DNA of 63,723 bases, filler included, from Reclinomonas americana ATCC 50394 (GCA_048213135.1; 16 parts of 16 records of this genome joined end to end with filler, not necessarily neighbours in it); one strand, 5' to 3'; shown: positions 1 through 63,723, counted from the whole stretch's first letter. Notes: generated by a model from the letters alone, not told the origin. Translations and numbers: made by a program.

Positions 1-34
1 GAGAGAGAGAGAGTATGTGTGTGTGTCTACTCAC

Positions 35-122
35 CGCGCACAGCAATGACGCTCTCATTCTCCAACTTGAGGCGAGAGATCTCAACTCCGTCCTTGACCT
101 CCTTGACCTCCCAGTCGGGGCT
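35..122 (-). CDS. Internal exon of a gene running off the left edge, possibly START/lipid-binding-like
   Basis: Bounded by a CAG acceptor and a GTGAGT donor; encodes SPDWEVKEVKDGVEISRLKLENESVIAVR, reminiscent of the W...KDGV..S strand of START domains. Family call is weak. Confidence 0.35.
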
Positions 123-666
123 CTGCAGAGGATTGCAAGAAGCGATCGGGTGAGAAGGCGCGCAGAGAAAAAAAAAGGAGTGTGCTTTTGTTGTTGTTGT
201 GTAACGTTGTAGACTTGGATGAAAGTGTCGTAGACGGCGCGCTGCATTGTTTTGATGAGTGTTTGTGCTGTGCAAGGGAGTGAGTGAGAGAGATGATGGT
301 GAGCGCTCGGAATGCAACGCACAAATTTGGGTAAAAAGGCGATCGATTGGATTGACGGGTGAAAACTGGACTGCATTTTGCATGCCGACTGGTCGTGGCT
401 GGCTGGGGCCTGATGGAGCCATCATTCAAAGCAACAGCTGATGTTTTGGATACGGTTGAACTTGGTACAATTGATGTCGGTGCGGTTGCGAGTGTGCTCC
501 AGTGGTGAGCACTCCAGCTCCGGCGGGATCCGGAGCCAGGATCGTGACCAGCGGGCCGCACACACGCTCGAGGGAGGGTTTTGCTGGTCACATTGCTTGA
601 CCGGCCCCTCTCGAGGCCCGATCTAAGCGAAGGCATGTAAAATAAAGTCAAACTACATGTATACTG

Positions 667-1030
667 TAAGTCGGTTGTGGTTGGGGTGCATCGCTGTCGG
701 TGTTGAGTCGAGTAGAGAGTGCCACGTGTAGTGACGGTGCTGTCCAGTGGTGGACTGGTGGTGGCAGTAGAGGACACTACAATTGGTTGTCGAGACTGAT
801 AAGTGTGGAGCAAACTCAAATACGGAACTCTCTCCAAACGTAGTCAGGAGAGAACTATAAGTCGATTGTACATGTGGTTGGGGTGCATCGCTGTCGGTGT
901 TGAATCGAGTAGAGAATGCCACGTGTGACGGTGCTGTTCAGTGGTGGACTGGTGGTGGCAGTAAAGGACACTACAATTGGTTGTCGAGAGTGATAAGTGT
1001 GGAGCAAGCTCAAATACGGAACTCTCTCCA
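667..1030. repeat. Tandem direct duplication of about 170 bp (2 copies, ~667-836 and ~858-1030)
   Basis: Both copies run TGGTTGGGGTGCATCGCTGTCGGTGTTGA...CAAATACGGAACTCTCTCCA with only scattered substitutions and small indels. Confidence 0.9.
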
Positions 1031-1483
1031 CTATGCCTATGGCCAATTTTTTTTTTTTTTTTGGAATCGTCATCATCAACGTTAAACATCATCTGGCAGG
1101 ATTGCTGTCACTGACACCTATCATTCAGCTCACAGAGACCTTCGCCGGGAACAAAGGAAACAGATCGGCCAAATTCGGAGCCGCTTCCGCCTGACGGTGA
1201 CACACCCACGCTCGAAAAGCCGCCATCCACGGCGACTGTGGCCACCGCCCCCTGTAGTGCACCATGCGCACAGGCGCCACCCGTCGTCGCTCGGTCTTCT
1301 CCACCGGCACCGAGATCGCCTAGATTTCTTCTCCAAAACGCACGTCGCCCACGCATAACGTCGCCAACACCGGACGCAAGCCGAGGAAAAACCCAGTCGA
1401 TGTCGCCACCAACGCGCCCACCGGCACTCTGCGAGCCTTAAACAGCGATGTAACGAGCAGGGACGCCGTCATTGGATTATGTA

Positions 1484-4400
1484 TCAGAGAAGGGGACAGC
1501 CCGGCTCCTCAGAGGTGAAGTTGGGGTGCACTGAGCCGAGAATTCGCTGCAGTAATGGACTTCCATCAGTTACCCGCCAGATGTTAACTGAACAGCCAGT
1601 TGTTCGCATAGCGAGCCCGGCAGCAAGGGACGTACGCGGCAACATGCTCTGGAGATAGTCCCACATAGTCCGACGCGTATTAAGGCGACGACCTCGACGA
1701 ATGAACACTACTGCCCCTGGACGACGCACTTCCATGCCAGACTCTACTGACCACACACGCACAGCGACGTCGGCAGCTTTGCTCACGATGTACTGACCAT
1801 CGAGAGTGATAGCGACAGGGTTCACAAGCCAGTTACGTCGTTTCAAACGTCGCACTTCCTCTCCGTTCGCCAGTGACCACATCCGCACGGTATTGTCTCG
1901 ACTCCAACTCCAAATGTGTTGACTGTCACGAGTGACAACGACAGAGCGCACCCGGGCAGTGTGTCCATGCAACTGTCGCACTTCTTCCCCATTAATCACT
2001 GACCACACTCGAATTGTCTTGTCATGACTCCCGCTCACAATGTGCTGACCGTCGGGAGTAATCGCAACGGATGACACGTCGCCAGTGTGGCCTTCCAGTC
2101 GGCGCACTTCTTCCCCACTCGCCAGTGACCACATTCGCACGGTGTTGTCTCGACTCCCACTCACAAGGTGCAGCCTGTCGGGAGTGATGGCGAGAGAAGT
2201 TACCTGCTGAGAGTGTCCCTCCATCCGTCGTACCCCATCTCCACCTTTTAAAGACTGCACACGCAATTCACAGTCGTCCCCTCCGCTCACAACATACTGC
2301 CCTTCGCGGGTGAAAACAACAGAGTGCACCACACAAGAGTGTCCCTTCAGCTGTCGCAATTCCTTCCCACTCATCAGTGACCACGGTCGCACTGTCCCGT
2401 CGCCACTGCTGCTAACAATGTGCTGCCCATCGGGAGTGATAGCAACAGACAGCACTGCGTCAGTATGTCCCTCCAATCGTCGTACCTCTTCTCCAGTCGA
2501 CAATGACCACACGCGCACTGTGTTATCCTTGCTACCACTCACGATGTACTGGATATCGGGCGAGACAGCAACACAATACACTTCGTCGGTGTGTCCATCA
2601 AACCGTCGCAATTCTTGTCCACTCGCCAGTGTCCACAACCTCACAGTACGATCCAAGCTCCCGCTGATAATGTGTTGACCATCGGTACAAACGACGACGG
2701 CAGACACAGCACCGGCATGCCCCACGACAACTCCCACTCCTTGTCCTCTCGCAAGTGGCCACACACGCACTGTCCAATCATCGCTCCCACTCACTACATG
2801 CTGACCATCGGGAGTGATGGACACGGACAATACCTTCCCAGAGTGCCCGTTGAACTTCCGCATCTCCTTGCCACTCGCCACAGACCACATACGTACTGTC
2901 TTATCCTGACTACCACTAATGATGTGCTGACCGTCGGAAGTAACAGCGACACACTCGACCCTGTCAGTGTGCCCCTTTAACCGTCGCACCTCCTCGCTAC
3001 TCGCCAGAGACCACACACGCACTGTGCAGTCATTACTCCCACTCATTAGTTTTGACCCGACGGTGAATGTGACAGGATGCAGCTCCTTGACCCTTGACCC
3101 TTAACCCGGGGGCCCCTACCCTTGACCCTTTGCTCTTGACCGTTGGCTTCCTGGGCCCTTGACCCTTAACCCGAGTGTGGGGCAAAAGTTGTGTCTTGCG
3201 CAAGTCGCGAAATGTAAGTAGAGACTCCGATTTGCATGACCAACTGTCGCAGTGCATCTTCACATTACTAGATACAATGTGCTGGCCATCTGTCGTGACA
3301 GCAACACATCTCACAATCCCGGTATGACCTTTCATCGGCTTCCTCGGCCACTTCACGCCCGTCAGCTTTGCCCTACTGAAATTCGCCCCACGCGCATACG
3401 CCATGCACACATTCACCCCCCGCATATCCGCTCCTCTCCACACTGTCCGGTGCATCACCGCATCCCTCAAATCCGCACCCCTCACTCGCACACCCGACAG
3501 ATCTCGCCCACTGAACGACACTTGTGCCACACACAACACTGTTGCTGCATTCGCCGCCGCAGTCACCACTCGCTCCTCATCCATCTCCCGTGACATCTCA
3601 ATCACCTCCCACAATCGCGCTTGCAATGCAAGAGATCGTCGAACCACCTCGGCCATTTGCTCCACCATCGATGGTCGATCATTCAGTAATCGCACCGACA
3701 GCACATGCTGCTGCACATCCAGTATCGTCAATCTCCTCCCCTCATCCCACGTCTCCCATGCAAACACATGCCGTGCCACACAATGTTCCAGCAACGACAG
3801 TTGCACGAATCCCCACTGTGTCCTCCCATACCGTCGCACAATCGGACAGCACACACGCACATGCCGAAATCTGCCACCAAAGAACTTGTCAAACGGTACT
3901 TCTTCCACTCGCTGACGATCGACTGGTGCACCGCCGAACTCGTTTGCCTCTTCGCCATTCGCTCGGTCATCATATAATGCTCGCACAAGATTCTCCCTAT
4001 GCATCAAACGCGCCAGACCTTCACAGAAGGCGAGGCACGTTTCCACAGTCGGCACACGCTCCGCACCAAGACGCGTCTGCCTCTCCTGCTCCCTCTCAAT
4101 CCATTGCCGAATGAATCGGTCATACACGTCATACCGAGTCGGTCGCTCCCTAAAGTCACTCGTCACCAGTTGTGGCAGCACCTGCACCACCACCGACAGC
4201 ATGAATGGATTCGCGATCAACAGTTGCACACCATGCAATCCATGCAGTGCATGCTGATACTCATCCACTGTTTGCCATTCCGCCGATTGGTACGTGACAA
4301 AGAGACACAGGTAGTCATCGATCTGAGTATCATTGAATGGTTCCACAGTGCGTTCCACCAAGACCTGCAAGTCCGCACGTCCACTACTGTCTGTGGGAAC

Positions 4401-6204
4401 AAAGAAGCGACGGTAGTCAGTTCCTCCCGAACCCATGCCGGCCGCGTAATCTGCACGACAAGTCACAATCACTTTGACATCCGTGCATCCTCGGAGCTGT
4501 TTGCGCACATCCATCAATCACCGTCGGTCAAGTGCGAAAGGGGGAGAGACGAGGAGCGAGACGAGGAAGCAAACCTGCGCCGTGTCCATCAGATTGATCT
4601 CACGGTACAGCTCATCGTACCCATCCAACAACAGCAACAGCGGCGATTGCTTGACGCGCTGCACTGCAGCCTCCGGCCACGTCACTGGTAGCACTTCTTC
4701 CAGCATGCGATGCTCCACATCCTGCAACGCTGACAACGGCACACGCAGTGGCAGCCGCCGACTCCGTCCCTCTCGATACGCTCGCCACAAGTGATCCGCC
4801 ATCACCGTCAACGCAGTTGTCTTGCCAGCCCCACTGTTGCCGAGGAACAGCAACACGCGTGCGCGGCTATCATCCGCAATGAAAGCATCGACCTCCGACA
4901 AAAGATCACGTGACTCGCTACCTACAGTTGTCAGCAGTGGCACGTACATCTGTAGCGTCTTGCGCAGGTTGTCGTCATCACGGAATGCCAATGACTCGCT
5001 CTCGCTGTAGCTTTCGAGGAATGCAGTGAACGCAGCACCAGATATCCCTTGCCGCCCTGCGAGAGTCGAGTGTTTCTCTCGTGAGGGTGCGGAAGTGGAA
5101 TACAGCAGACGCACAATGTGATGAAACTTGATCGATTATCTTCCAGCAAGGCACGAAAGTGCGCGAGGGGGGCATCACCGAGCTGGAGTGCAGAGATGGC
5201 CATCACCAGACGCCCCTCAAGAACACCATCGCCAAGTAGGTCAGTGACTTCATCGGCGTTGGCGACAGAAGGATGGCGGTGGGCAAATGAGTTGCGAATG
5301 TCACGCAGCGTCTCTATCGCTCGACGCTGCGCGTGAGTGATGAGCAGCATGGCAAGCAGCGCGAATAGAGAGCAAGCAGCACACTGACCTCCTCATCTAA
5401 GGCGAGAAGGAAGTGGGAGCTCCCGTCAGCTTCCACGATTCCTCCATTTACCAGAATTGCGCAGAGTGCGCTCAAGTCGAATGGTGGGCACGGTGGTGTG
5501 CTTGTGGGATCCGCATCGAATGCTGTTTTCCAGGTGAGCACATGAGCTCGCTGCTCATTGTGCTGCAAGAACGCGTAATTGCCGCCGGGTTTGTAGCTGC
5601 GACACACCACTATCAGAACCAAGAGGCAGAGGAAACAACACCAATCACCACCGTATACGTACCGCGCAGGAATCTCTCGGACAGTCTTGCAGCACCACGC
5701 CTCGTCGACACGCATGGTGGTATGCAGGCGGCAGAACACAGGCAGCGCTGCGCGGAGTCGAGCGGCCAGTGCGTCTCTGACAATATCCATGGCACCTTGG
5801 AGAAGGTTGTAATTGTTCGTTCTTCACGCACACACGTACACGCTGCGGATGAGACGCACATCTTCTCCTCTTTTCCATCTCAAACACACAAACAACGCAC
5901 CCACTGCCCTCAACATCCACCGTCAGCGTGGTTTCCGCCGATATGCCAAGTTCTCGCACTGTTGACGAATCTGACAGCAGCAGCACCACATCCGACCGCA
6001 CGCGCACACGCGCATCCGGAGCGACACCAAGCAGGAGCAAGCCGCGTTGCACAAGGTGACACAGTCGCGTGTCGCCAGTGATGTCGGCGACTGTGGTGCG
6101 TGCGGTGCCGTCAGCGAGGAGAAAGTGGACAGAGAATGACTGCACGCCAGTGAGTTAGAAGAGTGGCTGACGAGTACGTGTGTGAGGAGACACAGACGCA
6201 CCAT
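1484..6204 (-). CDS. NLR-like STAND protein: ubiquitin-like domain, HEPN (DZIP3/Swt1-like), NACHT, pentapeptide repeats, WD40 array; frame interrupted near 3045-3265
   Basis: Inferred exons encode M|SFSVHFLLADG...TVRELGISAETTLTVDVEG (Ub-like); NNYNLLQGAMDIVRDAL...FDLSALCAILVN...IETLRDIRNSFAH (HEPN RxxxxH at 5279-5296); Walker A GNSGAGKT (4818-4841); Walker B LLLLLDGYDE; VIVTCR; AAANAATVL followed by pentapeptides (DLSGVRVRGADLRDA); about 11 WD40 repeats of 42 aa in ORF 1484-3046. GT-AG introns can join the N-terminal exons in frame. Confidence 0.8.
3085..3172. repeat. Telomere-like 7-mer cluster (CCCTTGA/CCCTTAA) inside the NACHT-WD40 gene
   Basis: CCTTGACCCTTGACCCTTAACCC at 3085-3107, CCCTTGACCCTT near 3119 and CCCTTGACCCTTAACCC at 3156-3172. 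Confidence 0.7.
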
Positions 6205-6440
6205 GTTTACGAGGATGATGGCTCGCGGGGCGACACAGCAAAGTTGGGACTCGTTGATTGCATCGAGTAGTGGAATCTATAAGTGTGTGCTGCTCGCTTG
6301 GGAAGGCTGCATCACTGTCTTGTGCACAGTTTACCGCACAGAACATCGTAATTCAGACTGAGCGACGCCGCTTTGGCGACGAAAGCAAACGCATACTGAG
6401 TAAGACACATTCAAGGAGAGAGGTGCTTCGACATTCTTCA

Positions 6441-7529
6441 CTACCACCACACGCAAGACGAGTAAAAGCACAGAGCCTCCGCCTCCTCGACGATAAAACA
6501 CCGAAACGCAATCTCGGCCAAGCAGCGTGGATCCTCCTCCTCCTCCCCCTCCCCCCGCAGCAGCATCTCCTGCACGGCCAGCATCGCCAACCGCGCTCTA
6601 CCCAGCTCCTGCTGCGCGAGACTGCGTGGAGTGCACCACACTCGCAACGTGCAGTCCAGACCCCCGCTCACAATGTGCTGACCATCCGGGGAGAGGGCGA
6701 CACCGCGCACCGCCCCAGTGTGCCCCTCCAGCCGCCGCACCTCGTCGCCACTCGCCATCGACCACACACGCACAGTCTTGTCATCCCCGCCGCTCACCAC
6801 ACACCGATCGTCGGCGGTGAATGCAACAGACCGCACCACACCACTGTGCCCCTCCAACCGTCGCACCTCCTCGCCACTCTCCAGTGACCACACTCGAACA
6901 GTCTTGTCCGCGCTTCCACTCACCATCCACCGACCGTCGTGAGACACGGCGACCGACAACACGTAGAACGCATCGCGCGCTTGCATCTTCCGCACCACTT
7001 CGCCACTCGCAACGCGATGCATCCACAGAGTGCAATCATTGCCGCAACTCAGAGTGTGCTGGCCGTCGGGGGTGACAGCGATGGAGAACACGCAGTCGAA
7101 GCCGCCCTTCATCTGTCGCACTTGTTCGCCACTCGCAAGAGACCACACGCGCAGAGTCATGTCCACACTCCCACTCACCACGTGCTGACCATCGGGGGTG
7201 ACTGCAACAGCAAACACAGAATTAAGGTGCCCCTCCAGCCTGCGCACTTCGTCGCCACTCGCCATCGACCACACTCGCACAGCCTCATCGGTGCTTCCGC
7301 TGACGACATGCTGGCCATTGGGAGTGATGGCAATACACATAACATCTTCAGTGTGTCCCTCTAGTCGGTGCACTTGCTCGCCACTCGCCAGCGACCACAC
7401 GCACAGTGTCTTGTCGCCGCAGCCACAGACAATGTGGTCACCATCGGGCGTGACGGCGATGCAGAGGATACCACCAACGTTTGTTTGCAAGACCTGTGCT
7501 GGGCATGAATAATGAACTTGAGAAGGCAC
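6441..7529 (-). CDS. WD40-repeat protein (about 7 repeats, same repeat family as the adjacent NACHT gene); 5' end uncertain
   Basis: ORF with repeated GH.....VAVTPDGQHVVSGS.D.T.RVWS.ASG.EVRRLE units and a short non-repeat C-terminal tail. Confidence 0.85.
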   Translation of the reverse strand: MPSQVHYSCPAQVLQTNVGGILCIAVTPDGDHIVCGCGDKTLCVWSLASGEQVHRLEGHTEDVMCIAITPNGQHVVSGSTDEAVRVWSMASGDEVRRLEGHLNSVFAVAVTPDGQHVVSGSVDMTLRVWSLASGEQVRQMKGGFDCVFSIAVTPDGQHTLSCGNDCTLWMHRVASGEVVRKMQARDAFYVLSVAVSHDGRWMVSGSADKTVRVWSLESGEEVRRLEGHSGVVRSVAFTADDRCVVSGGDDKTVRVWSMASGDEVRRLEGHTGAVRGVALSPDGQHIVSGGLDCTLRVWCTPRSLAQQELGRARLAMLAVQEMLLRGEGEEEEDPRCLAEIAFRCFIVEEAEALCFYSSCVWW

Positions 7530-7661
7530 CTGTTGCCTCTTTTAAAAGGAGACACACACACCCGCGCTGCCATGTCGTACGTAGTTGCTTGAGTGAAAGA
7601 CAAGTAAAGGGGATGTGGGACCGAAGGACGTCGTACTCTTGCAAGGCACTCAAGGAAGGAG

Positions 7662-7800
7662 GGTGGGAGGGTGGAAGGGTGGAAGGGTGGAAGGGTGGAA
7701 GGGAGGAAGGGTGGAAGGGTGGAAGGGTGGAAGGGTGGAAGGGTGGAAGGGTGGAAGGGTGGAAGGGTGGAAGGGTGGAAGGGTGGAAGGATGGAAAGGG
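7662..7800 (+). repeat. (GGAAGGGT)n G-rich tandem repeat abutting a gap
   Basis: About 17 near-perfect copies of an 8-mer. Confidence 0.9.
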
Positions 7801-7801
7801 C

Positions 7802-7901
7802 NNNNNNNNNNNNNNNNNNNNNNNNNNNNNNNNNNNNNNNNNNNNTTAATTAATTAANNNNNNNNNNNNNNNNNNNNNNNNNNNNNNNNNNNNNNNNNNN
7901 N
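7802..7901. other. Artificial scaffold gap (N44-TTAATTAATTAA-N44); same spacer at 14821, 18529, 20831, 25831, 27017, 28479, 31099, 34559, 37580, 39718, 51034, 53851, 55903, 60589
   Basis: Identical 100-nt spacers with a palindromic six-frame stop linker. Confidence 0.97.
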
Positions 7902-8280
7902 CGAAGGGGGAAGACGGAAGAGGGAAGACGGAAGGATAGAGTGTGAGTCTCTCTCTCTCTCTCTTTCGCTAGGTAAAGAGAAACGTGAGCAAACATCGAC
8001 GTATTTCTCTGACACGCGTTTCCTGTCGTACAGCAAGACTTGAAGAAGTAAGTAAAACAGATTGGACGCGAAGATGAGAAGCGAAAATCGAAGCGAGGGT
8101 CCCTTATTGCCTCTTACCCACACGGCCTTCCCCTCCGTCCCTCCGCCTCCCCCATCACCTTCTTCAGCATCATCTATTCATCGCAATCCCTCTCCTCTCA
8201 CACACCTTCCCCTCCCTTCCACATTTACCCTCCCCTATCCCTTCCACCTCTAATACCCTGCCCTTTTTCCCCTCTGCCTC

Positions 8281-10661
8281 ACCTCCCGTGTACATGTGCA
8301 GCGCACTGTCCTGATACCGCGTCAACTCCTCGGCCGACGAGTCAAAGAGGAATCGCGACAAATTGACGAGGTTACCGGTGGCGCCGTGCAGCACATCCGT
8401 CTTGTAACATCTGCAGGCAGCAAATGTGTTAAGAGCGCTTGTCTTTCCGCAGCGAAGCGAAAGAGATAAACGCCACCTCACAAACAGATCCAGCACCGAG
8501 GGATTCAGTGGACCGCCCGCTCGATCCTTCCATTCGGCATTGGCGACCTCCTCCGAGAGCGGCAGCGGTGGATCCGGGAACATGCTCTGCAAGTCCTCCG
8601 GCGCAAAGCCGAGAGCCTCGTCCTTGAACACGAATACGGTTGTCTCGTCGGCATCCAACTCCGAGGCGGCACTGGCTGCACGGGTGGGAGAAGTACATGA
8701 TAAATGAGACAAAGGGAAAGGGAAAGGGAGAGGAAAGGGAAAGGGAAGGGAGGAGAGTAGAGGGAAGAGAGGGACTAAAGGAAGGAGAGGGAGGAGAGGG
8801 CGGAGAGGAAGAGGAAGAGGAAGAGGAAGAGGAAGAGGAAGAGGAAGAGGAAGAGGAAGAGGAAGAGGAAGAGGAAGAAGACGAGGAAGAGGACGAGGAA
8901 GAGGAAGAGGAAGAAGACGAGGAAGAACACGAGGAAGAGGAAGAGGAAGAAGACGAGGAAGAAGACGAGGAAGAAGACGAGGAAGAAGACGAGGAAGAAG
9001 ACGAGGAAGAAGACGAGGAAGAAGACGAGGATGAGGAAGAGGAAGGGGAAGAGGAAGAGAGAAATGACAGGTGAGTGACAGACGGATGGAGAGACTGAAA
9101 GGCGCAACAGAAGGAATGAGAAAGAGAAGGCCAAGATGAAACGGACGAGGCGACGCGTGATTTGAGAAGAGAGAAATACAGTACAAAAGAGAGAGGGAAG
9201 GGCAGACTGGAAACTAGGGAGCCAGAAACAGCAAGGTCTATGTGCGTCAGAGAGACAAACTCCACCTGCTGACGAAGAGGAGCCCGCCAACCGCGGTCCC
9301 AACACAATCTCCTCGGGCTCAAACACAAACGGCAGGGCGTCGGCCACACTCAGATCAGCCAGCGGATGCGGCTGAGGGACGACAAAATTCGGGCTTCGTA
9401 ACCGGCTGCGGAAGGAAGAAAGGTTGATTGAGGAGGCAGGAGGATGAGCATCTTGGCAGAGTCTGTGCGCGTGCACACGAACCCCGAAGCTCGCCTCTCG
9501 CGCAACAACGATTGCTGTAGCCGCGAATGTGCAGTTGCCGGGGACGGTGAGGCGCCGGCAGAGGACGACGCCGCCAGCGCGGAGGAAGCAGCAGCAGGAG
9601 GGGGAGGAGCAGCAGGAGCGGGTGACTGCCCAACCGTGCTGGCGCCATCGGTCGACGACTGCGAGGGCGTCGGCGATGGCGAGGCGGCAGAAGGGGGATG
9701 CGGCGGAGGCAGTGTCGTGGGTCGGCGCGGCAGGTCGCGCAAGCCGACGGGCGGGGGTGGAGGTGGTGTCGACGGGGGTGGTGGGGTGGCGAAAATGAGT
9801 GAGGCGTCGAGGGACATGCGACGGAAGTGCATGGCGGCTTCGGCGGCGTCGTAGGGCACCACGCCTTCGGTGAATACTTGGGCTGCGAATGAGCAGAAGG
9901 GGGGAGATTAGAGGAAGGGGAGGAGACGGAAAAGGGGGGTAAAAGGGAGAAGGGATAAGAGAGAGAGGGAGGTGGATGGTGAGGGAAGGGGAGGGAGGGA
10001 GAGGGAAGAGGGAAGAGGGAAGAGGGAAGAGGGAGAGGGAGAGGGAGAGGGAGAGGGAGAGGGAGAGGGAGAGGGAGAGGGAGAGGGAGAGGGAGGACAA
10101 TGGATACATAAGGCAAGGATGTGGGCGGGAAGGAAAACAGCATCGCAAGGAGGATGGTGAGAAGAACGAATGGACGAGAGCGGAATTGATGAGGTTGGCG
10201 AGGGACAGGAGGCAACCGAAGTAATCGGTTCATCATAGACATACAGAGTAAGGCTTCGAGAGGAGAATCAACGAGATGAGAGCGAGGGTGAAGGAGGTGA
10301 GAGGATGGAGGGAACAAGGCATGTACGAGGCAGAAGAAGTCAGGCTTCTGCTCACGCATTGCTTTCCTCACTCGTTGTGTCTTTGTTTCGATCTGCTATC
10401 ACCATAGCGTGTTCCATCCAATGTCGCACACTCGTCGCCATTCACACTCGCTTGTCTCTCGTCTCTCGTTCTGTCGCTTCCCGAGTCTCGTTCCTCAAAC
10501 CCTTGATTCTCTCTCTCCCTGTCTCTCATTCATTCTGAGTCTCTCTCTCTCTCTCTCTCACTCACTCACTCACTCACTCACTCACTCACTCTACTGTTCT
10601 CAAAGACTAGCTTTCTCACGCTCACCCTCTCCACCATTGTGCCTTCGCATCCTTTCTTCTG

Positions 10662-10742
<81 letters not shown>

Positions 10743-11180
10743 CTCTCTCTCTCACATGCACACACAAGAGACAGGTTGTCAATCAAGCAGCGCAATTCTA
10801 ACCTCTCTCTCTCTCTCTCTTGCACCTTGCCTTCCTTCTCTCTCTCTCTCTCTCAGACAAGTTGTCAATCAAGCAATTCAACCTCTTTCCCTCCCCCTTT
10901 TCCCCCGCTTTTCCCCCCCTTCTCTCCGCCTCGTCTCACCTGGAGGCACCAGCTCCTCTCCCGCCATTCCACCCAACGGCAACGGCGACGGTGTTTCCGG
11001 TTCCATCACGTCTAATCTCTCTCCGCCTTGCTCTTCCTCCTCTCCTCCTTCTTCTTCTTCTTGTGCTTGTCCTTGTTCTTGCGTTTCTCCTTCTGCTCTC
11101 TGCTCCTCCTCTTGTGCCTGGGCGACTGGGAGCTCCTCCTCCGCCACGAGTGGCGTGTCTGCAAGGTCGTGGTCGGACAT
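8281..11180 (-). CDS. Multi-exon hypothetical protein with acidic N-terminus (3' end probably in gap)
   Basis: First exon MSDHDLADTPLVAEEELPVAQAQEEEQ...; later exons include VPYDAAEAAMHFRR, RSPNFVVPQPHPLADLSVADALPFVFEPEE, DETTVFVFKDEALGFAPEDLQSMFPDPP and CYKTDVLHGATGNLVNLSRFLFD, separated by microsatellite-filled introns. Confidence 0.6.
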
Positions 11181-11469
11181 TTCGCAAGCAAGAAAAAACA
11201 CGCGCTGCTCTTGTTGTTGATGGTGCGCGGGGGAGGGGTGGTGGTCGGTGGAGTGCACTCAAGTGGAGGCGAGCGCGTGCGCGATGCCGAATTGCGTGAG
11301 TTTTGAGTGGCGTGACACGGGACGTGCGTGATGGTTGCGAAGTTTGGTCGGCACGAGCGAGTTCATGCTCAAGGGAGGGAAAGAGATGAAAGAGAAAACA
11401 CAAAAAAACGGACAGGAGACCACAGTGTGCCTCTTGTCGGGCAGGAGGCCAGGGTGGCGGCCTCCCTCC

Positions 11470-13709
11470 TCACAGGTTGGCGTCGTAAATGTCGTCTGTA
11501 AAACCAAAGCACAAGTCAGCATCGCAGTCTCATAAGACAGACAGCTCCCTCTCGTCGAAGACAACACCCTCTCGTATGATAAGACACACCTCGCTGTACG
11601 AAAATAAAGGGACGTTCTCAAATGTGACTCCAAAGCTTGCTCGTCAAGAATTGCACCCTCTCGCACTCTCCCCACACCGTGCTCTCGGTTGAGGAAAGTG
11701 CTTCTTCAAAGTGACACTTCCTTCTCCCAACCTCTTTCTCGGTCAGGAACGATCTTTCTCAACGTCCTCTCCACAGCTCGCTTGTCAACAACAGCACCCT
11801 CTCACACTCTCTCCACATTCCACTCTCTAAGAAGCGTAGCTACTTTATCTATCTCAAGCGCATTGTCTTCTCCCAAACCTCGCTCCCGGTCAACAACAAC
11901 GATCTTTATCACTGCGCTCTCCACGGCTCGCTCGTCAAAGCACACAGCTCGCTCTTGTCGAGCACAGGGGAGCTGCTACCTTAAAGAACAGCACCCTCTC
12001 AAAACGGACTGCTTTCTCCACATCTCTCTCGGTCAAGGATAGTTCCTCCCTGAATGTGATGCAAGCTGCCTTTTCCACAGCTCGCTCGCCAAGAACGGCA
12101 CCCTCTCGCACGCCGAGGCAGACACACCTCTCCCAATCACAGATAGCTTCTTCCACTTCGTGCTACAAGCTGCCACTCTACAGTTCGTCAAGAACGACAC
12201 CAATCTCGCACGATGAGACAGACACATTCTTCTTCGTGCCACACGCTGCCTATACCACAGCTCGCTCGTCAACAGCTGTACCCTCTCGCACGACGAGACA
12301 AACTGCTCTCTCCACACCTCTCTCGGTCATGGATAGCAACTTCACAAACAACCTTCTCCATCGCTGACGGTCAACGAGAAGCGTCCGTCCTCTTGTCAAG
12401 GACTGCCTCCTCCCCTACTTCAACAACAACAACCTCCCACACCGCGCTCTTTGTCGAGGACAGCTACACAAGCGGCCTCGACCCTTCTCAACCGTCTCAC
12501 TCTCGCTGGGGCTCGTGTGGCCAGCATAGCTCTCGACGGACCTCTGCATCGCTTATCCTCATCTGCTTCAACTCAACCAAGAGAAGTCATCTTCTCGATC
12601 ACAGCGTCTATTCTTGCTGACAAGTCTCCACAGCTGATTAACAAGTGAAATCATCTCCTCGATCACAGCGTCAATTCTTGCTAACAAGTCTCCACAGCCG
12701 TCTCGTTCTCTCAACCTTTCCCTCCTCCCTTCCCCTTAACCCTCCCTCCTCCCTTCCCCCCTTTACCCTCCACGCAACAGTGCGACTGCGCCATGCCCAA
12801 CCGCGAGTACGTGCGCTTGGCCACCTGCTCGAAATCAGCAATCATTCCTCCTTTCCTTCTCCTTCCCCTCTCCACAAACCTCATTGCCGCGATCCACCAA
12901 CAGACGCAGCGACACGGCCCCACTCGCCCGCGCCTCCTTCTCAATGTGTCGGTACAGAGTACCAAACACGCCCATGCGGCGGAACGGTTTGGCCACGAAC
13001 ACACTCTGAATCCTAATCGACATGACCCCGAATGGCAAGTCAGCTCCCGAAACACAACACAATAGAAGACGACCGCTCACTTGCTCACTCACCAGATGTG
13101 GTTCGAGTTGCGCCAGTCGTCCCACTCAAACCTGCACAAGCAAAAGAGGCGGGAAGAAGTGTCAGCACAATCAGTCTTTCTCTCACACAGACACACAAGC
13201 AGTGACGCAACGTGGTCATGGTACACCCGGCAATTGACTCTATTGTGCGTGTGTGAGAGGAGTCGCGAGGAACGCCACAGAGTGTGAGAAAAAACAAAAC
13301 AAGGTGATCACGTGATGTGCATCTCCCCACGCAAACAAAAAAAAGTCTCATCTCGACTCACCTCCCACGCAAGCGACGTAGTAGACGCCACGAATGGGGT
13401 TGTTGAGCAGATTGCGAATGCCCTTTTCCACCGTCTCTGCGCACCACGAAGAAAGAGCGAGTGTGAGAAGAAAAAAGAGAATCTTCGCATCTCTCTCTTC
13501 TTCGCCTCTCACTCACCCTGCGACAGCACCGAGCCCTCACTCTCCATGGCGTTCTCCACCTGGAAGGCGGCGATCGTGGGGATGTCGTCCTCGGTGGCGG
13601 CGCGCACCGTCACCATCTCACGCATCTCGACCACAACAGGCACAGTGGCAGGCGCAGGGGCGGTGGCAGTGGCGCCATCCACTAACATCATCATCTCACG
13701 GTCTTCCAT
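11470..13709 (-). CDS. GNAT family N-acetyltransferase
   Basis: Spliced product contains VTVRAATEDDIPTIAAFQVENAMESEG, FEWDDWRN, IQSVFVAKPFRRMGVFGTLY (acetyl-CoA motif), LRLLVDRGN, AKRTYSRLGMAQSH|YDIYDANL*. The last exon, 11470-11495, follows a 1.3-kb intron. Confidence 0.88.
11535..12320. repeat. Degenerate repeat units inside the last GNAT intron
   Basis: About 7 variants of ACAGCTCGCTCGTCAAGAAC.GCACCCTCTCGCAC near 11541, 11634, 11773, 11922, 12077, 12180 and 12257. Confidence 0.7.
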
Positions 13710-14402
13710 GGCTCAAATCGGTGGTGGGGGGGTTGGGGAGTGCGAAAGGACACGAACGGAATCGTTGCGACGGGAGTGACAAAACCACAGCTGCGCATGG
13801 AGAGGGAGAAGAAGGGGTGGGGTGAGTAAGTGAGAGAGGCGTGATGAAAGGGCGAGAGAAAAGGAGAGCGACGAAACCTATGCGCGGTAAGAGGGGAGAA
13901 GAAATGGGTAAGTCGGTCAACTGGAGCGGACGGTGGAAATGAAGCGCCGTGAACAACACCAAGAGCAGCTGGCTTGATCAGGAGAGGATCGCTGCAGATC
14001 TAGAACAGCAAAGCATCGTACTCCAAGCATCAGTCTTGAAAGCCGCGCTTCGTCTTTTCTCGCCATTTCAAATTGTTTTTTTCGCGCGCTCTCGGAGCTT
14101 CAAACAAGTCGAGGAATGTGATCATGTACATCCCACACAGACATTGCGCTTGCTGAAAGCACTTCCGAGCTGCAGTTGCACAAGGGATCATTTTTTGTTC
14201 GAATTTATGTTCGATTTGGTCACTCTCGTGCTCTGTGCGCGCGTCAAGTCGACGCCAGTGGACAACTGCACACAGCGCTCCTTCGTGCATGTGTGTGCGC
14301 GCTTAACACGCTTGCCGCTTGTCTTGTCTCACATTTCCACTGTTCTGCGTGGGTGAACGGACAGTTGCAACGGTTGAGATTTTCTTGTGATTTGCGCGGG
14401 AT

Positions 14403-14520
14403 ATGAGCAAGAGGCGAGAGAGGGATCGTGGTGGTGATGGAGGCGGGGAGTCGTCTGCGCCTGCGGCGCCTGCGAAGAAGGATTTGTGGGCGTTGTTGGA
14501 GGAGTCGAAGAATATTGAAG
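14403..14520 (+). CDS. Probable first exon of an unidentified gene (remainder in gap)
   Basis: ATG-initiated MSKRRERDRGGDGGGESSAPAAPAKKDLWALLEESKNIE followed by a GT donor and a GA/CT-rich intron. Confidence 0.45.
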
Positions 14521-14783
14521 GTGGGGGAGGGGAAGAGATGAGTGAGATGAGGGAGACAAGGGAGAGGGAGAGGGGGAGGAGAGAGGGAGAGGGGGAGAGA
14601 AGGGGAGGAGAAGAAAGGAATGGGCGAGTGTCGGTTGACATTGATTGCTTGACTCTGTTCTGTCTCTATCACTCCCTGTCTCACTGCATCCCTTCCTCCT
14701 CAACTCCCTCATTCTCTGGCTGTGCCTTCTCTGACTCTGCCTCTTCTTATCGTTGTCGCTTCCCTCTCTCTCTCTCTCTCTTT

Positions 14784-14820
<37 letters not shown>

Positions 14821-14977
14821 NNNNNNNNNNNNNNNNNNNNNNNNNNNNNNNNNNNNNNNNNNNNTTAATTAATTAANNNNNNNNNNNNNNNNNNNNNNNN
14901 NNNNNNNNNNNNNNNNNNNNTCGCCCTTCTCCCCCCTCCCCTCCCCTTCCCCTCCCCTCCCTTCCCCTATATCGCAC

Positions 14978-15596
14978 CTCCTCTCGCATGGCCTGTCGCA
15001 CCCTCCTCGCCCTCTCCAACACCTCCGTCGCCTCACCCTCGCTCGCCTCCCTCCGCCGCTTCCTCTCCGCCCTCCGCTGCTCCACCTCCTGCGAGTGCCT
15101 CTCGATCTCCTCCCGCAGCACCGCCAACGCCGATCGCGCCACCTGCGCACCTCGCCGCACCTCCTGCTCATGCGCCTCCATCAACGCCAATCGCGAGCGC
15201 ATCGCCTGCTCATCGCTGCCGCCACCAACAACAACGGCAGAGACAGTCGCCGCCGGCTCGCGTCCCAGCAGCCTCGCGCAATGCCGATCAATGGCCTCGC
15301 GCAACGCCGCTCGTCGCTCCTGCGCATCGCACACCGCCAGCGCCAATCGATCGTCCTCTTCCTCCTCCTCCTCTGTCTCCTCGCGCGCCTCACAGTCAGG
15401 CACTGCAAGGCGATCGATGCGTCGAGCGAGCCACGTGGCGGCCTCCTCGCGTCGCACCGCCCACTCGCGCGCGCTCATCACCGAGTCGTCACCAGCAACT
15501 GTTCGCGCGCGATTCTGCGCGCATTGTGCGGCGGCATTGTGCAGCGCGATCGAGGAGCGATCCAGTACGTTGATCGCCGGCAACAGGCGCAACATT
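14978..15596 (-). CDS. Hypothetical coiled-coil protein, 5' exon
   Basis: Open frame MLRLLPAINVLDRSS...EEIERHSQEVEQRRAERKRRREASEGE...MREE then a GTGCG donor; E/R/A-rich heptads. An alternative start exists at 15661. Confidence 0.6.
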
Positions 15597-15680
15597 GCGA
15601 AGAAAAGAGATGGGAAGAGCGCGCGCGAAAAAATCGATCGCAGCGATCGATGAACGGCCACTATTGAACGGTCTCATCAC

Positions 15681-18600
15681 ATGTCTGACAAGCGCAAGCG
15701 TGGCTCTGAGCTGGTTCATCTCTTAGCACACACACACACGCGCACACATGCACACACACCCACACACACACTCTCTCACACGCACACTCCCCACTTCATA
15801 ATCGTTCACTCTGCTGCTCTCATGACTCTCTCTCCTTCTCCCTCCCTTCGCTCCCTTCCCCCTCCCTTCTGCCTCTCCTTCTCCCCCCTCTCAGTACAAG
15901 CGATTCAAGGCGCGCCAAGAAGGCGGCGACTCCAACGCCACCGACGACTCGCAGCTATCGACGACTGCCAACGACTCATCTGCGGCTCATCTCCAGCAGT
16001 CGCCCTCGCCCTCGCCTTCGCCTTTGCCTGCTCCCTCGTCTGCTTCTTCCGTTGTGTCGCCGCTTCCGCCACCAGCGATTTCGTTGACACATGGCACGCC
16101 GGAGAAACAATCGTCGCGCCTGCTGCCCACTGATCATGGAGGAGGAGAGAGAGGCGGAGGGGAGATTGGTGTGTCGGGTGCGTTGGTCGACGACGAGGTG
16201 CTGCTGGTCGATCAGTCGACGATTTTGCAGGATGTGTCGGCGGCCGTGTCGAGAATCGATGATGACGATGATGATGATGACGAGGGTGGTATCGCGCGGA
16301 TGAGAGCGCGTGACAGTGAGGTGAGACGCATGTGCGCGTTGCGGAGGCACGGTTTTGTGTTGACTCTCGGGAGTGGCAGCGATCGCCTGCGGGTGCCTCG
16401 GTGTCGCAGGCGCTGCTGGAGCAGGAGCAGCAGGCGCGGCAGGCGGCCGAGGCGCAGAATGTGACGCTGCGCAGTCGTGTGAGAGAGCTGGAGACGCAGG
16501 TGGGCAACGAGAGAATAGGGCGATTCTGTGCTGCATTTTTGTTCTCACGTTTCGGTGCAGTGCACGGCGCTGCGCGAGGAGAGCGAGGATCGACATCGGA
16601 GTGAGGCGGCGCTGGCGCTGAAGAACCGCGAGGCGCAGCGCGAGTTGCAGGTCCGTCTCTCTGGTGAATCCATGTGCATGGATTCACGCTGTGGACTCAC
16701 TGGGCGTGCTTGCAGGAGAGTCGAAAGCAGGTGCACGACGCACAAGAGCACCGTGAACGAGTGGAGAAGGAGGTTGGTCTCCGTTGCATGCAGCGTGACA
16801 TGTGGATCGCTCCTCACACCGTTTTTTCCACCCGACTGCAGCTGGCCTCTGTTCAAGAGCGCGTGCAGAAAGCCGAGAGTGTGCTGGCGGTTACTGTTGG
16901 CGAGGTAGACGGTGGCGTGAGAGCCCTTTGTCTTTCATGTTTGCCAGCTGACTGTTGTCGCGCCCAGTTGGAACGGAGTACGACGCAGCGAGCGGCGTTG
17001 GAGGAGCAAGCGAGGCAGCATGCCGAGGTGTGAGGAGGCTTGCTTGCTTGCGTGATCATTTTCTCTTTCCTGATTGATAATTTGCGCTGTGTGTGCGACA
17101 GCTTGATGTCGCGCGGCAAAAGAGACTCGCCGATTTGGAAAACGCATTGGAGGAGGTCGGTCACGCGACTCCTGTTCACGTTGGTCTCTCTCCCTTTCTC
17201 GCTTTCCCCCGTTTTCTTGGTCGTCCTTGCAATCTCTCTCTTTGTCTCGCTCCTTGTCGGCATCGCTGTGTCTCGCTCCTTCTCTGTCTTCCTTTATGTC
17301 TCGGTCTCACTCCATTTTGTGTCGTTCTAGCTTTGTGTCGCTCCATCTTGGCTTCTCTCCGTCTCGGTCTCTCTCCGTCTCGGTCTCTCTCCGTCTCGGT
17401 CTCACTCCTTTCTGTCGCGCTCCCTCTCTGTCTCGCTGCATTCTGTCTCGGTCCGTATCGGTCTCTCTCCATCTCGGTCTCTCTCCATCTCGGTTTCGCT
17501 CCGTGTCGATTTCGCTCCGTCTCGGTCTCTCTCCGTCTCGGTCTCTCTCCATCTCGGTCTCGCTCAATCTCGGTCTCGCTCAATCTCGGTCTCGCTCAAT
17601 CTCGGTCTCGCTCAATCTCGGTCTCGCTCCGTCTCGGTCTCGCGCCGTCTGTGTCCCGCTCCTTCTCGGTCTCGCTCCGACTTTGTCTTGCTTCCTCTCT
17701 CTCCCTCTCCTTCTTCCTTTTCCTCTTCCTCTCTCTCTGTCTCCCTCTCTGTCTTTCTCTTCTCTCTTTCTCTCTTCTGTCATTCCCCCTCTCTTCCCCC
17801 CTCTCTCTCTGTCTCCCTCTGTCTTTCTCTTCTCTCTTTCTCTCTTCTGTCATTCCCCCTCTCTTCCCCCCTCTCTCCCTCTCCCTCACTCTCTTTCTCT
17901 CTGTGCCTTCATGCTGCGCTCACATTGCACTGCGTGCAGGCCAAGAAGCGCGAACAGGATTTGAGTCGAGAGGTTTGCTGGATCAAGTGTGAATCACCAA
18001 GTTATGCACGTCACTCACAGCGCGAACGTCACAGCTCGACACGCTGCGTCAGCGCACAAGCGAGGAGACGGGTGTGGCGCAGAGCAAGGAGACCGAGGTT
18101 TGGGAACACTCGTGTTCCATTGCAATGGGCAGTGTCTTCCACTGACTCTCATCCACTGTGTTGCTCTTCAACAGCTCGCACAATTGCGCAGCCAGTGCGC
18201 GGAATTGGGGTCGGCCAAGAGCAAGCTGGAGGCCAAGGTCGCTTGGCGTGCTAACTGTAGCTGTGCTCTGTGTGGGAGAAAGCTGATTGATTGCCGTGTG
18301 CGATGCAGATTGCCGAGCACGTGGCGTCAACTCGACAGCTGGATGCCGTTGTGCAGACACTGGAGCAGGAGGTTGGTGGAGAGGGGGAGAGAAGGAGAGG
18401 CAAACAAGGAGAGGGGAAGAAAGAGAGGAGAAGAGAAGAGAGGAGAGGAGAGGAGAGGAGAGGAGAGGAGAGGAGAGGAGAGGAGAGGAGAGGAGAGGAG
18501 AGGAGAGGAGAGGAGAGGAGAGGAGAGGNNNNNNNNNNNNNNNNNNNNNNNNNNNNNNNNNNNNNNNNNNNNTTAATTAATTAANNNNNNNNNNNNNNNN

Positions 18601-21600
18601 NNNNNNNNNNNNNNNNNNNNNNNNNNNNGGGGAGAGGAGTGGAAGAGGAAGAGGAAGAGAAGAAAGAGGAAGGAGAAAGAAGTAGTAATTGAGACAACGT
18701 GGTTCTTGCGCACATCAATCGCGAGCTATAAGAAGAAGTTACCGTAATCTACTGAGGCGCACACTGACATTGAGCGAATGACAATCGTCCTTTCTAACCT
18801 CTCCCTCTTCGTCTCGCTCTCCTTCTCCCTCTCATTTTCCCTCTCCTTCTCCCTCTCTCCTTCTCCGTTTCTCCTTCTCTCCCTCTCCCTCTTCCTCGTC
18901 TCCTTGTTCTCGTCCGCATCACTGTTTCCTCATTGTCTCTTCTATTTCTCTCTCATTTTCCCTTCCGGCTCCTCATTATTCTTCCCATTCCCGTGCTCTT
19001 ACTTCTTCCGCGTCCCTTCCTCTCCCCTCCCTCTCTCTTTTTCTTCGCCTCTCCGTCATCTCACATCCTCCACTCTCTCCTTATTTGGCGTCCGATTGCT
19101 AACTCGCTTGCGCTCCGTGTATTGCAGTTGCATCAACTGCGCAGCGAGGTGAATCCAACTTGTAGGTCTTTTGTCAAACCTGTCATTATCACACTCACTT
19201 TGAGAGGCTCTGCCGTTCATCTCTCGCCAGGCGGCCAACAGTCTTGTCATGCAAGAAGCACACGACACCGAGGTGAGATGATTTCGCGATTGCAGTCAAG
19301 CTCTTCGTTTCGAGCTGTCGCCTGACCACTTGCTGGGCAGGTGGCCGAGCTGGAGAGTCAGCTGGCGGCCTTGCAAGCGCAGTTGGAGGTGAGATGTGCG
19401 TTGTGTGCTTCTTGATCTGTCCGTGCCTCATCGCTCGTTTCCGTATAGCGCGCCAAGGCAAGCGGCGAGAGCGAATCGGTACGTTCTTCTCAATCGCATT
19501 GTTGTTCAGTACCTGCTAAATTGACTTGATTGTTTCGTGCGAGCAGTCGACAAAGGCGCAGCTCGATCGCGTATCCGGAGAGGCACGTCCTGTATTGATT
19601 TCGCTTCTTCGAAATTTGCAGATGACTCACTTGATGCGCACAGCTGACTGCGCTGGCTGCCGAGAAGGGCAAACTGGAAGACGAAGTGCAGCGATTGGGT
19701 GCCGAGGTACAGTCTCACTTCTTTGATATATTTTCTTTCTCGACAACTGGCTCATCGTGGGGAGTGGCAGCTGGCGAGCTCACGTTCCGCACACGAAGTG
19801 CGAGTGAAGCAGCTGGAGAACGAGGTGTGACTTTTCATGTAATGTTTTGTCGTAGCGCCCTGTTCTGACTGCTATTCTCCGCTCTCCACAGCTGTCCGAG
19901 TCGCAGGAGAAGAACACGGAGATGATTCAGTTGATTGCCGGTCTCCAAATCGAGGTCTGTTTCTGCTCTTCGTTCGTTTGCATGAGTACGTGCATCTCAA
20001 TATCACCCTCGCAGGTGGCCAATGAGCGTGCAGCACAAAATCAGACGGGTGGCCACTTGCAGGAGCAGGAGGCCGAGGTTTGTTGCTGGATTGAGTGGAT
20101 GCCGATCATTATGATGTGGTTCTCACCGTGCTCGTTTGGATGGCGTAGCTGGAGGCACTGCGAGAGGAGAACGAGACGCTGGTTGGCGAAATGCAGGACG
20201 CGCTGGCACAGGTTCTTTTTGTGGTCGTTGATTGAGCTTCCTGCATTATCCGTGGCTCACGCGCACTTGTACTTCTGATGCAGCTCGACGCGATTGCTCG
20301 CGCGCACGAGAAAGAGAGTGCAGAGCTGCAGACTGCTGTCAACCATCTGCGTGAAGAGGTCTGTCTTGCTCACTCTCTGGTTGTTGTCTTTTGACACCCT
20401 TCTCTCACCTGATGGCGCCGCTGCTGCAGTTGGCCGACAAGGAGAAGCAAGTGGAACATGAGCGTCGTGAGGTGGGTGCTGTCATGTTCATGTTGGTATT
20501 TGGCGTCGCTCATCGTCACTTCTGTCATGTGCACAGTCCAAATTATTGCACGAGAAGCTTGCAAACCTGGAGAAGTCGTCGCAACAAGCCGGGACGGCTG
20601 CGCAGCAGTGTACCGCACTGCAAGGCGAATTGGATGCTCTCAAGAGGCAATCGGAGAGCAAAGTGCGCGAAATCGACGTCGCTACTTGCTTCCCACACGC
20701 TTTGGTGTCGTCTCACATGCGCTGCACAGCTGGTCGAAGCGGAGGAGAAGCAGGCAGAGCTGGAGGGCGAGGTGAATGGCTATCATTCTCCGCACATCTC
20801 AATCACAATGTCTCTCACAGCCATCTGTTTNNNNNNNNNNNNNNNNNNNNNNNNNNNNNNNNNNNNNNNNNNNNTTAATTAATTAANNNNNNNNNNNNNN
20901 NNNNNNNNNNNNNNNNNNNNNNNNNNNNNNGAGGGAAGAGGGAAGAGGGAAGAGGGAAGAGGGAAGAGGGAAGAGGGAAGAGGAAAGAGGAAAGAGGAAA
21001 GAGGAAAGAGGAAAGAGGAAAGAGGAAAGAGGAAAGAGGAAGAGGACGAGGAAGACGCAGGGGTAGAAGAACGAGGAAGAGGTAGGACGAAGGTGAAAGT
21101 AGTCGACGAGAAAGACGGGAAGAAGCAGGTTACTGGCGGTGTTGGCGGGATATCATGCAGGGAACTGAGCAGAGGAAAGATTCAGAATATGAGGGAGTTG
21201 CCACGTGACCTGTATGCTCAGCAACTCACTCTTTCTCGTCTCTATGTGCAGTTGCGCTCTCAAGCAAAGCGCCTCACACACGACAAGGAACAAATGGAGT
21301 TGGGCATCAAGGAGAAGAGTGCGCTGTCGGAGGCAACCAACGGCAAGCTGGCTGACGCTCAGAGGCGGCTGGACGAGGCTCTCAAGGAGGTGGCAGTGCA
21401 GCGCAAGAAGGCAGAGCAGAGGTGTGTCCACGTATGTTGTCCAGCGCTGTCTTGCCTTTCCACTCACTGTGCAATTCAAAGTGTGAAACAACGCGACACA
21501 CTACAGCAGCAAGTCGAGCAACTGCAGCTGGTACAGTTGCAGGCTGGTGCCACTGTGGAGGAGAAGACTCTGGCACTCGAAAAGAAGTGGCAGGAGGCTG

Positions 21601-24600
21601 CTGCGACTGCGGACTCGCTGCGACGAGAGCGAGCCGAACTGGAGGATCGCACGGCTCAATTGGTGCGTACGATTGTGCGTGCAGTACGATGAAAATCAGG
21701 GGTCTCACTTGGGTTGTCTCCTCGCGCAGGAGCGTCGCCTGGAGGAGACGGTAAGTTGTCAGTTGATCACCCTGCTCATCCACATTGCATTAATTCCTTC
21801 TCTCGACATGTATGCAGAACAACTCCACTGCTGCACGCATTGCAGAGTTGGAAAAGGCGCTCGCTGTCGCCACGGATCAGGTGAATGAGGTCGACTCACT
21901 TTCTGTTCGTGTCCCATCCCTCACATGAACGATTGCAGTTGTCAAGCGAGGCTTCCGCGCGCCAGCAGTCGAGTGCACAGGCAGTTGCGCTTGCTGATGT
22001 GCCGACTCTGGTGCTGTGTGCACAACCTAATGTGTGCCTGCTGTACAGGAATCTGCTGACAGCCAGCTGCGTGACATGCAAAGCGCGCTGGCGGAAGCCC
22101 TTCGTCAGCAGCAGCAAGCTGTTGAAGAGAGCGAGGAGAATGCTGGGCGCGCCGATCGACTCGAGCAAGAGGTATGTACAAGTGGTTGACGATGGCGAAG
22201 TCCGTTGCATTCGCTAATCGGCTGTGCCTGCAGTTGCGAGCGCAGATTGAGCGCATGTCTGGTCTGGAGTTGCAGCTCGTGGAACGTGATGCCGAATTGA
22301 CAACGGCTTCTGACTTGGTTTGTTTGTGTCGCTTATGAATTCCGCTGGTGGCTGACGCTGATCGGTGCTTGTAGATGGATGACCTGCGCGAGCAAATTCG
22401 AGAGCGTGATCTGGAGATTGCCCGACTGTCATCGGGCAGCAACGAATCGGTGCGTTTGTTAGACTGAAGACTGGCTGGTTTCGTCGACATCCACCTTATA
22501 TGTGTGCTGTGGCAGCAACTGGAGGTGCAGCAACTGCGCGCAGCAAAGGTGGCTGCAGAGGACGCGGTTTGTTTGCGGAATGATTGCAAAGATTGGCTTG
22601 TCTTTGCTCTTTCTTATGCTTTGTGTGACAGGGCCGGGAAGACAAGCAGCGCTTCGAGGCGGTCTTGCTGGAGGAGAAGGAGCGCCGAGGCAAGGCGGAG
22701 ACCGATTTGCAGCAGGTGACGTCGCGATCTAATGCTTGTTGGTGTGTGATGAGTGCTCACTGTCCACGATGCAATCCAGATCATGTCGGAAAAGCTGCTG
22801 CTCCAGCAACAGGTTGGCGTTCCTCCTCACTATGTTTTTTCATGAATGCTTGTCGTCGGTCTCATTTATGGTGGGGTGTATGACGCAGCTGTGTGCCGCG
22901 GACGCCTTGTCGGAATCGGAGGTGTGAAATTGATGCAGCATCTATCACCGTAGTTTGTGATCTCTCACTTTGCCGCTCGAGTGCAGAAATCAAGTCTCAC
23001 GGTGCAATTGGCCGTGGCGCAGGTGTGCTGCTGCGAAAAGGAGGAAGAGGGAGAGCAGGGAGGAGGAGGGTGCTGGGAGGAGGAAAGAGGAAGGAAGGGA
23101 GAAGGAGAGGACGAGAATGAGAGGAAAAGAATGAGAGCAGATAGGAAGAGAGAGCAGGTAGGGTTAGAGAGATCAGGCAGAGAGAGAGAGGAGGGGGAAA
23201 GTGAGTAAGTATTTGTGTGTGTGTGAGAGAGAGAGAGTGAGTAATAGCACACACACATAGAGAGAGAGAGAGAGAAAGAGAAGAGAAAGATGAGAGAGAA
23301 TGAGTGAGAATGAGAGAGTGGAAGAATGCAAAAGAAATAGAAGAGTGTGAGAGAGGGAGCATGGAGGGGGGAGAGGACAAGAACGAGAGACGGAGAGAGA
23401 CGAGTGAAAGAAAGAGAAGAGAATAATGAGAGAGAAAGAGTGAGAATGAGTGAGAGGAATAATTCGATAGAAGCAGAAGTGTGCGTGTGTGAGAGAAAGA
23501 GGGCAAGAGAGAGAGGGAGAGCAGGGAGGAGGGTGGAGGTGAGAGACAAACAGATAGACACGAGCAGGCGGTCTGAGATAGATCTGGGAAAATGCAACAG
23601 AAATTGACGCAATACGAGTGGGAGAGAGATGATTGAAGGAGGGAGAAAGAGAAGAGAAATAGAATAGAAGGAAAGAGAAAATCAGGCAGATAAAGAGACT
23701 GGGAGAACGGTGGGAGAGGTTGGAGTGTGAGAAGGAGAAGAGACAATTTTGTCGGTGGTTGATTTTTTGTTCGCATGGTTGTAGGAGAGAGTGGCCGAGC
23801 TTGCGCGAGATTTGGAGGCAGCGGGTCGAGATCGACAGCTGCTGGAGGAACGCTGTGCGCGACTGGAGACGTCCAAGGCCGCAGATGCATCGGATGTCCA
23901 CGGTGGACAGCACCAGCAGTTGGCGCAGTTGCAGGCAGAGCTGGCGCAGGTGAGTGATAGGCAGAGGGTGCTTGAAGGGGAATGGATGGGGGAAGGAAAG
24001 GGAATATCAGAGTCAAGTTGCAATTGCAAGAATGAGATGGTGGGAAAGTTGAAGGTGGAGAGAGAGAGAGAGAGAGATAGAGGGAGAGAGAGAGAGTGGA
24101 AACGGACTGCTTGCCTGAGATGTTATTTGTGAGGAAAGAGATGCTCGATGAAGAGGAGAAACCGATCGTTGAAAGTTGAAGCGGATTAGAAATGGACCGC
24201 TCGTGAGAAAAGAGAAGATTTAAGAAGAGTAGAGAAGGAATCATAGACTTGGTTGGAGCGGGGTAAGAGAATGAGTGGAAAACTGCTTGCTGGAGATTTT
24301 ACTCGTGAGGAAGAAATGGTCGATGAAGAGGAGAAACCGAGAGTTGAAAGTTGAAGCGTGGTAGAGAATGAGTAGAACCAGACCGCTTGACGGAGATGTT
24401 GCTTGGGAGGCACAGATGGTGGGAGACGAGGAGAGAGCGAAGCATTGACTTGTTGAAGCGGATTAGAGATCAACCACCTGATGGAGATGTTACTCGTGAG
24501 GAAGAGATGGTCGATGAAAGAAGACAAGGAATGGTGACATTGAAGCGGGATAGAGAGCGAGTGTGTACGGACCGCTTGACGGAGATATTGCGACTTGTTA

Positions 24601-26414
24601 GGAAAGAGATGGTCGGGAAGAGCGTTTACTAGACAGAAGTTATCTGACTTGTGAGGAGAGAACGAGTGCTGTGCTAGTGTTAGGGGCGAGATAACGTGCA
24701 TGGATATGCAGCTGGCGTAGCGATCATCACGAACAGCTGATTCATGTCTGTCTTCGACATAGGTGAAGGACGAGAAGCACGCTGCTGACGAGCAGATCAA
24801 GATGCTGGTCTTGCAGTGTCGCGAATTGCGGTCCACGGCCGAGAGCCTCCGCGCTCAGCTTCAAGCAGCGGTATGTCAGCGTGCGTGGGGGTGTACGGGA
24901 CGTGTGGTAACTCACTTCGCGTGTATGAATGCAACAGCAACGGAATGTGAGCCCGCTTCTTCCAGAGGTTCCGTCGCAGCTCATTCTTTTGCCGTGTGTG
25001 CCTTTGTCCTCATTCTCTCTGCATTGTTGGCAGTCACCGGCGCCGCATGAAAGCGCTGCCGTCAAGGTGAGTTGTGCGAGAGGAACAGTTAATGTCGTGT
25101 CAGATTTCCCACACGTGATGCACAGGGAACGGATACAAGCCGGCATGCGTCGCTGCAGGCGGAAGTCGACGCCCTGAAGCAGGAAGTTATGTGCATCAGG
25201 TGTTTTTAACGCGCTTGCACTCGCTGGCGACTCACATTGATGTGCATCAGAAGCGACAGCTCAGTCGCACGTGCGATCGGCTGGCCGACGAAGTCGCTCT
25301 GATGCGTGCATCGGCGGGCGGTAAGGTTGCGGACGCCCATGTCCACGACAGTGCGATCCGGGAAAAGGTAGTGTCAAAAGATTGCGTTGGTCTTTGTGGG
25401 CAGGGAAATGACATGCTGCGCGCAGCTGTTGGCGGCCGAGGCGGAGAGGGATGATTTTAGGCGGCAGTTGGCGGTTGAGCGTGCGAAGGTGATGAGGAGG
25501 GAGAGAAGAAGGAGAAGAAGGAGATGAATGGGAGATAGAGAGATGAAAAGCAGTTGTCAGCTCACTGGTAGTTTTGTCGGAAGCATGAGTGTAAGAGAGA
25601 AAACAGACGGATGCAGTGCAGATCAAGAAAGGGAGAGATACACAACTCACGCTCAGAGATATTGGTGATTTCTGTGAGCGCCCGTCTTTGTGATAGAAGA
25701 AACGGAGTCATCATACAGCCATATAACGTGAGAGAAAAAACAGAGTGACGTAGAGGAGAAGTGAACGGATGATGATGAAAGAGTGTGCGAGGGAAAGAGA
25801 CAACTCACGGTCAGAGACATTGGTAAACTANNNNNNNNNNNNNNNNNNNNNNNNNNNNNNNNNNNNNNNNNNNNTTAATTAATTAANNNNNNNNNNNNNN
25901 NNNNNNNNNNNNNNNNNNNNNNNNNNNNNNAATCCTGTGTCCCTCCTGCGTCTCCTGCTCATCTCTTCTTCAACCACAGTCCACCAACTCTCGACTTCGC
26001 GAGGCGCAAAACCAGCTTCAAGTAAAGGACGAAGAACTGGAGGCGCTTCGGCGATCGCGGTCCACGGCTAGCCACGTGGACGATTTGGAGGAGGTGCTGG
26101 GTCTGCGGCAGAGACACGGAGCTGGAAGTGGTGGCGGCGTGCACGTTGAGCACTCTGTGGAGGCCGCGCTACGCCAGCAGTGTCGCAGCTATGAGCAAGA
26201 TCTCGATACGGCCGCCAAGGAGGTACTCCAGTTGCAGCATGCGCTGCAAATGGCCAATGCCGAGCTGCAGCACCAGCACGAGGTGCACGAGCGTGTGGTG
26301 GCGGTGAGTGATGCGGTTGACGGTGTGCGGGCGTGAGGAGGTTGCTCACGCACGGTGGGCTTGCAGCGGTATGCCGAGTTGAACAACAAGTACGATCGGT
26401 TGCGGAGTGCAGTG
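15681..26414 (+). CDS. Very long coiled-coil protein (golgin/centrosomal-like) with dozens of short exons; continues into gap
   Basis: MSDKRKRGSEL|YKRFKARQEG start, then many 30-150-nt exons with E/Q/L/A heptads (LEQEQQARQAAEAQNVTLRSRVRELETQ, LRSQAKRLTHDKEQMELGIKEK, LQLQHALQMANAELQHQHE), many in phase 0, spanning three gaps. Confidence 0.75.
17270..17690. repeat. 16-bp minisatellite in an intron
   Basis: Tandem TCTCGGTCTC(G/T)CTC(AA/CG/CA) units. Confidence 0.8.
24030..24620. repeat. Degenerate tandem repeat in an intron
   Basis: Recurring GAGATGTTACTCGTGAGGAAGAGATGGTCGATGAAGAGGAGAAACCGA...TTGAAGCG variants near 24117, 24292, 24483 and 24582. Confidence 0.65.
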
Positions 26415-27659
26415 GTGCGTGTGCGCAAAGAGAGAGAGAGGAGGGGGGTTTAGGAGGGGGAGGGAGAGTGCTTGAAGAGATTGGACGAGAGTCACTCGAG
26501 AGAAAGAAAGAAGTCCATGTGGATGCAGAGCGAGAAGGGATGAGAGCTTACAAGGTACGAGAGCCGGATGCGTCACCGAATTAGCACACGAGACGGTGGA
26601 GGAGAGACTATCGAGGTGAAGAGGTGCTGAACGACAAGGGATTAGAGCAAGAAGAACACAGAGAGAGAGAGAGAGAGAGAGCGGATTTGAAACAAGAGAA
26701 GGAGAGCTATGTGAGCCACTGGAGACGTTACACGGTAGAGTATGGTAGCGACATGAAGAGATGCATAGGGAGTAGGGAATAGAGTGGGATGAAGAACAAG
26801 GTACGAGTGTCGCGCGTGTCACCCGTAGAGGCAGACGAGACACTGGAAGGGAGAAAGTGATAGAAGAAGAGAAAGAGGACTCAGCGATGGTGGGGCGAAG
26901 ACCGGCAAGAGGACAAAAGATATGGGATATGGAAATTTGAGTTATCAGATAGGCTCACGAGACTCTGCAAGGGGGAAGAGAGAAAGGCGAGGAGAGAGAG
27001 GGAGGTATTGTGTCGANNNNNNNNNNNNNNNNNNNNNNNNNNNNNNNNNNNNNNNNNNNNTTAATTAATTAANNNNNNNNNNNNNNNNNNNNNNNNNNNN
27101 NNNNNNNNNNNNNNNNGAAGAGGGAGAGGAAGAGGGAGAGGCAGAGGGAGAGGAAGAGGGAGAGGAAGAGGAAGAGGAAGAGGAAGAGGAAGAGGAAGAG
27201 GAATTGGCAAAATGAAGCGAGCGGGAAGCTGAGAGCAAGCGGATGAGAAAGTGAACGTGGAAGAGAGAGAGATAGCAAGAAGAACCGAGAGGCGGAGAGT
27301 AAGGAGAGGCGGACAAGCAAGTAGAGGAGAAAGGACCATATGCATGGAAGAGAAGAGAAATTGGAAGAGAAGAGAAAGGCGAAGATGAAGTGAATGAGGA
27401 CGAAAAAGAGAAAGAGGAAGAGGAAGGAAGAGAAAAATGACGAGATCTAAACCAAGAAAGCGGGTTATGTCAGAAAGCAGGAATGCAAGGGGAGCAGAAC
27501 AGGAATGAGAACGAGAGAGGCAGGAAGTCAAGAAGAGAGATTGAGAGTGTGGCAGGGGACAGCAACGAATGACCAATGGCATTGCAACCTTCCCCTCTCA
27601 TTACCTCCTTCTCTCCCTCCCCCCTTTCCCTTTATCTCCCTTTCCCTTCTCCCACTTAC

Positions 27660-28746
27660 CATCAGGCCTCAACAAATTAATCCCCAGCGCAAACGCAATT
27701 GGCCCGCGCAACCCGGAAAACCACATCACCAACTGATTCCTCCCGCCAATCCTGTCCTCCCGCCGGCGGCAGCAGTTGAGCAAGGCCGAGAAGGGCACAA
27801 TGTGGGCGAGGCGTCCGAGCAGGCACAGCGCAATGGCCCAGCCGACAAACGGCCAGTCGAGGAGCTGCGGAAAGGCCAGAAACGACATGCCAATGTAGGC
27901 AAAGGACCACGTTTCGGCCAGGATGGCCAGGGAGCGGGAGGCCACGGCTACCGCGTCCTGTGGAGTGCAGAGTGAACGATTGGAGACGACGAATGTGAGA
28001 TGAGCAGTATGTCCACCAACAACTCTCACTAACTGCACGCTGGTGCCCAAACCGCACCTGCGCACGATGGCTCAAGTTGCGCCGCGTGTAGTGGCACATG
28101 AAAATGCCGGTGGTGAAGATACAGAGGAGGGTCGACAAGTGGAGGGCTTCGGCGATGAGGAAGGGGATGAAGGAGAGGATAAACATGAAGGCCAGCTGCG
28201 GTGGAGAGTTGGGAAAGAGCGATTGTCGCAGAATCGGTGTGCGCCACGTACCTCCAGTTGCGGGTGTGAGTCGAGGCGCACGTGCTTGAGGGACAAGGCG
28301 GAGAGGAGGCAGCAGGCGATGGCGAGGAGGACGGAGACCAGACTGCGAAGTGGGGGAGAAGGGGTAAAAGGGGAAGGGAAGGGAGAGGGGGAAGGGAGGG
28401 AAGGGGGAGGGGGAAGGGGGAAGGGGGAAGGGGGATTGGGGGGATTGGGGGATTTGGAGATTGGGAGATTGGGCGGAANNNNNNNNNNNNNNNNNNNNNN
28501 NNNNNNNNNNNNNNNNNNNNNNTTAATTAATTAANNNNNNNNNNNNNNNNNNNNNNNNNNNNNNNNNNNNNNNNNNNNGGGGAAGGGGGATTGGGGGGAT
28601 TGGGGGATTTGGAGATTGGGAGATTGGGCGGAAGAGAGAGAGAGAGAGTGAAAGAGAGAGAGAGAGAGAGAAGAAACGGCAGAGGGAAGCACGGAGGCGG
28701 GCGGGAGAGATCAAAGAAAATGGAGCAAGCAGGAAAAATGGGAGAA

Positions 28747-28784
<38 letters not shown>

Positions 28785-30944
28785 CGCGCGAGCGAGAAAA
28801 AGAGAGTGAGAGTGTGTGAGAGCAAGCTGAGAGAAAAGAGGCAAGAATGGAACGAGGGAGTCAGAAAGGTACACGGCGGAATACAGCAAGCATTGCGGAG
28901 ACAGAGAGAGGCAGAGACAGAGGTCTAGGCAGAGACGAAGAGACAGAGAGACAGGGACAGAGACAGAGACAGAGACAGAGACAGAGACAGAGACAGAGAA
29001 AGAGAGAAAAGTGAGGAATGGGGGAGATGAGAGGTAAATGATGGGAGAATAAGGACAGTGGAGTGACAGAGAGTGAAAAAGTGAGTCAGAGAAAGAGGAT
29101 GGGGGACGGCACTGGAGAGAGACAGTGTAGCGTTGGTCGAGTGAGAGGAGAAACAAAAAGAAAGGGGGTAAATGAGAAAAGAAACAACAGTGAAGCGAGA
29201 GAGCAAGAAAGAGAGAGAGAGAGAGACAACAAAGGGACGATTCGGTCACTTGGCGAGACGCAACTCAAAGATCACAATGGCGATGGCGTCGTTGACGACA
29301 CTCTCGCCGAACACGATCATGTGGAGGGCGGGGTTGACGCCGAGGGCGCCGAAGATGGCAAGGGTGGCGACGGGGTCGGAGGCGGAGGTGAGGGCGCCTG
29401 CCGAGGGCGGCGAAGGAGATAATGAGAAACAGACGACGAGACTTCAGAAGTGCCACACAGACAGAGAGACAAAGACAGACAAAGGTGAGGAGAGAGAAGC
29501 GGAGACAAGGGAGAAGAAGGAGAGATAAAGAGAGACATTCACAATGGGCGACAAACAGAGCACCTGGAGAGAAGAAGACGCAAGGACAAGGGAGAAAAGG
29601 AGAGATAAAGAGAGACATTCACAATGGGTGACAGACAGAGCACCTGGAGAGAAGAAGACGCAAGGACACAGAGATATATTCATGCAGAGAGAGAAGCAAT
29701 ACAATGGGTGACAGACAGAGCAACTGGAGAGAAGAAGACGCAAGGACACAGAGATATATTCATGCAGAGAGAGAAGCAATACAATGGGGGAGATAGATAC
29801 GAAGAGAAAATGGAGAGAATAACACGCAAGCAGCGAAAGAAAATTAGAGTGCGAGACGGGAGAGAGAATGTGAGTCAGGAGAGTGAATGAGAAAGCAAAA
29901 CGGGAGAGAGAAAGAGAAAGCGAGACAAAAGAGAGAATGACACAGCGAGACGGCAAAGAGAATGAGAGAAAGTGAGTCGGCTGAGAAAGAATGAGAATGA
30001 GGGATGGTAGAGAGAATGAGAGAGCGAGACGACACAGAGAATGAGTAGCGAGACGGCAAAGAGAATGCCAGAGCGTGATGGCAGAGAGAGAATAAAAGCG
30101 CGAGATGGCAAAGAGAATGAGAATGCGAGACGCGTGAGAGAATGGGAAGGCGTCAGAGACTGAAAAAGTTAGACGGTTTAGAGAATGAGAACGCGAGACG
30201 CGAGAGAGAATTACAAGGCGAGATGGCAGATAGAATGGGAATGCGAGACGACAGAGAGAATGAGAATGCAAGATGGCAGAGGGAATGAGAAGGCGAGACG
30301 ACAGAGAGAATGAGAAAGCGAGACGCGAGAGAGAATGAGAAGGCGAGATGACAGAGAGAATGAGAAAGCGAGACGGCAGAGGGAATGGGAATGCGAGACG
30401 GCAGAGACAATCGAGAGCGAGACGGCAAAGAGAACACAAAAGTGAGACGACAAAGAGAACGGGTAAGCGAGACGCCAGAGAAAACATGAGAAAGCGAGAC
30501 GGAAGAGAAACTGCGGAGAATGAAAGATAGCACAGTGCAAGGAAGAGAAGATGGTAGACAGGATGAGAAGGCAGTCTCTCTCTCCCTCTCCCTCCTTCCC
30601 CCTCCCTCCCTCTCCCCCTCTACCACTCTCCCCCTTCAACCTCACCAAACAACAAGCAATCGAGCAACGGCAACGGCGCGGAGACGTGCCACTGGCCGAC
30701 AAGGTACAAGCCGAAGCCGACGACGACAAAGGAGACCAGTGTGCCGAGGATGGCGAAGACGAGAATGGGGATGATGTGGGTGAAAAAGTCGATGCGGTCG
30801 AGGGTCCATCCGGCGTCGAAGATGATGGCTGGGAGGAAGAGGATGAAGAAGATGCGGGGGTCCATGCGGGCGACGTCGCGGACGGCGGGGGAGGAGAAGC
30901 GGAGGAGGAGGCCGAGGAGGAGGCCGAGGAGGATGGTGGAGGTG
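27660..30944 (-). CDS. CPA1 family Na+/H+ exchanger (NHE/NHX-like), partial
   Basis: FFILFLPAIIFDAG, FAILGTLVS, SASDPVATLAIF, IVFGESVVNDAIAIV, MCHYTRRNLS, LAETWSFAYIG and WFSGLRGPIAFAL are hallmark CPA1 motifs. Confidence 0.93.
29518..30510. repeat. Two intronic tandem repeat arrays (about 70-bp and about 24-bp units)
   Basis: CAATGGG(C/T)GACA.ACAGAGCA.CTGGAGAGAAGAAGACGCAAGGACA three times, then many GCGAGACGGCAGAGAGAATGAGAA variants. Confidence 0.8.
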
Positions 30945-31198
30945 CTGGGGGGGGGCGTGAGGGGAAGGGAGGGGGAGGGGCAAGAGAGGGGAAGGGAGTG
31001 AGAGGGGGGAGGGGAAGGGGGGATTGGGGGGAAGGGAGGGGTGAGGGCATAAGAGGAGGCTAGGGAGGGCGGAGATAGGGACAGCACTCCTCTCTCGCNN
31101 NNNNNNNNNNNNNNNNNNNNNNNNNNNNNNNNNNNNNNNNNNTTAATTAATTAANNNNNNNNNNNNNNNNNNNNNNNNNNNNNNNNNNNNNNNNNNNN

Positions 31199-34100
31199 GG
31201 CAAGACCACGCTGGCCGAGCTGATTGTTTCGGAGATGGAGCGCAAAAAGTGGCGCGGGTCGGCGCTCTTCGCCGATATTCGTGGTCACACTGCCGAGGCG
31301 CACATGTTCACACCGGTAAGTCTGCAGTGGGTGGGCTACACCTGCATTGACGCTGTCCTTATATGCACGCGCACAACGCACAGACAGCTGACGTATTCGG
31401 AAGCGGATTGCGTGGATTCGCCAACGCCATGCCGTCGGTGCAGTCCCGTGCGCAGTTGTTCGCTCAAGTCGACACGTGGGAAAAGGATAGTAATGTCGAT
31501 ATGCTGCGAAAACATTTGGGAGACTACATGCACGACAGTCGCGGCGTCTTGCTGCTGGACAATGTCGGCAGCGGTGAGCAAGTGCTGAATGTGATTCGAG
31601 CAGCACCTGTGCGAGGTCGACCTCATCCTGGTGAGCGCGCCGGTAATAGCATGATGCGTCAACCTGCCTCACGTAGTTGTGCGTAGACATGCATCGCTCG
31701 ACGGCGCCCATGGTGATTGTGACGACTCGGTTTGGGCGTGTTGCAGCCGAACTGCAGCGGTCGCCGTTGTTGAGCGCGGCGACGGTCGTCCATGTGCTCG
31801 TTGGCGATGTGGAGGTCGATGATGTGACGGCGTATGTGCGGCAGGAGATTGATGCTCCAGAAGAGATCTCTCTTGAGGTGGCGCAAGCGACGGCAGCGCA
31901 ACCACAGGCATTTCGCGTGGCGCTCTGTTTAAAGTACGTACTTGTGGTATTGTGTTTAGGGCGTGTTCATCGTCTGATGACATCAAATCTGTATCCGCAG
32001 CATGCTTGCGCGACTGTCACTGGAAACGCTGGCGAGTGACGCATTGCAAGAGCGCCTGACCGAGACTCGAGTGTCGGCTTTGGAGCAGCTCATGGACAAG
32101 AATTTGGCCGAATGCTCGCTGCTGATGCGACAGGTGCTGTTCTTGGTCGCAGCGCTGCAGCAAATGCGCGTATGTTGCACGAGCCGCACTGTGACATTGC
32201 TGGTGCGGTTCCTGGGGCGCGAGGTGATCCCAGAAGCAGAGGATCAGCTGGAGTTTCTGTTGTTACGATTGACGATACAACGAGCACTGGGAATACATAC
32301 CGACGACTGCAATGGCGACATCGACGAAGACGTGACGAGCGCGCTTGAATGGCTTCGTCGATCCATGTTGGTACAAGCCAAATCATCGCATTCATGTGAT
32401 GCTGTGTGCCGGATGATGGCTGTTGGGGATTCGGTCGCGTTTTCCTCTCGAGTGGAGTACCGAGTGCACGACCTTGTGATGGAGTGGCTGGAATCGGGAG
32501 AACGAAGACGCCAGCTGCCTGTTTGTCGAGATGTCGTGTCTGACGTCGTCATGTGTGGTCTGGCGCAGGCGACCGATCACAGTGTTAGTGAGGATATGCT
32601 CACGGACCTACGCCCGTGTTTGCAAGTACTGTGGAGCGGCTTGCTGTCCGTGATGCATCGCCGTTGGAATTGGAATGCACTGGCGAGTTTGACGATGAAT
32701 ATGCGGCTTGACGGTGTTGTGCGGTTGGCGCGCCTGGTGGAGAAACGTTTGCCTGATGCCGACTTCAGTGTGGAGGTGGCGGTTGCGTGTGCTGAATGGC
32801 TCCGTGAACATTTTGCCGACCAAAATGACCGAGATTTTCTGCATCGCAAGGCAAGATGTGTGGCGGCGCTGCTGACAAGTGCACGCCGATACGGCGAGGC
32901 AGTCGGCCTTCTGGAGGCGCATATGCAGACGGTTGAAGTTGGAGACGACGTGGGATTGGTATCGGCATTGCGACTGCAACTTGCTGACTGTCTCGAAACT
33001 GTTGGGCGAGTTCACAGTGCCGAGCAATTGTATCGGGAAGTGTTTTCGATGAGACGTGAAACGCTTGGTGAGAAGCATCCAGGCACGCTTGTTTCTATGA
33101 ATAACCTCGCCAATTGTATTCTCGCGAGTGGCAACGTTGTCGAGGCCTAGAAATTGTATCGGGAAGTGTTGGTGCTCATGCGCGAAGTGCATGGGGAGCG
33201 GCATCCTGACACGTTGACGGCCACGAGCAATCTCGCTGACTGTATACATTCAAGAGGCAACGTCGCCGAGGCCGAGCAACTTCATCGAGAGGTGTTGGCG
33301 GCAAGGCGCGAAGTGCTTGGTGACAAGCATCCCGACACGCTGTGTTCCACTAGCAACCTTGCAAGTTGCATTCACGCGAGCGGCGGTCTCGCCGAGGCCG
33401 AGCGACTGTTTCGTGAAATGTTGGCTGTCGCACGCGACGTTTTCGGTGAGAGGCATCCGTGGACGCTGGCGTCCTTTAGCAAGGTTGCCAGCTGCGTCGA
33501 AGCGAGCGGTAATGTTGCTGAAGCTGAGCGATTGTATCGAGAAGTGTTGGCTGCAACACGCGAATCTCTAGGGGACAGACACCCAAGAACTTTGGGATCG
33601 ATGAATAATCTTGCCAACTGCATCCAAGCAAGCGGCAATCTTGTCGAAGCGGAGCGACTGCACCGAGAGGTGTTGGAGATCACACGCGAATTATTTGGCG
33701 ACAGGCATCCACATACACTTGCGTCAATGTGCGATCTCGCCATCTGTATTCAAGCGAGCGGCAACTTCTTGGCAGCTGATCGATTGCATCGCGAGGTATT
33801 GGCGTTGAGGCAGGATGTGCTTGGCAGCAGACATCCTGCAACGCTGGGGTCCATGAACTGTCTCGCATATTGTCTCCGCCAGAGCGGCAAGTATTCCGAA
33901 GCTGAGCGACTGTATCGCGAGGTGTTGGCGCTTAGGCGCGAGGTGCTCGGAGAAAGGCATCCAGACACGGTGATGTCGATGAACAATCTCGGAGACTGCT
34001 TGCGCGAGAGTGGTAACCTCGTTGAAGCCGAACCCTTGTGTCGGGAGGTGTTGGCGTTGACACGAGAAGTGCTTGGATACAAACACCCACACACGCTTGT

Positions 34101-34558
34101 GACCATGAACAACCTTGCCTACTGTTTGCGGAAAAGCGGCAATCTCGTGGAGGCCGAGCGACTGCATCGTAAAACTCTAGCATTGCAGCTTCAAGTGCTC
34201 GGTGACAGATATCCACAAACGCTTGGATCAAGGCACAATATCGCTCTCTGTGCCAGCAACGACGGCCGATTCACAGAGGCCGAGCCACTGTTTCGCGAAG
34301 TGTTGGAGCTGAGGCGCGAGGTGCTTGGTGATAGACACCCGCAGACTCTGACGACGATGAACGAGCTTGCCTTTTGCGTCCACGCGAGTGGCAACCACGT
34401 TGAAGGCGAGCGACTTTGTCGGGAAGTGTTGGGGTTGAGATGGGAGGTGCTTGGTGACAAGCATCCGGACACGCTGACTTCCATGAGCAATCTCGCTGGT
34501 TGCATGCAAGCCGGTGGCAATCTCGTCGAGGCCGAGCAACTGTATCGAGAGGTGTTAA
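31199..34558 (+). CDS. NB-ARC-like STAND ATPase with kinesin-light-chain-type 42-aa TPR array; in-frame TAG at 33148-33150 (possible pseudogene or truncated allele); both ends in gaps
   Basis: GKTTLA Walker A end at the contig start, Walker B GVLLLDNV, VIVTTR, YRVHDLV (MHD-like), then 12 repeats of EAERLYREVL..RREVLG..HP.TL.SMNNLA.C...SGN. Confidence 0.88.
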
Positions 34559-34958
34559 NNNNNNNNNNNNNNNNNNNNNNNNNNNNNNNNNNNNNNNNNN
34601 NNTTAATTAATTAANNNNNNNNNNNNNNNNNNNNNNNNNNNNNNNNNNNNNNNNNNNNGGCGGAGTGAGTGAGTGAGTGAGTTCTGTGTGTGAAAGAGAG
34701 TGTAGTCTGTCGGAAATGTCCGCGCGCACACACACAAGCCGCCCTCTCTCTGTGTGCGTGGTGTGTGTGTATGTGTGTGCGTGCTGTTGTGATTGCACGT
34801 GGCGAGGGAGGGAGACCCGGTTTGCTCAATCATGTTGTGTTCAGTCATGAGCATTGTGTGACCAAAGATGGAGAGAGAGAGAGAGCGCACGAAGAGTGCC
34901 TTGCCACTCCTTTCCACTCGTTGCTGACCTCTGCTTTCTCCTTTTCTCCTTTTGATAG

Positions 34959-37900
34959 ATGATGAGTATCGAAGGGCGATGGAGGTGTATCTTGCGGGCA
35001 TTCCACCCGACACTCCACCGGAGCTGGAGGCTCATCAGGCCACTGTTCTCAGTCGGACGGGTCGTCTGCATGCGGACTGGAGCTACGAGTTTACCGGAAA
35101 TCGCGCTGACGAGTTGCGTGAGGAAGCAGCTCGGGATTTGTTTCTGCTTCTCTGACTCTCTCAGAAATCACGCTTTCTCCCTTGCAACAAAGCACCGCTC
35201 CTCAACCCTGACTCTTCCCTCCCCGCACTTTCTCTCTCTGTTGCTTTCTTTCTTTCTTTCTTCTTCTCTCTCTCCCTCTCTCTGCAATCAAACTTCCCTT
35301 GTTCCCTCGCTTGGAACAAGGCACCGCTCCTCAACCACGACGTTTCCTCCCCGCCTCCTCCTCTCTCTCTCTCCCTCTCCCCTCCCTCACTCTCCTCCTC
35401 TTCCTCCCTCCCCCTTCCACTCCTTCTCCCTTTTCCTCTCCCTTTCCCTCTCCCTCAACTTCCCCTTATTCAGGCTCTGCTGCGAGGGCGTCAAGTACTG
35501 CCTGGGCGCACTGGAGGTCAACTCGGCCGACGTGGACGCCTTGGTCGGTCTGGGCATGTGTTATTCTGCGTGGGCCATTGAGAATGCGTACAACCAGGCG
35601 GGCCCCGCTTTCCGCGACAACAGCGATGCGTACTTTAAGGAGGCGCTGCAGTTGCTGGTATGTTTTTTTAATCCTGACATGGCATCTCCTCCCCTCCTCA
35701 TTCATTCCTCTTCATTCGCTGCACACAGGGCGCCGACGGAGCCGGCGTGCAATTCGCGTGGGGCATTCAGCTGCTCATGCAAAGCTTGGCCTTTGGTGGT
35801 GGCATGAAGAGCGCCCTGGTGTCGCGCGGCGAGCGCAATATTGAGACGGCGCTGGCACTGGCCGATGCCGCCGAGGATGAGGATGCTGTTGCGGAGGGTG
35901 GCAGTGCGAGTCGCCGGAAACCGGCCACGCTGGGAGGGGTTTGTTCTGCACTTGTGCGTTTCAGTTTTTGCATTTCACTCATCGCATTCGACAGTACACA
36001 CTGGCCAGCGAGTCAAACCGCGATGTAAGGTGCAGTCGTCGGCTGTTGGAGTACGCCGACGCACTGTGCTTGGCCGGTGAGAGTGCAGAGGGCACCGAGG
36101 AGCAGGAGCGACTGCTCGGCAAGGCCTCGGACGTGTATGCGGAGGCTGCCGATCTGGAGAGTGAGTCTGCATGGCTCATGTTCCGCTGGGCCATTCAACT
36201 GCTCTCCTCCGCCAAGCTGGCCACCAAGCGTGATCAGGGTGAGTGTGTGCGGGAGAGATGTGTACGTCGTGTGCGTGTACTCAGCGGCAAGTGTGATGCA
36301 GGTCTGGCACACTGCGTGCAGTCGATTGACAAATTCAAGGATGCCGTGCGACTGAACCCGGATCATGCCGCGTCGTATATGGGATGGTGAGATTTGGTGT
36401 GCCTCCATCAACACATTTGCTGTCACGGATTGCTCATGTCAACGCATTTGTTTCTCCCCCCCAACCTTGCAGGGCCTCGGCACTGTTCCTGATGGCAGAG
36501 TGGCGAAACGACGAGACCTCGGAGAACCTGTGGCTGCAGGGCGTCTCCAGATATCTGCAATGTTTGCGCGTGCAGAACCAGGACGAGGAGTGCATGGAGA
36601 ATCTGTTTCATTTTGTGGAGGATCGCGCCCGCTTGGTGAGCGTTGCGGTAGTGCGACCACTCTCGCATCAGTCAGCGTCTCACTTCTCACTCTCCCCAGT
36701 GCCCAAATACTCGTGCGCGGATCGGCTTGTATGACTCGTTGAACAGCACGTGCGAGGAGGTGATGGAGCAGACGCCCGACAATTTCGCCGCCCTTCTGCT
36801 GCAAGCGTACGCTCTCGATATGACTGGACACGAAACGCTGGTGAGTGCACATGATGAGGACGATGAAGGATCGCCGGGATCAGCCGATGGTGTCACCTCT
36901 GCCGCCGCCGCCTCCGCCACTCCGCCATCGTCACCGTCGTCGAGTCGGCGATCGTTTGGTGAGGCCGACGATCCACTGAGTGACATTAATGAGGAGACGG
37001 TGTATGGCTTCCGGTGCTTGATCGATGCACGACGCAAGTACGAGTCGTATGATCACGAGGCGGACACGCTGAAGGTTTGTCGTGGAAAGGAAGAGAGTGT
37101 GAGGTGTTTGGAGAAATGGACAGCGTGCTAACAGAGTTTCTCCTTCTGCAGACACCCTCTTTCTTCTTGGGTCGAGGAACGAATTTGTGGCATCTGGGCA
37201 AGGCGGCCGAACTCAAGGATGCCGTATTGCAAAAGATGTTGGAGATGGAAAAGGTGCGCGTTGACGATATGCTGCTGGTTGTGATGCACTGCTTGCTCAC
37301 TTTCTTCTTGCCTGGTACGTGCGCAGGCGGCCATGGCCATGGACCGCGTGCAGACTCGGGATTTGGAGCGCGGAGACTTGGATGTTGGCGGTCCGGAGGA
37401 TGGAGAGGCGTCAAGTTCTGGCGTGCAGGAGGCGATGCGAGTTGCGTGTTCAATCACACGGCGTTTGTTCCACAGATTTGCTAATCATTTTCATGGTCTC
37501 GCGCAGTCGCGAACTCGTTTGGACTCGTTTGCGCCGCTGGTGGCCGGTGTGCCGGAGGGTGATGGTGTGTGTGTGGGGTNNNNNNNNNNNNNNNNNNNNN
37601 NNNNNNNNNNNNNNNNNNNNNNNTTAATTAATTAANNNNNNNNNNNNNNNNNNNNNNNNNNNNNNNNNNNNNNNNNNNNGGCACGCCTCTTGCACTCAAG
37701 CATTGTCAATGCTGTGGTGATGAGCGGCTACCTGATGAAGCGCGGCGGTCTGATCAAGACCTGGAAGCGGCGACTGTTTGTGCTGCTGTACGACCGCCTC
37801 ATCTACATGCACGTCTCCGACAAGGACAAGTTCGAGGAGGAGGCCTCGCGCGACGGTGTGCGTGCCTTTGTGACGAAAAACCACAAGAAGATCCGCGGCG

Positions 37901-38374
37901 AGATCCTGGTCACCAACATGAAGAAGGTGCTCAATACGCCTGAACGCGAAGCCTCCGAGTGCAAGACACCGTACGCGTTCTACCTGGACTGCAAGAAGCG
38001 CCGCAACGAGGATCGCGTGTATGTCATCTGTGCCGAGAATCCCGAGGACCGCAACGAGTGGAGCTCTACTATCAAGGCAGTAATGGTGAGTGTGCACTCT
38101 CCTCATGACCTCCCTCCTCGTCCTTCTCCTCACACCAGTATGTGTGCAGGACATGTGGGAGCTGGCGCTGCGTAACGAGGACCGGCGACAGATTTACGAG
38201 TGGGATTCGACGAGCACCTTGCCGGTGTTGCAGCCAGTCAAGGCCAGACCACGGCAGTCGGTGGCCTCATTGGCACCGTCATCGGCCGGAAGCGACGACG
38301 GCAGCAGCGTGTCGGGCAGCGAGATTCCCGACGGTCTCTCATCGATCGGATCGCCCACGGCAGTCTCACCATGA
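34959..38374 (+). CDS. Helical/TPR-like repeat protein with C-terminal PH domain
   Basis: TPR-like segments (ALEVNSADVDALVGLGMCY, KFKDAVRLNPDHAASYMGW, PDNFAALLLQAYAL) and, after a gap, a PH domain SGYLMKRGGLIKTWKRRLFVL...VYVICAENPEDRNEWSSTI. Joining across the gap is inferred. Confidence 0.7.
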
Positions 38375-38462
38375 CACAGCTATTTACTTGAACGACAGAC
38401 ACACAGCACAAGCAAATGAACATAAGTGGACCGCAGCATCGTTTGTGAGATATTTTCCTTCT

Positions 38463-39817
38463 TTACATCATCATTGGTGGCGGTGGTGGTGGTGGTGGTG
38501 GCGGAGGCGGAGGCGGTGGTGGTGGGTAATCCATGTCGGGAGGCGGAGGTGGTGCCGGGAACCCATAGCCTGGCGCCGGTGCCGCGTGCTGCGGCTCTTC
38601 ACGCATCTTGAAAAAGAGTTGCAGCGTAAACACATGCTCGCTGCGATCCCAGTTGGTGTAGAAGCGGCCGTCGCCCTTGTCGATCTCCACGGCGGGAATC
38701 TTGAATGCCACCGTCTCGTACGGCTCGGCGGCGAACAGCAGGTACTGGTAGCGCTTGTCGGGCGGCTCCAGTCGCTGCTCAAACGACGACATCATGCGGT
38801 GGCGCGGGTGTGCGGCCTCGTCAATGTCGGGGTAGTAGATCTGGAAGAGGAGCGAGCGTTGATTCGTGTCGGGATCGCGCTGCTTGGTGACGCGGTAGCC
38901 GGGGCGGCCGATTTTGACGGTGCGGCGCACGGGGCGGGCGGTTGATGTCATTGGCATGACCATGTTGGCCTGTGGGGGAGGGGAAAGGGTGAGGAGAGGG
39001 AAAGGGGGGAAAGCGTGAGGCGAGGGAGGGAGGGGAGGGGAGGGGAGGGGAGGGGAGAGAGAGAAACGAAGCAAGGAAGCAAATGAACGGCGAATGCAAA
39101 GGCATTGGGAAGGCAGAATGATGCACAGCAAGTCAGACAACAAGCAAGTCAGGAGCAGACAGCAGAGATCAAGAAAGCGACAGAACGATGAACACTGAAT
39201 GCACGAGTCCATCCAGACGGCAGAATGACGCAAGGAGGCTGAGGCCCAGAGCAGGCCACAGAAACGACACGGGAGACATAAAGCAACACGAGCGTGCAGA
39301 GCAGAGTGGTAGACGGGATGAACCACACATGGAAAGTGAAACAAGACGGGCAAACGAGGATGCAGGAGCGGGAGAGAGAGAGAGATCAAGGGCAGGCAGT
39401 GCAGAAACAACTGCGCATGTAAGAGCCTCACCTGCTTCTCCTTGGCCTCCATCGCCTGCCGTCTGGCCAAATTCAACTGATGTCTCTTTCCCTGCGTGTG
39501 CGCCAGATAGTTTCCCTCATTCGTGTGCAACGTCAGGCACAGCTTGCACTCGTACTGGCCGAGGTGATTGCGCATAAAGTACGGATCCTTGGTCAAATCA
39601 ATCGTCTCCAACGCCAATCGCCGCAATCGCTCGCGCCGGTCCACATTGGCGTCGCTCTTGGAGAGCAGCCCACCGGCTCCGGGCTTACTCCTGCACACTC
39701 ACACACACACACACACANNNNNNNNNNNNNNNNNNNNNNNNNNNNNNNNNNNNNNNNNNNNTTAATTAATTAANNNNNNNNNNNNNNNNNNNNNNNNNNN
39801 NNNNNNNNNNNNNNNNN

Positions 39818-39907
<90 letters not shown>

Positions 39908-40166
39908 TCAGAGACAAGTGCGGCAAACACGACATGTCCTTTCTCGCGCGCTCTTTCTCTTGACTCAGTCTTGTTATTTGCATACGTTATCATCAACAGT
40001 GTGATTATGACTAACGAGATTCCATTTGTAGCACAAGTCATCATTGTGTGCGAGAGAGAGCGCGGGCAGGAGATGTTCAACATGACCCATGCACACCACA
40101 AAACAAACACACACACACACACAATAAACTCACCCAAAGTCGCGGTCCAGTGACATGATGCACGCC
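38463..40166 (-). CDS. SF3A2: Splicing factor 3A subunit 2 (SAP62/Prp11)
   Basis: MSLDRDFG|SKPGAGG...RRERLRRLALETIDLTKDPYFMRNHLGQYECKLCLTLHTNEGNYLAHTQGKRHQ (matrin-type Zn finger), KIGRPGYRVTKQRDP, YLLFAAEPYET and a Pro-rich tail. First exon 40134-40166. Confidence 0.97.
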
Positions 40167-40301
40167 TACGCAGAGCTGCAACGTGAGTAACTGAGGGAGT
40201 GGCAAGCGCGCGAACATGAACGCAACTTTTTTTGAGTAACAGATGAACGGAATGGGCAGTGGATTTGCTTCGTGTTCTTTGCGTGTGCGTGTGTTGCGAC
40301 C

Positions 40302-43996
<3,695 letters not shown>

Positions 43997-44140
43997 TCGC
44001 CCGGATGAAAACAAGGGTGGGCATTGAAAAGAATGAATTGGACGAGGTGACGGAGTGTCTTATTCGCGCATAAGACAAATATTTGCGGAAACTGACAAGG
44101 AGAGCACTCACACTCTCCTTCTTCGTCATCTCTGTCTCAC

Positions 44141-47100
44141 ATGGTGGTGTACCCTCGCAACGCGTTCCCTCGCGGCCGTCTCGGCGAGGACGGCGATGGA
44201 TGCGAACTTGACAGTGGAGACATTGCATGGATGCTGGTGAGTGTCGAGAGACAGACAGAGAGAAAGGGAGAGTGCGCACACACGCACGTGCGGATCTCCT
44301 TTTTCTCACTCGTGCTCTCTCTCAGGTATCGACTGCGTTTGTGTACCTGCAGTCACCAGGTGAGCATGCCGCGCACTCATTCACACACTCTGTGTCATTG
44401 CGTGTGTCTCATCACAGTGCTGCGCAGCATGCGGACTCACACAAGCGGGAGTCATTCGTCGCAAGAACAGGTGCGACACACGCACACGTTCTCTGTCAGA
44501 GAATGAGAGCGACCTCACTCTTCTTGTTTCATCGCAGTCTGAGCATGCTCATGCAGTCGCTGACGGGAGTCGTGATCGGGGGACTCATGTGGATCCTGTG
44601 CGTGCGACGACTCTCCTCACACACACACATTCTCTCTCCTGTTCTCTCCCTCTCACTCCATCCTCTTTCTCCTCTTCCACAGCGTTGGATACACACTGAC
44701 ATTCGGTGAAGACTGCGGTGGTTTCATCGGCAACCTACGACACGTTGTCCTCAATGACAGGTTCATGACACGCTCACCAACTCACAGCCACCCACCCCAC
44801 TCACTCACTCACTCGCAATGCTTTCGTGGTTGTGATCGTCGTTATCATCATCAGCTATCGTTGCTATCCGGCTGGTGAGCGCCACTGGGCATTCGCATTT
44901 GATACTGAAAGCGAGTGTGACTGACAATCTGCTTGTCAGCACCGACCATCCCCGGTATCTTGTTTGCCGTGTTCCAGATGCAGTTTGCGGCCATGGTGCC
45001 TGTGCTGTGCACCGGTGCTTGGGTGCGTGACCGGCTTGCTTCCGCGATCTGCTTCTGCTGCTGTTGCTGACGAATCGATGCAGGCCGAGAAGCTGCACTT
45101 CAAGGCATTCATTCTCTTCTGCGTGCTCTTCCCACTCTTTGTGTATTATCCCATCGCACACTGGATTTGGGGCGGCGGTGCGTTGTATATACATTTGACG
45201 CGGCTGCTGCTGCTTCTTCTTTGATGTGACTAACACACGGGCTTTGCGCAGGTTTTCTGGCTGGGTGAGTTGAACATTGGTTGTTGCGTGCAGACTACTT
45301 GTTCGTGTTGGTTTGTTGACTTGCCTTCTGTAGTCTTGGCGTTCTTGACTTTGCTGGTGGCCTGACGTTGCGTATTCCCGTGTCTCACTCTCGCCATACC
45401 CCATTGCTCACTCCGATCTCCCACATCAGTATCCACACGGTGTCCGGCACGGCTGCTCTCGTTGTCTCACTGGTGCTGGAACGACGCCCCGAGATGGACG
45501 AAGTGAGCACCGGCGCTCACAACATTCCTGTGCGTGGCCTCCTGCTTCTCTCACACTGCTGTTATGTCTCTCTAACATTCGTTGGCGTGCTGTGCAGCTC
45601 ACTGGTCAGGCACCTGGGTTTCTGGTGCTTCTTCCGTTTGTACGTCGCTCACTCACTTGCATGCACGCCACTCAGTAATTGGTGGAGCACTTACTCACAT
45701 GGGCTGGTTCGCCTTCAACGCTGGTGAGTGCGACGATATCGGCTGGATCGTTCACATTGGCACCTCACACGTGTAACATGTATGTAGGCTCTGCCTTCGG
45801 TGCCAACTACGTCGCCGCCCATGCTGCCATCAACACGCACATTGGCGCAGTGACCTCCGGACTGGTGTGGCTGATCATTGCCTACTTCCGGTATGCACAC
45901 TCACACATCGATCGTGTACAACGTGCTGCCTGTGTCGTGTGCATGACTCCACTTGTCTGCATGCAGCACTGATTACTTCCACCTGACTGAGATCATCAAC
46001 GGTTTGTGCGCGCCTTGCTTTCCGTCTTTGCTCACTGTCTCCTGAACTCCTTCATGCACAGGCTCATTGGCTGGTCTTGCTGGCATTACGCCTGCTGCCG
46101 GTTACATTACGCACGGATCGGCACTTGGCGTCTCCGTGATTGTCGGCGTGGTATCGTACTTTTCCGTGTTCTTCCTTCGTGATCGGTAATTCCGACAGCT
46201 GTATTCGTCATCTGTGCATGTCTCGCACTCCCTCACCTTCTTGCAACACATATCAGCATTCAGATCGACGACGCCCTCGACGTCACCTCCCTGCAGGTGT
46301 GTGTGCATGTGATGTGTACACACATTGGTTTCGCAACTAATACAATCGCACACCGCAGGCCACACCTGGCCTGATTGGCACCATTATTGGAGTCGGCCTG
46401 TTTGCCACCAGCGATGTCAACACGGCCGTACCGTCACACCAGGAGGGTGCAATCTATGGTGGCAACTTTGTGCTGATGGCCAAGCAGGTGAGTGCGTATG
46501 GAGCATGTTTGCACTCCTCGATTCTAACGCTCCACCATGCAGCTGGTCGGCGCACTTGCCACAGTCGGATGGACGGTTTTGTGGACGTATATCATCATGT
46601 GCGTTGTCGCATTCATGTCGAGATCTCGACATATGCACACTGCGCTCACAGAGTGTTGCTGTGCACTCGTACAGGAAATTCGTCAACTGGCTCGTGCCGC
46701 AGCCGACAGTGGAGGAGATGATCGTCGGCCTCGATAAGACCACCCATGGCGCATCAGCGGTGAGTATTCTTGCCGTCTTCTATTTTCTACTGTTTGCACA
46801 CCTCTGACCTCCACGTTTGTGTATCGCTCTCCAGTATGACGAAGAGGTTCGCTGGTTTTGAGAGACCGCTGGTTTTCTCGTGATGCACATATTGATTGAT
46901 CTTGCTTGGTGATGCACACAGGATACGATGGATGCAAATGCTCGCCAGCAAAAGTTGTGCGAGGCTGCAGCACGCGGCGACCTCGACCAGGTCATGTCGC
47001 TGATCAAGCGTGGTGCGAATCCACTGGTTGGCGACTACGACGGACGCACGGTTTGTGTATGCATCACTGTTGACTCTGCTCTGTTGCTGACGACTATTGT

Positions 47101-49078
47101 GCAGGCATACCACTTGGCAGCCAGTGAAGGCAAGCAGCACATTCTCGAGTACCTACTGACGCTGCCGAAAGCCAACATCAACGTGAGCGACCGCTTCGGC
47201 AACACACCCCTCTCCGATGCCATGCGCCACGAGCACACGCAGGTGTCCGACTTTTTGCTGGCACATGGCGCTGAGGTGCAAACCAAGAAACTGGTGAGTG
47301 GTGCAGTCGAAGCTCGAAGAGTAACTTCGTTACCGGCTGTGGCAGCAGTGTCCCCTGACGTGATTGTTTTGTGCTCACAGGGCGAGGAACTGTGCAAGGC
47401 CGGTGCTGAGGTGTGTTGTGTTGCAGTTGCATTGTCTGCTGGGTAATTTCAATTCACTGACGATGGGTGTATCTCAAAGGGTGACCTCGAGGCTCTGAAA
47501 CGCATCGCTCGAGTAGCGCCCTTGTATCGTTCGTCTTTGCGCTGCTGATCCTGTGCTGAAAAGTCTTTCAAACTCACTGCATGCTGTTTGTGTCGCACAG
47601 TGCCCGATTATGATGGCTTGTATCACGAGTCTGTGCTGTCAGTTTATCATTCACTGTTCCTGACTCTGTTCGTCTGCCATGACAGGTCGCACTGCTCTCC
47701 ATCTGGCTGCGTGCGTACTTCTTGTTCTCTCTCCCTCACGCAGCAGTCTCATGGCCTCACTCCTCGCTTCGTGCAGTTCCAATGGTCACGAGGAGTGTGT
47801 CGTCTTTTTGCTCAATGGTTTGCCATTGCCGCTGCAGTACCTGCGTGATGACTGTCTCTCAACTGCACAACGTACAGCCGGTGTCGACCCCACTGTCAAG
47901 GATCGCTGGGGCGGAACACCTGCCGATGATGCCAGTCGACAGAACCACACAGCCATTGTGCGCATTCTGCAACGAGCTGTGAAGCGCATGGCCGAGAATT
48001 TGTGCCATGCTGCCTCTGTTGGTTGCGTGGCAAAAAGACACTGTATTCCCTCTGTCATGTCACGATACTCATCATTACTGCGCAGGTGACAAGGAGGAGC
48101 TGGCAAGGTTCATCGAGGCCGGTATTGACAGGTACTGCATGCAGTGTGTGGCATTCGTGGATCGCACCACTTATCGCATGCGCACGACAGCAACATGCAG
48201 GACTACGATGGTCGCTCGGCATTGCATCTGGCCGCCAGCAACGGTCACGCTGAATGTTGCGCAACGTTCACAACATGCATGCTAGTCACGACGCTGCCGG
48301 CATCCGTCACTGATTATGCGCAACTGCAGGTGTGCGTTACCTCATCAAGTTCTGCGATGTCAACATTCGTGACCGCTGGGGAAACACACCTCTGGCCGAT
48401 GCCATCCGTCATCGCCACGAGGATGTGGCCGAGGTGCGTGGCTGTGTGTATGTGTGCAGTGATGAGGAGGGAAGTGGTGACTGAACTAATGTGGCGCGAA
48501 CAGATCTTGCGTGCCAACGGCGGTACTGACGCACTGCCGCATGCCGATCACCACGGACACACTGTGGTGGAGAGTTGCGTGACATCGTGCAGCAGTCGAG
48601 GCTTCGTGGTTGCCTCTGATCTACAAGGATTTCTTTTGTGCAAACAGTGGGCATGCTTGGCGACGACGAAGACATCAGATATCAAGACACCGACGAGGAC
48701 TCGGCGAGGCGACCAGTACTGCAGGGAGCGAGCAGCAGTTCACGGGCTCCCGTACGGCGTGGGCCCGGAGCGTCGTCAGCTGCAGGTGCAGGGCATGCTG
48801 CTCACGGCAAGCATGAGCGATTTGGCATGGAGTTGCGATGCGCAGCGTGCACTCTTCGTCCATCGATGTTTCTCATCATGTGCATGACAGCTTGCTGGAT
48901 CCGCGAACACGAGAAAAGCTCAGAAAGCAGCCGCGTAGACCCGCAGACTCGGAGGAGGCTTGAGTCGTTCGCGGCAATAGAAGTTCTCGTCTCATGTCAA
49001 ATTTGTTCGGTGTGTTCTGTTGCCTCTTCATTATCACTTGCATGCCAAGCGTCGATGGTGCGGAGAATGCAGATGTAG
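44141..49078 (+). CDS. Ammonium transporter (Amt/Mep) fused to about 9 C-terminal ankyrin repeats
   Basis: DSGDIAWML, IRRKNSLSMLMQS, FQMQFAA, YYPIAHWIWGGG, VLDFAGGLTIH, GWFAFNAGS, AGLAGITPAAGY, DDALDV, EEMIVGLD.TTHG; then three ANK triplets (LCEAAARGD / DYDGRTAYHLAASEG / DRFGNTPLSDA). 3' end approximate. Confidence 0.9.
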
Positions 49079-49373
49079 TGTGTGTGTACGTGTTGCACGA
49101 ACGGCACGGCGCTCAGCACCACGTGCGCGTGGAGAGTGCGTACGTGGTGGAGACAAGAATCTCCGTCGGAAAAATCTCGAATTCGTGGATACACGGCACG
49201 CGCGAGCGTTTGTTGTTCCAGCATCATCATATTCCTTCCATTGCTGTGGTGGAGCGGAGACTACCACCCCTCATCGTGCCAACTCCTCCCATCCACGTGA
49301 GTTGTCCGTGCGAGAAAGCATGATTGTATGGCTCATTTGAAGAAGATCACAGCCCCAGTATTTGCCATCCACC

Positions 49374-50719
49374 ATGGGATCGTGCTCATCGCGCCAGAAG
49401 GCACTAAGCGAGGCCAATCGTCGCGGAAGCAGCGGAACAGCAAGTGACGAATTGGACTCTGTGCTGCACGGGTGAGTGTGTGTGCGGAACGAAGCAAAGC
49501 ACTGCTTCATTTGCCTCCGTGATAACATTGTCACTGGCCGCAGACCGGATGGCGCCTGGGGCATTCTGACTGGCGGCACGACATGGCACGACGCTCGACA
49601 GGACATGATCAAGCGCCTCAGCACCTTTCTGAGTGGCGATCAAGTGTCGCGCGTGCTGGCCAGCATCGGTTCGCTGTTGCCCAAGCAAATGCAACCGTCC
49701 ACTACATCAATTCTGACATTCCTCCTTGCACCCGAGCAGATCAAGCGCACAGCACCATCATTTCGGCCGAGCGCACCTCCATGTATCGGGAGATCTTTGA
49801 CCAAGTCGACAAGGTTCGGTGGTGGTAGTTGTGGAGAAGGAGAGACTGCAGTTTTGCTCACTCGCGGTCGCAGGACGGCGACGAGGTGTTGAACCGGCAA
49901 GAGACGAAAGAGTTTCTCGACTCCACCCACGATCGTTGCGCCAGTTGTCTGTATTCAATGGCCTGCGTGCACCTCATGATGTGAGTGCAGAATTCATCCA
50001 GGAGCTCGAGAAGCAGGGCGTGTCGGTCAAGCTGCCCACGCCAACGACGGCGCAGGCATGTTCTGCACCTCGCCTCGCTCAACTCGGCGTGTTCTCGTCT
50101 CACTCGTCTGGTGCAGATTGGTCGCATGGTGTCGCACGCCGTACCCGGTGCCGAGGGCAATCCGCGCGCCTTTATCACATTCGACATGTTCCGCCTCATC
50201 GCTCGGCGCGTGGTCGAAACGTCGCTGTGGCTCGGCACCATCGCCGTCGAGGTCCGTGAACGTGCCAAGCGCGCCCACGAGCTCCCGCTCTCCGCCACCC
50301 TCGCTGTCGGCTGCACCATGCGCGCCCTCTCCGGCCAACCCCTGCAAATGCCACCTGCCGCTGCTGGCACGACGACAACGACCGTCACCGCTGCAAGTTG
50401 CTCGCCGCCTCCTCCGATGACCGCCAAGACCTCCAGCACGCCTCCGCGCGTGCCCCTGGCCTCGCGTCAGCACGTGGCCGGTCGTCGCCGACACAGTGGT
50501 GGCAGCGCACTGCTGGCCTCGTGGGCCTCGAGCGGCGGACTGACGGCGGGCGAGCTGACGCGCTCCTCGCTGTCGTTCACCGAGTTGCATTCACGCACGC
50601 GCAGCAATGGTGCGGCCCTCCGTGGGCGCTGCGGTGGAGCGGCTCCGCTGCGTACCATGCACGCAGAGGACTTTGTGAATGGCGGTCGGCGCTGCCATCG
50701 GCCGACGCTGAGCACGTGA
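49374..50719 (+). CDS. EF-hand protein with putative N-terminal acylation motif
   Basis: MGSCSSRQK start; YREIFDQVDK|DGDEVLNRQE EF-hand loop; later FITFDMFRLIA; low-complexity tail. Confidence 0.55.
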
Positions 50720-51133
50720 ACATGAAGAGGTTGAACGGGCGGGAGGAAACGCTGCGACGAATGAAATTCCGCTCGATGTAATCAGACACTTTTTCTGAAG
50801 TGAGTGGAGCGGGCGTGTGCGTGTGGGGCAAAGGGGAGGGGGTAGCAGAGGAGAGGAAGAGGGGCGATGTTGTGCGAGTGTGATTGAGCGCGGACACGTG
50901 ATTTGTCTTTTGTGTGACACGTGTCTTTTGCGTGTGTGTGGGCTTGTTTGTGTGTGGGTTTTGTCGTGCGAGTGTGTCTGTGATAGTGATGGAGTGTTGA
51001 GCGAGTTGTGTCTGTGTGTGCGTGTATGGGTGTNNNNNNNNNNNNNNNNNNNNNNNNNNNNNNNNNNNNNNNNNNNNTTAATTAATTAANNNNNNNNNNN
51101 NNNNNNNNNNNNNNNNNNNNNNNNNNNNNNNNN

Positions 51134-51253
51134 GGAGGAGGTCTCGCCAGAGTAGTCGTAGTCGTCGTACCCCTGAATCAGAGAGGCAGAGAGTGAGATG
51201 CACAGGGGATCATTGCTCAGCACTGGCGCATGTGCATGTGCACATATGCACCA

Positions 51254-51287
<34 letters not shown>

Positions 51288-51405
51288 GTGTGTGTGAGTG
51301 CGTGAGAGTGCAGCGGTGTGTCTCTCACTCTGCTGCATGTTGTATATGACACGCACTCACCGGTGACGACGCATCGTACTCGCCATCACTCGAGTAGTCA
51401 CACAT
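51134..51405 (-). CDS. 5' exons of an unidentified gene (acidic, Tyr-rich N-terminus); rest in gap
   Basis: MCDYSSDGEYDASSP|GYDDYDYSGETSS with a GTGAGT donor and a CAG acceptor. Confidence 0.45.
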
Positions 51406-52063
51406 GGTGAGGCGAGTCTTCCTCCCACGTGACACACACACACTCACTCACACAAAACCAGACAAGAACGAAAGACGAGGGCGTCGTGCGAGCGGACACT
51501 GCGAGAAGAACGCGACGTTCGTTGTTCTCACACACTTCCACCTTGTTCATTCACTCTTTCTTTCTCTCTCACACGTTGTTGTTGCTTCCCGTGTTCAGAA
51601 CACCCAGCCATCCGCAACATCAATGACATCCTCCTGTGAGAGAGAACCACTTGTTAAGTAAATGTGACGTCTATATTCTCCTCCTCCTCTCTCGCATCAA
51701 CCACAGAGCGCGCAACACAAAGGACGCACATGCGCACAAAACGCGATCCAAACAAGTACATGCACACGCTCACAAGGAAGCACGACAAAGATGAAAACTG
51801 TTAAGACTCTCTCACTCACACACACACACACACGCACACACACACACGCACACGCACACACACACACAGCCTTGCCTGCGCATGCCCCTCACTCACCCAT
51901 ACACAAGCCTCGCGCGCTCTCTCTCTCTCTCTTTCTCGATCTTCTCTCTCTCTCATCGCCCTTCCACACTGTGCTTTCAAACCCCATCCACCCACCCACC
52001 CACACACACGCAACAGAGGCCATCACATTGTCGACATTCACCGAGCGCTCTGGCTCCTGCATC

Positions 52064-55000
52064 ATGGGGAACTCCTGCGCGCATCACAATCACAATCATC
52101 AGTGCCTCTCTCTCTCATTCTCGCTCTTTCCTTTGTGCCTTGCACACCTTTGGCGCAAAGGCCTGCTCCTCCTCGTTTGGCTCGTGGCAGTCGCTCATAC
52201 CTCACTCAAGAACACTCAGAGTGCGTCGTCGCTGCGTGCTCGCCTTCTCCGTCCGCTTTTGTCACCACACATATCCATGATATCTGCGCGCTGTCGTCTT
52301 GCGGGTGGCGGCTGTGTGTGTTCCCGCCCTCCACCACCACCACCACCACCTGCACCACCATCGTCTTCTCCTCATTCACCAACAACACCACCGCCATCGC
52401 CAACACGGCGCTCAACTCCTTCTCTCGTTGGCGCCGATTCCGTCCCTCGGACTCCACGAGTTGCGTGGCACACACACGTACACCTCTTCCACAGACTCTC
52501 TCACCTTGTGTTTGTGTGTGCGTGTTCGCAGACACCCTCCACTCCCGATGTGCAAGACCGCTCGCTCCGCAGTCCCTTCCGCGACGCCTTTCGTCGCAGT
52601 CGCGGTTCCAACATCCAGCTCGATGAGCCGGTGTGTGTGCGTTGAGAGAGCGAGAGGCTGTCTTTGTGTGTTCATCTCTCGAGGCGTGCAGGTTCCTGTG
52701 GCTCCACTGTCTGCGCGCGTGAAAAAGACGCGCGATGCGCTGCATCGGCAGTGGCGCGATCGCGTGGCTTCGCGCACTGCGTTGCCGCTGGTCTGTGTGC
52801 CTCGGCCGCTGTCACCATGCTCTCTCTCTCGTTCTCGCTCATTGCGCGCGTGTGTGTGTGTGTGTTGCAGTCCGGTTATCCGGCAAGCTCGTCGCTGAAA
52901 GACTTTACGCCGACATCGGTGGTCGGCCACCTGCGAGAGTTTGTGTCGAACAGACTGCACTCGGTGCGTCCCTTGCTTCTTCTTCTTCCTTGCCGCCCAG
53001 CCGCCCACCCAGTTTTGTCGCTGCAGGTGTTGGTCATTCTCGGCGCCCCGGGTTGCGGCAAGCGCCAGGTCATGGATCGTCTCGAGGAGCTGCTGTGGGC
53101 GTTGCCCAGCACGATTCCGCTGCGCGTGCACTTGCCGTCGGTGCCGCTCGAGTATCGTGGCGTGCCCGGTTCCTTTGTGCCGTATCTGCTGCTCACGGCC
53201 GGCTTTGTCGAGGAAGATGTGCGCGCGCTCTCGTGCTGCGTGTCTCCCGCAACTCGACACATGCTCACCTGCCTCGCATGCAGTTTGACGAACTTCGCAA
53301 CGGCGAGATGTGCCACCTGGCGATCCTCGCGGACAGCTACGACGACTGCATCGGCAATCCCATCAACCTGTACCGCGTGCATGACTTGGAGGTGCGTCTC
53401 TTTGCCTCCGCCACTTCCGCAACTGTGCACTCACCCCCGTCGCACCAGTCGTGGGGCGCGTCATTGGCCGTCGCCTGCACCACGGACTTTGTCGCTCGCC
53501 GACTCGAGCCCGCCGTGCTGGACTGGAAGAGCTACTTTACGCCGGCGCAGGCCGTCCCCGACGTGGACCAGTGGCCTATGCAGCTGGTGCTCCACGACAT
53601 TGACCAGAGGTCACTCGAGGAGTACTATCGACGGTGGGTCCTTGAATGCCCATCATGGCCACCGACACCTTGATCACTAACCGCGCGCGCACAACTCGTG
53701 TACAGCCTGCTGCGGCACGTTCAACGGGCGGCGCCGTCGGAAGAAAAATGGTGCTCACTCAAAATGCTGGAGAGCATACCCGGTCTGCGTGCGTTTGCCA
53801 CTCGGGTGCGTGGTTATCCATCGCCAGCACAGCAAGTCAGTGGTTTTCTCNNNNNNNNNNNNNNNNNNNNNNNNNNNNNNNNNNNNNNNNNNNNTTAATT
53901 AATTAANNNNNNNNNNNNNNNNNNNNNNNNNNNNNNNNNNNNNNNNNNNNTTCGCACGTTGCGTGTGGGATCTCACGTGCCCGTTCGACCGCCGTGGTGT
54001 TGGGTGCCGTGCAACGAGACCAGCGAGACGCACATGCTGCTGGTGTGCCATCCGGACGACGGTGACTGCTCACTGATTTCCGTGTCGGCGCATCGGGTCG
54101 ACACGACGTGTCGGCAGGTGCAGCTGCTGCGCGCCTGTCCAGTGCGAGAGGTGCGCGGTCGTGTGACCAAGTCTGTGCCGATCGGGGTGGCAGTGTCGCC
54201 GCTCGGTACGCTGGCGCTGGTGGCGGAGAAGAACAGCAACATTATCCGTGTGCATGCAATTGAGCCGCCGTACGATGTGGAGGACGCCGTCGACTACATC
54301 CGCATCGATGACGATCAGCAGGTGGCACAAATGACGTTTGATGCCCGCGGGAACTTTCTGTTGGTGGTCACCGTGCCGCCAACGAATCGGCGGCAGATGC
54401 GCGGCACCATTGCCGTGTACCGGTCGACCACACGCGAGGTCGGTTGTCTCACACGCCGTGTCGCTTGTGTTCTTGTGTGGTCTCCTCATCGTCGCACTCA
54501 CCCCGCTTGTCGTACCAGATGGTGTGGGAGGGCAAGGGCGAGGTGGCCGCGTGGCGCTCACCACGACGCAAGAGCAACGACGAGCCATTGCTGTTGGCCG
54601 TGGTCGTCCGCTCCGAGGCGTCACCGCAGCACTTGATGGTGGCTCTGCGCGACGCCATCAGTGGCGCGGTGCTGGGTGAAGAGCTCGAATTCGGCGCCTG
54701 TCCACCCGATCGGCAGCTACTCTCCGTCGCATTCTCCCCCAACTCACGCCTGCTGGCTGTGGGCGCCGCCAATCCGGGTCTGCTGCGCGTGTGGCGCGTC
54801 GGTCACGTGCTGGGTCGCGCGGCCGACGGGCCGCGTGGCCAGCTGCTGCTGAATGTCAAGCATGTGCGTGTCATTGGGTTTGGGTGGACGCACGACAGCA
54901 CGGCTCTGGTGGTGCTGTCGGCGCCGCTGTCGGCCGGTTTTCCGCCTCGCGTGGAGCAATATCGTGTGCTGGTGTTTCGTGTCACGGCGGTGAGTGACTC

Positions 55001-55143
55001 AACGTTCATCCTGTTGGCGGAACGGCTTGTGTGTGACATCGTTTTTTGCTGTGCAGGCTGTCATACCGCTACTGGCGGAGGAGAGGTCTCTGTCGTCGAC
55101 GGATGCCGGATCGGGGCCGGAGAGACCAAAGTCGAGTGCATGA
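52064..55143 (+). CDS. Degenerate NACHT-like domain followed by a divergent beta-propeller
   Basis: VLVILGAPGCGKR (53042-53065), IPLRVHLP, LAILADSYDD..NPINLY and YFTP motifs parallel those of the NACHT at 4.5 kb. After a gap come propeller blades GVAVSPLGTLALV, QMTFDARGNFLLV, SVAFSPNSRLLAVG...LRVW and GFGWTHDSTALVV. Start codon uncertain; joining across the gap inferred. Confidence 0.65.
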
Positions 55144-55397
55144 AAACCAACAATACTGAACGCAATCGATTGGTTTCTGCTCAACACAGACGTCGTCTCC
55201 ATGCCAGGTTGCTGCACTCTGTCAACTAGAAGCATGCTTGCCCGGGTTAATAGCCGGAAGTTGTCAGGGATGCATTGATCGAGCTCGGCCTCGGACTCGG
55301 GACATATGAATCATTGTGTCGAAGACTTGGGACGTGCGCAGAGATCACCCCCCCTCTCTCGCCTCTCCCCCTCGGTGCTTCACGCTCACACACCACC

Positions 55398-57595
55398 ATG
55401 GAGTTGGTGCAGTCGCTGCGGTGAGCAAAGCAGTCAGTCAGTCTCCCTCCACCTCACTCTGTCTCACGCACACTCTGCAGTGATCCCTCTCTCAGCACCA
55501 ACGAGGTCGAGGACCTCTTGTTGCGGTTTCGTCGGTGGGCGCTCTGTTGGAACGGCTCCGCCAGCAGTGTGCATGGCAGTGCCAGTGCAAGCACTCGAAG
55601 TGCGGGTGTGGCCGAAGAGTTCTTTGCGGCACTTGCTCAGGCCAGCGCGCGTGTGTGGGAGTCCGATGATTGGGTTGCGTGCTGCACACACTTACACGCA
55701 CACACACACGCACACACTTGCACACACACTCTCTCTGATCTTCACACACGCGCGTGTCTTGTTTTCGATGTAACGCTCGCTGATCATATGTCTCACTCTC
55801 TCACCAACACACAGTCGTGCCGCCTGTGCGAGATCCTGTACCGCATTCTATCGCGCGGCGGCATTCCCTTCCAGTCTGCCTGTGCCAAGACACCCGAACT
55901 AGNNNNNNNNNNNNNNNNNNNNNNNNNNNNNNNNNNNNNNNNNNNNTTAATTAATTAANNNNNNNNNNNNNNNNNNNNNNNNNNNNNNNNNNNNNNNNNN
56001 NNCGTGTTTGCTCTTTGGCTGCGCTCCCCCAGTGATCGTTTCCTCTCTCGCACCTCGCAGACGAATGCATCGCCGCCATGCGCGTGGCCGACGCCAGCGC
56101 GGTGGCACAAGGTCTGCTGGCCATCGGGGTCGACATGATGAGCAGCAGTCGACAGCGCGAGCAGTTTGAGAGGACGCTGGCGGAGCTTGCCTTGCGCCTC
56201 GCCGACACTGGTCTGTGATACGCACGCTGCCTTTCCACTTTTTCTTCTTCCTGCTGCTGACTCTGTCCCCTCCAGCACCGGGCAAGAGAATAGACCCCGC
56301 GCGCCGATTGCGAGTGGTCCAGGAGATTGTGGAAACGGAGCGCTCGTACGTCGACGGCTTGTGGATGTTGCACAATGTCTTCAATGTGCCCCTCAAGACG
56401 GCCGAGTACTTTGGCGTGCGGTCCGTGTCGCGCGAGCGCGCGGCGGCCGCCTTTGCCGGCTTTGAAAACATTCACCGACTGCACTGCTCGCTGCTGGCCT
56501 TGCTGGAGGATCGCTTCCGCAAGTGGGATTTGCGGCGGTCGTGCGTCGGCGACCTGTTTGAGGAGACGGTGGAGAGTTTCTGGGCCTACACCGACTACAT
56601 CAACCACTACATGCGTGGCCTGACGGCCATTCACGACCTGCGACGCAGCAGCGCCGACTTGGAGCGGTTCATGAAGGTGCGAGGCGAGAGATTGTGTGTC
56701 GCTGCTGCCTGCTGCCGTGCCTCATATTATTTGTCTGCCTGCGCAGGAGGTGGAGTTCACGGAGCGCTGCGCGGGCGGCAATTTTGACTCGTTGTACGTG
56801 ACGCCGATTCAGCGCATTCCACGATATCGCCTCCTGCTGCAGTCGCTGCTCGATGTCACCCCCGCCACGCACCCCGATCACAAGCACGTGGCGCGCGCCC
56901 TCGATTCCGTGGCGCGTCTGTGCGAGCAGCTGAATGAGCTGAAGAGACGAGCTGACGACCGCGCCAAGATGATTGAGCTGCAGGAGATTTTGCACGACGT
57001 TCTGCAAAAGGCGGGACACGCCGGCAAGCTGGAGAGTGGCGGTCGGACATTTTTGCTGGAACGGCACTTCACCATGGTGCAGCACCGTGGCAAGCGACAG
57101 CCGGTCACCTGCTACGTCTTCAACGACATGTGCGTCGTCATTACGCGCTCCCGCAGCAGCACCAGCAGCGGCACAAGCGGCCTCTCCAACACTCCCAAGA
57201 CCTCCACGCCGATCAAGGCACAAGCACTCGTGACGATTCTGGCGATGAACGAGCTACTAGCCGAGGCCATGGTGCAGAGTGGACGCACGGTGAAGGTGTG
57301 TGGGAGAGGAGGAGGCTGGCAGGAGATGACAACCTTGTTTCTCACTCGACAGTGTTGTTTGGTGTAGGTGGCTCGCACCGATGGTCGCGGTGTGTTGGAG
57401 CTGGAGGCCGACTCGGACGCGGATGCGCAGCAGTTTTTCGCTCGCCTGGTCAGCCTCATGCCCGTGCAGCGCACGTACTCGACACAGTCGGTGTCGACGC
57501 TGCCGGTGAGCACGACAGCACCGAGCTCGTTGACGCCGAGCATGCTTGTGAACGCAGTGTCGCCGCCACCACCGTCGGTGGTTGGCATGATGTGA
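55398..57595 (+). CDS. Dbl-family RhoGEF (DH-PH) with N-terminal helical extension
   Basis: RLRVVQEIVETERSYVDGL, VGDLF, YTDYINHY, SLYVTPIQRIPRYRLLLQSLL..TP..HPDH, PH start CYVFNDMCVVI. Confidence 0.92.
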
Positions 57596-57725
57596 TGCGG
57601 AAAGGATGGATGTGGATGTGGAATTGTTAATTGTGGTGTGGCTGTATAAGTACGTTTGTTAGAACCTCAAAAGATAATAATGAAGATGAATGAATGTGTC
57701 GCTCTCTGTCTGTATTGCGTTGCAG

Positions 57726-60700
57726 CTAGGTAAGGTCGGGCCGCAGTGACCAGCGACCGTTCTGCAGCTTGGCCACACGCTGCAGCATGGCCTTGAAGAG
57801 GGCCTTGTCCTTGCCCATGCTGCCGACACGAGGCTCAAAGTGGTCGATCAGGTCCTGCGTCGGCACGCCCACGGTGCCATGATCGACCATGAATTGGCGG
57901 ATCTCGCCGGCCAGCGTGCTCGGATCCACACTCCACTGCATCCGGGCTGCCGACGTCGCTTGCATGGACTCGACACTGGCAATGGTGGTCTGAGAGAACG
58001 AGAGAGGGAGACGGAAGAGTCAGCCATTCGAAAAATATCAATACTCGATGACCTTCCGTACCTTTTCCGCCTGCTGCTGGTAACCAGCCAACACATCTGC
58101 GCTGGTGAGCGATGTCGAACGAGTGCTGCTCAAGCCTCCAGCACCGGCAAACAGTTGGTCGTCCTGGTCGGGAGGGGGGGGGGAAGAATAGGAGTAAGAA
58201 TGTAGGAGCAGCGAGGAGAGTCGCAAGAACGCCATTGTCGCAACTTGCGACATTGGTGACGGCGTCGACAAGGACGGCGACGGCGAGCTGCTGGTGCGTG
58301 ATATGACTGACGAGTGGACCGGTGGGGCCGAGAACACGGGTGGGGCCACGTGCTTCTGTCCGAATCGCGGACGGTTCGGCGCGCCTGCGGCTCCCGAGCG
58401 ACCGGTCCACGTCGGCACTCCCATGCCAGCAGAACGCACCGTCTGTCGACTTTGTCGGAGTGCAGTAGCCGCCTTTTGTGCGGCCGCTTTCGCTGCGCCC
58501 ATCGTGCTCAAAATGTGACTGCCAACGACGACGATGAACAGTGACGACGCACCCTCCATCTCTACAATGATGCGTTCCGGCTGAGCGGCCGTCAACACCT
58601 TGTCGTGCGAGACGACAGAGTGCACGCTGTTGCCCTCGAGAATGCGCTTGAGAATGTTGGTTTCGCTGGCCGCCGCCGATTTCCTGTGCGCACACAGTCA
58701 GTGTCAATCACTCACCTCAGTCCTCGACCAATCACCACTCAACTTGGAGGAAGCCTTCTTCTCCAGCGGCGCACCTCCATCCACGCCTGCAGGTGCCTTT
58801 TCTCCTCCTTCCCCCTCCTCACCTTCATCACTGCACGGTCAATGGCGAAAAGATCAACAAACACTGACGACCGGTGCGAGGTGACGTGAGACGAAAGCCA
58901 CGCACCCGACGTACTCCTCCACGGCACACACCCCGGCCACTTGCGCCACACCATCAGTATCGTTGGCTGGCCGACGGAATACGGCTGCACTCGCCTCCAT
59001 GGCGGCCATCGCACGACTCACGGCCTCGGCTCGTCTCTTCTGCTCCACTTCCCGATGGTAGCCAGGTCGACGTGGAGCACGCGGACCACGCGGCTTGGCG
59101 GCTTCTGCACTGGCCGCTGCGTCGCCACTGCCGTCGTCCTTTTTCTTGGCAGACGGAACCCACGACGTCGCAACATAGTCCTCCGCCGCCTCCACTGCAC
59201 CTCCTCCAGCAGGCGGTTCAATCTCCTGCACATCCGGCACCTCCATATCTGCTGCTGCTTCCTCTTCCTCCTCCTCCTCCACCGCCGCCGCCGCCGCCGC
59301 CGCCGCATGCCGCTCGGACATGCGCACCGAGCGTAGACTCGAGCGAATGGCTGTGGAGGGAGGGGTGATAAGAGATCAGAAGCCTGCACAGCACTGACTG
59401 CCGATCGCACCTTCCTCGACTTGATCGTCCTCTCCCGACGAGTCGTCGGAATCGAGCTTGACGCCGGCTTCCTCCAGCAACTTGCTCGTCTCCGTCTTGT
59501 CGTCGTACTGCGTGCCGAGGGTGAACAGATCACGAATGTCGTGCGACTCAAAGATGCGCTTCTGTCGCGGGTCGTCCAGGATCTTCTCTGTCAAGAAGTG
59601 CTTGAAGATCTGTCGATGGTACATCTTCTCCTCGATGGTGCCGGCAGTGACCAATCGGTAGATGGTCACATCGCGTCGCTGACCCAGTCGCCAGGCGCGC
59701 TCACGTGCCTGCATGTCCACCGATGGATTCTGCCGACGAGAACACAAGAGGGGTCAGCGACACGCAAGCGAGCCAAACGTCGACGCGCAGAAGCATACCC
59801 AGTCGGGATCGTAGAGAATGACGCGATTGGCGCCGGTAAGATTGATGCCAAGACCACCCACACGGGTGGTGAGCAGAAACACCTGGATGGAGTCGTCGTT
59901 GTTGAACTCGTCGACCAGAGGAATGCGCTGGCCAATGGGCGTGTCACCATCCATGCGCCGGAACGAGTAGCCGGCGCGCGCCACCATCAATTGCAGAATG
60001 TCGAGCATCTGCTTGGTCTGCGAGAACAGCAGGATGCGATGCTTCTCTTCGGTCCACAGACGCAGCAGTTCGCGCACGACCACCATTTTCCCGGAGCGCT
60101 CAGGCTTGCCGTACTTGTGCGGCTGCGAGCACTCAAAAGAGTGAGTGACCTGTGCAGAGCAAATCAAGCATACGCGGAAGCAAACCAGCGCCATGCGACT
60201 CTCGAGGTACAGCAGGTCGGGGTGGTTGCAGATCTTGCGCAGCACGGTGAGAGCGTGGAAAATCTTATATCTGCCCTCCAGCACGTCCTCGACTTCTTTT
60301 GATTGCAGATACTCGCGATAGATGCCGGCCTGATGGTCGGTGAGCTTGCAGAAGAGCACCTGTCGGTGCGATGAGAGTGAGATATGCGTGTGATGACTCT
60401 GACTGGTCGCTGCACTCCACAAACCTGCTCGTTCTTCTGCGGCAATTGCGACAAGACGTCCTTTTTCACACGTCGCAGCAGGTACGGATTGATCAGATCG
60501 CGCAACACCAGCGCACACTTGTAGGCCACTTGCACTTGCTTGAAGGTGGCGTTGGAGAAGCCGCCGAGTGAAATCGGGATGGCGAACTNNNNNNNNNNNN
60601 NNNNNNNNNNNNNNNNNNNNNNNNNNNNNNNNTTAATTAATTAANNNNNNNNNNNNNNNNNNNNNNNNNNNNNNNNNNNNNNNNNNNNGGAGTCGCACCG

Positions 60701-60835
60701 CCAGTGGCCATCGAAACACACACCATCTCATCGCCAATAATGCCGCCTGCATTCTGGCAATGCAACTCCCACATCCATTGCACACCTGCGGCGCGCAGCG
60801 AGTGAACACACAGCGACAAGTGATCTCCGACAATC

Positions 60836-60881
<46 letters not shown>

Positions 60882-62464
60882 GTCCGCTGGTACTCAAACA
60901 GCGAATCGAACGTCTGCTTGCTGATGCGAAGACCCCCTTCAAACACCACATCGTCGTCATCGTCGTCGCCAATCTGCTCCTCATCCCCATCTTCCAGTTC
61001 CACCATTTCCTCCTCCTCCTCGTCCTCTTCCTCCTCCTCTTCTTCGTCGCGCATGCCTGCATCGTGCTGACCGCTGCCACTGCCTGCCGCAACAGCCGCA
61101 AATGATCTCTCCAGCTTGCGCCGAGCAGCAGCTGCCGAGCCTCCCTTCTTCTTGCGTTTCGCTCTCTTCTCCACTGCAGCATCGTCGGCGTCGTCCACAT
61201 CAATGGCTCGTTCAGGAGCGCGTTTCTTCCGACGCTTGCGCTGCGGACTGCCGTTCGCCTTGTCCAGCAACAGACGTGCACGCTTGCGGCTGTCCAGACG
61301 CAGTGTCACCAGTTCACTGTCGGAGGCTGGATCGTCGGGGTCGAATTCGTTGCGCAGCGACACGGTGTTGACGGCGCCAGTGCGGTTGTGTAGACCCATG
61401 GTGGGAAGGAAGCCGGTGCGTGCAACCTCCACGGCTGCACGATGTGTGAATACACACTGCGTGCAGACGAGGAGCGAGGGTGGGGATTACCTTTCTCCTT
61501 CAGGTGCGCCGTTAGTACCTGCACTGCGGCCGGTCCCTTGTTGGGATTCGCATCCGGCAGCACCAGACTGCGCAGCCGATCCGACATGGTTGAACTGCCG
61601 CTTGCTGCTGATGCAGTGGTGGTGGTCGTCGTCGTTGTTGTAGTTGTGGTGGTGGACGTGGACAAAGAGCCCTCCGCGGAATGAGCAAAGGGCGTGACAA
61701 GACCGCGGCGAACGCGACTCTCGCGCTCCGCGTTGCCACCGGGGACTGCGTGGAGGAGTGTGAGAAGATGTACAGCGCGCGAGACGGAAGCGACACAACT
61801 GTTGCCACGAGCGAGCTCACGCTGCTGCGCAAACACACGACGCATGCCGGCCTCCTTGCGCTGCAACTTGTCGACCTTTTCACGCTGCAGAAATCGTGGG
61901 TGAGTGAGCCAAGCGGGCCAGCAGGTGACTGATCAACACTCACCGTCGTCTTGAGCTGCGCTTGCAGCTGCCGCATGGTGTTGGCGTCGGGTTTGCCGGT
62001 CAGCATCTTCTCGAGTCGCGCCAGGTACTGCACGCAAAGCAACGCGTCAGACTGTGGAAAGAGAGGAGAGAGAGAAGCAGGATGCCAGGTCGGACTCACT
62101 GTCTCCGCGGCCTCGCGCTCCTTGCGCACGGCACCCACATGCTTCTCTTCACGCGCCGCATCCGCCGCGTCCAGCTTCTCATCCATCTGTGCACGGGATC
62201 AGCTGACAAGATCACTCTGCACATCGTCAGATCGCCACTCACCTGCTGTCGCACAGAGCTCTCCACGTCCTCCACTCGCACCGCATTCACCCCCAGCATG
62301 GACAGTACGCGATCAGACGAGGCATCGTTCTTTGAGGCATCGTCGTCTCCATCATCTTGCGGTGCTGCTGCTGCGCCTGTCGGCTGGATGACACCCTCGC
62401 GTCGCAAACGAAGGAACTCGCGCAGGGAAACACTCCCACGTGGCGCAGGAAGCCCGTCGTCCTC

Positions 62465-62467
<3 letters not shown>
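57726..62467 (-). CDS. ERCC6: SNF2-family transcription-coupled repair ATPase CSB/Rad26
   Basis: [127 protein letters not shown] and a C-terminal winged helix FKAMLQRVA. Confidence 0.95.
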
Positions 62468-62495
<28 letters not shown>

Positions 62496-62650
62496 GCGAA
62501 AGATCGAATCGAGATTTGATCGTTGCTAGCGGTCGATGTCGACTTGCCACACGGAGCTTCGGAGACAACACCGTATACGTAAGGGCAACCTTCATGCAGG
62601 GAGAAACGCACTCCGCTCTTACGCCTTGCCGTTTTTAATGTACATTTTTT

Positions 62651-63635
62651 CTACCTGCCAAACCTCTGATCGCACTTGGCGTACGCCACCAATGCCTCCT
62701 GCAAGTGGATCGGCCCGAACGTCGCCAGATCGCGGGAGAAGCTGTGGCGCAGGCGCATATGAGACTCGCCCTCTGCACAAAACAGGTGGGACCCACACGC
62801 AACGCGATCTCCGCCAGTCGGAGATGTAGTGGCGGAAAGCCGAGCACCGAAGGCACCCCATCGGTGAGCGCCACGAGCAGATCGACGTCCTCGAAGCCCA
62901 GGTTGAGTTGCCGCATGAGGTCCACACTCTGCAGGGCCGGTGCTCGTCGGCCCTCCGCCTGCAACAGCGAAGAACACAGTCAGTCACACGCCGACGTTCT
63001 CTGTCAGTGTCGACGGTCACCTCTGCGGCCATTCCCTGCGCCACCATCTCCACCGCTCGCTGCTTCGAGTGGCGACAGTTGATGCACACCACCGACACCG
63101 ATGCCAGTCCCGTGGCTGCGGTCACCAAGGCCGTGATCCTCTGCGACGCGGTCTCCAGCTGCTCCACACTCGTGTTCTCCTCGTGCGCGTACAAGACAAC
63201 AATCTTCACGCCTGCGTACGCTGCCCACGAGCACACATCCACCAGACGCTGCGTGAGAGGAGATGTGCTCGCGGTGGCAGGCTGGCACAGAGGCTGCAGA
63301 GGAGCGACGGAGGGTAGCACAAAGGCGAGTGTGGCGGGCACCTTGTCCAGCGAGGCGCGCAGTGTGCGGAAGCGCACGATGCTCGGGTCTTCAGAGGAGC
63401 CGGGGATGGGCGCGAAACGGTTGCGATGCAGTGCCTGTGACACGTGTGTGTTTGTGAGGCAAAGAAGGGAAGAGAAAAGAGTGTGCAAGAGAGAGGGAGA
63501 GAGAGTGCATGCCTCGCTGATGCGTCCCCACAGTCGCCAGCATTGATGACATAGCCAGTAGACGACAAAGCCAAGCACCCACAACAGGGCAAAGGGCGAC
63601 AGCCTCTGCCACCACTTGCTCAGCTGTTGTCGCAT
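62651..63635 (-). CDS. NUS1: Nogo-B receptor / dehydrodolichyl diphosphate synthase accessory subunit
   Basis: N-terminal hydrophobic segment, KVPATLAFV, WAAYAGVKIVVLY, DLLVAL...LGFPPLHLRLAEI and C-terminal YAKCDQRFGR* (RxG motif). Confidence 0.85.
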
Positions 63636-63723
63636 GTGATGTAGTAGGACCCTTTATGTCGCAACGCTTTCACTCATCAAACACGCCCCACTGTGGACGC
63701 TGTGGGGCGGCCGCAGCACCTCC

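Follow-up and report, generated by a model that had tools for sequence, protein, structure and literature searches.

A minus-strand gene of Reclinomonas americana predicted to encode a NACHT-pentapeptide-WD40 receptor with candidate ubiquitin-like and HEPN-like N-terminal modules

Does a NACHT-WD40 gene of this organism carry an RNA-cutting effector at its N terminus, and does a ubiquitin-like (Ubl) domain precede it? The question is raised by the minus strand between positions 6204 and 1484 of the window, which here means the whole stretch of 63,723 nucleotides of Reclinomonas americana ATCC 50394 DNA that was analyzed. An earlier note had proposed a receptor of this kind. We consider the NLR-like NACHT-pentapeptide-WD40 gene itself to be real. 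On balance, we favor reading it as an eight-exon gene of about 1379 residues that encodes a STAND/NLR-type receptor with a Ubl and an HEPN-like head. The order of modules toward which we lean is Ubl, a helical domain of ~180 residues with an R-N-x3-H motif, NACHT, a helical region, a pentapeptide solenoid, and ~12 WD40 units. Of the architecture set out in the earlier note, the NLR/STAND-type arrangement stands, with an extension at the N terminus followed by NACHT, pentapeptides, and a WD40 array, but the HEPN and Ubl identities were not confirmed.

Gene model and exon joins

In a sequence-based gene model, seven GT-AG introns between the ATG at 6204 and the stop at 1484 yield an open frame of 1379 amino acids. 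None of the eight exons is interrupted by an in-frame stop, and the proposed frame has the top codon-usage score among six in all four N-terminal exons. We infer every exon join from the sequence. The exons had been called spliceable, which holds as a possibility in that six of the seven introns, of 62 to 78 nt and with GT-AG ends, keep the frame; the seventh (3263 to 3086) keeps it too but restores no normal WD unit.

The first exon would contribute only the start codon (6202 to 6204), with the 8-nt donor GTGCGTCT directly after it. The Ubl frame meets a stop at 6157 to 6155 and has no ATG of its own, so its start must come from an upstream exon. Intron 1 (62 nt, 6140 to 6201, GTGCGTCT...GTGCAG) ends at the only AG in the stretch from that stop to where the Ubl frame begins. 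Exon 2 (5860 to 6139) follows and encodes the 93-residue Ubl candidate and a short linker rich in Cys and basic residues. Intron 2 (64 nt, 5796 to 5859, GTGCGTCT...CTCCAAG) is one of 24 frame-compatible donor/acceptor pairs and has the same donor as intron 1; with these two 8-nt sequences, at 6201 and 5859, as donors, the exons join in frame. Counting both strands, there are seven copies of GTGCGTCT in the window. Three are on the coding strand, within 1.1 kb at the 5' end of the gene, and two of these coincide exactly with frame-preserving donors.

The predicted helical domain begins in exon A (5663 to 5795), an open frame, and continues through exon B (5389 to 5596), which is backed by its open frame and codon score, and exon C (5128 to 5326). 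Intron 3, between exons A and B (66 nt, 5597 to 5662, GTACGT...TCGCAG), scores negatively for codon usage in each of the three sense frames. Read through, it contains no stops and stays in frame, so the frame does not force its splicing. Intron 4 (62 nt, 5327 to 5388, GTCAGT...GCGCAG) precedes exon C, and the unspliced frame stops at 5314. Intron 5 (71 nt, 5057 to 5127, GTTTCA...TCGCAG) preserves the reading frame from exon C into the NACHT exon. Its donor is weak, and an alternative that joins a GTGCGTCT donor at 5114 to an acceptor at 5011 or 5005 (read by eye) also keeps the frame. Intron 6 (78 nt, 4497 to 4574, GTTTGC...AAACAG) divides the NACHT domain between exon 6 (4575 to 5056) and exon 7 (3264 to 4496), and alignment to two related proteins, P0002 and P0003, is unbroken across this junction. 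The spliced model is collinear with both from about residue 320 to 1226. The last exon (1484 to 3085) ends with the stop codon at 1486 to 1484.

Other genes in the window bear on these assignments. An SNF2-type helicase gene has a 69-nt GT-AG intron anchored by homology at DPDW|NPS, a junction that we take to be a conserved SNF2 motif. This intron matches the sizes of the short introns proposed here and therefore counts in favor of the gene model. SF3A2 and Cef1 genes are present, which supports a spliceosomal eukaryote as the host. Open frames on the plus strand over the gene matched no Pfam families. Elsewhere in the window are a second gene with a WD40 array and a candidate P-loop-TPR gene.

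The NACHT, pentapeptide, and WD40 core

NACHT domains are marked by a Walker A motif (GxxGxGK[ST]), a Walker B motif (hhhhDGxDE), and a sensor-type arginine following a beta strand. Exon 6, which begins with a linker, matched the Pfam NACHT family (PF05729) with 36.3 bits (cut-off, 26.7; E 6.5e-9), over profile positions 1 to 100 of 167. Walker A (GNSGAGKT, 4841 to 4818) and Walker B (LLLLLDGYDE, 4640 to 4611) are in this exon, and VTCR (4466 to 4455, read as VIVTCR) is in exon 7 with the rest of the domain. All three are intact. The claim of an intact NACHT therefore holds, with the Pfam match above threshold and the three motifs present. Every motif cited in the earlier note was found on the minus strand where it had been placed.

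Exon 7 continues with a helical region, the pentapeptides (about 3566 to 3357), and then the opening half of a WD40 unit. The pentapeptide assignment was borne out by Pfam (PF00805, 31.8 bits; threshold, 20.2). NCBIfam pentapeptide models also matched, at E 8e-5 and weaker, all under their own cut-offs. The WD40 array was likewise verified, with nine stretches matching PF00400 in Pfam at 308.6 bits against 27 (E 4.3e-95). In the spliced model, it has 12 units or anchors, 11 of the 12 at an exact 42-residue spacing. The units are very regular and vary mainly at a few positions; unit 7 and the final two deviate from the consensus. The last exon holds the array, a degenerate final unit, and a tail.

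The nearest relatives of the core are 25 to 29% identical over 81 to 97% of a 411-residue query, and exon 7 is 29% identical to P0001 and P0002 over 92 to 97% of the piece. P0001 and P0002 are named in their source as Entomortierella chlamydospora and P0004 as 'Phypoly_transcript'. These three have the same core order as the gene here (NACHT, helical region, pentapeptide repeats, and WD40) and are collinear with it. However, their N termini differ from that of the gene here: that of P0002 is ARM-like and that of P0004 is TIR. A metagenome scan with the NACHT core found no relative. Residues 1 to 290 of the model matched none of the 19 compared proteins, a spurious fn3 protein excepted.

The candidate HEPN-like and ubiquitin-like exons

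The candidate HEPN catalytic motif is R-N-S-F-A-H, in exon C (5296 to 5279, minus strand); it fits Rx4-6H and has a polar N after the R. FDLSALCAILVN, in exon B (5481 to 5446, minus strand), presumably resembles a motif of the DZIP3/hRUL138-like HEPN family (PF18738). By our estimate for this composition, Rx4-6H without the N is expected by chance about 1.5 times per 190 residues and RNx3H about 0.01 times. N after the R is typical of HEPN domains, according to PMC9646362.

Profile searches gave leads below threshold. For exon C, a search of 24,736 Pfam models reported only two families, both HEPN: RiboL-PSP-HEPN (E 0.1, 13 bits against 28.4) and HEPN_Swt1 (E 0.21, 12.3 bits against 27.5). The open reading frame from 4931 to 5392 matched HEPN_Swt1 at E 0.017 (15.9 bits against 27.5). 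No HEPN family reached its curated cut-off in Pfam searches of single exons, across three of which the domain is split. PF18738 did not match exons A, B, C, or A and B joined at E up to 10, in searches where HMMER filters drop most matches above about 0.1. Exon B had no Pfam match, and its best Atlas score, 0.75, was uninformative. The N-terminal exons matched nothing in PADLOC or NCBIfam and, in Pfam, neither a HET domain nor any other N-terminal family of fungi.

Searches for sequence relatives gave little. Word-seeded searches of longer proteins found none for exons A and B at E up to 0.01 and none for exon C at E up to 10. The PDB, searched by sequence, had no match for exons A and B and one unrelated match for exon C (E 0.7); tblastn of exon C against plasmids gave five weak matches, all unrelated. 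Among 1.84 billion representatives, phmmer matched exons A and B to a single protein, the repetitive fn3 protein mentioned above, which we judged spurious. AF2 modeled exons A and B from the single sequence as helices only (pLDDT 40), a model that does not include exon C. DSSP placed helices at residues 2 to 25 and 32 to 40 of exon A and a helix over FDLSALCAILVN in exon B, both at low confidence. A complex prediction in which exons A, B, and C each formed a separate chain scored 0.01, which weighs neither way. As a whole, a divergent HEPN RNase is a plausible reading of the helical domain. The HEPN claim thus keeps its intact RNSFAH motif and two subthreshold HEPN matches, but the label is unconfirmed, with no Pfam family at threshold and a low-confidence fold.

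A Ubl module in exon 2 is plausible from two weak leads. Its Atlas features resemble ubiquitin and Rad60-SLD clusters (0.90 to 0.93, recognition 2810), and it shares 164 of these features, compared with the 170 usual for true family members. Its top PDB match is 8bs3_B, a 73-residue ubiquitin-like chain, in register but subthreshold (E 0.89). In addition, the proposed frame of this exon has the best codon-usage score of six. The ubiquitin-family profiles (PF00240 and kin) did not match it at threshold in Pfam. AF2 gave strands only, with no helix (pLDDT 42), and Foldseek with that model found nothing with an E value of 0.001 or lower. The label "beta-grasp-like" in the earlier note is therefore unconfirmed, with no Pfam family at threshold and a low-confidence fold prediction.

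Proposed function, alternatives, and known systems

If the head domains are what they seem, then the WD40 and pentapeptide repeats would keep the NACHT module closed until ligand binding, whereupon NACHT would oligomerize in a nucleotide-dependent manner. This would pair the N-terminal HEPN-like domains into composite Rx4H active sites, which would cut RNA and thereby halt the cell or kill it. The Ubl might be a built-in module that tunes turnover or recruits partners; it would not be conjugatable because it has no C-terminal Gly-Gly. Triggered oligomerization, RNA cleavage, and an abortive-infection or immune role are all inferences.

The same receptor could instead have a different head. Its helical N terminus might be a lineage-specific adaptor or another helical effector, with RNSFAH coincidental. 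The lack of any profile at threshold, the failure of PF18738 to match, and the absence of detectable sequence relatives in the searches made all fit this. So do the unrelated N termini of the core relatives, ARM-like in P0002 and TIR in P0004, which show that this position accepts many kinds of domain. However, given the size and composition of this region, RNx3H would rarely arise by chance, by the estimate given above, and both subthreshold Pfam matches are HEPN families. We judge a non-HEPN head to be unlikely, if by no means negligible. To a similar degree, we doubt that exon 2 lies outside the protein, with translation from the ATG at 5790 to 5788 (MDIVRD...) in exon A and 5860 to 6139 as a 5' leader or chance open frame. 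That ATG has a strong context (gccATGG) and would give a protein without the Ubl. Antisense frames of more than 100 codons are numerous in the region, so a 93-codon open frame is unremarkable there, and the profile, fold, and Foldseek results described above offered no help to a Ubl. Against this are the ubiquitin-family look-alikes in Atlas, the in-register PDB match, the codon score of exon 2, and the in-frame join made by the identical donors at 6201 and 5859.

Could the gene be decaying, or already a pseudogene? The main reason to ask is the 178-nt segment (181 nt with the next AG) at 3086 to 3263, which is either intron 7 or a decayed spacer and which breaks the WD40 array. It contains a 7-nt repeat (3085 to 3172), and AGTAATG is found at both 3269 to 3263 and 3037 to 3031; the window has no other copies of 3040 to 3275. 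No GT-AG pair at 3086 to 3263 restores a canonical 42-residue WD unit, so intron 7 leaves a malformed one, the unspliced frame ends at a stop at 3033, and unit 7 and the final two units are off consensus. However, a phase-0 GT-AG pair bridges the segment and keeps the frame, the eight exons are all open, and Walker A, Walker B, and Rx4H are intact. Decay is therefore improbable. We consider it more improbable still that the protein is a housekeeping or signaling scaffold that takes no part in recognizing non-self or in cell death. Not all NACHT-WD40 proteins are immune receptors, which speaks for a scaffold. The very regular WD units, whose variation falls mainly at a few positions, the second WD40-array gene and the candidate P-loop-TPR gene in the window, and an effector-type N terminus that varies among relatives all speak against it.

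Our preferred reading remains a receptor with a Ubl and an HEPN-like head. Its novelty was overrated: PMC9646362, PMC8260672, and PMC3710099 describe, in bivalves and cnidarians, HEPN-NACHT proteins as well as NACHT proteins that carry WD40 repeats at the C terminus. The general design, both an N-terminal HEPN on NACHT and the NACHT-pentapeptide-WD40 core, is already known. A nonexhaustive literature search found no description of a Ubl-HEPN tandem. If the head domains are real, then HEPN-armed NLRs extend beyond animals, with the Ubl-HEPN tandem as an addition, and the gene is a compact test case for oligomerization-driven HEPN pairing as a general STAND output. We entertain, while leaning against it, the fuller idea of a non-animal NLR with a highly divergent HEPN death effector behind a Ubl, in which ubiquitin-type recognition gates an RNA-cutting receptor. 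Were it true, that recognition would mean turnover, docking, or a decoy, and a third lineage, one using the NACHT-pentapeptide-WD40 core, would link bacterial HEPN-STAND proteins with the animal HEPN-NACHT expansions. Should the head domains prove illusory, this would be one further NACHT-WD40 gene with an orphan N terminus.

Fungal NACHT-WD40 proteins of the HET-E/NWD type are non-self recognition proteins. Like the gene here, they combine NACHT with a highly regular WD40 array that varies at a few positions per unit. Unlike HET-E/HNWD, the gene here has no detected HET domain and has an extra pentapeptide segment. RNase L and Ire1 (both KEN-type HEPN) and Las1 are HEPN RNases that are activated when two domains pair, which is the mechanism proposed here. 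Their sensors differ (ankyrin-pseudokinase, kinase), and the likeness drawn is one of mechanism.

Sacsin has an N-terminal ubiquitin-like domain and an HEPN in one polypeptide (described in PMC3710099). However, its HEPN is C-terminal, Hsp90-like and DnaJ modules take the central place that NACHT has here, and it acts as a chaperone, not a receptor. Bacterial HEPN-STAND proteins, with an N-terminal HEPN and a STAND NTPase, are predicted conflict systems in PMC3710099 and PMC8195603. They differ in being prokaryotic, in belonging to other STAND clades with other repeats, and in having no Ubl. Bivalves and cnidarians have HEPN-NACHT proteins in which an N-terminal HEPN is common, as PMC9646362 and PMC8260672 report. 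Oyster NACHT proteins may bear C-terminal TPR or WD40 repeats (PMC9646362), NACHT in several cnidarians is paired with HEPN more often than with any other non-LRR partner (PMC8260672), and the HEPN family is expanded in Nematostella, oyster, and Capsaspora (Table 1 of PMC3710099). The DZIP3/hRUL138-like HEPN-NACHT proteins of bivalves and cnidarians likewise have an N-terminal Rx4H, with N after the R, ahead of NACHT. Compared with these animal proteins, the gene here has no PF18738 match, carries a pentapeptide segment and a Ubl-like exon, and has core relatives that are non-animal.

The NACHT-pentapeptide-WD40 core and its surroundings

Minus-strand reading of 7000-1000, which contains no N runs, and a stop-to-stop frame listing revealed a chain of open frames with changing phase at 6154-1484. 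On these frames, Pfam detected NACHT at 4518-5135 (E 6.5e-9; 36.3 bits, threshold 26.7; covering positions 1-100 of the profile), Pentapeptide at 3033-4517 (31.8 bits versus 20.2) together with the first WD40 unit, and a strong WD40 array at 1484-3100 (E 4.3e-95). Plus-strand frames across the gene matched no Pfam family. Of the domains named in the earlier note, NACHT, pentapeptide, and WD40 passed their Pfam cut-offs, and every motif it listed was read intact on the minus strand: FDLSALCAILVN (5481-5446), RNSFAH (exactly where it had been placed, 5296-5279), GNSGAGKT (4841-4818), LLLLLDGYDE (4640-4611), and VTCR (4466-4455). Twelve anchors were counted in the WD40 array, and 11 of these keep a spacing of exactly 42 residues; the consensus is strong, with variation confined mostly to a few columns. 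The NLR-like gene is real and probably intact.

A homologue search with the 411-residue exon-7 product matched 18 longer proteins. The best four aligned to the whole core, covering 81-97% of the query at 25-29% identity (two are named from Entomortierella chlamydospora and one from 'Phypoly_transcript', and the fourth is a JGI protein), whereas the match of the remaining 14 was limited to the pentapeptide segment. By Pfam, the top four have the same NACHT-pentapeptide-WD40 order as the gene studied here, but different N-terminal heads, with an ARM-like one in P0002 (E. chlamydospora) and a TIR in P0004 ('Phypoly_transcript'). Residues 1-290 of our spliced model had no match in the fetched proteins, except for one spurious repeat match. 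Judged from these domain orders, the apparent keeping of the core and swapping of heads matches the well-known arrangement of NLRs, in which N-terminal modules are exchanged on a conserved NOD-sensor chassis.

A second WD40 array (6441-7541, minus strand; seven WD40 stretches, E 1.8e-68) lies directly upstream, head to tail. No more than about 237 nt separates its stop from the ATG proposed for the gene studied here, and its N-terminal part disappears into an N run and a tandem repeat of 8-nt units (7660-7796). Tandem repeats are abundant in the window (676-1030, 7660-7796, and 8711-9059, with units of 194 nt x1.8, 8 nt x17, and 12 nt x21). The window also has 1320 N bases, mostly short runs that give 15-16 X in translations, and large stretches of 8-31 kb consist of low-complexity frames in which no Pfam family was found. 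At 31151-34614 (plus strand), a gene that begins at an N run encodes a long, NPHP3-like TPR_12/TPR_10 array (E 4e-126). P-loop-like GKTTLA and Walker-B-like VLLLDNV stretches can be read ahead of it, which would make this a second STAND-type gene; the short pieces there had no NTPase match in Pfam. Two spliceosome genes are also present, one with an SF3A2/Prp11 domain (E 7.5e-37) and a zf-met finger about 190 residues apart in frame (38463-39698, minus strand) and one with a Cef1/CDC5 Myb_Cef domain (E 2.4e-23; 42334-43209, plus strand). Therefore, the nuclear eukaryotic origin of the window is confirmed.

Proposed splicing and a spacer in the WD40 array

A script-built spliced model has eight minus-strand exons (6204-6202, 6139-5860, 5795-5663, 5596-5389, 5326-5128, 5056-4575, 4496-3264, and 3085-1484), encoding 1379 residues with no internal stops. 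Introns 1-6 (62, 64, 66, 62, 71, and 78 nt) are all GT-AG. The exons that had been called spliceable can be joined in a frame-preserving way, but we infer every join from sequence. A minus-strand gene of the window for an SNF2-type helicase (Helicase_C, E 1.9e-19) served as a control: a GT-AG intron of 69 nt at 59730-59798, with GGCAG at its end, splits ...YDPDW exactly from NPSVDMQ..., a junction that we take to be within a conserved SNF2 motif. The proposed intron sizes and acceptors are therefore typical for the genome. Between about residues 320 and 1226, a span that includes the intron-6 junction, the model is collinear with P0002 and another core relative, P0003. When the NACHT and WD40 exons served as the training set for codon usage, the modelled frame scored highest of six in all four N-terminal exons, with a score of about zero for exon A.

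The octamer GTGCGTCT is rare in the 63.7-kb window, with seven copies over both strands, including three coding-strand copies within the 5' 1.1 kb of the gene (6201, 5859, and 5114). Those at 6201 and 5859 coincide exactly with the donors proposed for introns 1 and 2, which keep the frame; exon 1 is the ATG only. Intron 3 is in frame and free of stops, which means that the frame does not require it to be spliced out. The donor of intron 5 (GTTTCA) is weak, and the third octamer is 13 nt inside this intron. This suggests an alternative donor at 5114, paired with either 5011 or 5005 as acceptor, which would also keep the frame and alter about 16 linker residues. An ATG at 5790 (gccATGG context) could start a protein without the ubiquitin-like (Ubl) segment.

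Intron 7 (3263-3086, minus strand) is 178 nt long and holds about 12 copies of a 7-nt tandem repeat (CCTTGAC on the plus strand). A normal WD unit of 42 residues is not recovered with any GT-AG pair, the best one producing a hybrid. AGTAATG flanks the spacer on both sides (3269-3263 and 3037-3031), its 3' end still encodes WD-like strands, and the window has no further copies of it. It looks like the product of unequal recombination or decay between two WD units, not a clean intron.

HEPN and Ubl candidates at the N terminus

Exons A, B, and C, which lie in two reading frames, each carry a part of the HEPN candidate, and the queries were single exons or A+B with the in-frame intron retained. 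Exon C matched exactly 2 of 24,736 Pfam families, both of them HEPN (RiboL-PSP-HEPN, E 0.1; HEPN_Swt1, E 0.21). The ORF enclosing it matched HEPN_Swt1 at E 0.017 over a stretch that includes five intron-coded residues. All of these scores are far under the curated cut-offs. A DZIP3-type assignment failed in Pfam, with PF18738 matching none of the exons over which the domain is split; FDLSALCAILVN presumably resembles a DZIP3-family motif. From composition, about 0.01 R-N-x3-H motifs are expected by chance in a region of this size but more than one bare Rx4-6H, so the weight lies on the N after R. This N is described as typical of HEPN-NACHT proteins in excerpts of PMC9646362. The predicted AF2 structure of A+B has helices only (pLDDT 40). 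Two word-seeded homologue searches found no relatives, and the Atlas (feature-based protein clusters), PADLOC, NCBIfam, PDB sequence, and plasmid searches returned nothing informative. The sole phmmer match to A+B among 1.84 billion representatives, an fn3 repeat protein aligned via a short repeated stretch, was spurious. The motif and the two sub-threshold families make the HEPN proposal plausible but unproven; we moderately favor placing exons A-C in the HEPN superfamily.

The 93-residue exon 2 had no Pfam match at threshold. The Atlas placed it among ubiquitin, Rad60-SLD, and TUG-UBL clusters (0.90-0.93; recognition 2810 versus a mark of 2300), with which it shares 149-164 features, where true family members usually share 170. 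Its best PDB sequence match among 177,635 distinct sequences was 8bs3_B (E 0.89), a chain of 73 residues whose deposited name is '40S ribosomal protein S30' and that we assume is the ubiquitin-like FUBI part. The match is in register (query 18-74 to chain 13-67). The AF2 model has strands only (pLDDT 42), and Foldseek with this low-confidence model gave no usable match. The Atlas look-alikes and in-register alignment keep the proposed Ubl plausible but unproven, and we lean slightly toward the view that exon 2 is coding and adds a Ubl-like module to the protein. The segment ends in ...EGSG, without a Gly-Gly tail, followed by a Cys-rich linker. The Ubl, if real, is built-in.

A putative NLR-type switch and its known counterparts

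Read from its domain content, the gene would best be explained as an NLR-type switch. The repeat sensor would govern NACHT oligomerisation, which would bring the HEPN-like domains at the N terminus together in pairs that act as RNases. RNase L, Ire1, and Las1 are RNases switched on by induced dimerisation, and HEPN pairing is proposed by analogy with them.

This design has precedents in the portions of the literature covered here. Table 1 of PMC3710099 includes fusions of DZIP3-type HEPN with NACHT and other immune domains, and expansions in Nematostella, oyster, and Capsaspora. More than 50 pearl oyster NACHT proteins bear a HEPN at the N terminus, and TPR or WD40 repeats are also reported at the C terminus of NACHT proteins (PMC9646362, in part). 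Anthozoans have 17-83 HEPN-NACHT proteins per species (PMC8260672, in part), and bacterial HEPN-STAND proteins are described in parts of PMC3710099 and PMC8195603. A Ubl-HEPN tandem before a NACHT-pentapeptide-WD40 core was not found in the literature searched or in sequence searches. The general design is already known from these accounts (PMC3710099, PMC9646362, and PMC8260672, each in part). Sacsin has a Ubl and a HEPN within a single protein, as proposed here (PMC3710099, in part). By its predicted domains, the part of this gene that may be new is the putative Ubl-HEPN tandem ahead of an otherwise known design.
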